DNA from: Promethearchaeota archaeon
Lineage (GTDB): Archaea > Asgardarchaeota > Hermodarchaeia > Hermodarchaeales > Hermodarchaeaceae
Assembly (NCBI GenBank): GCA_048938295.1
Contig: JBHLMI010000004.1
Coordinates: 1-32,000, forward strand
Length of the DNA stretch: 32,000 bases
Direction: 5' to 3'
In this document: in pieces, positions 1-32,000 of the stretch
Layout: the number at the start of each line of letters is the position of its first letter
Numbering within the stretch: position 1 is the stretch's first letter
The notes under the pieces: generated by a model
The model's input: only the letters and a program-made list of their open reading frames with translations
Told to the model about the DNA's origin: nothing
The model's database searches: none
Program-made: the position numbers and the translations under genes

Positions 1-86
1 CCCATTCGACTTTCATTAGTCACGGTAGTATTAATTTCAACTAATTTACGTAATAGGTTGAGTTCATATGCAAGTTCTTCTTCCAT
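1..86 (-). CDS. N-terminal fragment of a host gene running off the window, probably M20 (ArgE/DapE-like) metallopeptidase
   Basis: Manual translation MEEELAYELNLLRKLVEINTTVTNESRMG...; ATG at 86 preceded by SD GGAGGT; LLRKLVEINT resembles the M20 N-terminal helix. Only 28 codons visible. Confidence 0.5.
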   Translation of the reverse strand, partial: MEEELAYELNLLRKLVEINTTVTNESRM

Positions 87-129
87 GACCTGCTGACCTC
101 CAGATGTATCTGCAGTAACGGAGTCGGTA

Positions 130-138
130 AAAGCCTAC
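130..138 (+). repeat. attL core (AAAGCCTAC)
   Basis: Identical to 8523-8531; 6-bp spacer AAAGCC preceded by host arm TCGGTA (124-129). Confidence 0.75.
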
Positions 139-160
139 AACTACCATATTTGATACAGGT

Positions 161-211
161 AGTATCGGTAGGTATTGCAACGTTTTTGTGAGAAATAGTG
201 AAGTATCGGTA
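161..211 (+). repeat. Direct repeat AGTATCGGTA (161-170, 202-211), copies of the att arm sequence
   Basis: GTATCGGTAGG (162-172) is the exact reverse complement of CCTACCGATAC (8527-8537) at attR. Confidence 0.65.
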
Positions 212-217
212 TTTAAG
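210..217 (+). promoter_or_regulatory. Probable TATA box (TATTTAAG) of the element's left operon
   Basis: About 28 nt upstream of ATG 245, consistent with a leaderless archaeal transcript. Confidence 0.5.
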
Positions 218-244
218 AACGCGTTCGAATAAACTAGTACCACT

Positions 245-508
245 ATGCAAACGGCAACGCGAAGAATTGTAGGCATCGGTAATAGCCGCGGTATCACCTT
301 CCCACACGATTGCAAACACCTCGTAGACGACTCCGTTCATCTCCTCTACAATGAACGTTTCATATTAATTCTCCGGCAAGACCAAAGTCATCTCTTGGAA
401 CCAGCGGTTGGACAAATCGTGCAGGAAGCCATTACTCAGATCGTGCAGGATTCACTGAACCAGGAGTGTGTACACCTTGACTCGACAGGTGAAAACCCAA
501 CCGGCTAA
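245..508 (+). CDS. AbrB/MazE/SpoVT-like DNA-binding protein
   Basis: N-terminal IVGIGNSRGITFP matches the AbrB-fold GNSxxIxxP motif. Confidence 0.7.
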   Translation: MQTATRRIVGIGNSRGITFPHDCKHLVDDSVHLLYNERFILILRQDQSHLLEPAVGQIVQEAITQIVQDSLNQECVHLDSTGENPTG

Positions 509-728
509 GGTGCCTAGGGTTGCTGTGTGGTTACCCAGAGAACTCTGGCAGACGCTGATTCCCTTTCTGACCAGCCAGATCGATCAAGTGCAATCGAATC
601 TTGTGCGAGGCCGGTTGAACCACCGGATTGTGCGCCACCTCGAGAATCTGGAGCTCATTGACCGGTTGCAGGCCATTGAGAATGCGCTCCGAACCCAATT
701 CTATGCTGCGAGGAGGGATGACGGATGA
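468..728 (+). CDS. Small protein, possibly ribbon-helix-helix DNA-binding (true start may be GTG 489 or 510)
   Basis: RVAVWLPRELWQTL resembles an RHH strand-helix; its stop overlaps the next ATG (ATGA). Confidence 0.5.
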   Translation: MYTLTRQVKTQPAKVPRVAVWLPRELWQTLIPFLTSQIDQVQSNLVRGRLNHRIVRHLENLELIDRLQAIENALRTQFYAARRDDG

Positions 729-1480
729 GCGATGAGGAGACGCCGCGAAAAGTTGGTAACGAAATTGTGACAAAGGGAGATTGTAACGATATTGTTACGA
801 TTGAAGCTCTCTGTAGAGCTGTGTATGAAGCGAGAGCGGTAACACCACCTTGTAACATTACCACAACCACCACCACAACCCACCACCACCAGGAAGAAAC
901 GAATGGTCACGATATTGTTACAAGCTTGCCGGTGCATTTAGCCTTCAAACTCTGCACGGATCCAGTGTTGTATCGGCTCTACCATGGAAAAGCGGCCAAG
1001 GAAGCCGCAGCCGTCTTATCATATTTCACACTGTACCGAGCCGCTGCCACCATTCACAGCTTAGGCATCTTGGATGATAAGATTCGTGATGGCATTTTCG
1101 CGGAACGTGAAGAGGTGCACCGGGTCATGAGGAAGCTTGAACGACTCGGGCTTGTCACGATATCGTTACATAAACCGTTTCAGGGTGGCCGTGACTTCGC
1201 CCTGTTCACTGCGGTCTGGGCTACTAGCGCTGATGTGCAGATGGCTCTCGAAGAGCATAACAGTTGGCTTGAACGGCACAAAGACACGGGTCTCCCTGCT
1301 CAGATTCCGGATGAACAAGCCTTGATCGGTGCCTCATTACCTGAGCCATCTGAAGTGGAATTACGCCAAGAGCGCTTACAAAGGATTGCCTACTACGAAT
1401 CCCGGTATCACCTCAGCGATGCGGATCAGCAGGTACTAGCCCGCCTCAAGAAACAGGTCGAGGAGGTGGATCTGAAATGA
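725..1480 (+). CDS. Winged-HTH protein, candidate replication initiator/regulator of the element
   Basis: EEVHRVMRKLERLGLV is a typical wHTH recognition helix/wing; low-complexity Thr/His linker; translationally coupled. Confidence 0.55.
   Translation: MSDEETPRKVGNEIVTKGDCNDIVTIEALCRAVYEARAVTPPCNITTTTTTTHHHQEETNGHDIVTSLPVHLAFKLCTDPVLYRLYHGKAAKEAAAVLSYFTLYRAAATIHSLGILDDKIRDGIFAEREEVHRVMRKLERLGLVTISLHKPFQGGRDFALFTAVWATSADVQMALEEHNSWLERHKDTGLPAQIPDEQALIGASLPEPSEVELRQERLQRIAYYESRYHLSDADQQVLARLKKQVEEVDLK
756..1169. repeat. Four copies of a 16-bp quasi-palindrome GT[AC]AC-GA[AT]AT[TC]-GT[TG]AC
   Basis: Copies at 756-771, 783-798, 906-921 and 1154-1169, all inside the wHTH gene. Confidence 0.8.
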
Positions 1481-1541
1481 AACAGATACCTCATGACCGA
1501 ACCACTCCACCAACCACTTGTAAAGGAGATAATCAATAAGA

Positions 1542-2408
1542 ATGCCAATCGATTTCAATGATCCCCGAATAAAAGTAAAGGAACTTCGAGGCGAAGGCAA
1601 TCTCAAACAAGAGTACTGGTATTATTGGATTGAAATGGATCATGCCCATTTCTCCTGTAAACCAGATGGAACCGTCATTAATGAGTATCTGCAGGTTCCT
1701 TTCAGCCAGCGCCTCACTAAGAAGCAAATTCAACGATTCAGCATGTTTGAGTACTGGCCAGGCATTACCAATCCCGTGGATTTGGATCCAGATATCATAA
1801 TTGAGGCTGAACTTGAGCATTACCTCGAGAAGATTTGTCGGTTCCGTCTCACTGACTGGCTCTCCTATTTCAAGGATCACTGGGAGGTTTATTATCGAAC
1901 AATCCAAGAACTCTATGAACTGGTCTACGGTGTTCCCTGCGACCATCATCCAATTATCAGCCCGAAGGAGTATATCCTTCAGAAAGCTCAAAGTGAACTC
2001 CCTTCGGAGGAATTTCGAATCTTCAATCTCTGGGCCACTGGGTCTCAGCAACAGCAAATAGCCGAACAACTCAAGAAGAGCATCGGCTACGTGAACACCC
2101 GGCTCCGCCGAATCCGTGAGGGCCCGATGGGCTTCTGGTATGAGGACTTTGTGAAAGGCGAAGGTCACAGGTCGGGTCACGGTGAACCAGATTTCATCGC
2201 CAAGGATGGTGTCCCCGTGAACCTGAAATGTGTGGGTGACAAACGAACCAGTAAAATTAAACGTGATAAACTGGCCCCAGAAATCATGTATGCGAAGACT
2301 CATACCGCGAGTGTCCGAGTTCAAGTCTACAACATTGTGCATGACCAAGAGCAGGTCCTCGAGTTTCCGCCCTTGGAAATCCCCATCGAAGTCCAGGTAA
2401 ACTGGTGA
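1542..2408 (+). CDS. Sigma70-r4/LuxR-like HTH fused to a PD-(D/E)xK-like nuclease domain
   Basis: EFRIFNLWATGSQQQQIAEQLKKSIGYVNTRLRRIR (HTH, aa ~157-192), then E201, PD216-217 and NLK227-229; SD AAGGAG upstream. Confidence 0.6.
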   Translation: MPIDFNDPRIKVKELRGEGNLKQEYWYYWIEMDHAHFSCKPDGTVINEYLQVPFSQRLTKKQIQRFSMFEYWPGITNPVDLDPDIIIEAELEHYLEKICRFRLTDWLSYFKDHWEVYYRTIQELYELVYGVPCDHHPIISPKEYILQKAQSELPSEEFRIFNLWATGSQQQQIAEQLKKSIGYVNTRLRRIREGPMGFWYEDFVKGEGHRSGHGEPDFIAKDGVPVNLKCVGDKRTSKIKRDKLAPEIMYAKTHTASVRVQVYNIVHDQEQVLEFPPLEIPIEVQVNW

Positions 2409-2556
2409 AAATAATTTTCTTTCAGATTCTTAGGAAAAATGATGATGAAAAATAAAATCGAAAAAGAACCCCTTTCTCATGACGCGGAGTGCTGGTGAGG
2501 AACCGAAAAACGGAATAGTTTTATTTTCTGTGAGCTGTTTGTTTTCTAATTCACAT

Positions 2557-2708
2557 CGGAGGTGAAGGAATGTCATTAGAACGCACACCAGATGAAGTGA
2601 TAGCTGAAATTTCAGACACTCTTTATCAAATGCTTAGGGTAATGCAGGAAATCAGAGATCTTCTAAGGCGACTATAGAATTGCGGAGGTGAAGGAATGTC
2701 ATTAGAAC
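2557..2708 (+). repeat. Exact 26-bp direct repeat CGGAGGTGAAGGAATGTCATTAGAAC (2557-2582, 2683-2708)
   Basis: Each copy contains SD GGAGGTGA plus ATG plus the first codons of a micro-ORF. Confidence 0.9.
2570..2677 (+). CDS. 35-aa amphipathic/coiled-coil micro-protein (MSLERTPDEVIAEISDTLYQMLRVMQEIRDLLRRL)
   Basis: Strong SD GGAGGTGA; paralog immediately downstream; below the ORF-track length cutoff. Confidence 0.7.
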   Translation: MSLERTPDEVIAEISDTLYQMLRVMQEIRDLLRRL

Positions 2709-2818
2709 CTACAACACAAGTTGAAATCTTACTCTCAGAAATCTCGACGAAACTAAGTGAGGTGATCGAAGAGAGCCGCAGGTTGTACACACTCCTAGAC
2801 ATGCGAGTTGGAGACTAA
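2696..2818 (+). CDS. 40-aa amphipathic/coiled-coil micro-protein (MSLEPTTQVEILLSEISTKLSEVIEESRRLYTLLDMRVGD)
   Basis: Same SD/start cassette; shares MSLE and EISxxL with the previous ORF. Confidence 0.7.
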   Translation: MSLEPTTQVEILLSEISTKLSEVIEESRRLYTLLDMRVGD

Positions 2819-2867
2819 CCAAACACCCACAAGTCTGGGGTTTTTCTTCAGCTTACGATGATTGATT

Positions 2868-3626
2868 TTACTTAGGTTTTTGGAAGCTTTGGTCACCTAT
2901 CTTGAATATTGGGCTGTGAAGCTCTTGTTCATTCCCAAATATTTGCCATGCTTCCTTTGTGAATATGAATTTAAACCTAAATAAAGTGCCCTTAATCTCT
3001 TCCAAGTTGATTGGTGGTCCTTTTGGTTTTAATGATTTATATTCAAGATGTTTTATATCGTCAATTTCTTTGATTCTCAAAGCAACATACACATAACTAG
3101 CACTCTTGGGCGATAAAGGAAGGCTTCTCAACCTCCACATCGGTCCTTGTGGAGGATTCAAGTAGGATTCAATGCTTTGCTCTGGGTCCCAATCCGTGAA
3201 CCGTTTATTTTCGAAGAAGTCTATTTTGATGTATTTAAGAACACCATGAGTTGAACCTCTATTTTCCACTACAAACTCATATTGGGCATCGAATTCATGA
3301 GAGCTAATTGGAACGGGTTTGCTGGAATGTCGAATAAACAAGATCTGCCATGATGCACCTGGCATTTTACGAACGAATCCGTACAGTTGAATACTAAATG
3401 GAAATAATGCAATAAGGATTCCAATAAGACTAAGAATCACTGGGAGACTGATTGGCAAATCACGAGCAAGTTGAAATATAAACCATATGATTATAGCAAG
3501 AAAAGGGCAATAGAAAGCCGCTGCAAACAAAATTGCTGCAATTCGTGCTCTCGGATGAGCATGAATTGGTTGCTTCTTCTCTTCTTCGGTTGATTCCCTT
3601 CTCTTTGCATCCGCCAAAAAAATCAC
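2868..3626 (-). CDS. Hypothetical membrane protein (2 N-terminal TM helices plus soluble beta-rich domain)
   Basis: 252-aa ORF in AT-rich cargo; hydrophobic segments at aa ~28-82. Confidence 0.7.
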   Translation of the reverse strand: MIFLADAKRRESTEEEKKQPIHAHPRARIAAILFAAAFYCPFLAIIIWFIFQLARDLPISLPVILSLIGILIALFPFSIQLYGFVRKMPGASWQILFIRHSSKPVPISSHEFDAQYEFVVENRGSTHGVLKYIKIDFFENKRFTDWDPEQSIESYLNPPQGPMWRLRSLPLSPKSASYVYVALRIKEIDDIKHLEYKSLKPKGPPINLEEIKGTLFRFKFIFTKEAWQIFGNEQELHSPIFKIGDQSFQKPK

Positions 3627-3689
3627 TTCTAAATATTGTTATTTTTCTTGAATAAAAAGAGCTAGTCTTGAGATTTCTGGTAGCGAGTA

Positions 3690-4064
3690 TTATCTAGAGA
3701 GTACAGTATATGCTAACAACATGAAACCCACAGCTATGATCTGGAACCATATCCAGGCTATATTCAATAATATGAAGGAATATACAAAATTAACGTTAAG
3801 CATTATCATAAGAGAACCAGCCCCAACCAAGAGGCCAGATAAGGTTACAATAATGTATAAAGTGGCAAATTCAACAAATGTGCGCTGATATTCTTTGAGC
3901 ATAGTCTCTGTCTCAGTAGTGTCGGAACTATGCAAACGAGCTAGTTCAAAGAATATTGTGTCTAATGTCTTCATTTGATATCCAATCAAAACGCCAGAAA
4001 ACCCCAAAAGGATTCCTTTAGCTGATATTAGAATACCTAGAGCCTGTGGAAAAACAAGCAACAA
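3690..4064 (-). CDS. Hypothetical multi-pass membrane protein (frame stays open upstream to 4313)
   Basis: Several hydrophobic helices; in-frame upstream sequence encodes another TM-like helix RIWIPIILGILIFAAISS. Confidence 0.6.
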   Translation of the reverse strand: MLLVFPQALGILISAKGILLGFSGVLIGYQMKTLDTIFFELARLHSSDTTETETMLKEYQRTFVEFATLYIIVTLSGLLVGAGSLMIMLNVNFVYSFILLNIAWIWFQIIAVGFMLLAYTVLSR

Positions 4065-4335
4065 TCTGAAGGCTTGATCTGGCGTTAATGGGCTCCCAGG
4101 AGAAAATAATTCGATTATCGAATTGAAATTAAATATTGAAGATATGGCAGCAAAAATTAGAATACCTAATATGATTGGAATCCAAATTCTAGTAAATTTG
4201 TTTAAGATAATTCCCTCGATTATACTTTGGCTAAAACAGGTATATGTTATTACCGATTTTGCGGTTAGAATTCTGGAGCTTCCATAACCAGCTATTTTAT
4301 AAATAAAGTGATTTTACTTCAATCTATCAAGGAAG

Positions 4336-4845
4336 GTGATGGTTTTGCAGTTAGAATATATCTTACTGATTAACACATTAATTCAGATATTAGTAGAAGC
4401 TGCGGGTGGCATCATAGCTGGTATTGTAGCAGCAATATTTGCTGTCTATTTCACGAAGCGGTGGGAGAAGAAAGCTCGGATTGAAGCATATCGAAAGAGA
4501 CTAGTTTCGGAGATTGAGCTATTCCAAAAAGCTTGTCACGTTTTCGATGAGTCTGGACGAGGAACAGATCAAGCCGACGTTGTTAAGAACTTAGCCCTTC
4601 AAACCGCTCAACGCACAAGGGACACATTTACGCCTGAAACAATGGACAAATTTCCTTGGGATCTTCTGTGGCCATTCATCGATGAATTGATTCGTTTAGC
4701 AATCTTGGGTTTTGGCGAAATGAAATGGTTTCTTGATCAGGTAAGAAAATTAGAGCAAATGGCTGATGAGATTATTAAAAGACTCAATGTTATCAGAAGC
4801 GCTACTGTAAAAAGAAGAGAACCGGAACCCCAAGGCCCCGGATAG
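4336..4845 (+). CDS. Hypothetical N-terminally membrane-anchored helical protein
   Basis: 169 aa; TM segment followed by basic KRWEKKAR; SD AAGGAAGGTG overlapping the start. Confidence 0.7.
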   Translation: MMVLQLEYILLINTLIQILVEAAGGIIAGIVAAIFAVYFTKRWEKKARIEAYRKRLVSEIELFQKACHVFDESGRGTDQADVVKNLALQTAQRTRDTFTPETMDKFPWDLLWPFIDELIRLAILGFGEMKWFLDQVRKLEQMADEIIKRLNVIRSATVKRREPEPQGPG

Positions 4846-4884
4846 GTGTTGCAGAACCCAAGTTATGAAACAGGAAGAGAGAAC

Positions 4885-5157
4885 CTACCCTAATTCTTTG
4901 ATGCGCTGCCAGTTCTCGCGAGCCCATTCAAAGTCTGGGAATCGTTCCCGCGTGTACAAGTCGGTAATGCGCTGTCCAACAGCTGTCTTGATTTCGTGAG
5001 TGATGGCTCGCACTTCTTCCCGGAAATCTGACAGGCTCAACTCTTTGTTGTCCTTGTTCTCTATGAGAAAGTCAGCTAACTCGTCAAGGAAGAGGTTGAT
5101 CCCATCTTGAACAGCGCAAAGCCACTTGGTATCCATTGGAAAACTCCTAGTTCCCAT
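4885..5157 (-). CDS. Small hypothetical helical protein (likely start ATG 5157 or 5136)
   Basis: C-terminal ~83-90 aa of the tracked ORF look globular and amphipathic; the upstream part overlaps the neighbouring gene. Confidence 0.5.
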   Translation of the reverse strand: MGTRSFPMDTKWLCAVQDGINLFLDELADFLIENKDNKELSLSDFREEVRAITHEIKTAVGQRITDLYTRERFPDFEWARENWQRIKELG

Positions 5158-5246
5158 GAACAACACCTTGGAACCGAGAATGCAATTTTTCACTAAAGTG
5201 GAAAAAAAGGAAGAGTGAGAAGGCGTAAGCCCTCTCAGAAATATGT

Positions 5247-6251
5247 CTATATTGGTGGAGCTGGGTAAAGCGGGGTACAGTAGGTGGCAAAACATATCCA
5301 CCACCAGTTCGGAGTTCGGCAATAACGGTTATAGCCTCCTCCAAGGGCGAAATTGATGAGATCCACTGGTATGAACTGATCAATAGAACCATCAGGATTC
5401 GCGTCTAGTTCCCTAATACGTGAAATCCCTAGAAAGAACCCTCCGATGAGTATACCCACAACTCCGCCAATTGGACCTGAAATCCAAATAGCCAGTATGA
5501 CACTTATTACAAGCAAAATGAGCGTCTCAAGAAATCTCAAGTCTTGTTGAAGCATCAGATAGACATCGTATGCAGTGTAGTGTATGTGTAAAGCGTTAGG
5601 ATTGTAGAGTAGATATGGGGTCCATCCAATATTTATGCCCTCAGACCAAGTCCAAGCCATGGCTACGAGGGGTTTCTGTGGTTGGAGAATTTTTTCTGGT
5701 CCATCTGCATTAATGAAATCTTCGACTAAGGTTCTAGGAATTTCTCCAATATGGAAATACGACCAACACATTGTCAGAATAAATGCAGCTACATCAGCAT
5801 CGATAATCGTTGGAAACCCGACTACGATTTTACTTGTTATAGTGTAGGCAGCAGGAGCAGAAAAACACGCTGCAAAGTAATGTTCACCACTAGGAGAAGC
5901 CTCTATGATTTCTGTTATTTCATCCCAACACACTAGTGTCGATCCTATCGTTAATCCCGCTTCTATGCCATGCCCGACATAGAATATCTCTCCAATCGCT
6001 TTTCGTAATATTAGTTCAAATTGGACCTTATCATCTATTCTTAGATGCTTCGAATTAGGAATGTTATGTTCTAATTGAACGGTGGAGGCCTTAATTGCCA
6101 CGTCATCACCAAAGGAAAGAATTAATGGTCCTGTTATAGGAATGCCTTGGCCGAACACCGTTGGTAAGGCAAATAATGTTGTGCAAAAAGTTGTCACTAG
6201 GAATATTACGAAGACCTTTTTCTGTAAATGAGACATTAAACTAACTTCCAA
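5247..6251 (-). CDS. Secreted protein: signal peptide + caspase-hemoglobinase-fold (clan CD) His/Cys peptidase + hydrophobic glycine-zipper C-terminal region
   Basis: Signal-like aa 6-35; IFYVGHG (H94) and HYFAACFS (C129); IVVGF strand; TM/Gly zipper at aa 244-276 (GPIGGVVGILIGGFFLG). Confidence 0.65.
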   Translation of the reverse strand: MEVSLMSHLQKKVFVIFLVTTFCTTLFALPTVFGQGIPITGPLILSFGDDVAIKASTVQLEHNIPNSKHLRIDDKVQFELILRKAIGEIFYVGHGIEAGLTIGSTLVCWDEITEIIEASPSGEHYFAACFSAPAAYTITSKIVVGFPTIIDADVAAFILTMCWSYFHIGEIPRTLVEDFINADGPEKILQPQKPLVAMAWTWSEGINIGWTPYLLYNPNALHIHYTAYDVYLMLQQDLRFLETLILLVISVILAIWISGPIGGVVGILIGGFFLGISRIRELDANPDGSIDQFIPVDLINFALGGGYNRYCRTPNWWWICFATYCTPLYPAPPI

Positions 6252-6719
6252 TCAGGTAATTTCCGTTATTCTTAGAGCCGAGAATTTGCTGAGACCGAAT
6301 ACGATGAGAAACAAAGATGTTGTTGCTAGTACGACAGAGAGAATCGAAACTATTATTTCATAAGGGCTAACCAGAAATAACCAGCATAAGATACCTGTAA
6401 GAAGGGTACCACCCGGAATGAATAAACCTGCACCTAGACCTCTGCCTTGGCTATTATTGAAGTCGAAATAAAAAATCAGAATACCTGTTATGGATACTAT
6501 CAAAAAGAAGGAGGGAAGAACTAGAAACGCAAAGAATCCAAGTAAAATCGCTGTGAACAAGACAATAAATATCCCAATAGGGAAGAAATATGTTTTTGTC
6601 ACTAATCTGAAAGCCTGATACCAACGTGTATTCTGATTTTGTCGAAAGAACAAGTAAGCAAAGGTGCTCGCCGAAATAATCAAGATTAGATATATTAGTT
6701 CAGTTAACCAATCTGTCAT
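6252..6719 (-). CDS. Small polytopic membrane protein (4-5 TM), candidate immunity protein
   Basis: 155 aa, almost entirely hydrophobic; SD GGAGG; stop abuts the start of the secreted protease gene. Confidence 0.7.
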   Translation of the reverse strand: MTDWLTELIYLILIISASTFAYLFFRQNQNTRWYQAFRLVTKTYFFPIGIFIVLFTAILLGFFAFLVLPSFFLIVSITGILIFYFDFNNSQGRGLGAGLFIPGGTLLTGILCWLFLVSPYEIIVSILSVVLATTSLFLIVFGLSKFSALRITEIT

Positions 6720-6732
6720 TAAACCAATCCTC

Positions 6733-6816
6733 CATTCGAAATATCGAATGACTCGAACTAAAGAGTGATAATTCGAATGACTCCAACTATAATTTGCTAC
6801 CCTCAGAACTTAAATA
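6733..6816 (-). promoter_or_regulatory. Promoter with operator-like repeats for the 6719-5247 operon
   Basis: Minus-strand TATA TATTTAAG (6816-6809); 17-bp direct repeat TCGAATGACTC[G/C]AACTA (6744-6760, 6773-6789); inverted repeat CATTCGA-N4-TCGAATG (6733-6750). Confidence 0.55.
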
Positions 6817-6914
6817 TTCTCCTACTTTCAAGAAATTAAAATAATATGAACATTTTATCATCCTCACCGGGACTAGTACGGCAAGTCTAAGTGAGATAAG
6901 ATAAGGGCAATATC

Positions 6915-7097
6915 TTATTTGAGCACCTCTTCTTTGACAATGGTGAGGAAGCACTTGGTTGATCAGTAGCTCCGATAGACCTTCCCTGACGGCACGCTTA
7001 TGTGATATCCAGCCTCATAGATGATGCCCCTCCCACATTCATCGCATTGCATCTCATACATTTGAGCCAAGGGTTCCTCGGATTTTTGTGCCACCAT
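6915..7097 (-). CDS. 60-codon TRASH/MYM-like Zn-finger gene with in-frame TGA at the third Cys position (selenoprotein or pseudogene)
   Basis: MVAQKSEEPLAQMYEMQCDECGRGIIYEAGYHISVPSGKVYRSY*STKCFLTIVKEEVLK; strong SD GGTGGTGA; TGA at 6965-6963. Confidence 0.65.
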
Positions 7098-7133
7098 TTT
7101 ATCACCACCTTTCAGTTGTAAGTTGCTTACAGC

Positions 7134-8465
7134 CTACGTTTTCCTTTTCTTTTTCAGACGTTTCTCTATAAGCGCTGCCAACTGATCAAGCTCAGTTTCA
7201 CTCAATTCTTCCAAGCGTTGTGTTACGAACTCCTGGGTTTTAGGATCCTCTGCCAATGCAAGCAAGAGTCGGCGCATCTCAGGGTTTTCGTCGATTTGCT
7301 TCAATGTGGGAACAGCTCGCTCCTGATCTTCGAGCACTTCCTTTAATCGGGTTCGTTCCTGTTGGAGTTCATCGATTAACGGTTGTATCTCTCCACGAAT
7401 CCTCCCTTCAATGGCTTCAAGATCATAGCCTTCAGGAACCGCAAGAATCCGGGTGAACCCGTTCTCATAGAGGTGACGTACACTTTTGAATAGCTGGTCA
7501 ATGGTAGGTTTCGCGTAAGCCCCATTGTAGGGCACGCTGTGGGCCATGAGAATTTGTTTATGTGTATAACCACCAGGGTTATGATCCAGCTGAGTGCCAA
7601 ACCAACTCCGCAGCGCTCGCAACGATAACGGATTCTCACGCTGATCAGGGAACACCTTCTTCCCCAGCCGCCGCAACATTGCCCCAGCTGCGTTCTTGGT
7701 GAGCTTGCGTTCCTGTTCGTTCGGTTTCTCAACGAAAAGGTAGCTTTCAGGGGTGAGATCGCTTCGCGTTTTGAGATAGCGATCCAAGTGCTGCAAAGCT
7801 TCCGGGGTTATCCAGCTGATCATTTCAATACCGGTCTTTTGGCGTGGCTGATCAGGATCGTGGATGAAACCCCAATTTGGAAACTTACCTCGATCAATAT
7901 CACCGAGTTTGAGCTCTAGCAGATCAGATGAGCTACGACCGGTTGTGGCCGCAACGAAGATTAAGGCCTTAGCACGAACATCTGCGTATTCAAGGACTTT
8001 CGCGATTTCACCGGTGGTCAGGCCACCAGCCACCTGGCGCTGTGATCGTGTGAACCGGTGAAGCTGGGGAAGTGACACGTCATAATGCCGATAGAAGCTC
8101 TTGATACAGCCCACCATGCGGCTAATCGTGCGGCGGGTCTTCTTAGTGAATGGTTTTTCCCCTTGCGCGTAAGGCCCTTGGTCAAACACTAACACATGCT
8201 CAGGATGATCCTTGAGCAGCCATTGCCGGAAATGTTCGAGTCGATGTCGCCCGCTGAGTGACGAATCACGATTGAGCACCGGTTGCTGGCGGTAAGCCTG
8301 TTCATCTTCAATCAGCTGCTTCGGTGTTCGCTTGGTAAAGGCACAAAAGTAGAGCAAGGACAGGCTGTAACTCGGTGCGGTTCCCGGTGAAACGGTGGTC
8401 AACCAATCCACAACAAGGGAATCCTGTTCGAAGGACGCGCGGTTATGCCTGGAAATACGTGGCAT
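7134..8465 (-). CDS. int: Tyrosine recombinase/integrase with C-terminal coiled-coil extension
   Basis: N-terminal SAM-like domain; TTGRSSSDL box I, K210, RALR(283-286), H309, Y317; charged helical tail. Confidence 0.88.
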   Translation of the reverse strand: MPRISRHNRASFEQDSLVVDWLTTVSPGTAPSYSLSLLYFCAFTKRTPKQLIEDEQAYRQQPVLNRDSSLSGRHRLEHFRQWLLKDHPEHVLVFDQGPYAQGEKPFTKKTRRTISRMVGCIKSFYRHYDVSLPQLHRFTRSQRQVAGGLTTGEIAKVLEYADVRAKALIFVAATTGRSSSDLLELKLGDIDRGKFPNWGFIHDPDQPRQKTGIEMISWITPEALQHLDRYLKTRSDLTPESYLFVEKPNEQERKLTKNAAGAMLRRLGKKVFPDQRENPLSLRALRSWFGTQLDHNPGGYTHKQILMAHSVPYNGAYAKPTIDQLFKSVRHLYENGFTRILAVPEGYDLEAIEGRIRGEIQPLIDELQQERTRLKEVLEDQERAVPTLKQIDENPEMRRLLLALAEDPKTQEFVTQRLEELSETELDQLAALIEKRLKKKRKT

Positions 8466-8522
8466 AGTACGTACTCGTTCGAACTCGCATAAATATATTT
8501 CCTAACAAATCTGTTAGAAGTC

Positions 8523-8531
8523 AAAGCCTAC
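8523..8531 (+). repeat. attR core (AAAGCCTAC)
   Basis: Identical to 130-138; followed by host arm TACCGATACCT. Confidence 0.75.
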
Positions 8532-8573
8532 CGATACCTCAGCATTTTCCATCGGTAACGTTATTTTTGCGAA

Positions 8574-9056
8574 ATGCCAAGGTTAGTCCAAAAAAGAAAG
8601 ATTGCGAGAATACCGACAATGATTGATAAGCAAACTTCACGGAGACGGCTATATGGATTTATACTCTTTAGCATCCTCGAAGAAACGATTATTGCAGTCA
8701 TTGCTTTTATGCTACTATTAGTATTTCTCCCCTCTTTTCTCATCTCAGGAATAATTATTGTAGCGATCGCCCTGATCCTGTTCAGCTTAGTTAAAATTTA
8801 TACATATTGGTCATCTTCGAGAATTCCTATTTACGATCCTTTGATTGGCCAAGAGGGAATAGCGATTACGGAATTTGAGATTGGAATAGATAAACACTGG
8901 CTAGGAAAGGTCATTGTTCGAGGAGAAACATGGAAAGCCCAATCTTCAGAAGTAATTGCAAAAAATGCTCGAATATGGGTCCATGGAATCAGTGGATTAT
9001 CGCTTCTGGTTAAGACAACGCCATTCGAGCCAGAAGAAACCAAGAGCCGCTCCTAA
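8574..9056 (+). CDS. NfeD-like protein (TM helices plus C-terminal OB fold)
   Basis: LIGQEGIAIT...GKVIVRGETWKA...GLSLLV is the NfeD C-terminal signature. Confidence 0.85.
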   Translation: MPRLVQKRKIARIPTMIDKQTSRRRLYGFILFSILEETIIAVIAFMLLLVFLPSFLISGIIIVAIALILFSLVKIYTYWSSSRIPIYDPLIGQEGIAITEFEIGIDKHWLGKVIVRGETWKAQSSEVIAKNARIWVHGISGLSLLVKTTPFEPEETKSRS

Positions 9057-9658
9057 GGGGTCATCGAATTGTTCCGCATCTGCCTTTGGGCGAAGGCGCG
9101 ATCTAAGGCTTGGTTGGCTAGTCTCAGAAAAGCATTAGATACTCCGATGGCAGTTGCTGCTGAAGTTTCAAAATAAGGGATGCTCCACCATCGTTGTAAC
9201 ATTTGCGCTGCTTCAGGTGGAACCATTCGTTTTTCCGCGAGATCTACTTTATTCCCGATAAGAATAACCGCCCCTTGGGGAACAATGCGCCGAAAGTCAT
9301 TATACCAATTCCATAAGGTCATAAAGGAACTGGGTTCGGACACATCGAAAACGAGTAGGGCTCCATGGGCACCGCTGTAATAGTGCCTGCGGACTTGTCG
9401 AAAAGAAGGTTGACCAGCAACATCCCAAATCACCAGCTTCACTTTTTGTTGTTTTATTTCCAAATCTTTGACAGCGAAACTAGCGCCAAGGGATTGCTTG
9501 TATTCGGGTGAGAAAGTGTTTTGGGTATAACGCAGAACCAACGAAGTTTTGCCTACGGCTCCATCGCCCATCATGACTATCTTTATACCGAAATCTGTGG
9601 GCCTGTCTATGAATCGTTCGTGGACATCAGTGGGAGCCAGCTTCTCTGACACGGTCAC
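9053..9658 (-). CDS. Rab-like small GTPase (Ras superfamily)
   Basis: G1 GDGAVGKTS, G3 WDVAGQ, G4 GNKVD, G5 ETSA; RabF-like KLVIWD, YYSGA, LVFDVS; no prenylation Cys. Confidence 0.92.
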   Translation of the reverse strand: MTVSEKLAPTDVHERFIDRPTDFGIKIVMMGDGAVGKTSLVLRYTQNTFSPEYKQSLGASFAVKDLEIKQQKVKLVIWDVAGQPSFRQVRRHYYSGAHGALLVFDVSEPSSFMTLWNWYNDFRRIVPQGAVILIGNKVDLAEKRMVPPEAAQMLQRWWSIPYFETSAATAIGVSNAFLRLANQALDRAFAQRQMRNNSMTP

Positions 9659-9762
9659 CCTTTCCCAGGTTGGTGCCTAAGCTGTAGTTGCCAAAAAGAT
9701 GCATAAAGGTTTCGTTTCAGAATATAGATGTTTTACTAAATTGTTGGAAATTGAGTGAATTC

Positions 9763-10710
9763 TCAGAACACGAATGGAATAGGAATTCCTAAGGAGACCA
9801 CCATGAATAAGCCAATCCCAATGGGAACAAGTGCACAAATCATCGGAACTGGTAAGCCCGGGATCGCTCTATTGGGATAGCGCGCAACGATTTGGGTGTT
9901 TAAGAGACAGCCAATGGTGATGGCAACGAAAGCCAAACCTGAGAAAAACCAGCCCAGATATCGGAAGGCATAGGCGACAAGTGCAGCATAAACAATGAGA
10001 TCTCCCACACCCATCACTAAAGGCCCGATTACGAAAGTAAAGGCGGTTCGGACATGATGTTTTCGATCTGCCTCAATCATTGTAGGTCCAAGGCGAATGG
10101 CAAAAAAAGTATCCTGTGCTGCAAGAATAAGAAGGATAGCTAATGAGATTACCCATGTAAAATTCACAGCTAAAAACACTCCAAGAATGATCCCATATCC
10201 AGCAAACAAAATATTGCGTGCCAATTCTCCGAGAGCGTCGGTAAAGATGAAAACGATTGAGAAAGCTGAAAACATGATGGATGCAAGAGCAAGCAGTGAT
10301 AAATGCAGAAAACTTAGTCCCTGAAAGAGGAGTAATAGAAAAATCGCCTGACCAATAAAGACCGTGAGAATGAAAAAGAGGGGAGAAACAAAGGCAGCAA
10401 TTAGGATTCGATGAACTCTCTCGCTACCCCGTTGAAATATAAGGAATGTGAAAAAAGTCGCTAAACCACCTGTAAAGCCAATGACAAACAGAACTAACAG
10501 GGTTTGAAACACATCCATTGTAGGGGGGAAAATGCCTGGTTGCAGAAGAGGGTTTGCAAGTATCACCAGATAAGCGATTAAAAGAGAAAAGACCATTGAG
10601 AATATGGGTAGAGTAATGTAATAAAGGCGTTCGCGCCAACTCAATCGAACCTTTACTTGATCCATCTCAAATTGTCCCTGCTTTCCTTCCGCAATTGACT
10701 GGGCATTCAT
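9763..10710 (-). CDS. Presenilin/signal-peptide-peptidase family (A22) intramembrane aspartyl protease
   Basis: About 9 TM helices; QD (YD-equivalent), GVGD (GxGD) and PGLP (PAL-equivalent) motifs. Confidence 0.85.
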   Translation of the reverse strand: MNAQSIAEGKQGQFEMDQVKVRLSWRERLYYITLPIFSMVFSLLIAYLVILANPLLQPGIFPPTMDVFQTLLVLFVIGFTGGLATFFTFLIFQRGSERVHRILIAAFVSPLFFILTVFIGQAIFLLLLFQGLSFLHLSLLALASIMFSAFSIVFIFTDALGELARNILFAGYGIILGVFLAVNFTWVISLAILLILAAQDTFFAIRLGPTMIEADRKHHVRTAFTFVIGPLVMGVGDLIVYAALVAYAFRYLGWFFSGLAFVAITIGCLLNTQIVARYPNRAIPGLPVPMICALVPIGIGLFMVVSLGIPIPFVF

Positions 10711-10829
10711 AAAGCCCTCAACAACGAGACGCGTTATAATGTTACCGCTAGTGGCAGTGAATCGAAATCTGTTTTGAACTGAAGCGATAGTAATTTGTTA
10801 GTGAAGAATGAGTTCAAAAAAGGGGGAGG

Positions 10830-10848
10830 AGGTGCCATAATGGCACCT
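10830..10848 (-). terminator. Hairpin AGGTGCCA-TAA-TGGCACCT followed by a pyrimidine/T tract on the minus strand
   Basis: Perfect 8-bp stem ~25 nt after the stop of the 10874-12742 gene. Confidence 0.6.
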
Positions 10849-10873
10849 AGTAGATATTATAGAATTTGTCCGA

Positions 10874-12742
10874 TTACTTCTTTCGGAGATACCAGACACT
10901 ACCAAGAAGCACTACGACAATAACCAGCACTCCGACCCCAATGTATAGGGCTAGATAGCTTGGTCTTTCAACTTCTGCAGCAGTGTGTCCAGGTATACCA
11001 AAATGGTAGTTCTCCCAGAAGACCATCTGGATGAATTCACCTTCAAGCCGTTGGTCCCACATGAATGGACCATATCCGACAGGTCGCGGATTGGTGAAGG
11101 TGATTGGGCTAACAACGCCCTCCCAGATGTGCTTAGGCAGAATATCCCAGCCAGCGATGTAATCGAATGTGAAGTAGCTCTTGCCGTTGCTGATGATCCG
11201 TACGTGCCAATCATCAAGGGCGACACACGAATTGAGATAGCCAATACTTGTGACGTATAGCGGTATCATGTTGTCCTTAATGTAGTTGTAGGAGAATTCT
11301 ACATCGTGCGCAGTCACCATACCGCCATATTCGCCACCCATATCATGCCAGTAGGCAGCTGGATGATCCGTATCACTTCCTACAAGTGTGAAGTCATATT
11401 GTAATCCATCGGCTAACTCGGTCATAGTCCATTCCCAAGAAAGGCCACCATTTTCGATTGGTATGTGTTCAATGGGATCATTGGCAGCAAGTCCTTCAGA
11501 ATAGATATTGGCCATGACATAGTTGGTTACAGCATCTTGCGAAGTCAAAGGATTCTGTCCAGTGATTGCTGAGCCGATTTGGCTGACAAATGTTCCGCCA
11601 GTACCCGTGGTTGGATTACGTCCAGGTTGACCTTCTTTGAGTTGTACAAAGCGGCCAGTCCAGCGGTTCATGGGACCGGTACCCCAACCCGTGGCGACTA
11701 GATAGGAATCTTGGTCCCATTTGTCGATGCGTTGACCGTTGATGATGAAGTTACTGTAGAAGGGAATGATTGGACAGTTTTCGACGATGATGTCTTGGGC
11801 GAGATAGGCAGCATCAAGCACAGTATCAAAGTCGGCAGCCGTCATCATGGTCTCGATTGCATCGTCGTAGCTGGAATTACTCCAGTTGCAACGGTTACCG
11901 TTGGGTATAGGGATGTTCTCGGTTGTGAACATCTCAAGGAGTGTCGGATCAGTGCCGGTAATCCAGGCATAAGATACTGCATCGTAGGGTCGCGGAATAG
12001 CGTCTAGGAGTTCTCCTGACAGGTAGGTCCAGTCAATCGCCGTTGTCGTTATGGCAAGACCTGCTTGAAGACAACGAGGTTCTTGCGCAGTGAACGCAGC
12101 ACCCCATTGAGGAGCAGATGCACCATACCAAACATCCAAGGAGAACTTGCTTCCGTCGGGGGCTTCTCTGACACCGTCACCATCTAAGTCAACGAACCCT
12201 GCAGCATCAAGTTCTGCAATAGCAGCAGCCACGTTGGGTTCCTTAAAGCTTTCAGTCTGGTTGTTATACCAGATACCAGATGATGGTGGTAGTGGAGAGT
12301 CGATGGCATAGCCCACACCTTCCTTCATGATTTGTGCCATTTCGAATTTATCGAAACAGTGAGCATAGGCTCGGCGGAGGGCGGTGATGCCGAATGGGTA
12401 GTTGAGACAGTTGATAGTCAGATGACCGAACGCGAGACGATCGGTTTGTGACAAGAAGATATCGGGATTTGCCTGTAGATCCTCAAGGTAGTCGAGTTGA
12501 ACATCATCAGTGAGATGATCAACTTGACCAGAGACCAAAGCAGCTGTTTGGATGTCTTCTCCTACAATCACGCGAAAGATGATTTTATCGATATAGGGAC
12601 CCGTAGGATCCCATTCGGTGCGTTGTGTAGGAGCGGCGGCAGTATAGGGAATAGGTTCATTCCCTGTATATGCCAGAAACATCGGTACTAAAGAAACGAG
12701 GATCAGAAGAGCAAAAATCCTGTAAATATTTTTTCGCTCCAA
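10874..12742 (-). CDS. ABC transporter family-5 (oligopeptide/dipeptide-type) substrate-binding protein with C-terminal TM anchor
   Basis: Signal peptide; GPYIDKIIFR, LRRAYAHCFDK, VTAHDVEFS, PVGYGPF motifs; terminal TM plus RKK. Confidence 0.88.
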   Translation of the reverse strand: MERKNIYRIFALLILVSLVPMFLAYTGNEPIPYTAAAPTQRTEWDPTGPYIDKIIFRVIVGEDIQTAALVSGQVDHLTDDVQLDYLEDLQANPDIFLSQTDRLAFGHLTINCLNYPFGITALRRAYAHCFDKFEMAQIMKEGVGYAIDSPLPPSSGIWYNNQTESFKEPNVAAAIAELDAAGFVDLDGDGVREAPDGSKFSLDVWYGASAPQWGAAFTAQEPRCLQAGLAITTTAIDWTYLSGELLDAIPRPYDAVSYAWITGTDPTLLEMFTTENIPIPNGNRCNWSNSSYDDAIETMMTAADFDTVLDAAYLAQDIIVENCPIIPFYSNFIINGQRIDKWDQDSYLVATGWGTGPMNRWTGRFVQLKEGQPGRNPTTGTGGTFVSQIGSAITGQNPLTSQDAVTNYVMANIYSEGLAANDPIEHIPIENGGLSWEWTMTELADGLQYDFTLVGSDTDHPAAYWHDMGGEYGGMVTAHDVEFSYNYIKDNMIPLYVTSIGYLNSCVALDDWHVRIISNGKSYFTFDYIAGWDILPKHIWEGVVSPITFTNPRPVGYGPFMWDQRLEGEFIQMVFWENYHFGIPGHTAAEVERPSYLALYIGVGVLVIVVVLLGSVWYLRKK

Positions 12743-13085
12743 TTTGGTTTAAACCTCTTGGCGTTTTTCTGAATCGTAGCTAATGCTACGATACCGTCAA
12801 AAAAGGATGCTTGTTCCTTAAATCACTTACCGTTAGGGAATATCCGAGACGTTTTTCAACGACAGGAGGAAAGAAAATTTTCTCAATGAATATGAAAAAT
12901 AACTAAAAAGCCAAGGTAGTTACTCAGAAATGTCAAATCAAAAATAATGATTTTCGACGACTCATTTTTACTATATTCTATTTTACTGAGCGATTTGATG
13001 ATTATTCATTAAGTCGTTGATAGAAGAATCAGTAAGATTTTATGTTTGAGTACATCTATTCCGCTACCTATTGGAGTGAAGAACA

Positions 13086-14939
13086 ATGTTTGGCTGGATG
13101 GGAAAACTCCTTCGCATAGATTTGACAACTCAGCAAATCAAGGAAGAGGGAATTTCTCAGCGCATACTAACACAATATATCGGAGGGAAAGGACTTGGAA
13201 CCTATTACCTTTACAATGAGGTACCAGCCCGAATCGATGCCCTCAGCGCTGAAAACCGGTTTTATCTCGCCGCGGGACCCTTACAAGGAACTCACATTCC
13301 CATCACAGGGCGTTGTTCAGCTGTTTCGAAAAGCCCACTGACCCAATTGTACATCGATAGTGCCATAGGCGGCTATCTGGGTCCTGAACTAAAACGGGCA
13401 GGATATGATCTCCTAATTATCCAAGGTCACGCTAAAAAACCGGTTTGGATTAACATAAACAATGATGGGTCATCTATCGAAGACGCCTCCTCTTTCTGGG
13501 GTAAAAATACCCACGAGACTGAAGCTAGTCTTCGGAAAGAAAATCCAAAAACTCAGGTGATTTCTACTGGACCAGCAGGAGAACGCTTAGTCCCTTTTGC
13601 ATGTTTAACTCACAACTATTTCCGTAACTTTGGTCGTGGCGGGTTGGGAGCAGTATTCGGTGCTAAGAATCTGAAAGCCATTGCAATACGGGGTACAAAA
13701 CGCAAGATTTCTACTCCAGATCCAGATATCGAACGCGAGTTAGTAAAGCAGCTTTCCCAACGCGCCCGAGCGGCCAAGGAGAAAGGACACTCTCTCCACT
13801 ACACCGGCACACCTTGGCTGGTTGACTATTCGAATAGTATCGGGATGTTTCCCACTCGTAACTTTCAAACTACTCATTTCGAAGGACACAAGAAGATTAA
13901 CGATGAAAGCTTAGAAAAGGTGTACCATAAGAATAAACGGCGGACACCCTGTGAAGGATGCGTTATAAGCTGTGCCTGGACGGTGAAGGAGCCAAATTAT
14001 CGATGGGTCGATAAGAATATGCCCGGAATTGTGGCACTTCCCGAGTATGAAACGCTTGGTCTAATGGGAGGCAACCTTGGCATTGATGATCTTGCAGCGA
14101 TTACCCATGCAAATTATCTTTGCAACCGTTTGGGATTAGACACAATTAGCACAGGAAATGTCATCGGCTTCCTGATGGAACTCACCCAACGGAACCTTTT
14201 ACCAAAGGCATTCCAAACTAATGGCATCGAATTTGGTGATGCAGAGGGTGTCATCAAACTGATACCACAAATTGCCAGACGTGAGGGAATTGGTAAACAT
14301 CTCGCTAAAGGTGTTCGTGAATTTGCCACCGAACTTGGTCCGGAAGCCACACGACTAACCCTTCATACTAAAGGTTTGGAATATCCTGCATGGGATCCCA
14401 GAGGAAAATTAGGATTAGGATTAAGCTATGCAACAGCAGCTGCTGGTGCGAGTCATCTGCGTGGTTGGCCCTCAACGACTAAACCTCCTGAGACAAGTGC
14501 TGTTACTGTCTTGGACTCGTTGATTGAACAACAGAACCTGAAGATTTTGAAAGACTCCCTTGTTATTTGCCATTTTACCCATTCCATTTCACCACGTCTA
14601 AACATTACCGACTGTGTGAATCTCTATTCAGCAGCCACAGGAGAGGACACCAGCTTGGAAGCAATTGAGCAGATTGCAAATCGCATCTGGATGCTTGCTC
14701 GGATGTTCAATATCCGTGAATATAATGAGACCCCCCGCAAGTATGATGTGTTGCCTTACCGGTTCATGCACGACCCTATTCCTGATGGCCCCACCAAGGG
14801 TTATACCGCTTTCACGAGCCCACAGGACTTCGACGACTCCTTGACTGAGTTATACCGCCAACGAGGATGCGATGCCGACGGACAACCCACCAAACAAGCC
14901 CTTAACGACCTTGGACTCACTACAGTTGGAAGCAAATAA
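13086..14939 (+). CDS. aor: Tungsten-dependent aldehyde:ferredoxin oxidoreductase family protein
   Basis: YIGGKGLG, SKSPLT, GRGGLGAVFGAKNLKAI, CEGCVISC (4Fe-4S), LGLDTIS, KGLEYPAWDPRG. Confidence 0.95.
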   Translation: MFGWMGKLLRIDLTTQQIKEEGISQRILTQYIGGKGLGTYYLYNEVPARIDALSAENRFYLAAGPLQGTHIPITGRCSAVSKSPLTQLYIDSAIGGYLGPELKRAGYDLLIIQGHAKKPVWININNDGSSIEDASSFWGKNTHETEASLRKENPKTQVISTGPAGERLVPFACLTHNYFRNFGRGGLGAVFGAKNLKAIAIRGTKRKISTPDPDIERELVKQLSQRARAAKEKGHSLHYTGTPWLVDYSNSIGMFPTRNFQTTHFEGHKKINDESLEKVYHKNKRRTPCEGCVISCAWTVKEPNYRWVDKNMPGIVALPEYETLGLMGGNLGIDDLAAITHANYLCNRLGLDTISTGNVIGFLMELTQRNLLPKAFQTNGIEFGDAEGVIKLIPQIARREGIGKHLAKGVREFATELGPEATRLTLHTKGLEYPAWDPRGKLGLGLSYATAAAGASHLRGWPSTTKPPETSAVTVLDSLIEQQNLKILKDSLVICHFTHSISPRLNITDCVNLYSAATGEDTSLEAIEQIANRIWMLARMFNIREYNETPRKYDVLPYRFMHDPIPDGPTKGYTAFTSPQDFDDSLTELYRQRGCDADGQPTKQALNDLGLTTVGSK

Positions 14940-14947
14940 GAAAAAAT

Positions 14948-14975
14948 CCCCTCAACATTCATATTCATTGAGGGG
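14948..14975. terminator. Hairpin CCCCTCAA-N12-TTGAGGGG; T-tract follows on the minus strand
   Basis: 8-bp inverted repeat just after the aor stop, with an A-run on its left. Confidence 0.55.
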
Positions 14976-14987
14976 CGTCTAGGGATT

Positions 14988-15146
14988 GTGAACTACCCGG
15001 ACCTGACGGACGGGGGTTCTTGCTTTATCCTATTGATTTGTATCAACTGGTCCACAGGCTCTACTCGCTGTTCCAGCGATATTGCCCGAGTACACTAGAC
15101 AATCACCCCAACTCCGAATATTATGCCATCTTGTTGTTCACTTCAC
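14988..15146 (-). mobile_element. IS200/IS605 right-end remnant (tnpB 3' end / omegaRNA scaffold), no transposase or TnpB ORF
   Basis: Minus strand ends ...GCCTGTGGA...AAGCAAGAACCCCCGTCCGTCAGGTCCGGGTAGTTCAC, typical of IS605-type right ends; translates to TnpB-like tail HNIRSWG...NIAGTASRACG. Confidence 0.75.
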
Positions 15147-15236
15147 AGGGATTTCTCGATTTGCTGAAAAGTAAATGACCTATTCCTATCGACTTTTAAA
15201 GACCGACCACTATGAGGGTCTGAACGAGGTGTACAT

Positions 15237-15815
15237 GTGCCAGAAATGCCATCCCAAGATGCCATGTTCCTTCTTGACCAGCAAAAATGTGTGGTAGCTA
15301 ACTTCGATAGCTCAGGGTGGATCCTTGATATCGGCGGAGGTGGTGAAGGTATCATTGGACGCCTCAAAGGCTCCAATGTCGTAGCCATCGACATTAGACG
15401 AGAAGAACTGGATGAAGCCCCCTCCGGACCCTTAAAATTGATAATGGATGCGACCAACCTTCAATTCCTCGATCACACCTTTGACACGGTCACCGCTTTC
15501 TTCTCCCTCATGTATTTCACTCATGAAACCCGCCCCCAAGTCTTCCACGAGGTGGCCCGCGTCCTCACACCAGGAGGCAAATTCTACCTATGGGATGTCA
15601 CGATTCCACCCGCAACGGACCCGACAAAACGCGTGTTCGCTGTCCTTCTGAACATCCAACTTCCTCATGAAACAATCCAAACCGGCTATGGCGTCACCTG
15701 GCAAGACCGCGAACAAACCCTCGATGATTATCTCCAACTCGGACAAGAAACTGGACTGAAAGTCGTCTCCCAACAAACCACTGGTCACCTCTTCTCAATC
15801 AAGTTCAAAAAATAA
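15237..15815 (+). CDS. Class I SAM-dependent methyltransferase
   Basis: ILDIGGGGEG motif I; VAIDI; MDATNLQF; FDTV; RVLTPGG. Confidence 0.9.
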   Translation: MPEMPSQDAMFLLDQQKCVVANFDSSGWILDIGGGGEGIIGRLKGSNVVAIDIRREELDEAPSGPLKLIMDATNLQFLDHTFDTVTAFFSLMYFTHETRPQVFHEVARVLTPGGKFYLWDVTIPPATDPTKRVFAVLLNIQLPHETIQTGYGVTWQDREQTLDDYLQLGQETGLKVVSQQTTGHLFSIKFKK

Positions 15816-16141
15816 CAACCGTCTAATGAAAAAAGTAGTTGTCCACTCAAGCTAACCATTACAGCACCCGTGTTTTTGGTATTAAACGGTATACGGATGG
15901 TTGCCTGTTTTCACTTTCACTGAGGGGTGTTAAACGATTATAAGGTTCCAGTTCGGAACAGGGGAAGAGAAACACTGGGCTGGGCATTCCCGCTGGAAAA
16001 CCATTAGCTATAATAGGGGACACCGCACACATCTTCACCGAAGACCTCCCCTTCGGCTATGCCTCCGAATACTTTCAGCGAGGTCTCCCCATCCAATGTA
16101 TCTATCATACACACTTGCATGACCTTTCGGAAGGAAGCACC

Positions 16142-17080
16142 ATGCCCTCAGAACTTGAAAAAATCGAGGGCGTCGGACCCACCGTCGCCCAAAAACTCGA
16201 AGAATGCGGCTTCCGCACCATCGAAGGAATCGCCGCTGCCTCCGTCAAAGAACTCACCAGCCTAGCTGGTATTGGGGCTAGCACTGCTCAGAAAATCATT
16301 GAATCCGCCCAGCGGCTCGCTAGCATCGGACTTGAAACCGCAGATAAGCTTTGGAAGAAACGCCAAACTATCGAACGCATCACAACTAACAGCCGTGAAC
16401 TTGACGCTCTCCTCGGCGGAGGTATCGAAACGGGCAGCATGACCGAATTTGCTGGCGCATTCCGTTCTGGGAAAACCCAGCTATGCCACCAACTCGCTGT
16501 CAACGTCCAACTCCCCCCAGACCAAGGTGGATGTGACGCCACCGCAGCTTACATTGACACCGAAGGCACGTTCCGTCCCGAACGCATCATCAACATGGCC
16601 CAAGCCAAAAACATCCCCCCCAACCAAGCCCTCAAAAATATCATCGTCGGTCGCGCCTACAACAGCGACCACCAAATGCTCCTCGTCCAACAAATCCAAG
16701 ACAACCCCCAATTCGAAAAAGTCCGCCTCCTCATCGTCGACTCCCTCATCGGCCACTTCCGCGCCGAATACCTCGGCCGCGGCATGCTCGCCGAACGCCA
16801 ACAAAAACTCAACAAACACCTCCACGACCTCCTCCGCGTCGCCGAAATCAACAACATCGCCGTCATCACCAGCAACCAAGTCCACGCCCAACCCGACGTC
16901 TTCTTCGGTGCGCCTGACCGTCCGACCGGGGGCCATATTGTCGCACATGCTGCACAGACGCGGATTTACTTGCGTAAAAGCAAGGCAGAACGTCGGATTG
17001 CGACATTAATCGATTCACCCTACTTACCAGAAGGTGAAGCCCTCTTTACCATTACACCCCAGGGCATCGCTGATGCTTAA
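16142..17080 (+). CDS. radA: RadA/Rad51 recombinase (likely start ATG 16142)
   Basis: N-terminal HhH domain, [12 protein letters not shown], Walker [40 protein letters not shown]. Confidence 0.93.
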
Positions 17081-17117
17081 TCTAAAAAAAATTCAAGCAA
17101 GTGATAGGCTGGATTTA

Positions 17118-17525
17118 CTAGATTCGGATGGTCATCCATCGAACACGTTTTGCCTTCACCAACTCCGCAATATTTCGTTCGTTCGTACTGAGTTGAGCGT
17201 TCCCTGTTTTGATGTCAAGAAGGACTACTTCAGTGGGATTGTTCCTGCTGTAGCCATCGAAGACAATGTAATCAACGGGCGCACCAATAAACCGAGCGTC
17301 AGCAGGCTCGAAAGGAAATGCAGCAAGTAGTGGAGCCATTTGTTCGCCGATCTTGCCTTTCAATACAGCACGACTTTTACTCAAGGCATCTTTGCGGATG
17401 CGGTCGGTTTCTTCTTGGATGCGTTTGCTGACACGGAGTTCGATTAGTCGTCTTTGATAGTAGATGTAGAGAATGAGACCAATGATGACGAGGATTAGAA
17501 TTCCGATGGTGAGTTCGAGGAGCAT
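17118..17525 (-). CDS. Holliday-junction-resolvase-like endonuclease (Endonuc_Holl type) with N-terminal TM
   Basis: SRAVLKGKIGEQMAP...RFIGAPVDYIVFDG...DIKTG; ATG 17525 has SD GAGGTGG. Confidence 0.85.
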   Translation of the reverse strand: MLLELTIGILILVIIGLILYIYYQRRLIELRVSKRIQEETDRIRKDALSKSRAVLKGKIGEQMAPLLAAFPFEPADARFIGAPVDYIVFDGYSRNNPTEVVLLDIKTGNAQLSTNERNIAELVKAKRVRWMTIRI

Positions 17526-17605
17526 GCTTCCACCTCTCTGGTGAAAGGGTATTCCCAGCGGGATTGATATACTCCACGAAAGGTGCTTCAGAGAGGGTTC
17601 CAAGG

Positions 17606-18814
17606 CTAGTCGAGAAGGCGTTTTTCGCCTTCAAGCGCGCGAATGTCAGTGACGTCTTGTGTGACTTCTAGACACCCGATATACTCATTCTTGCTGTCAT
17701 GAACTGCAAAGTATCGGATGTAGATGAGACGATCTTTTAGGTTAATCCAGAATGCAGCAGTCTCCCGTTTACCTGCACGGAAGTCGTCAAGGATCTGTTG
17801 AACTTTGTGGAGGCTCTTTTTGGGGTGACAGGCTTGGACAGTACGTCCGATGACGGCATTGGTTCGAACGAAGATTCGTCTTCCAGATTCACTATAGAAT
17901 TGGACTTTATCGTCTTTATCAACGAAGGTGATGTCGACTGGCAAAGTATTGAAAATGCCTTGAAGAACCTCATGTGACAAGGTTCCAGTTTCAAATTGAA
18001 GCAGTTTCTCCATGATTTTACTAACCTCAGGTTTTTTTAGTTGAGGTGTTTCGACGAGGAAAGGTTTGGGAGTGAAAAAGCTATAACCAATTTCATCAAA
18101 TTCTTGACGAATCTGAGACCACTCCTCAGCAGCAATGACCCGGAGACCAGATGGAAACAGGATGTTGTTTTCCTTTTGAAAATGACTGGCGAGCTTCTCA
18201 GCAAGTTCTAAGGAAATATTATCGAGTTGAGAAACGAATTTACGGTGATCGGTCTTGTCAGGTGACTCGATAAGAGCATAGAGTTGTTTTTCGATAGCGC
18301 GAATTTCGTCGTGTTCAGCCCACATGATTTTCGGAGGCTGGGTGATTCCATGTTTCTCAAGGTAGGGAAAGAGAACGTTCTCCTCTCTGAGATAGTGGTT
18401 TTCGGATTCACGGAATCGTGATACTTTTTTCTTCAGTGAGTCCCATTGTGGTTTCGCCTCATCATGAGTGTCAAATCCGAAAAGTTGTTTCGTAAGTTCT
18501 TGTACCGAGAAGGCATTCTTTAACAAAAGATTATGTTCTTCCATGAGAATCCAGATCGGATGAGAGGTGTCTAGATCGAGGTGAGTTGATTTTAAAGCGT
18601 CTTGGAATGCAGCGAGATGAACATCACATAATGCACGAATTTCTTCTGCGGGCATTCCTTCCTTGATGAGTTCTTCTTCAATTTGAGCTATTTCCAGAGG
18701 GCTGCAACTGGCGAGTAGATCGCCAAACTTGGATTTCATCTGTTCAACATTAGCCCCATCATGCAATGCCTTGATGATTCCTTTAAGAGTCTCTTTACGT
18801 CGATCCTTGGTCAT
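17606..18814 (-). CDS. DUF438 + hemerythrin + PAS domain protein
   Basis: IIKALHDG...LCDVHL; HYLREENVLFP, HFQKENNILFP; LPVDITFVD...CHPKKS. Confidence 0.9.
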   Translation of the reverse strand: MTKDRRKETLKGIIKALHDGANVEQMKSKFGDLLASCSPLEIAQIEEELIKEGMPAEEIRALCDVHLAAFQDALKSTHLDLDTSHPIWILMEEHNLLLKNAFSVQELTKQLFGFDTHDEAKPQWDSLKKKVSRFRESENHYLREENVLFPYLEKHGITQPPKIMWAEHDEIRAIEKQLYALIESPDKTDHRKFVSQLDNISLELAEKLASHFQKENNILFPSGLRVIAAEEWSQIRQEFDEIGYSFFTPKPFLVETPQLKKPEVSKIMEKLLQFETGTLSHEVLQGIFNTLPVDITFVDKDDKVQFYSESGRRIFVRTNAVIGRTVQACHPKKSLHKVQQILDDFRAGKRETAAFWINLKDRLIYIRYFAVHDSKNEYIGCLEVTQDVTDIRALEGEKRLLD

Positions 18815-18904
18815 GTTATTTCATCCAATCAAACTATCTAGCGGTTAACTTTGCATGAAGTTGAATTCTAAAGACACTTCCGTTTTATAATACCTGCGGA
18901 AATC

Positions 18905-19567
18905 TTAGGGAGGCTTGAGGGAAACGCCACATTTGTGACAGTATTGAGATGTGGCATCGATTGTTTTGGCTCCACAGTTCCAGCAGAATCTAATCGTGAC
19001 ATCATTGTCAGTACTTGGAGGGGGAACAGTGGGCTGTGGTGTAAAATCCGTCTCGACAGGAGGGGGAGAGAAGAGGGGTTGCTGTGCTTCGACTTGCATG
19101 ATGGTGTCATGGATTACAGAGGAGATTTTACGTTGTCCGGTCCCATGTTCTGGACACCGGATATCTAGCAGTTTGAAGCTTCCTGAGGTTTTGGTACTTT
19201 CAAGGGTGACTGGAGTGCCACACTTGAGGCACCGCATTAAGTTCTGTTTGATGACAGGGGCGTAGGCAGGGAGGTTTTCAAAGAAGAAAGAATATTCTCC
19301 CTCACCTGGGTGATCGGGGCAGACGAGCTCGAGTTTCACTAATCCTTCATTACGCATCTTCGCTTGAGCTTCAGCAAGCTGGTTATGAATTTCTCGTTGG
19401 AACTCATCAGGATCTGTTTGTGAGAGTTTGCGGTGTTCTTTTTCAAGAGCTTCACTGGCGGTTCGTTCCATGAAGCTAAGTTGGGTTTTTCGAATCACTG
19501 CCTTGATGGCGCGTGGATTTCCGCCCTTCGGGCACGCAATTTCTTTCACGATGGTTTCTACGGACAT
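18905..19567 (-). CDS. Multi Zn-finger protein with C-terminal double zinc ribbon
   Basis: CPKG, CPDH, CLKC, CPEH, CWNC and CHKC motifs; Pro-rich linker. Confidence 0.8.
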   Translation of the reverse strand: MSVETIVKEIACPKGGNPRAIKAVIRKTQLSFMERTASEALEKEHRKLSQTDPDEFQREIHNQLAEAQAKMRNEGLVKLELVCPDHPGEGEYSFFFENLPAYAPVIKQNLMRCLKCGTPVTLESTKTSGSFKLLDIRCPEHGTGQRKISSVIHDTIMQVEAQQPLFSPPPVETDFTPQPTVPPPSTDNDVTIRFCWNCGAKTIDATSQYCHKCGVSLKPP

Positions 19568-19641
19568 AGCAAAGTAACCTGAATACCTCTATTGATTGAT
19601 TTAGGCTATAAAAGCCGTGGGTGTCCTGCTGATTGAACCTG

Positions 19642-20841
19642 TTAGGTTTGTCGCCGTCGAATCAGGACAACTGCTACTACACCAACAACCACGGTAGCAG
19701 ATATGGCTGTGACACCGAGTATCAAAGGCAGTAACTGTGGTTGATATTGTGCTGCGGGGATGATATAGTCTTCAACAAGATGCATTGGGTTAAACTCTGA
19801 ACTTCGGGCAGTGAAGACGACGACCATATCCTGGTCTGGAATGACGTAGATGTGTTGGTTCAAGTGGCCATGTGCGGCAAAGGATCCGATGTTGGGGTGG
19901 ATCCACCATTGGTAGCCGTATTCAGTTTGACTATCTACAGTGGCATGGCCAATTGAGGAAGCAGCTACCCAGGAAGCAGATACGATTTGTTCTCCATCCC
20001 AGGTGCCGTTATGGAGGTAGAGGAAGCCAAACTTAGCCATGTCTCGGGCTCGAAGTTGGAGGGCTGAGCCACCATTGACATTGCCTTGTGGATCTCGGGA
20101 CCAATAGTAATCCGTGATGCCAAGGGGTGCAAACAAATTTTCCTCAGCAAAGTCCTGTGTGGACACGCCGGTTGTTTCATGAACAATGGCTGAGAGGAGA
20201 TGTGAACCGCCGGTGTTATAGACCCAATGTGAACCGGGTGTATAAGCCATAGGTCGATTAATGACGAATTCCACCCAGTTGAGACTTGTCGTCATGCGAT
20301 CCCAGTCATTGTTTGGATTTCCATAAGGGTAGGTCCATTCATCCCAAGGAAGGCCAGAAGTCATTGTCAATAGGTGTTCAACGGTAATCGCTTCTTTTCG
20401 GCTGTCCAGGTTTTCAATGGTGAGATGAGAAAAGATATCCACAAGTCGATCGTCAAGATTTAGATAGCCTTGATCGATTGCGATGCCGATGAGAGCTGAG
20501 CTTATACTCTTGGTGCAGGAATAGATGTTGCTGGTTATGTTTACACGGTCTGGGAGCTCCATGTAGTTTTCATAGATAAGATAGCCGTGGCGGACAATGA
20601 GGATGGACCGTAAGGTGAAGCTCCATAGTTGACCATCAAGGTATTGTTCCATTTGCCGCAGCACGATAGAATTTACGCCCTGAGACTCTGGAGTCGCCGA
20701 TAACCAGTCCTCAGTGGGCCAATAGTCAGGAACAGTTGATTGGGCTTTCGCAGGTACCATTTCAGGAACGATGAAGAGTGAAATAAGAAGAAGCAGGAGA
20801 AGTGATCCCATCACAAATCGTTCGAGCTTCATTGCTATCAT
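19642..20841 (-). CDS. Beta-lactamase-fold (class C/NylB-like) serine hydrolase, secreted and membrane-anchored
   Basis: SCTK (SxxK), HLLTMTSG, WVYN, YGYQWW; signal peptide and C-terminal TM plus RRR. Confidence 0.9.
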   Translation of the reverse strand: MIAMKLERFVMGSLLLLLLISLFIVPEMVPAKAQSTVPDYWPTEDWLSATPESQGVNSIVLRQMEQYLDGQLWSFTLRSILIVRHGYLIYENYMELPDRVNITSNIYSCTKSISSALIGIAIDQGYLNLDDRLVDIFSHLTIENLDSRKEAITVEHLLTMTSGLPWDEWTYPYGNPNNDWDRMTTSLNWVEFVINRPMAYTPGSHWVYNTGGSHLLSAIVHETTGVSTQDFAEENLFAPLGITDYYWSRDPQGNVNGGSALQLRARDMAKFGFLYLHNGTWDGEQIVSASWVAASSIGHATVDSQTEYGYQWWIHPNIGSFAAHGHLNQHIYVIPDQDMVVVFTARSSEFNPMHLVEDYIIPAAQYQPQLLPLILGVTAISATVVVGVVAVVLIRRRQT

Positions 20842-20972
20842 CCATAGTTTTGAGGGTCAATCCTCAGTGATAAAGTTAGAGATAGTAACTGGTTGGGAAA
20901 ATAACAAGAAATCCATTAGCTGATACCCATTTCCGCAATCATCGGTTCGGAAAGCCGAATGGGTTCACCAAA

Positions 20973-21713
20973 TTAGAGGTAGACGATCTGAGTGGGTTTC
21001 TGGCCAAATAGGAGCATGTATCGGCTATTGGCAGGGATTGGTCCCTGAGCGAGATCCTCTTCCAATCGAGTAAGTCCAGCCTGGAAATCTCCTGGAGAGA
21101 TGAAATGTAAACAGGAAAACGCCTTGTTCCTATACGCTTCAATGTCTGTCAGCTCATACGAGAATTCTGCCTGTATCTGTTTGATGTTGCGAAAACCAGC
21201 GTCTTCCATGCGTTTCCGGAGAACGAGGAGTGATGGGTATCGTTCGAGGTCAATTGTGATTGTGTCGGGAAAATAGAAGGCAAGCGGGCGACGAGTTCGA
21301 ATAATTTCTTCTGAATCAGTGACTGTACAAATACGTCCTCCTGGTTTTAGTATTCTAAAAACTTCAGAAAAATATGGAATAATATCTTTGAGGTGGTGGA
21401 TTAAATCGACAGAGAATACAAAATCGAAGAATGCGCCCTCGAATTGAAGGGAAGAAGCGAGCCCCTGGCTAAAGACAATATCAGGAGACTGCTGCCGGGC
21501 TTGAGTAAGCATTTGTTCAGATGCATCGACTCCCCATGCCTTTGCAGCTGTTGCAGTGTGGAAGGCATGGATGTAATTGCCTGTTCCACATCCAACTTCA
21601 AGGACATTTGAGTCATGCTGAACTTCGCTAATGGCAATGAGTTGTTTCAAAACCTCAGGATGCACCTGACGATGGCGCTGATATTCCTGAGCAAATTCAT
21701 CGTAGTTGACCAT
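20973..21713 (-). CDS. Class I SAM-dependent methyltransferase
   Basis: VLEVGCGTG, GVDAS, FDFV, RILKPGG. Confidence 0.9.
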   Translation of the reverse strand: MVNYDEFAQEYQRHRQVHPEVLKQLIAISEVQHDSNVLEVGCGTGNYIHAFHTATAAKAWGVDASEQMLTQARQQSPDIVFSQGLASSLQFEGAFFDFVFSVDLIHHLKDIIPYFSEVFRILKPGGRICTVTDSEEIIRTRRPLAFYFPDTITIDLERYPSLLVLRKRMEDAGFRNIKQIQAEFSYELTDIEAYRNKAFSCLHFISPGDFQAGLTRLEEDLAQGPIPANSRYMLLFGQKPTQIVYL

Positions 21714-21847
21714 CGAAGTTCAGATAGTAAAGGTTCTTGGCTTCTATTTGGAGTTTTGGTCAAAGTATCTAGTATGATGGAAAGTATGTTCAATTGAAAA
21801 GACTTAATCCCCTCTTGTTGCTGCTGAAATCCGAGGAAGAATAGCAG

Positions 21848-22009
21848 ATGACGTTTGAGAAAAGTGAGTCTGATGAGTTCATAATGTATGAGGAAGAACC
21901 GTCAAGGCGTAGAAAAGCAATCGGCTGCTGTGCGATTCTAATAATCATTATTTTCTTCGTTGCGCTGCTAGTCGGTTACACACCCTGGTTTCGACCCTTC
22001 TATCCTTAG
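21848..22009 (+). CDS. 53-aa single-pass membrane micro-protein
   Basis: MTFEKSESDEFIMYEEEPSRRRKAIGCCAILIIIIFFVALLVGYTPWFRPFYP; SD GAGGA; acidic, then basic, then TM organisation. Confidence 0.7.
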   Translation: MTFEKSESDEFIMYEEEPSRRRKAIGCCAILIIIIFFVALLVGYTPWFRPFYP

Positions 22010-22058
22010 CCAGCGACTCCTGACCTATTGACAGTGTATATAACAAGAATGGAAGTGG

Positions 22059-22210
22059 AACGGCTCCCAGGACACCCGAGTTGGACCAAGAGGTCAGGGA
22101 TTGGAGCTTTTCGGTCCAGAGATCCAAGGTTTTCCAATGCTTGGGGCCTACTGCTGGTGGACAACGGATTTTCGGAAAGCCGGAAATTCGGATGTCCGAT
22201 GGGAGCCGTT
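22059..22210 (+). ncRNA. Candidate structured non-coding RNA (strand uncertain)
   Basis: ~23-bp closing helix between the two ends, three internal hairpins, TATA-like GTATATAA at 22036-22043; no credible protein ORF. Confidence 0.55.
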
Positions 22211-22217
22211 GGAGGAG

Positions 22218-23435
22218 TCATGTTGAGGGGGATAGCTTGTGTCTCCGCCAATACAGGAGATACACACTGACCGCAGAGACGGTGACGAGGATGGCTATTG
22301 CACCAATGATTGCCGCAGTGATCAGGTTTCCATCAGGGGGTGGGCCTCTACTTACGGAATATCCTGCTGCAGGTAAGATGTAGTTTTCAAGGAGGACATC
22401 ATCTTGAAGGGAGTTTGTCTGTGCGGTAAAGACCACGACCATACTCACCCTAGGGAAAACGTAGATGAGTTGTCCCAGGTAACCACGGGCAGAGTATGAT
22501 TCAATGAGAGGAGAGGTCCACCATTGATAGCCATAACCTGTGTCAGCACTCAGCGTCATATGGCTAGCGGTGGCGGTGGCAACCCAGCTCTCAGGCACAA
22601 GTTGTACGCCATCCCATGTGCCATTATTCAGGAAGAGGAAGCCCAATTTAGCCATATCGCGGGGTGTTAACCGGAGATTGGCACCACCAAACGCATTGCC
22701 GTCGGGGTCTTCACCCCAGTCATAATGGGTGATTCCCAGGGGGGTGAAGAGCTTGTCTTCTGCATACTCTTGGGTGTACTGCCCTGTGGAGATATTGACG
22801 ATGGTTGAGAGGAGATGAGAAGCACCTGAATTGTAATTCCATACTTCACCCGGTTCATGGGCCATGGGTGTGTCAAGGACATATTGCACCCAATCTGTAC
22901 TGCTTGTCATTTGAGTGTAGGGATCTATAGCATGATACCCGACCTCTGGCCAGTCAAATCCCGCTGTCATTGTAAGGAGATCTTCAATGGTCATTGCCTC
23001 TTTTCGGGCATCCACATTTGCAATCGTTCGATCCGTGAAGTAATCAAGGACTAGTTCATCAAGACTACTGATATAACCTTCAGAAAAGGCGATTCCCACA
23101 AGGGTTGAAGTGAAGCTCTTAGTGCAAGAGAAGATATTTCGCCGAGTTGTTTCACCGGATGAACCATAATAGGATTCATGGACAATATAGCCATTCTTGA
23201 CGACAACTGTGGACACCATGGCAAACCCCCAATCAATCGATTCAATGTAATCATCCATGGCAGCCAGATATGCTGAATCCATACCCTGAACTTCTGGCGT
23301 TGAAGTTTGCCATCCAGTGGTGGGCCAATAATCGGGAACCCAAGCCGTCTGAGATTGCCCTCCACTGACCGGTATGATGACCATGAAGAGCAGCAGAAGA
23401 GGGATACAGAGGAGGCTTGAGCGTTTCAGTATCAT
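22218..23435 (-). CDS. Beta-lactamase-fold serine hydrolase, paralog of 19642-20841
   Basis: PDYWPT, SCTK, LLTMTAG, WNYN, YGYQWW; signal peptide and C-terminal TM. Confidence 0.9.
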   Translation of the reverse strand: MILKRSSLLCIPLLLLFMVIIPVSGGQSQTAWVPDYWPTTGWQTSTPEVQGMDSAYLAAMDDYIESIDWGFAMVSTVVVKNGYIVHESYYGSSGETTRRNIFSCTKSFTSTLVGIAFSEGYISSLDELVLDYFTDRTIANVDARKEAMTIEDLLTMTAGFDWPEVGYHAIDPYTQMTSSTDWVQYVLDTPMAHEPGEVWNYNSGASHLLSTIVNISTGQYTQEYAEDKLFTPLGITHYDWGEDPDGNAFGGANLRLTPRDMAKLGFLFLNNGTWDGVQLVPESWVATATASHMTLSADTGYGYQWWTSPLIESYSARGYLGQLIYVFPRVSMVVVFTAQTNSLQDDVLLENYILPAAGYSVSRGPPPDGNLITAAIIGAIAILVTVSAVSVYLLYWRRHKLSPST

Positions 23436-23615
23436 CGAATCTCTTCCTGACCTGAGTAAGCTGAGAGCCTCTGATTAGTTCAGGGATTAATACTCGTGGA
23501 AACCGGCAGGTTCGAAAAGTGTACCTCAATTCCCAGAGTTCAACAAGAAAGCGAACTGCGAGGTTCAAATATCCTCGAACAGGGTATTATTCTACTATCT
23601 GAGATGAGTCGTGGA

Positions 23616-24689
23616 TTAACTATATCCAGCTTTTTCGAGTAGTTCATCCAGGCATATTTCACGTAGCCCCTTGAAATGGCGTTGGGGATACAAGACAAGA
23701 GTTTCAACAGATTCAATCAGTGGGCCTTGTTTGAGGGATTGATGGATTTTTTCAAAGGTACCAACAGTCTCAACGTTGAAGGTGCTGAAGACCATTGGTT
23801 CAGATGCCGAGGCATAAGAGTACCAATGAGCCACAGGATATTCTTTGCGTAGCCAGGAATCGACATCGACGGGATTACCTTGGTCTTCATCGTAAGTGAG
23901 GCGAACAGCATATGAGATACTGCCTCCAGCGTTTAGGTTCCAGATGCTTCGGAAATGAACGGGCTCAGATGAGGCGCGTTCGTTAGGAGGTAGATTGTCT
24001 CGAACGACGAAAGCTCGGGTCGTTGCAGAATTCCCTCCTAACTGGTCTAATACACGACGAATGGTCCGGGCTGTTAATCCGGTACGTTTTGCCAATTCTA
24101 CAATGGACATACGAGCGTCTATTCGAAGTTCATTTAATATCTTCATTTGAAGATCTGAAAAATTGACCTTGCCACCCTTATCCGTTAGAAGAGTGTGAAT
24201 TTCGACATTTGTCACGCCCTCTTGTTTTCGGAGAAATCGGCTTAGTTCCCCTAGGCCTTGAGCGGTTATGTATTCTCCGAATGCCATTATCCCGCCATTG
24301 GAAAGTGAGGCGGTCCGATGAATCATGGGATTGTTTCCGATGGTGTTGATTAAGTGTTCATCGTCTTGACTGCCGTCTGTATTAATGAAGGCGACAATCA
24401 TCTCTGCATCAATCATGCTCAAGCTTAGCCAGACGGAGAATGCCTTGAGTACTCCAGACTCTCTGAGTTTTGTCACTCGTTTTTTGATAGCGTTGGCGCT
24501 GATGTTGAATTGTCGTGCTAGAGTTTCATAGGATGTGCGACAGTTGCCATCCAAGGCATAGAAGATGCCTTTGTCAATTAGGTCCAATGAAGACACCACG
24601 CAGCAGGGGAGAGCACCCATTCGAGTAGGGGAGATAGCTAATCCGTTGAGTTCCAGCTTTTCAACGAAGGCTCTACTCGTAAGCAGCAT
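23616..24689 (-). CDS. Lrp/AsnC-family regulator with two tandem HTH+RAM units (start uncertain)
   Basis: IDKGIFYALDGNCRTSYETLARQFNISANAIKKRVTKL and LQMKILNELRIDARMSIVELAKRTGLTARTIRR. Confidence 0.85.
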   Translation of the reverse strand: MLLTSRAFVEKLELNGLAISPTRMGALPCCVVSSLDLIDKGIFYALDGNCRTSYETLARQFNISANAIKKRVTKLRESGVLKAFSVWLSLSMIDAEMIVAFINTDGSQDDEHLINTIGNNPMIHRTASLSNGGIMAFGEYITAQGLGELSRFLRKQEGVTNVEIHTLLTDKGGKVNFSDLQMKILNELRIDARMSIVELAKRTGLTARTIRRVLDQLGGNSATTRAFVVRDNLPPNERASSEPVHFRSIWNLNAGGSISYAVRLTYDEDQGNPVDVDSWLRKEYPVAHWYSYASASEPMVFSTFNVETVGTFEKIHQSLKQGPLIESVETLVLYPQRHFKGLREICLDELLEKAGYS

Positions 24690-24748
24690 TTGTTCGAAAC
24701 TTCTTGCATTTAAAGTAAATCATATCTGCACAAACGGGCAAATACTGC

Positions 24749-25171
24749 TTAGGGCGGAAGGAGTCTGTCGAAAAGTTCACGATCAGGAAGCTTGGAAAAT
24801 GTACAAGAGGCGGTCCATAAACAATCGTGTTTGATAACATCCAAAGAAAATCCAGATTGGTGCAATGAATAAAGATATTGAAGATGGGTAATCATTTGCC
24901 CTAACATTTCACCCAGTTTCTCATTTTGTGTTTTCCCCTCGGTCTTTGAAAGGGAAGTCAGGTCATCATCAGAGTAGGAACCCGGTAGCCACACCTCAAC
25001 TTCAAGCGTCACGTTTTCAGGATCAGCTGTAGTCCGAATTAATAGGATTCGTAACGAAGAACTTTGATAAAGCGTTTCCACCGATTCTCCTGATTCGTTT
25101 TCTAATGAAGGAACAGCCATGGGCTTGGTGGAGAGTTGATGGTATTTTTTCATCAATTCTTCGGCATTCAT
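24749..25171 (-). CDS. Hypothetical protein
   Basis: 140-aa globular-looking ORF with ATG start; no recognised motif. Confidence 0.7.
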   Translation of the reverse strand: MNAEELMKKYHQLSTKPMAVPSLENESGESVETLYQSSSLRILLIRTTADPENVTLEVEVWLPGSYSDDDLTSLSKTEGKTQNEKLGEMLGQMITHLQYLYSLHQSGFSLDVIKHDCLWTASCTFSKLPDRELFDRLLPP

Positions 25172-25394
25172 TTTTCATTCCTAAATTAACCGCACTGTAG
25201 TGCGTTATTTATTCATGGCAACCAAAGGGTTCGGAAAAGACCCAAGTGAGTGCAAGCGAATGAAAAATTAGGATTCGCGCGGTTCAGATTTTCTATTCTT
25301 AACGCGTTGCATTGTCAAGCATGTACCAATACCTGAACTTTTAAGGAGATGCATATCGAAAGGCAGAGTAGTAAGCCAGGATGGGTTCAAATCG

Positions 25395-25880
25395 ATGTCA
25401 AAACCAAAGGAAACGCCCTGTCTCTCCGATCTGGGAGGGCTAGTCCAGATTTTCGGTGGAGTGCTTGTAATAGGGGCACAGATAACCATCTACTTTGCCA
25501 TCCTCCCCTTTCTTGCAGAAATTCCATTATATCCCATAGAAATTCGAGCAATCTTGGAACTCGTGGCTCAAATGCTACTTATCATGATTGCTGTAATGAT
25601 TCTTTCTGGAAGTATCGTGATTGTCGCGGGTGTGATTTCCTTTTTCAAAAGTGGAACCATCGGTGGGTTCCTAGCCCTATTTTTTGGCATAGCTGTCGTC
25701 GTGGGTGGGGTTTGGATGATGTACGGGGCACTCTTTTATCCAGGGATTGCTCATTTCGCAGGAGCCATTCTCGCAATAATTGGAGGCGTGCTGAGCATCA
25801 TTCCTGCCATGAAAGGTCCCCCCAAACCGAGAACGCGCCGCGAAAAAGACATTGTTGAAAGGCAAAAGAGGAAGCGGTGA
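25395..25880 (+). CDS. Hypothetical 4-TM membrane protein
   Basis: Four hydrophobic Gly-rich helices and a basic C-terminal tail. Confidence 0.75.
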   Translation: MSKPKETPCLSDLGGLVQIFGGVLVIGAQITIYFAILPFLAEIPLYPIEIRAILELVAQMLLIMIAVMILSGSIVIVAGVISFFKSGTIGGFLALFFGIAVVVGGVWMMYGALFYPGIAHFAGAILAIIGGVLSIIPAMKGPPKPRTRREKDIVERQKRKR

Positions 25881-26279
25881 CGTAGAGTAACACATCAAAC
25901 GAAGTTGGAGGTGGAAGAATTCCAAGCATGACCCCATAAAATACTAAGGTGACACCAAATGAGAGAGGCGTGCTCAACACCGGCACTAGTCCCACCCACC
26001 CTACAACGGTTAATGCATTACACATGAATCTTCGTCGGTATAGTATCACAATCCAGACAATAGACTCAATGTAAGTACTTCATGTCCAACTTACATTAAG
26101 ACTTGTAAGAAGAACCAATACCCCCGGATAATTCCAAACCAAAACCCCATTCATCATCTCTAGCAGAGTCCCAACTCCCTGAGGGGTAAATACCTTACAG
26201 AGATGGAAGGTGTATTCTTAATTAACTACTTTACTATATAGGAATCGTAGAGAGGCAGAACTAGCTGGTGTTATCACAA

Positions 26280-26726
26280 ATGAGTTTGGAGGAATACAAG
26301 AAAAAACGCAACTTTACGAAAACCACTGAACCCAAACCCGAAGTGAAACCAGGTTTAAATCAAATCTATGTAATCCAACGCCATCAAGCCCGAAACCTGC
26401 ATTGGGATTTACGTTTGGAGCGAGATGGCGTACTCGTCAGCTGGGCAGTACCCAAGGAACCACCGAAAGAGAAAAGCGTTCGACGGTTAGCAATCCAAAC
26501 AGAAGATCATCCTATAGAGTACGGATCATTTGAAGGGAAGATACCCGAAGGTGAATATGGAGCGGGGACCGTTGAGTTGTGGGACACAGGGAAATATGAG
26601 ACGGAAAAATGGGAAAAGGACGAAATCATTGTTGAAATAGAAGGCAGGCGATTACAGGGCAGGTATTGCCTGATTCGGTTTAAAAGGGTTGAAAATGGTT
26701 GGCTTTTCTTCCGGTGTGGCGAGTGA
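26280..26726 (+). CDS. Stand-alone LigD 3'-phosphoesterase (PE) domain protein
   Basis: [12 protein letters not shown]...[15 protein letters not shown]...SWAVPK...EDHP...[12 protein letters not shown]. Confidence 0.92.
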
Positions 26727-26828
26727 TTTTGTCGGTAGATTGTCGTGGTAGGGGCAATTTTTTAGGGCTGAACTACTGATAATTGATGAGTAGTAGCAGG
26801 TAGTTCTTCATTGGAGAGAAGCTAACAG

Positions 26829-27692
26829 GTGAAGCTGGTCAGCTACGCAACGGATGCCGGACCGCGTGTGGGTGTTTTAGATAATGGAGAGGTGATACCG
26901 ACTCCAGGGATTCCATCCATGCTCGATTACTTGAGTGATCCCTCTCTCAAGTCCACCATCGAAGCCGCGTTGATTGGTCGTATCGAGGCGAAACCAATCG
27001 ATGAAGTGAATTTGCTCGCTCCACTTCCACGTCCAACAAAGATCATCGCAATTGGACTGAACTATAAGGACCACGTGAAAGAGACCGGAAGAGAGATGCC
27101 GAAGACTCCAGTGCTTTTTTCGAAACCACCCACGGCAACGATTGGACCTGAAGCCTTCATTGTTATCCCGAATGAAGCGTCCAAGATAGATTATGAGGTT
27201 GAATTAGGAGTCGTCATTGGGGCAGGTGGTCGTAATATTCCGAAGGAAACCGCTTTGGACCATGTGGGTGGGTATACAGTGTTCAATGACATTTCCGCCC
27301 GTGATTTCCAATACCGCGATGGTCAATGGTTCCGCGGAAAAAGTTTTGACACTTTTGCCCCAATGGGTCCAGTACTCACTTTAACCGATCAAATCCATGA
27401 TCCCCAAAACCTTCACTTGGAGTTACGCCTGAACGGGAAAAAGCGGCAGGATAGTTCCACAGCCAATATGGTGTTCTCGGTAGCTGAACTGATAGCCGAT
27501 ATTTCGAAGATATTAACCTTAGAGCCAGGAGATGTAATTGCAACCGGTACTCCAGCAGGTGTGGGCTTTGTTGCCAAACCGAAACCGATCTTCTTGCAGC
27601 CAGGTGATGTGGTCGAAGCAGAGATAGAAGGCATTGGGATTCTTCGCAATCCGGTTGCCAAAGATGGGAAAGCCGGACGGCTCAAGAAATAA
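26829..27692 (+). CDS. Fumarylacetoacetate hydrolase family protein
   Basis: KIIAIGLNY, DYEVEL, NDISARD, GKSFDTFAP, VIATGTPAGVG. Confidence 0.93.
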   Translation: MKLVSYATDAGPRVGVLDNGEVIPTPGIPSMLDYLSDPSLKSTIEAALIGRIEAKPIDEVNLLAPLPRPTKIIAIGLNYKDHVKETGREMPKTPVLFSKPPTATIGPEAFIVIPNEASKIDYEVELGVVIGAGGRNIPKETALDHVGGYTVFNDISARDFQYRDGQWFRGKSFDTFAPMGPVLTLTDQIHDPQNLHLELRLNGKKRQDSSTANMVFSVAELIADISKILTLEPGDVIATGTPAGVGFVAKPKPIFLQPGDVVEAEIEGIGILRNPVAKDGKAGRLKK

Positions 27693-27693
27693 A

Positions 27694-29649
27694 TTAGTCG
27701 TCTTCTTCTTCATCGTTTGTGAAGTCGACTAATCGTTTTTGATGTTCCGCCTGTCTTCGGGTTTTGAGTTCCGCAAATTCTTCACTGAATGGTTCACCGA
27801 CGTCATCGGAAAGATAAGCATCGAGATGATAGGATGTTTGACTCGGAAATTTAATATCAAGAGGGACTAGAACCTGTTCAAAAGCCATTGCAAGTTTTCT
27901 AACATAGTCATTGATGTCGATTTCTTCTTTTGTTGCCATCTGTGTAGGTTTCACGGTGAACATCCGGGGGCCATACCGAAAAGGATTCACTTTGACAAAT
28001 CCGATTTCAGCACGTTTTTTGACTTTAATCCCCTTGTCACTGAGTTGTTGAAGCGCCTGATAGGGTTGAGCTAACGCCGCGTTCTTACCTCGTTCTTTAT
28101 CAGCTTTCCAAACCTTGACCCGATATTCTAACTCTTCAACTTTGAAGCTGCGTCGCCTTAGCCGAGTTATTTCCCGCTGTAAAATCTCAATAATTTTCTG
28201 AGAGGCTTCTGTGAGTTTTTGGGGAGTGTCAATACCTGCAAGAGGTTTAACTGCTTCTAGAAAGATTTCTCGGAATCGCAGAGGGGTACTGGATTTGCCT
28301 AGCGTAATCCCTTTGATATCAGGGGTTCCGTCGGGGAGGATGCCGAAGTATGCTTTTTTGGCAGAGCTGAAAACACAGAGGGAATAGACTGCATCCACAG
28401 CGAGTTTCAGTTTCAATTCGTCTCGAACAATTTCAATTAGCCAGTTGATTTGTGGGGAGGTAGGCTTATCGAGGAAGATTGAATCGGTATCGCCATATAT
28501 TGGATGCATCCCATGTTCAATGGCTAGATCCCAAGTTGTCTGAAGTGCCCACCGACCATAGGCCATCATGGATTCCGCTAATGGGGGGCTTGCAAGCCCA
28601 TGTATCCGGATGGTCACGCCACCACTACTAACTAACAAGAATTTGAGAAGATCGGAAATGGTTTTAGCCTTAGCGCGTTGGTCTGAATCGAGGGTTTTGT
28701 GACGACTCTGTGGTTTGAACCAATGAATCCGTAGATCCTTTAGAGCTCCAATCAGGGCACTGAAAATCCCCCGTCGATGATTACATACGTAGTGGGGCTC
28801 GTTAGGGACCTTGAATGAGTAACAATCGCTATGATCACAGTCCATTGTTTCGTAGGAGAGGTTGTAAGTGTCAATGAGGCTGGGGTAAAGAGATTCGAAG
28901 TCCAACACAGTCATGTTGTAATAGACCCCAGGTGTAGGTGCAATGGTCAACGCTCCTTCAACGCGATGAGGAGTATGGCCCTTTGTTAATTCGTCAGGAT
29001 TGGGGATCAGAATACCTAATTTGCGGTATGTGGTGTTAAGCATGGAGCGAATCCAGTCGGAGACACTTCGGCTAGTAAGCGCCCGTTTGAAAGGGATGTT
29101 GGCAATCCGCGCAAGCATCCAGGCCCACAGCATTTTAGATTCATCATAGGTGGAATCCAAGTTCATGAGGTCTTGGGGAATGTCGGGAACAGGTTGAACC
29201 ATATACCGAAAATATTCCTTCAGGAATTCGTATTTTAGTGGGTCTTGATCGGCTGTCTCAACAAAAACCGATTCGAACTCCTTCAATTGTTTTTGGGGGA
29301 GTTGCAAATCGAGTTTATATCCTGTTTCAGACTTAACGTGGGGGCACCCAAACCGTTGATCTTGATCGTAGACACAACTGAGTCCGGGTTTGATATCTTT
29401 CTCCCATTCTCGATCTGCTTCAACGGTAGCCTCTAAGGGGATGCGCGCAACGTTGATGAACTCGTCTTTCATCAGATCTTTTCGTTGAACTGATACACCC
29501 AGACTTGCAGGCTGTACATAGTAATAGGGTTGGAAATCTTTTTTGACCGTTGTGAGGGTATTTGAGGGAGTTTGGAGGAAGGTGAGTAAGACCACTTGGT
29601 CGGCATCGGAAAAAACTGCATCTAATAACCAGTAACGATTCGCCGACAC
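27694..29649 (-). CDS. polB: Family B DNA polymerase (archaeal PolB1-like) lacking the 3'-5' exonuclease domain
   Basis: DFESLYPS (motif A) and YGDTDS (motif C) intact; motif B reads KFLLVSSGG; no Exo I-III motifs; 651 aa. Confidence 0.85.
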   Translation of the reverse strand: MSANRYWLLDAVFSDADQVVLLTFLQTPSNTLTTVKKDFQPYYYVQPASLGVSVQRKDLMKDEFINVARIPLEATVEADREWEKDIKPGLSCVYDQDQRFGCPHVKSETGYKLDLQLPQKQLKEFESVFVETADQDPLKYEFLKEYFRYMVQPVPDIPQDLMNLDSTYDESKMLWAWMLARIANIPFKRALTSRSVSDWIRSMLNTTYRKLGILIPNPDELTKGHTPHRVEGALTIAPTPGVYYNMTVLDFESLYPSLIDTYNLSYETMDCDHSDCYSFKVPNEPHYVCNHRRGIFSALIGALKDLRIHWFKPQSRHKTLDSDQRAKAKTISDLLKFLLVSSGGVTIRIHGLASPPLAESMMAYGRWALQTTWDLAIEHGMHPIYGDTDSIFLDKPTSPQINWLIEIVRDELKLKLAVDAVYSLCVFSSAKKAYFGILPDGTPDIKGITLGKSSTPLRFREIFLEAVKPLAGIDTPQKLTEASQKIIEILQREITRLRRRSFKVEELEYRVKVWKADKERGKNAALAQPYQALQQLSDKGIKVKKRAEIGFVKVNPFRYGPRMFTVKPTQMATKEEIDINDYVRKLAMAFEQVLVPLDIKFPSQTSYHLDAYLSDDVGEPFSEEFAELKTRRQAEHQKRLVDFTNDEEEDD

Positions 29650-29740
29650 GGTGCGTGCACCCAGTCTAATTTGTTAGGGGAACTTCTTCAGCTTTAACCT
29701 TGTGCTCATAGTCCAATAGTGCTCTTGTTTGTGAGTGGAT

Positions 29741-31519
29741 TTACATGATGGGAAGGATGGCAGCCATGAGCCATGCGAAAAGAAATGCGTTGAACAAAAC
29801 CGCAATATAGAAGCGATTGCTCAAACGGTAGGACCATGCGAGATAGGTTGTGGATACTGCGTACATGGGAATGAAGATCCACAGGAAGAGTAAATAGAAA
29901 CCAATGAATCCAGAGATGAAAGGACCACCGATAGTTAGACTAGCGATAATTTGGATGATAAGAATGATTGTCATCACAAGGATCTTAATGAGGATGGCTT
30001 TTATTGTCCATGAGGTCTGAGTCTTCCACCAATTCTCCATCGGCTTCGTCCGAAGGTACCCCATTATCCAGAGTCCATCAATTAGGGTGATGGGTAGGAA
30101 AAGAATGAAGTAGAGAGGGATAAAGAGGGCTCGCTGTGGGGAAAGGGCTTTCAGGAAGGGGAGGAAGACACGAAAGTCCAAGGCGAGAAGCAGATCTACT
30201 GGCAGGACCCAAAGGTAGAGCCAAGCGATCCCAATGATCCCGAGTAGGAATCCGAGGCCGATGGTCTGAGCGGTCTTGCTGTAGCTTTTCTGTTCGCCTC
30301 CGTTAAAACCTCCAAAATCGTTCCAGGTGGGAGTATCACTTTTTCGATTTAGGATGTATTTAATTCCGAAAAGCAGGAGCCCTGCAACTAGACTTCCGAT
30401 GAACAGTCCCAAGATTACAGGTAAACCTAAGCTCTGTGGATAAGCAATAGGGAGATCAGTAAGAAGCATAGCGAATAGAGCCCCAAGGCCAAGGAGACCA
30501 TAAAGGAGGCCCATACCTAGGTAGAGAGGTGTCCGAGCATGATATGCTGAATCAGGTTCTTGTTGGATTTTGCGAAAAACAGGGAACCCGATTATGATTG
30601 TGAACAGAGTAAAGACTGAAAGAATCGCTCCAAGACATGCTAAGAACCCACCAGCAACCCAAATGGGATAAAGAAGATTTTGGCTCGGAATCCAAAAGGC
30701 ATCCGGAGCTCCTTTGAGGCTTGCCATGAGCCACTCAATTGTCGAGCTAATACAGGCGGTATCAAGGGTTTCGAACAGATGATTGGTTGGAGGGAGAATA
30801 ATACCACGAGCGGTCCCTGTAACAAAATCACCATAGAGCTGTCCAGGAACCACAGGTCCTGTTGTGTTGAAGGGACCTGTCAGGGTGTTTAGAAGTTCTG
30901 GCACATCAAAAAGCTCATCATATAGACCTACCACAAAGAACAGATTGCGGGGATAGGTGGCGTTTGCCCACGTCGCCATGCTGCCACTGCTACCACCCAC
31001 AAGAACAAGGCTATCCACTTGAATGGAAGACTCGTTGATAGTTTGGATTGCTATTCCTGCACCCATGGAATGGCCTATCACCCCCAGAGTGCTCACATAG
31101 GAGAGGTCGTTCAAGTATTCCAGGGCAGTCAGACCTCCGCGATCAGCATTTGGGTCTGTACTAGACCCGGAATTACCATGTCCTACGGCATCGATAGTGA
31201 GGACCACGAATCCTCGCCGGGCTAGTTCGATGCCAAAGGCCATGACCCATTCTTTGGATTGAATGACTCCGTGAATAACGACAACACCGGGGAGGGGTGT
31301 GGCCCCAGTGGCGGCAAGGGGACGTTGAAGGATGCCAGAAATAGGGACCCCGTCCGAGGTGGCTAGCGTGATTTCAGTGGCTTGAACGGTTCCGAAGTTA
31401 TTTTGGGCAACCCAAGCCATGCTGATACCACTCACCATCATGATAATGCTGATAAGAAATACAAGGTAGCGAGGCCGTAAACGTCCCATCATACTCAACC
31501 CAAATTTAAGTGAAACCAT
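29741..31519 (-). CDS. Membrane-bound alpha/beta hydrolase with multi-TM C-terminal region
   Basis: VIHG oxyanion segment, GHSMG nucleophile elbow, Asp (YDELFD) and His (TNHL) candidates; 7-8 TM helices follow. Confidence 0.85.
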   Translation of the reverse strand: MVSLKFGLSMMGRLRPRYLVFLISIIMMVSGISMAWVAQNNFGTVQATEITLATSDGVPISGILQRPLAATGATPLPGVVVIHGVIQSKEWVMAFGIELARRGFVVLTIDAVGHGNSGSSTDPNADRGGLTALEYLNDLSYVSTLGVIGHSMGAGIAIQTINESSIQVDSLVLVGGSSGSMATWANATYPRNLFFVVGLYDELFDVPELLNTLTGPFNTTGPVVPGQLYGDFVTGTARGIILPPTNHLFETLDTACISSTIEWLMASLKGAPDAFWIPSQNLLYPIWVAGGFLACLGAILSVFTLFTIIIGFPVFRKIQQEPDSAYHARTPLYLGMGLLYGLLGLGALFAMLLTDLPIAYPQSLGLPVILGLFIGSLVAGLLLFGIKYILNRKSDTPTWNDFGGFNGGEQKSYSKTAQTIGLGFLLGIIGIAWLYLWVLPVDLLLALDFRVFLPFLKALSPQRALFIPLYFILFLPITLIDGLWIMGYLRTKPMENWWKTQTSWTIKAILIKILVMTIILIIQIIASLTIGGPFISGFIGFYLLFLWIFIPMYAVSTTYLAWSYRLSNRFYIAVLFNAFLFAWLMAAILPIM

Positions 31520-31625
31520 GTTTTGTTTAGATTCATCTCTTATTGTTTATGGAGAGGTAAAATCTGCCTCAGAAATGCTACTGACTTAAATAGTGAAACG
31601 GAATCGCCTCATGAGCTGATAACTC

Positions 31626-32000
31626 ATGAAATATGTGCTATTTGTTTGTATACAAAATGCGGGACGCAGCCAGATGGGCGATGCATTTGCGAAAAAACAC
31701 GGTGAAGGGAAAATCACTTCGGCCTCAGGTGGAACACACCCAGCAGATCATGTGCATCCTGGGGTTGTCAAGGTAATGGAGGAAAAGGGCATCGACATCT
31801 CTGAAAACGTCCCCCGGCGAATAACCGTCGCTGAGCTGCACGAAGCCGACACCGTCGTTGTCATGGGTTGTGGTGCAGAAAGTTTCTGTCCAGCCCCCCT
31901 GTTAGACCGAGTCATCGATTGGGAATTAGACGACCCCGCAGACCAACCTATCGAAAAGGTGCGAGAGATTCGTGATGAGATTGAACGCCGTGTCCTTGAA
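31626..32000 (+). CDS. arsC: Thioredoxin-type arsenate reductase / LMW-PTP family (truncated by window end)
   Basis: Manual translation MKYVLFVCIQNAGRSQM...MGCGAESFCP...DWELDDP; CX5R loop plus two resolving Cys. Confidence 0.9.
   Translation, partial: MKYVLFVCIQNAGRSQMGDAFAKKHGEGKITSASGGTHPADHVHPGVVKVMEEKGIDISENVPRRITVAELHEADTVVVMGCGAESFCPAPLLDRVIDWELDDPADQPIEKVREIRDEIERRVLE

Follow-up and report, generated by a model that had tools for sequence, protein, structure and literature searches.

Gene organization of the locus

The window, that is, the whole 32-kb stretch of DNA that was analyzed, begins with the 5' end of a host M20-family peptidase gene (1..87, minus strand, start codon 87..85), the orthologues of which are 68-93% identical in relatives. 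The remainder of this gene is found on contig C23, which overlaps window positions 1-77 by a 77-bp assembly k-mer. On the other side of an 8.4-kb stretch lies a host gene for an NfeD-like membrane protein (8574..9056, plus strand; Pfam PF01957, E 1.2e-10) that adjoins the M20 gene in relatives; the ATG at 8619 may be where this gene really starts.

The stretch in between opens with four genes on the plus strand. The first (245..508) encodes an 87-aa protein with an AbrB/MazE-like N-terminal motif, GNSxGITxP; it has homologues on two other contigs, L027 and L028, and no Pfam match, and an AbrB-like fold is suggested at the level of this motif. The second (468..728) encodes a conserved 86-aa protein that is 51% identical to its L028 homologue and matches L027 more weakly. 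The third (725..1480) codes for a 251-aa winged-helix-like DNA-binding protein, with a partial homologue on L028 and none found among 5.8 billion proteins. This gene contains four 16-bp palindromes (756-771, 783-798, 906-921 and 1154-1169), the fourth of which is read in a different frame from the other three. The fourth gene (1542..2408) encodes the hallmark of the family, a 288-aa protein in which a variable N-terminus and a helix-turn-helix resembling sigma-70 region 4 are followed by a very conserved C-terminal domain of ~95 residues (pattern E...PD...NxK). Its AlphaFold model is poor and the C-terminal domain has no match in Pfam or PDB. This four-gene DNA-binding module probably handles regulation and maintenance or replication.

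Next come two micro-ORFs of 35 and 40 aa (2570..2818, plus strand), which follow a repeated 34-nt Shine-Dalgarno/start unit, and then variable cargo. Two genes for membrane proteins of 252 and 124 aa (2868..4064, minus strand, G+C 0.37-0.38) found no family match in Pfam or PHROG. They are followed by a 169-aa protein with an N-terminal hydrophobic segment (4336..4845, plus strand) and by three co-oriented cargo genes (4885..6719, minus strand), again without family matches in Pfam or PHROG, for a polytopic membrane protein of 155 aa, a protein of 334 aa whose N-terminus is signal-like and whose C-terminus has a hydrophobic stretch, and a soluble 145-aa protein. A 44-aa micro-ORF with a Cys pair and a TGA stop (6963..7097, minus strand) precedes the gene for a 443-aa tyrosine recombinase, or integrase (7134..8465, minus strand), identified by Pfam PF00589, the PHROG integrase family, profile comparison and AlphaFold. 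The layout is thus a conserved DNA-binding module, then a swappable low-G+C membrane/secreted block, then the integrase gene. G+C content is lower in the cargo (0.36-0.42) than in the flanks (about 0.45-0.47). Searches of Pfam and PHROG recognized no replication protein, partition system or excisionase.

The block is an insertion with exact boundaries

A reading of the same DNA from its letters alone, referred to below as the sequence-only reading, had delimited an integrated element by a pair of short repeats. These are indeed present: the 9-bp block AAAGCCTAC lies at 130-138 (attL copy) and at 8523-8531 (attR copy), with no third copy in the window. By itself this repeat is close to chance level and proves little, since the 2.5-Mb genome holds 30 copies of it. 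Far stronger evidence comes from the relatives. In 11 of them the genes for the M20 peptidase and NfeD are immediate neighbours in divergent orientation, just as the sequence-only reading had predicted in proposing this check, and in the closest one (G001, M20 93% identical) the intergenic sequence is that of the joined outer flanks bar a few substitutions, so that the predicted empty site is found in nature and both boundaries are exact. The 8.4-kb block is therefore an insertion between the two genes. It is also a recent one, as the element is missing from G001.

The opposite view would be that the block is ancestral and was lost in the relatives, the 9-bp repeat being fortuitous. Chance alone should produce many nine-letter repeats in 32 kb, and the number of genomic copies of AAAGCCTAC agrees with this. 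However, such a scenario needs independent deletions at identical bases in eleven relatives, and leaves aside both the integrase gene beside one of the repeats and the different element found at the same position in another genome (G008). We consider it effectively refuted, with a probability that is practically nil.

We conclude that the 8.4-kb stretch is very probably an integrative element with site specificity, carried by a Hermodarchaeota (Asgard) archaeon. The repeat period of 8,393 bp is made up of one core copy and the 8,384 bp of unique DNA at 139-8522, and the excised circle would thus measure 8,393 bp with a single core. There is no tRNA gene in the window, which bears out the proposal of a non-tRNA intergenic target. 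As for the contig break close to the element (window 1-77), it falls away from the core and is therefore uninformative on excision here.

Architecture of the att sites

Four half-sites of 11 bp can be delineated around the repeats. On the chromosome, the left arm of attB (B, CGGAGTCGGTA, 119..129) is conserved in relatives of the genus, and the right arm is B' (TACCGATACCT, 8529..8539); both are host DNA. On the element side, P' (TACAACTACCA, 136..146) agrees with its counterpart in the G008 element at 9 of 11 bases and P (TGTTAGAAGTC, 8512..8522) at 10 of 11. We propose that AAAGCC at 130-135 is the 6-bp overlap, or spacer, because the G008 element duplicates 6 bp only and because two contigs of a further genome (G009) end and start exactly on AAAGCC. 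When recomputed, the inverted match between arms agreed with the values given earlier: 8/11 for the reconstructed attB, in which the spacer sits between a perfect TCGGTA/TACCGA, and 7/11, a modest symmetry, for attP. The 16-bp centre of attB, GGTAAAAGCCTACCGA, is retained at 15 or more of its 16 positions in nine of 11 genomes of the genus. A consensus, TGKTAKNNGTA, is common to eight half-sites, with G9 and T10 invariant in all eight arms and G2 and A5 kept in seven, which supports an 11-6-11 core. The inverted half-sites and an overlap of 6 bp that is itself the direct repeat are those of a tyrosine recombinase core site, for which the overlap is 6-8 bp. The Xer/Cre-like geometry advanced by the sequence-only reading is thus strengthened by an XerA-like integrase, the 6-bp duplication of G008 and the G009 contig ends.

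On this basis, the recombinase would bind four related half-sites, B and B' on the chromosome and P and P' on the element, and would exchange strands across the spacer AAAGCC in the manner of Xer, Cre and Flp, whose simple cores are of the 11-6-11 or 13-8-13 type. Integration would leave a direct repeat of the spacer, extended here by three fortuitously shared bases, and excision would restore the host palindrome and release a circular element. We infer that the element is excisable.

Three solitary extra half-sites of the B' type, G(T/C)ATCGGTA, are present on the plus strand before the AbrB-like gene (162-170, 203-211 and 273-281). With 18 genomic occurrences against an expectation of about 20, this motif is at background frequency, so that chance would hardly place two exact copies within 80 bp of the core. 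The extra half-sites at 160..281 may represent accessory recombinase sites or operator sites; none is seen in the 64 nt available of the G008 element.

The integrase and the host XerA

The integrase comprises an N-terminal core-binding domain, a catalytic domain and a long helical C-terminal tail starting at about residue 349. Its score against PF00589 (29.9 bits, cut-off 27.1) places it in the superfamily. Its family profile matches the archaeal XerA 5HXY with an E-value of 1.3e-35, and its AlphaFold model (pLDDT 78.7) finds XerA, Cre and XerH as best Foldseek folds (probability 1.00). By profile and predicted fold, its nearest known counterparts are archaeal XerA, Cre and XerH. Of the catalytic set R-K-H-R-H/W-Y of the superfamily, K210, R286, H309 and Y317 are conserved in the clade alignment, and the His-II position is occupied by R283. 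The first catalytic arginine is displaced: the protein reads T-G-R177-S where XerA reads G-V-R, which puts S178 at the canonical position. By sequence alignment, most relatives in the clade likewise have no arginine there. Because of this displacement, the activity of the integrase is not to be taken for granted.

Integration leaves the int ORF uninterrupted, and the core precedes its start codon by 58 bp. The integrase was not found in 18 genomes of the same family, nor in any of the 400 Asgard genomes searched other than its own, and only one close homologue was found among 5.8 billion proteins. It is not the chromosomal XerA: this would be a single host orthologue of ~280-320 aa that occurs across relatives and acts at dif, and the host carries XerA as a separate gene on contig C32 (C32:33535-34023, 313-aa frame, E 2.4e-48).

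One would also wonder whether the target palindrome is the dif-type site of this host XerA, which would join in the integration or perform it. The 11-6-11 site is single-copy and conserved across the genus, the host has one XerA gene and the integrase of the element is itself XerA-like. On the other hand, the element has an intact recombinase of its own, whose lineage co-occurs with the site at least once more, between the same two genes, on the metagenome contig P0002, and the P and P' arms follow the same half-site consensus as B and B'. The symmetry of the attB arms is only 7-9/11 across genomes, one arm is lost in two of them (G012 and G013), which is unexpected for an essential dif, and the arm motif TACCGATAC occurs at background frequency. 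Moreover, the site lies 35-60 bp upstream of the M20 start, in the promoter region, and a sister genus has the same M20/NfeD spacer without it. We regard this hypothesis as highly improbable. An IMEX, which relies on the host Xer at dif and lacks a recombinase of its own, is rejected, since the element encodes a recombinase next to the att site.

Related elements and a hot spot for integration

At least two other genomes or metagenomes harbour related elements at this very site of the chromosome. The metagenome contig P0002 carries, between NfeD and M20, a 72%-identical integrase with different cargo; the spacings are 150 and 158 bp, compared with 153 and 157 bp here, and its junctions are inferred from gene coordinates alone. 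In G008, contig ends present attL-like and attR-like junctions with a duplication of exactly AAAGGC, the 6-bp spacer; this MAG yielded no integrase. As for the two G009 contigs, their ends are as expected for a mixed population of filled and empty sites. The locus illustrates well how a conserved promoter palindrome can be a hot spot of integration.

Homologues of the module made of the AbrB-like, 86-aa, winged-helix and HTH proteins are found on L027 and on L028, a 6.3-kb contig. A terminal overlap of 127 bp indicates that L027 is a circle of 7.44 kb. In both, another integrase adjoins the AbrB-like gene, a placement expected for an excised circle. Searches of phage, plasmid, IMG/VR and PHROG collections brought up no relatives of the element. 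The suggestion that this is an undescribed family holds in part: a small family previously uncatalogued is plausible, but integrative elements of such a kind are well known in archaea, and small Asgard ones as well as intergenic targets have already been described.

Nature of the element

The most suitable category for the element is that of cryptic integrative plasmid-like elements. It combines an integrase, att repeats and an empty site in relatives with no hallmark of a virus, of conjugation or of a casposon, absence being defined here as no match in Pfam or PHROG. No capsid, packaging/morphogenesis ATPase or replicase was recognized in these two collections. The element had been called non-viral, and as regards recognizable hallmarks this stands; as a statement on its nature it goes too far, a novel membrane-containing virus being compatible with the data. 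The element could then be the provirus of a small membrane-containing archaeal virus of the pleomorphic or spindle-like type, and the proteins encoded at 2868-6719 would be virion components rather than cargo. Five of the 11 larger ORFs have hydrophobic segments, the 334-aa protein combines its signal-like N-terminus with an anchor-like C-terminal stretch, 6-8 kb is in the range of small archaeal viruses and circular relatives exist. In addition, a published set of nine complete circular Asgard mobile elements, in which no capsid protein is recognizable, was put forward as potentially new viruses (PMC13700489). Against this, provirus hallmarks such as a capsid or a packaging/morphogenesis ATPase are missing from the PHROG and Pfam results, and no relatives are found in IMG/VR or among GenBank phages. 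The membrane-protein block is precisely the part that is not common to the P0002 element or to L027 and L028, and therefore fits cargo better than structural genes. A provirus is in our opinion unlikely, though to be taken seriously.

Another possibility is that this plasmid-like element integrated once and is now a fixed remnant, inherited vertically or decaying. The displaced arginine of the integrase, the failure to recognize an excisionase and the single copy with no circular form in the assembly would agree with this. However, the larger ORFs are all open, both cores are identical and the insertion is recent, G001 being free of it. The T-G-R-S motif is also kept in the 72%-identical integrase of P0002, which argues for selection, and the G009 contig ends point to an ongoing polymorphism of the site in a sister population. 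We thus find a remnant quite improbable.

Apart from the hot spot and the recombination system, this is an ordinary kind of mobile element. Hermodarchaeia have been reported without CRISPR-Cas (PMC13700489), so that spacer-based linking of viruses and plasmids to their hosts fails for them, and integrated elements with exact junctions provide the only firm host assignments. The locus supplies a defined attB, attP arms and a recombinase amenable to in vitro work. It also provides an integration system of simple, Cre-like design that is native to an Asgard archaeon and could find use as a tool. The 288-aa protein, for its part, offers a marker module for finding related episomes.

A rather unlikely joint reading would be that these elements are the first recognized family of Hermodarchaeia episomes, with an integrase devoid of the canonical Arg-I, a rewiring of promoters and a new replication or resolution protein. 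If so, Hermodarchaeia-associated episomes would constitute a mobilome otherwise invisible without CRISPR, and their clade of XerA-like integrases would be functional despite lacking the canonical first arginine of the catalytic set. Integration and excision at the promoter palindrome would rewire the expression of the M20 peptidase and NfeD, and the protein combining an HTH and the 95-aa domain would act in replication or resolution as a protein of a new type.

Comparison with known systems

A parallel can be drawn with the integrated elements of Atabeyarchaeia, another Asgard group, such as the plasmid-like Yucahu-i and the 7.8-kb iMGE-xvi, many of which coexist as circles (Valentin-Alvarado et al. 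2024, PMC11529989). These are also small Asgard elements with a tyrosine integrase and a short target motif (11 bp in Atabeyarchaeia; PMC11529989), with HTH proteins beside the integrase and most genes unannotated. The present element differs by its host class, Hermodarchaeia, by a separate integrase lineage and by its target, a conserved palindrome of dif shape located in a divergent promoter. Neither an SF3 helicase nor any other replicase was recognized in the present element. The cryptic integrated elements of Thaumarchaeota, with sizes from 2.6 kb upward (Krupovic et al. 2019, PMC6563490), similarly possess an integrase and att repeats without virus, plasmid-conjugation or casposon hallmarks. 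They belong to another phylum, no common genes were detected, and here a small family, one member of which is circular, is defined by a four-gene module. The sequence-only reading had contrasted the intergenic target with the tRNA genes used by many archaeal integrases. The target is intergenic, but this is not unusual: 15 of 68 thaumarchaeal integrated elements are intergenic (PMC6563490), and the prophage psiM100 of Methanothermobacter likewise integrates in an intergenic region (PMC8371274). Among 50,697 GenBank phage records, our integrase matches only that of psiM100 (E 6e-6; 72% of the protein aligned at 25% identity), a remote similarity to a 31-kb tailed virus.

XerA/dif systems are known in archaea from Pyrococcus and Thermoplasma (PDB 4A8E, 5HXY; PMC2958812, PMC8371274). 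Together with Cre/loxP they offer the nearest profile and fold, share the inverted half-sites around a spacer (11-6-11) and, like the integrase, have no separate arm-binding domain. In contrast, the integrase would act between two different sites, attP and attB, and it departs from XerA in its displaced first arginine and in Arg283 at the His-II position; with 443 aa and its helical tail it is also longer than the host XerA of 313 aa. Finally, in the SSV-type ('suicidal') archaeal integrases attP lies inside the int ORF, so that the gene is split on integration (PMC7253208). Both are tyrosine integrases of archaeal mobile elements, but we rejected an SSV-type element as the int gene described here, all 443 codons of it, stays whole when integrated, with attP ahead of its start.

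An integrated element between the M20 peptidase and NfeD genes

The window spans the opening 32 kb of contig C33, which belongs to a 2.5-Mb MAG of 66 contigs. The sequence AAAGCCTAC is present at 130-138 and 8523-8531 and has no other copy in these 32 kb. Alone, this pair is weak evidence of an insertion, since the 9-mer occurs 30 times genome-wide and chance 9-mer pairs are numerous in any 32-kb stretch. On the left, a minus-strand M20-family peptidase gene starts at 87..85; its remainder is on contig C23, which shares the assembler's 77-mer with window 1-77. On the right lie the genes for NfeD (8574-9056) and a small Arf/Ras-like GTPase (9053-9658).

We searched the M20 protein in 40 relatives and sought NfeD, the small GTPase and a presenilin-like membrane protein alongside. 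In 11 of them (G001, G003, G006, G007, G011, G012, G013, G014, G015, G017 and G018), M20 and NfeD are direct neighbours separated by a short spacer only, in the order membrane protein, GTPase, NfeD and then divergent M20. The spacer of the closest relative, G001, whose M20 is 93% identical, differs by a few substitutions from the sequence obtained by joining the window's outer flanks. The sequence-only reading had proposed such adjacency, together with the empty-site junction, as a test of its integrated element, and the outcome favours insertion. Of 11 genus genomes, 9 match the centre of the spacer, GGTAAAAGCCTACCGA, at 15 or more of 16 positions, and the remainder of the spacer drifts; the left arm is lost in G012 and the right arm in G013. 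The proposed non-tRNA target also holds, no tRNA gene being present. Neither a second copy of the element nor a spacer-like match to it was found in the genome. Altogether, the element is a real and exactly bounded integrative element.

Several other features of this locus were considered. The GTPase and the presenilin-like polytopic membrane protein adjoining NfeD (9053-10710) keep their order across the genus. In G002, the M20-NfeD interval (L037, G002:C68:3300-6700) holds an 804-aa gene of the TPR and carbon-nitrogen-hydrolase-like type and lacks the palindromic site; this unrelated gene was rejected as an element. In five of the 15 genus assemblies, a contig break falls at the locus or no more than about 130 bp away (window 1-77; the ends of G004:C161 and G005:C30; G008:C89/C260; G009:C145/C144). 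The G004 and G005 contigs stop within M20 near codon 22, in the stretch where the 77-bp overlap of C23 and C33 also falls; this break lies away from the att core. The 77-bp overlap itself (window 1-77) was rejected as evidence of excision: it is an assembly-graph junction and does not lie at the core.

Other elements at the same site

The integrase homologue P0002 is encoded on a 49.9-kb ENA contig (ERZ23498365), again between NfeD and M20. There, the distance from the NfeD start to the integrase start is 150 bp, versus 153 bp here (from the ATG at 8619), and that from the last element gene to the M20 start is 158 bp, versus 157 bp here. The gene content of this second element is partly different; one of its genes encodes a lysyl-phosphatidylglycerol-synthase-like membrane protein. 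The P0002 element on its own, as one element unit, makes up a 7,709-bp Logan contig (SRR10072857).

A further case comes from G008, whose M20 contig passes through TATCGGTA-AAAGGC-AACAACTAACA and ends 64 nt beyond, and whose NfeD contig begins 40 nt ahead of TGTTAGGAGTC-AAAGGC-TACCGATGC. These junctions are attL and attR, and the element that they bound is related to ours. Its element-side arms are identical to ours at 9/11 and 10/11 positions, and what is duplicated is the 6-bp spacer and nothing more, in its variant AAAGGC, which is also found in the empty sites of the G008 clade. In G009, the M20 contig ends with ...CGGTAAAAGCC and the NfeD contig starts with AAAGCCTACCGATACC. When filled and empty sites coexist, de Bruijn assembly yields flanking contigs that overlap by the recombination core only. 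The G009 contig ends are as predicted for this situation and thus provide indirect evidence that both forms coexist in the sample.

Among the 15 genus genomes, the exact junction patterns are found only in G008 and in the genome of the window, G000. One-mismatch matches to attL or attR elsewhere in the genus were rejected as chance, because their number in a first search was near expectation, a reversed control also gave matches in a second one, and no element genes lie nearby. The M20-NfeD attB site is used repeatedly by elements.

Architecture of the recombination site

In the reconstructed attB, 8 of 11 arm positions are complementary, with a perfect inner TCGGTA/TACCGA, and in attP 7 of 11. 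Our recount gives the same figures as the sequence-only reading, and its 11-6-11 model of the core site is well supported by the independent junctions in other genomes. The eight half-sites of G000 and G008 (B, B', P and P' of each), written towards the spacer, yield the consensus T-G-K-T-A-K-N-N-G-T-A, in which G9 and T10 are invariant and G2 and A5 occur in 7/8. All four arms could therefore be recognised by a single protein, in the manner of Xer/dif, Cre/lox and Flp/FRT. The overlap for strand exchange would be AAAGCC, and the extra TAC of the G000 repeat would reflect a chance agreement of P' and B'. Likewise, dif consists of two 11-nt inverted repeats with a 6-nt spacer and is cleaved at the spacer edges (PMC8371274, PMC2958812). 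A genome-wide scan for 11-6-11 palindromes returned 38 unremarkable matches, and the host dif was not identified among them.

The stretch from the core to the first element gene contains three more B'-type half-sites, each solitary, of the form G[T/C]ATCGGTA (162-170, 203-211 and 273-281). Their clustering is unlikely to be due to chance, since genome-wide the motif is at background (18 observed versus about 20 expected). They could serve the recombinase as accessory sites or act as operators; none is present in the 64 readable nt of the G008 element. On the opposite side, where the core faces the integrase start, an inverted repeat, CTAACA-AATC-TGTTAG (8502-8517), directly borders the P arm on its outer side and is partly kept at the G008 element end.

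The integrase

The ORF at 7134-8465, last in the gene map, encodes a 443-aa protein that narrowly passes the Pfam Phage_integrase threshold (29.9 versus 27.1 bits); PHROG integrase families also match it. When 1.8 billion cluster representatives were searched exhaustively, 387 relatives came up, of which its own cluster alone is below 1e-30, the next best being 35% identical. Among 5.8 billion proteins searched through a word index, one close homologue was found, P0002 (72% identity). The lineage was not detected in 18 same-family genomes or, except for its own, in 400 Asgard genomes, and back-translated patterns found no match in GTDB genome contigs, IMG/VR or JGI metagenomes.

The clade profile matches best the archaeal XerA (5HXY, E 1.3e-35; 4A8E, E 1.2e-30), and the nearest folds to the AlphaFold model (pLDDT 78.7) are XerA, Cre and XerH, with an additional long helical tail predicted after residue 349. 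K210, R286, H309 and Y317 are conserved in the clade, with R283 at the His-II position. The first arginine is displaced from its canonical place: at residues 176-178, as in P0002, the arginine stands one residue earlier (T-G-R177-S versus G-V-R in XerA). Most of the XerA-like clade (alignment A1) has no arginine at this first catalytic position, with G-L-A/S versus G-V-R in XerA. The only other tyrosine recombinase of the host is a 313-aa XerA on contig C32.

The sole match among GenBank phages is the integrase of psiM100 (25% identity), an element that, like ours, has an intergenic attB. Archaeal integrases with such sites have been described before, in psiM100 (PMC8371274) and among thaumarchaeal iMGEs, 15 of 68 of which are intergenic (PMC6563490). 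Small elements, both integrated and circular, that encode tyrosine integrases and have short att motifs are known from the Asgard lineage Atabeyarchaeia (PMC11529989).

Gene content and the element family

The element begins with genes for an 87-aa AbrB/MazE-like protein, so assigned from a motif only, a conserved 86-aa protein and a 251-aa wHTH-like protein. Then come a 288-aa HTH protein (1542-2408) with an extremely conserved 95-aa C-terminal domain, two micro-ORFs, and a block of membrane and secreted proteins with a G+C of 0.37-0.42, versus about 0.46 in the flanks. A 44-aa Cys-pair micro-ORF ending in TGA (6963-7097), a possible case of read-through or selenocysteine, lies ahead of the integrase. 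Pfam and PHROGs searches recognised no capsid, packaging ATPase, replicase, partition or conjugation genes. The element represents a new family within a known kind, namely cryptic, plasmid-like integrative elements of archaea that use a simple Xer/Cre-like integrase, and not a novel type of system. Since Hermodarchaeia reportedly have no CRISPR-Cas (PMC13700489), integration is the sole route for assigning elements to these hosts.

The 251-aa protein has no detectable homologue. Its gene contains four 16-bp palindromes, GTNACGATATNGTNAC (756-1169), the fourth of which lies in a different reading frame, so that their conservation is at the DNA level. They were not found in L027 or L028, two contigs carrying homologues of the 288-aa protein, and this comparison neither supports nor refutes the idea of an iteron origin.

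The 288-aa protein has six homologues, two of them on contigs whose DNA was read. L027 is a JGI contig of 7,569 bp (60% G+C) with a 127-bp terminal overlap, which makes it a 7.44-kb circle, and L028 is a 6,263-bp contig of the NCBI MAG GCA_016550385.1. Both have the AbrB-like, small-protein and wHTH module, together with a different integrase that carries a zinc ribbon and is divergent to the adjoining AbrB-like gene, an arrangement that would be expected of our element after excision. The shared module defines a small family of 6-8 kb circular or integrative elements with exchangeable integrases and cargo. No match to this module family was found in GenBank phages, PLSDB plasmids or IMG/VR, nor to the 288-aa protein in IMG/VR and JGI metagenome scans.

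The AlphaFold model of the 288-aa protein is poor (pLDDT 60, below 50 for the C-terminal domain), and a profile of the 95-aa domain alone has no match in PDB or Pfam; a nuclease-like reading (E...PD...NxK) is thus a motif-level guess. The last ~360 nt of the gene (2046-2408) are 73-78% identical in nucleotide sequence across otherwise unrelated elements, the 60% G+C circle among them (loci L027, L028, L038 and L039). The only two GTDB matches to the 288-aa protein were rejected as elements, being stand-alone C-terminal-domain genes in host-like contexts. Among 400 Asgard genomes, the module family was detected in the genus of the host only, and there solely as such stand-alone genes, which in G008 and G013 lie among host-like genes.

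Follow-up and report, generated by a model that had tools for sequence, protein, structure and literature searches.

Identification of a conserved element behind a hydrolase gene

The question raised by this locus is whether the long self-complementary stretch lying directly behind a hydrolase gene specifies an RNA and, if so, from which strand, by which transcript and as a member of which class. The window, i.e. the whole stretch of 32,000 nucleotides that was analysed, represents contig C33 of a 2.5-Mb MAG of 66 contigs (G000, 91.6% complete). From the sequence alone, the initial annotation had proposed at this place an undescribed, multibranched ncRNA read from the plus strand, with a bulged terminal helix and its own TATA box. 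The reading that we favour, and hold to be moderately probable as a whole, is that the minus strand of 22042-22217 carries a structured RNA domain, called RNA A hereafter, which would be the 3' end of the hydrolase mRNA or an sRNA derived from that 3' UTR, belongs to a Hermodarchaeota-specific family and would work in a manner resembling the bacterial CcaF1-CcsR system.

RNA A was found once in G000. Homologs were searched by BLAST in 40 relatives and recovered in 10 of the 14 other genomes of the genus, once in each, with identities of 75-96% and E-values ranging from 7e-26 to 6.5e-75, and no convincing match was obtained among these relatives beyond the genus. In the alignment that includes the flanks (A2), conservation begins and ends sharply while the flanks diverge, which delimits an element of about 160-175 nt. 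The indels observed are of 1-4 nt, so that protein coding is ruled out. An apparent tandem pair of RNA A (L068, positions 4829-5208 of JABAOF010002726.1) was rejected as a scaffold chimera, in which a G007-like and a G014-like strain are joined at NN. A search of public sequencing runs recovered the DNA of the element in 11 DNA runs (sediment, mangrove and soil metagenomes) and in 0 RNA runs.

The TGA stop codon of the hydrolase gene is located 8 nt ahead of P1, where RNA A starts, on the same strand. TAA replaces TGA in 1 of 9 genomes. Stop-codon read-through and Sec-type recoding were discarded for the hydrolase, since in these 9 genomes the next in-frame stop is reached after anything from 1 to 89 codons. 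The gene ordering regulator-hydrolase-RNA A is found in 9 of 11 genomes. In the two others, G010 (L009, contig C7) and G013 (L010, contig C446), the body of the hydrolase gene is lost and RNA A is still present behind the regulator, about 100 nt after a decayed remnant that resembles the tail of the hydrolase (YLL..R.R...P..STS*). Since it persists without the hydrolase body, the RNA is kept for its own sake. All coordinates are collected in Table 1.

The neighbourhood also comprises a second beta-lactamase-fold hydrolase paralogue (19642-20841, minus strand), 1.4 kb downstream in the window, and a short ORF (53 aa, 21848-22009, plus strand) for which one transmembrane stretch is predicted. 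This ORF converges on RNA A, and its C-terminal end is seemingly conserved in several relatives (TTCCTTAG-type, alignment A2).

Table 1. Coordinates of RNA A, of its structural parts and neighbouring genes in the window, and of the related loci in G000
Feature	Position	Strand	Comment
RNA A, whole conserved element	22042..22217	-	Hydrolase stop codon to pyrimidine/U-rich tail; sharp edges in alignment A2
P1, 5' strand, ACGGCUCCC	22201..22209	-	Partner 22060-22068
P1, 3' strand, GGGAGCCGU	22060..22068	-	Partner 22201-22209
P2, 5' strand, GGACAUCCGA	22188..22197	-	Partner 22070-22079, 10 bp
P2, 3' strand	22070..22079	-	Partner 22188-22197
Core box: AAUCCGUUGUCC, small hairpin UCCAC...GUAGG, then CCCCAAGC	22139..22170	-	Alignments A2 and A4
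P3 (UUUCCG.A / U.UGGAAA), predicted around the core box	22131..22178	-	RNAalifold
P4 hairpin (GGACCGA / UUGGUCC)	22083..22117	-	22111-17 with 22083-89; 7 bp, 100% paired
3' tail, UCCACUUCC then U-rich run	22042..22059	-	Likely archaeal oligo-U terminator
TATA-like GTATATAA	22036..22043	+	Outside RNA A, in variable flank, 3' of the folded strand
Beta-lactamase-fold serine hydrolase, 405 aa, signal peptide and C-terminal anchor	22218..23435	-	PF00144, E 2.5e-37
Regulator, 357 aa, two AsnC-type winged-helix domains	23616..24689	-	Upstream of the hydrolase
RNA B	G000 C65, cut contig end		CM R1
RNA C	G000 C4:7831-7974	-	CM R2
RNA D	G000 C4:8332-8461	-	CM search
ORF_C	G000 C4:8029-8169	-	Tandem module with RNA C 7831-7974
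ORF_D	G000 C4:8523-8657	-	Tandem module with RNA D 8332-8461

Comparison with known RNA classes

A comparison with Rfam 15 yielded no family: no match was found across the window at gathering thresholds and none on 21900-22350 at E<=10. The loci of the paralogues B and C/D described below gave no match at E<=0.1. The classes covered include tRNA, 5S, SRP, RNase P, Y RNA, vault, C/D, H/ACA, SECIS, riboswitches and ar14/CcsR. No tRNA was detected at RNA A by ARAGORN. A divergent SRP, RNase P or 5S RNA was rejected on the ground that the canonical ones are present elsewhere in the genome, SRP on C35 (123 bits), RNase P on C47 (177 bits) and 5S on C35 (77 bits). The statement that the stretch resembles none of tRNA, 5S, SRP and RNase P thus stands.

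Two further identities were discarded. A C/D or H/ACA guide is contradicted by the lack of UGAUGA, by CUGA occurring solely in the loop of G000, and by the 3' flank of P1, which reads UCCACUUCC on the minus strand (alignment A4). A Y RNA identity, and with it the loose likeness to Y and vault RNAs suggested from the sequence, was abandoned as no TROVE/Ro gene (PF05731) was found in G000 at its 91.6% completeness, while the control genomes did match. As a side observation on the RNA genes of G000, the 16S rRNA 3' region at C48, around position 1306 (plus strand), reads AAGTCGTAACAAGGTAGCCGTA and then runs into unrelated sequence, the usual end being ...GGATCACCTCC; this may be an insertion, an intron or a contig artefact.

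Reality and strand of the fold

The pairings described in the initial annotation are present in the sequence, namely the perfect 11-nt pairing of 22059-69 (AACGGCTCCCA) with 22200-10 and, beyond a 2-nt bulge, the helix between 22070-81 and 22186-97. Ten related genomes retain both of these long end-to-end helices as well as the hairpin at 22082-22118. The two smaller hairpins, at 22124-44 and 22165-82, did not survive the comparison: they rest on invariant or non-compensating columns and are absent in G010, G013 and G008. A stretch of 160 nt beats 200 of 200 dinucleotide shuffles in folding energy on either strand (plus strand, -72.1 kcal/mol, z -4.29; minus strand, -59.9 kcal/mol, z -4.35). 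As both strands fold well, the strand is undecidable by thermodynamics.

The substitutions observed between genomes discriminate between the two strands. The consensus calculated by RNAalifold is better, and covariation-positive, on the minus strand. The same 38 pairs correspond to 378 Watson-Crick, 37 G.U and 3 mismatched cells when read on the minus strand, versus 378 Watson-Crick, 1 G.U and 39 mismatched cells on the plus strand, and the only substitutions accepted in P2 and P4 are those that yield a minus-strand G.U. Moreover, U-rich runs flank RNA A at its 3' end on the minus strand only, and no T-run follows on the plus strand. From the G.U pattern and the U-rich tail we deduced that RNA A is antisense to the molecule initially modelled. 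The plus-strand GTATATAA, presented as the TATA box of the RNA, is in fact downstream of it and, the RNA being on the minus strand, is irrelevant as a promoter. Thus, the idea of an undescribed, structured and multibranched ncRNA closed by a bulged terminal helix is upheld by the comparative data and the lack of an Rfam match, and its assignment to the plus strand is not.

Within the A family, 99.3% of the helix cells pair, versus 25-54% when the partners are slid. The long end-to-end helix is real and conserved. Taken by itself, the A family exhibits no significant covariation (1 compensatory pair, matched by 96 of 500 shuffles) because the helices barely vary.

P1 is formed of 9 bp, with 99 of 99 cells paired (100%) in 11 genomes, and all 9 pairs differ on both sides between the paralogues A and B in the CM-fitted alignment. 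An internal loop of 3-4 nt on one side and 1 nt on the other separates it from P2, in which 5 pairs vary one-sidedly, only via G.U on the minus strand, and 1 compensatory change occurs. The core box is located within a block of about 48 nt which is almost free of substitutions in the 11 A-family genomes, and it recurs in the paralogues B, C and D. The 7 pairs of P3 are all invariant, so that covariation neither supports nor contradicts this helix. P4 carries a pyrimidine-rich loop of 21 nt with an invariant ACCUCUU at its end; 2 of its pairs vary, solely through G.U on the minus strand, and its equivalent in the B family exhibits 4 compensatory pairs. In the predicted fold the 5' tail is a single-stranded CUCCUCC and the 3' tail a single-stranded UCCACUUCC. 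Reading A2 on the minus strand, runs of T5-T6 are found within about 10-20 nt of P1 in most relatives. An oligo-T/U run is the usual archaeal terminator signal, and the tail of 22042-22217 is likely to be such a terminator.

Detection of the paralogues

Two covariance models were used, R1 built on A alone and R2 on A and B. They match RNA A at 22049-22219 on the minus strand with 186 and 151 bits, respectively. R1 detected a second, weaker full-length match, named B, in most genomes of the genus; R2 detected C and then D. Each genome comprises at least four or five diverged members of the family. The features that they have in common are a long closing helix, an (A)UCCGUUG box, a GGNCC hairpin with a pyrimidine-rich loop or a YUCUUGG box, and a pyrimidine/U tail.

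In B alone, 7 pairs are doubly changed, a number reached in 0 of 500 shuffles (MAFFT alignment), and D exhibits 5 compensatory pairs. For A and B together, 26 of 38 pairs are compensatory, against 0 of 500 shuffles, in a CM-fitted alignment that leans towards the model. An all-against-all covariation scan was also run on the B and C alignments, in which phylogenetic noise swamps the signal. Because the helices of the paralogues differ in compensating ways, A and its paralogues form a real family of structured RNAs.

Searches with the covariance models recovered the family in 11 of 14 further genomes of the genus; none of 4 genomes from the sister genus and none of 132 from the remaining Asgard archaea gave a match. 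The genomes G002, G005 and G006, in which A and B have no match, comprise diverged family members behind micro-ORFs. A scan with exact patterns over 185,579 species returned 16 matches in Asgard MAGs labelled Hermodarchaeota, Promethearchaeota, Thorarchaeota or uncultured archaeon, most of them on contigs that match the genomes of the genus already found. Two bacterial matches of the same scan were set aside as chance hits, the covariance model giving them no score.

The paralogues are each syntenic and are old. B is located near a paralogue of the hydrolase (48% identical), and C and D adjoin two paralogues of the regulator (33-35% identical), which points to old segmental duplications. The modules of contig C4 converge on two tandem dual-wHTH regulator genes (5412-6392 and 6594-7589).

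Association with a microprotein

B, C, D and a further member, F, are located 15-75 nt behind genes for a basic microprotein of 40-47 aa, and they end in oligo-U. More generally, 5 of the 5 RNAs of G000 share their strand with an upstream ORF and lie about 8-75 nt past its stop codon, with U-rich or pyrimidine ends. RNA A has no micro-ORF, and its link to the microprotein is through paralogy only.

The C and D modules share one layout: an SD, an ORF of 40-47 codons, a spacer of 60-70 nt, the RNA and a U-rich/pyrimidine tail (loci L091, L048 and L075 all correspond to G000:C4:7831-8657, minus strand). An ncRNA of about 900 nt upstream of C, first hinted at by six-frame tblastn, was rejected, the region consisting of two micro-ORF and RNA modules. 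In G000:C65:1-362, B is preceded by a homologue of 45 aa and a truncated one of 27 aa, and RNA B itself is cut by the contig end. A fourth homologue is encoded at G000:C57:6874-7110 (L105); the RNA behind it measures about 100 nt, contains related boxes and ends in UUUUUU. The C57 and C65 microprotein paralogues read ...GERAALGCRNPHPTP...SRRGSKW.

The microproteins are rich in K/R, with the invariant residues M17, E21, R22, G26, N29, P30, P34, R35, R37, S45 and R47. They exhibit no Pfam or NCBIfam match even at E<=10. Among 5.8 billion proteins they form 25 clusters, of which 7 bear an organism label, in every case a MAG labelled Promethearchaeota or Thorarchaeota. The microprotein was detected in 17 of 18 further genomes of the class and in none of the 381 Asgard genomes outside it. 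The AlphaFold2 model is of low confidence (pLDDT 56) and is uninformative on RNA binding.

Gene order and strand fit this arrangement in the 4 modules of G000 (B, C, D and F) and in 11 more loci from relatives and the sister genus. In the sister genus, a stretch with a stable fold and then a U-run were observed behind each of the micro-ORFs examined. R2 gives only 5-7 bits on the 3' regions of these micro-ORFs, and homology is unproven despite the GUAGGUCCA box which some of them carry. At loci L106-L119 of this genus (G015, G017 and G018), the structured 3' regions behind each micro-ORF form a subfamily with ...CUGAACCC...GGGUGUCGG... in common and a hairpin at the end, ahead of the U-run; these may constitute a distinct RNA family tied to the same microprotein. 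Taken together, RNA A is a genus-restricted member of a new RNA/microprotein module found at the level of the class.

Transcription, proposed mechanism and alternative explanations

The SRP, RNase P and 5S genes and most of the tRNA genes listed exhibit a TTAAAWA-type box at about -30, and no such box was found upstream of A or C. Since, in addition, all five RNAs of G000 lie close behind ORFs of the same strand, co-transcription with the upstream gene is favoured. A 3'-UTR element of the gene at 22218, mentioned in the initial annotation as an alternative, has become the leading reading of transcription. The data establish the structure, the strand, the conservation, the paralogy and the association of the paralogues with micro-ORFs, whereas co-transcription, processing, protein binding and targets are features that we infer.

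In the proposed mechanism, RNA A would most likely form the 3' end of the transcript of the hydrolase gene and would act within that mRNA or, once released, as a stable 3'-UTR-derived sRNA. P1 and P2 are stacked and close a junction comprising the invariant box and the pyrimidine-loop hairpin. By analogy with CcaF1-CcsR, P1 together with the U-tract could ensure termination of the transcript and protection of its 3' end. A dedicated partner would bind the invariant AAUCCGUUGUCC/GUAGG box, the basic microproteins being the most plausible candidates. Purine-rich, SD-like targets in mRNAs could be contacted by the 5' CUCCUCC tail and by the exposed C/U-rich loop, in which ACCUCUU is invariant and CCCCUCC usual. 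Upstream of ORF starts in this genome, GGAGG, GAGGT and GGTGA are found at 7-9 times the frequency of the control CCTCC. The C-rich loop is variable, CCCCUCC being absent in G000; neither the SD regions nor the purine box of RNA C were seen to covary with it. The A/B loop motif UCCCCUCCA is complementary to UGGAGGGGAAGG, which is invariant in RNA C. A pairing of this motif with UGGAGGGGA, likewise invariant in RNA C, or with the SDs of the micro-ORFs was considered and set aside as speculation: the sequences are complementary, but no compensating changes occur in the genomes in which the loop varies (G000, G001 and G014).

A different origin of the transcript would be an independent sRNA gene on the minus strand, started by a weak promoter within the last codons of the hydrolase and acting in trans as a riboregulator through its anti-SD-like loop. 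Such a promoter would predict that RNA A and the tail remnant of the hydrolase survive together, as they do in G010 and G013, and a conserved TWAYGATGATGTCAC box located 17-27 nt before P1 in B could be an atypical TATA element. The missing TTAAAWA-type box ahead of A and C, together with the position of all five members of G000 close behind an ORF of their own strand, speaks against it, and we regard this explanation as doubtful.

The transcript of the hydrolase gene might also end in a purely cis-acting element, a terminator or exonuclease block whose sole role would be to stabilise the mRNA ahead of it, neither a partner nor trans targets being involved. RNA A is indeed directly 3' of stop codons and combines a long GC-rich closing helix with a U-tract, and some micro-ORFs of the sister genus are followed by a simple hairpin and a U-run. 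Neither termination nor protection would necessitate the near-invariant block of about 48 nt, nor boxes that are common to paralogues with otherwise diverged helices, and oligo-U alone suffices for archaeal termination. This explanation therefore appears improbable.

An element acting at the level of DNA, i.e. a MITE, a mobile repeat or an attC-like site folding as single-stranded DNA, would account for the perfect 11-bp terminal inverted repeat, and a folded single DNA strand would also explain the strand-specific G.T pairing. Each paralogue is however present in a single copy, whose syntenic position is fixed in up to 10 species, and target-site duplications are lacking. The interior is better conserved than the ends, a U-tract lies behind, and the sole tandem copy (L068) is the chimera with NN mentioned above. 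The element is thus most improbably one of DNA, and the MITE alternative raised in the initial annotation falls with it. Finally, a plus-strand ncRNA driven by GTATATAA can hardly be credited: such an RNA would fold well too and is preceded by an A/T-rich stretch in G000, but GTATATAA is unconserved even in a 96%-identical relative, no T-run follows on that strand, and the G.U and mismatch counts are those of the opposite one.

The 3'-UTR reading can be extended to a broader picture, which we put forward as tentative and rather unlikely. The Hermodarchaeia would possess private small RNPs, in which a disordered microprotein would fold onto the 3' RNA of its own mRNA; A would have been captured behind a secreted hydrolase, the anti-SD-like loops would regulate translation, and the whole would be an independent archaeal counterpart of CcaF1-CcsR.

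In the literature searched, no Asgard-specific ncRNA family beyond rRNA, tRNA, SRP and RNase P RNA is described, and nothing was found on ncRNAs of Hermodarchaeota. New here is a covariation-supported family with its boundaries, strand, paralogues and recurrent genetic link to a lineage-specific microprotein. With its covariance model, annotators can mask conserved non-coding stretches that would otherwise be puzzling, amounting to about 0.5-1 kb in each genome. If the RNA and the microprotein interact, the combination of a small basic protein and an sRNA from its own 3' UTR would have arisen independently in archaea and bacteria, and would give access to post-transcriptional regulation in the prokaryotes most closely related to eukaryotes. 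Should the RNP reading be true, Asgard archaea would gain their first described RNP family that is lineage-specific.

Comparison with known systems

With MITEs and structured interspersed repeats, RNA A shares a terminal inverted repeat and an intergenic position at a gene end; it departs from them by the single copy of each paralogue, stable synteny, the lack of target-site duplications and a strand-specific G.U evolution. Like Y and vault RNAs, it has a long bulged terminal helix, a pyrimidine-rich internal loop and a 3' oligo-U. It differs from them in that G000 has no TROVE/Ro protein, no Rfam Y or vault family matches and the family is tied to the 3' ends of ORFs.

SgrS/SgrT, RNAIII/delta-haemolysin and SR1/SR1P are dual-function sRNAs. 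B, C, D and F are similar to them in that a predicted transcript of about 350-420 nt would combine a peptide and a structured RNA domain, a likeness that is inapplicable to RNA A.

Bacterial 3'-UTR-derived sRNAs include CpxQ and SroC. [quoted passage not shown] As in RNA A, a conserved structure is located directly past the stop codon, and it ends at the terminator of the mRNA, as RNA A probably would, whereas the bacterial sRNAs are released by RNase E and bound by Hfq or ProQ, and RNA A is much larger and more structured. To our knowledge, RNase E is absent from archaea.

In the cuckoo loci of Rhodobacter and other Alphaproteobacteria, CcaF1, a small arginine-rich DUF1127 protein, binds the CcsR sRNAs cut from its own 3' UTR and affects their maturation (Grutzner et al. 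2021, PMC8034643), and the loops of these sRNAs carry CCUCCUCCC anti-SD motifs (PMC8034643). Several traits recur here: a gene for a small arginine-rich protein (about 47-71 aa) is followed on the same strand by a structured RNA, C/U-rich anti-SD motifs are present (CCUCCUCCC there; CUCCUCC, CCCCUCC and ACCUCUU here), each genome comprises several paralogous loci, and a terminator closes the unit. The differences are equally clear. The two systems belong to different domains of life, and the Asgard microprotein has no DUF1127, Pfam or NCBIfam match. CcsR RNAs form two simple hairpins with one CCUCCUCCC each, whereas here one pyrimidine-loop hairpin is enclosed in a closed multibranched fold of 130-175 nt. 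RNA A stands behind a 405-aa hydrolase and not behind a microprotein, and CUCCUCC is found only in its 5' tail, CCCCUCC/ACCUCUU being in the loop. Membership of the CcaF1-CcsR family was consequently rejected, on the lack of DUF1127 and of an Rfam match (ar14/CcsR included) and on the different fold. The resemblance would be at most functional and convergent. Among documented systems, CcaF1-CcsR is the closest functional analogue.

Follow-up and report, generated by a model that had tools for sequence, protein, structure and literature searches.

An exonuclease-less family of PolB1-type DNA polymerases in one Asgard lineage and part of Bathyarchaeia

On the minus strand at positions 27694–29649, the window (the whole stretch of 32,000 nucleotides analysed) encodes an exonuclease-less PolB1-type DNA polymerase, whose family is labelled dExo here. 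Judged from its sequence, dExo is probably an active, DNA-templated family-B polymerase without proofreading, tethered to PCNA and serving a specialised extender or repair role. The ORF begins with GTG and encodes 651 aa. All residues and coordinates quoted for it in the initial annotation were exact on recomputing: MVQPVPDI occupies residues 150–157, D250 lies within LDFESLYPS, and DTD spans residues 387–389. The features of the gene are as follows.

27694–29649 (−): whole dExo gene, 651 aa, stop codon included (ORF; Pfam, PDB and profile matches)
29182–29649 (−): residues 1–156, first segment of the PolB N-terminal domain (PolB1 homology up to the ExoI strand)
29134–29181 (−): residues 157–172, short linker replacing the ~190-residue 3'-5' exonuclease domain, ExoI–III (hhalign; profile versus 1s5j)
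27835–29133 (−): residues 173–605, second N-terminal-domain segment (MLARIANIP helix onward) and palm/fingers/thumb (PF00136, 1s5j, AF2)
28879–28905 (−): motif A, LDFESLYPS, with invariant D250 (catalytic) and Y255 (steric gate)
28783–28839 (−): C271-x-H273-x2-C276-x12-C289 cluster, possible metal site (family and PolB1 conservation)
28618–28644 (−): motif B, KFLLVSSGG, residues 336–344 (K336 kept; V340; G343)
28570–28599 (−): GLASPPLAES, with A353 after motif B (residue-switch comparison)
28480–28497 (−): motif C, YGDTDS, with catalytic D387 and D389, invariant
28348–28362 (−): AKKAY, the KKxY primer-terminus motif (K431, K432 and Y434 kept; A430, A433)
27808–27831 (−): YHLDAYLS, residues 607–614, PIP-like (aligned with the PolB1 C-terminal LxxF[FL])
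27721–27741 (−): QKRLVDF, residues 637–643, second PIP-like motif, Asgard branch only

The Pfam scan of the dExo protein returned PF00136 alone (residues 185–594, E = 5e-24), with no match to the exonuclease model PF03104. When the dExo family profile was aligned with Saccharolobus solfataricus PolB1 (Dpo1, 1s5j), profile positions 4–165 corresponded to chain positions 14–198 and profile positions 170–614 to chain positions 391–840, so that PolB1 residues ~199–390, which hold ExoI–III, had no dExo counterpart either here or in hhalign. The hhalign comparison of the family with PolB1 (probability 100, 605 columns) left the exonuclease region unmatched. The proofreading domain had been described as cleanly excised after MVQPVPDI, and both methods placed the break within a few residues of that point; the remnant of the ExoI strand reads N-L-D in dExo versus D-I-E in PolB1. 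Profile and fold comparisons showed the PolB1 N-terminal domain followed by a linker of ~15 residues and then a complete palm, fingers and thumb, and the deletion boundaries were identical in both phyla that carry the family. The AF2 model, a check that had been proposed for this gene, was predicted with a pLDDT of 87.6 and a pTM of 0.81, dipping to 81–85 in the linker, and fitted 1s5j, the best PDB match (E = 5e-61; Z 35.5, rmsd 3.2, 504 residues aligned over model residues 1–605). The VIA structural alignment began at model residue 1, and an N-terminal query from a Bathyarchaeia member matched PolB1 N-termini with E values of 1e-12 to 1e-4. A split gene with a separate exonuclease was considered and rejected, as PF03104 matched PolB1 only in the 91.6%-complete genome. 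The dExo polymerase presumably cannot proofread. Within the N-terminal domain, the PolB1 'DPLxIGG' loop is shortened (hhalign; profile versus 1s5j), which may be a lead to loss of the uracil pocket.

The polymerase core is preserved. The residues kept in dExo (D250, Y255, R307, K312, K336, D387, D389, K431/K432 and Y434) comprise all those that phosphoryl transfer and dNTP selection require. The catalytic D250 and DTD387–389, previously reported as intact, proved invariant across 57 dExo sequences from two phyla, and so did the metal-binding, steric-gate, finger-Lys/Arg and KKxY residues. In motif A, E252 is family-specific, with Ala in PolB1. The rewriting of motif B was borne out for the Asn, which is V340 in at least 95% of the dExo family, but the Tyr-to-G343 change was restricted to the Asgard branch, Bathyarchaeia keeping VSSYG. 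The motif reads KxxxVS[SC][YG]G in dExo, KxxxV[VS][SC]FG in PolB2 and KxxxNA[ST]YG in PolB1; the Asn was found in 100% of the sampled PolB1, V340 is the PolB2 state, and one dExo member (P0124) has a PolB1-type motif B. Nine family-specific switches are fixed in dExo relative to PolB1. In four of them a smaller or non-polar residue is introduced in or near motif B or KKxY: N340V in motif B, Y353A after it, and R430A and N433A in the KKxY region. Position 353 is a conserved Tyr in PolB1 and PolB3, Ala in dExo and Gly in PolB2, and V340 and L369 are identical between dExo and PolB2. The roles given here to positions 340, 343, 353, 430 and 433 are presumed by analogy with RB69 and KOD structural work. 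As to the Cys/His cluster, C271, C276 and C289 held up and are invariant in dExo together with H273, while H286 is not conserved; the Zn-like cluster is not a new feature, since full-length PolB1 shows at least 90% conservation of the CHCC set, which was thus inherited.

At the C-terminus, YHLDAYLS aligned with the LxxF[FL] of PolB1 and of Bathyarchaeia dExo members, with a short helix predicted at residues 607–613. QKRLVDF closes a disordered, charged extension and follows a pattern of the Asgard branch, Q[KRQ][RQ]LxD[FY], that is absent from other dExo. Archaeal polymerases that are clients of PCNA bind it through a C-terminal motif of the form Q/x-x-x-[LIM]-x-x-[FYW]-[FLY]. The PIP-like tail motif is conserved across the family and doubled in the Asgard branch, and we infer that it tethers dExo to PCNA.

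These features suggest how the enzyme might work. The smaller or non-polar residues at 340, 353, 430 and 433 would loosen geometric checking of the nascent pair and the primer terminus, and two of these four altered contacts are in the PolB2 state. dExo may thus accept templates or primer termini that are imperfect, like the extenders PolB2/Dpo2 and Pol zeta, while the PIP-like tail would hold it on the PCNA clamp. It would serve in extending mismatches or lesions or in filling repair gaps rather than in bulk replication, and a repair or translesion role without proofreading is plausible. The earlier label 'error-prone' is not implied by the sequence, since PolB2/Dpo2, which also has Val in motif B, copies undamaged DNA accurately (PMC8764526). 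The terminal-transferase-like activity also suggested at that time found no support: dExo keeps the fingers, the steric-gate Tyr255 and the N-terminal domain that binds the template.

Database searches showed dExo to be a discrete family of about 610–665 aa, found in the GTDB family of the window and a subset of Bathyarchaeia. Seven dExo clusters (50% identity) matched over the full length with E ≤ 1e-114, and the next matches were PolB1 proteins (E = 4e-75), aligned only from residue ~165 on. The gene is single-copy and was present in 18 of 18 further genomes from the same GTDB family as the window; it was also found in three closed Bathyarchaeota chromosomes with a full PolB1 alongside. A virus or mobile-element origin was rejected, as a search of IMG/VR yielded no member of the family. 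The dExo genome also carries PolB1, PolB2, PolD and a Y-family polymerase, so the role of dExo would be additional and specialised. Replacement of PolB2 or of the Y-family polymerase by dExo was considered and discarded, as no anticorrelation was seen; PolB2 occurred in 11 of 19 genomes with dExo versus 63 of 182 without it. With PolB2 and the Y-family polymerase present and PolB2 not anticorrelated, a lesion-tolerance role of dExo would be partly redundant. Hermodarchaeota-type loci had an FAA hydrolase and a membrane alpha/beta-hydrolase as conserved neighbours; those in Bathyarchaeia were LipS1/LipS2 lipoyl synthases, CoA transferases and a lipoate ligase. A repair-operon context was accordingly rejected, the conserved neighbours being metabolic and giving no repair signal. 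A stand-alone LigD 3'-phosphoesterase lies two genes from dExo in close relatives only.

A role as a replication helper, for example in Pol-alpha-like primer extension or Okazaki gap filling while PolD or PolB1 carries out accurate bulk synthesis, is unlikely, though it is the alternative that survives best. It is favoured by the apparent derivation of dExo from the replicase PolB1, its housekeeping-type, single-copy and universal presence within the GTDB family, its coexistence with PolD, and the absence of damage-response neighbours from the loci examined; eukaryotic Pol alpha, too, is a PolB with an inactive exonuclease (PMC7544198). However, Pol alpha makes no use of PCNA, to which the PIP-like tails point, and occurrence in about one in ten of the sampled Bathyarchaeia and one Asgard family would be odd for core replication. 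Moreover, archaeal primase is itself reported to be able to synthesise the DNA portion of primers (PMC8782868).

To place dExo among the PolB types, as the initial annotation had advised, we compared family models and trees. Its PolB1-like character was upheld: PolB1 was the best match by sequence, profile (NF004417, NF004419, NF004415) and fold, and NF004417 was the best NCBIfam model. The NF004417 score was 338 bits versus a cut-off of 780, with NF004419 and NF004415 also far below their cut-offs, whereas the PolB2-type models NF004416 and NF004418 gave 74.7 and 61.7 bits, the PolB2 encoded in the genome scoring 384 and 363. PolB1 and dExo have in common the N-terminal domain, motifs A (DxxSLYPS) and C (YGDTDS), the CHCC cluster, the thumb and the C-terminal PIP-like LxxF. 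Unlike PolB1, dExo has no exonuclease domain, carries Val for the motif-B Asn, so that the canonical K-x3-N-[AS]-x-Y-G is not matched, and has a long stem in the tree, at about 1.0 substitutions per site. Free trees grouped dExo with PolB1 against PolB2 and PolB3 with an SH-aLRT of 99, PolB2 forming its own clade (100). PolB1 monophyly, with dExo as sister rather than nested, gave p = 0.70 in an AU test on quick trees. dExo thus appears to descend from, or to be sister to, the archaeal replicase PolB1.

Membership of the PolB2 lineage, with dExo as a catalytically canonical, exonuclease-deleted sister working like the PolB2 mutasome polymerase, is a doubtful reading. Both lack proofreading and share motif B of the form K-x3-V-[VS]-[SC]-[FY]-G, a small residue at 353 and L369, and the AU test rejected a constrained dExo+PolB2 clade only at the border (delta lnL 27, p = 0.0465). 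PolB2 is recognised by a motif C of the H-G-x-x-D type, with the first Asp replaced, and a D(K/R) motif (PMC7544198). In the phylum of the dExo host, PolB2 indeed reads HGIVD[SC], against the invariant YGDTDS of dExo, but basal TACK PolB2 keep DxD (PMC11791011), so motif C alone is not exclusive for PolB2. Against this reading stand the free-tree placement with PolB1 and the low PolB2-model scores; long-branch attraction would favour a union of dExo and PolB2, not oppose it. PolB2 also keeps a decayed exonuclease fold and has an ORF of 737–801 aa here, whereas dExo is without the domain altogether at ~650 aa. Finally, PolB2 is found in an operon with iRadA and PPB2, forming the PolB2-iRadA-PPB2 mutasome (PMC11791011), but no RecA/Rad51-family (iRadA-like) gene adjoined dExo in the window or appeared by Pfam among the recurrent neighbours of 50 related loci.

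Even so, PolB2 is a plausible functional analogue, each being an extra PolB beside the replicases. PolB2/Dpo2, once called inactive, is an active extender of mismatches and lesions without exonuclease activity (PMC8764526). One might tentatively picture dExo as a stand-alone mismatch or lesion extender that needs neither iRadA nor PPB2, having become PolB2- or Pol-zeta-like by convergence from PolB1, or being a catalytically canonical surviving relative of the PolB2 ancestor, its gene having moved between Bathyarchaeia and one Asgard lineage; this fuller scenario is possible rather than likely. If it is true, a replicase scaffold would become a damage-tolerance enzyme through no more than deletion of the exonuclease and four residue changes.

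Other comparison systems underline how dExo differs. The eukaryotic catalytic subunits of Pol zeta (Rev3) and Pol alpha are also B-family enzymes without proofreading, and Pol zeta extends mismatches and lesions (PMC8764526, PMC7544198), but unlike dExo they retain an inactivated exonuclease fold, a canonical motif B, Cys-rich C-terminal domains and B-subunits. Proofreading-less cellular PolBs such as these and PolB2 normally keep the dead fold, whereas dExo drops the domain with its core canonical. Mavirus-like virophage PolB has also wholly lost the exonuclease domain (PMC11161782); however, this viral enzyme is protein-primed and belongs to a separate, unrelated group of PolBs. An exonuclease-deleted PolB1 group was not described anywhere in the searchable literature, including PMC7544198, PMC12680538, PMC8764526 and PMC11791011. 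dExo is a natural 'minimal PolB1' for probing what the exonuclease domain contributes beyond proofreading, and its PolB2-type motif-B and hinge residues on a PolB1 background offer a direct test of the residues that make an extender. As a fifth polymerase in one Asgard lineage and part of Bathyarchaeia, it may record gene transfer between the two, and a compact exonuclease-free archaeal PolB scaffold may interest enzyme engineers.

A structural or regulatory paralog without catalytic activity, comparable to the C-terminal half of Pol epsilon and serving protein-protein or DNA binding, is an improbable reading of dExo. Inactivated PolB paralogs exist (PMC7544198), and the motif B of dExo is non-canonical, the Asgard branch lacking both Asn and Tyr. 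A dead enzyme, however, would not need catalytic residues invariant in 57 sequences, nor is a dN/dS of 0.068 in the polymerase domain in keeping with one; PolB2, called inactive on weaker grounds, proved active (PMC8764526).

A hypermutator or terminal-transferase-like source of local mutational patches, for example in radA, is very improbable. It draws on the lack of proofreading and on radA being 10.6 kb away, while the template-dependent architecture is fully kept. The link to radA that had been suspected found no support: radA is canonical, with Walker A intact, and its 'patch' is a strand-compositional bias at third codon positions, not a mutation track tied to the dExo gene. Linkage to radA is absent from Bathyarchaeia members, and the spacing of 10–17 kb was found in same-genus genomes only, which is ordinary synteny within one genus.

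The possibility that dExo is a decaying pseudogene, an incomplete gene call or a product of misassembly is negligible, since closed chromosomes and dozens of MAGs carry intact, full-length ORFs of matching size, the deletion boundaries are shared, and selection is purifying, with an overall dN/dS of 0.10; disruption of the frame in relatives, which would have marked a decaying paralog, was not seen. The one interrupted copy, in genome G110, had been a candidate frameshift, and its interruption is a run of N.

The polymerase gene and the three other window features discussed here are as follows.

27694–29649, minus strand: exonuclease-less PolB1-type polymerase gene, GTG start, 651 aa
28783–28839, minus strand: Cys/His cluster of this polymerase
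26268–26726, plus strand: stand-alone LigD 3'-phosphoesterase, 152 aa (PF13298, E 3.5e-41), beyond the FAA hydrolase and two genes from the polymerase
16115–17080, plus strand: radA, canonical, Walker A intact

Recomputation by script reproduced every coordinate of the initial annotation: MVQPVPDI occupies residues 150–157, D250 lies inside LDFESLYPS, KFLLVSSGG spans residues 336–344 (window 28618–28644), and the cysteines are at 271, 276 and 289; motif C, YGDTDS, was located at residues 385–390. The polymerase domain PF00136 was the sole Pfam match in the 651-aa protein (residues 185–594, E 5e-24), with no match to the exonuclease domain PF03104. Its closest solved relative was Saccharolobus PolB1 (1s5j, E 5e-61), the pairwise alignment being limited to query residues 175–602 and chain 396–827. 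The 57-sequence family profile aligned to 1s5j in two pieces (profile 4–165 to chain 14–198; profile 170–614 to chain 391–840), the first stopping exactly at the ExoI D-I-E strand. In hhalign, the family matched 26 full-length PolB1 sequences with a probability of 100 over 605 columns, and the PolB1 ExoI–ExoIII block had no counterpart. The AlphaFold2 model (pLDDT 87.6, pTM 0.81, disorder only in tail 605–651) superposed on 1s5j with Z 35.5 and an rmsd of 3.2 Å over 504 residues (model 1–605, chain 46–864). The profile, hhalign and the superposition agreed on the extent of the deletion; therefore, both N-terminal-domain segments and the palm, fingers and thumb are retained, and a linker at roughly 157–172 stands in place of the ~190-residue exonuclease domain. 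The clean loss of the proofreading domain proposed initially was thus borne out by these three comparisons and by Pfam. PolB1 homology of the N-terminal domain was also detected at the sequence level, a Bathyarchaeia N-terminal query matching the N-termini of 850–950-aa PolB1 ORFs (E 1e-12 to 1e-4).

Among 1.8 billion cluster representatives searched, seven clusters aligned end to end at E <= 1e-114 (614–656 aa); the next matches, after a gap, were PolB1 proteins at E 4e-75, which aligned only from residue ~165 onward. Identity to named relatives was 54–87% in Hermodarchaeota-type Asgard MAGs and 38–46% in many Bathyarchaeia. With the first 170 residues as single query, the gene was found in 18/18 remaining genomes from the GTDB family to which the window belongs and in 0/282 genomes of 29 other Asgard families. 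It was present in at least 19 of 201 sampled genomes of the class holding a closed Bathyarchaeota chromosome, and three closed Bathyarchaeota chromosomes each carried a ~900-aa PolB1 and a 635–640-aa family copy; no member was found in IMG/VR. The deletion boundaries are identical in both phyla, which argues for a single deletion event behind the family. A decaying paralog, for which disrupted frames in relatives would be expected, was not borne out: the family is conserved, and dN/dS against the closest ortholog was 0.10 (polymerase domain 0.068, N-terminal domain 0.148). The sole interrupted relative was the ortholog of the related genome G110 (locus L014, G110:C73), broken by a run of N. 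Directly after the DFE of motif A it has ~30 codons of unrelated sequence and 99 N, which looks like a sequence gap such as a scaffold gap, not a frameshift; the break site coincides with a PolB1 intein site. NCBI labels family proteins only as 'DNA polymerase domain-containing protein'. The exonuclease-deleted group is not in the PolB survey defining groups B1–B10 (PMC7544198) or in recent work on how Asgard archaea replicate their DNA (PMC12680538), and full-text literature searches found no description of it.

Trees were built from ~430 polymerase-domain columns (LG+C20+F+G4 PMSF, quick search). The family formed a single clade (SH-aLRT 100) with a stem ~1.0 substitutions per site long. This clade grouped with PolB1; PolB2, sampled with nine sequences, fell outside (support 100), as did PolB3 (support 99), and this placement upheld the suspected PolB1 affinity. 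Free trees nested it near TACK PolB1 with weak support, and a tree with PolB1 constrained to be monophyletic was slightly better (AU p 0.70), so both a sister and a nested position are compatible with the trees. A forced union with PolB2 cost 27 lnL and was rejected at borderline significance (AU p 0.0465); NCBIfam PolB2-type models scored 74.7 and 61.7 bits on the family protein versus 384 and 363 on the PolB2 of the same genome. In the named-sequence tree, the Hermodarchaeota-type clade (support 100) joined one Bathyarchaeia-labelled subclade (support 91), and the main Bathyarchaeia clade (support 95) stood apart, which is compatible with gene transfer between the two phyla, tree placement being no proof of it. 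Contigs L048, L049 and L075 carry the gene and are catalogued as bacterial MAGs (Acidiferrales, Krumholzibacteriaceae, Acidoferrum); L048 and L049 fell inside Bathyarchaeia clades (L075 is not in the tree), so these contigs are probably mis-binned.

Across the 57 family sequences, D250, E252, S253–P256 (including the steric-gate Tyr255), R307, K312, K336, G344, Y385–S390, K432, Y434, K446 and K452 were invariant, so the catalytic residues reported as intact (D250, DTD 387–389) are fixed family-wide. Nine positions are fixed in the family at a residue other than the one PolB1 conserves: K260D, N340V, Y353A, I369L, V383P, R430A, N433A, V530Y and K581D. Four of these, within or flanking motif B and KKxY, bring in a smaller or non-polar residue, and three of the nine (Val 340, a small residue at 353, Leu 369) agree with PolB2 against PolB1. 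Going by structural work on RB69 and KOD, the switched positions at motif B and KKxY would contact the nascent base pair and primer terminus. The motif B consensus is KxxxVS[SC][YG]G in the family, versus KxxxV[VS][SC]FG in PolB2 and KxxxNA[ST]YG in PolB1; the rewritten KFLLVSSGG is real and its Asn-to-Val change family-fixed, but Tyr-to-Gly is confined to the Asgard branch. One member from the representative search, P0124 (617 aa), has a PolB1-type motif B (KLLLNASYGV; nearest relatives KLFLVS[SC][YF]GV), possibly through reversion, gene conversion with PolB1 or chimeric assembly. Within the annotated C271/C276/H286/C289 cluster, the cysteines are in place but H286 is variable; C271-x-H273-x2-C276-x12-C289 is the invariant set. 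Full-length PolB1 conserves this quartet at 90% or more (26-sequence alignment A3), and by this comparison the cluster is inherited from PolB1. The set, general in PolB1, is missing from the crystallised Saccharolobus sequence. It may form a palm-domain metal site; in archaeal PolBs, metal-binding domains were unknown before the C-terminal domains of B6 and B10 (PMC7544198).

The window's genome (2.5 Mb, 91.6% complete) encodes four further polymerases, and no separate PolB-type exonuclease gene was found in it.

Contig C53, about 17150–22170 (loci L002, L004–L006), outside the window: PolB1, 1675-aa ORF interrupted by two inteins, exonuclease domain normal
Same genome: PolB2, 737 aa, motif C HGIVDC, motif B KWLLVVSFG
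Same genome: PolD DP2
Same genome: Y-family polymerase

The PolB1 inteins lie in motif A (DFA|C...N|SLYPS) and motif B (KVFLNA|C...N|SYGV). PolB2-like genes occurred in 11/19 Bathyarchaeia genomes with the family versus 63/182 without, counts that are descriptive only, the genomes being mutually related and many incomplete; Y-family genes occurred in 3/3 closed Bathyarchaeota genomes. The family is therefore an addition to PolB2 and Y-family polymerases, not a replacement. All members carry a PIP-like [IL]-x-x-[WFY]-[FLIM] motif near the C-terminus, which aligns with the PolB1 C-terminal motif (SIDSFF in 1s5j, RLDTFF in the genome's own PolB1); in the window copy it is YHLDAYLS (607–614), predicted as a short helix. 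The Asgard branch has an extra disordered, charged extension ending Q[KRQ][RQ]LxD[FY] (QKRLVDF, 637–643, in the window copy). Judged by its architecture and its invariant residues, the enzyme is probably an active DNA polymerase that depends on a template and cannot proofread. The exonuclease-less Dpo2 is a robust enzyme that copies undamaged DNA accurately and extends mismatched and post-lesion termini efficiently (PMC8764526). By this biochemistry and the PolB2-type residues, the best-supported reading is that the enzyme would act as a clamp-tethered extender or in repair synthesis; its neighbouring genes lend this role no direct support. The chief competing reading is a helper function in replication; the terminal-transferase activity suggested initially is without any support, the architecture favouring template dependence.

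Upstream of the polymerase, on the same strand, lies a gene for a 592-aa membrane alpha/beta-hydrolase. On the other side is a convergent FAA-hydrolase gene, whose stop codon is 1 bp from the end of the polymerase gene. This order recurs in close relatives only; the LigD-phosphoesterase arrangement is repeated in Hermodarchaeota-type loci L030 and L032 and not in Bathyarchaeia. In 16 Bathyarchaeia loci (L034, L035, L042, L044–L047, L050, L059, L060, L063, L065, L068, L070, L075, L077), the LipS2 lipoyl-synthase gene is directly upstream on the same strand, with LipS1 divergent upstream in most; a functional link to the polymerase is not obvious. Neither the adjacent genes in the window nor the recurrent neighbours scanned with Pfam in 50 related loci included an iRadA-like gene such as the PolB2 mutasome has (PMC11791011). 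The proposed link to radA was unsupported: radA is canonical, its 10–17 kb distance from the polymerase is retained only within one genus, and the anomaly is compositional. The 1-kb stretch at 16001–17000 in which radA sits, described initially as a patch of C/A-ending codons, has a GC content of 0.553, GC skew of -0.26 and AT skew of +0.22, in surroundings of ~0.45 GC.
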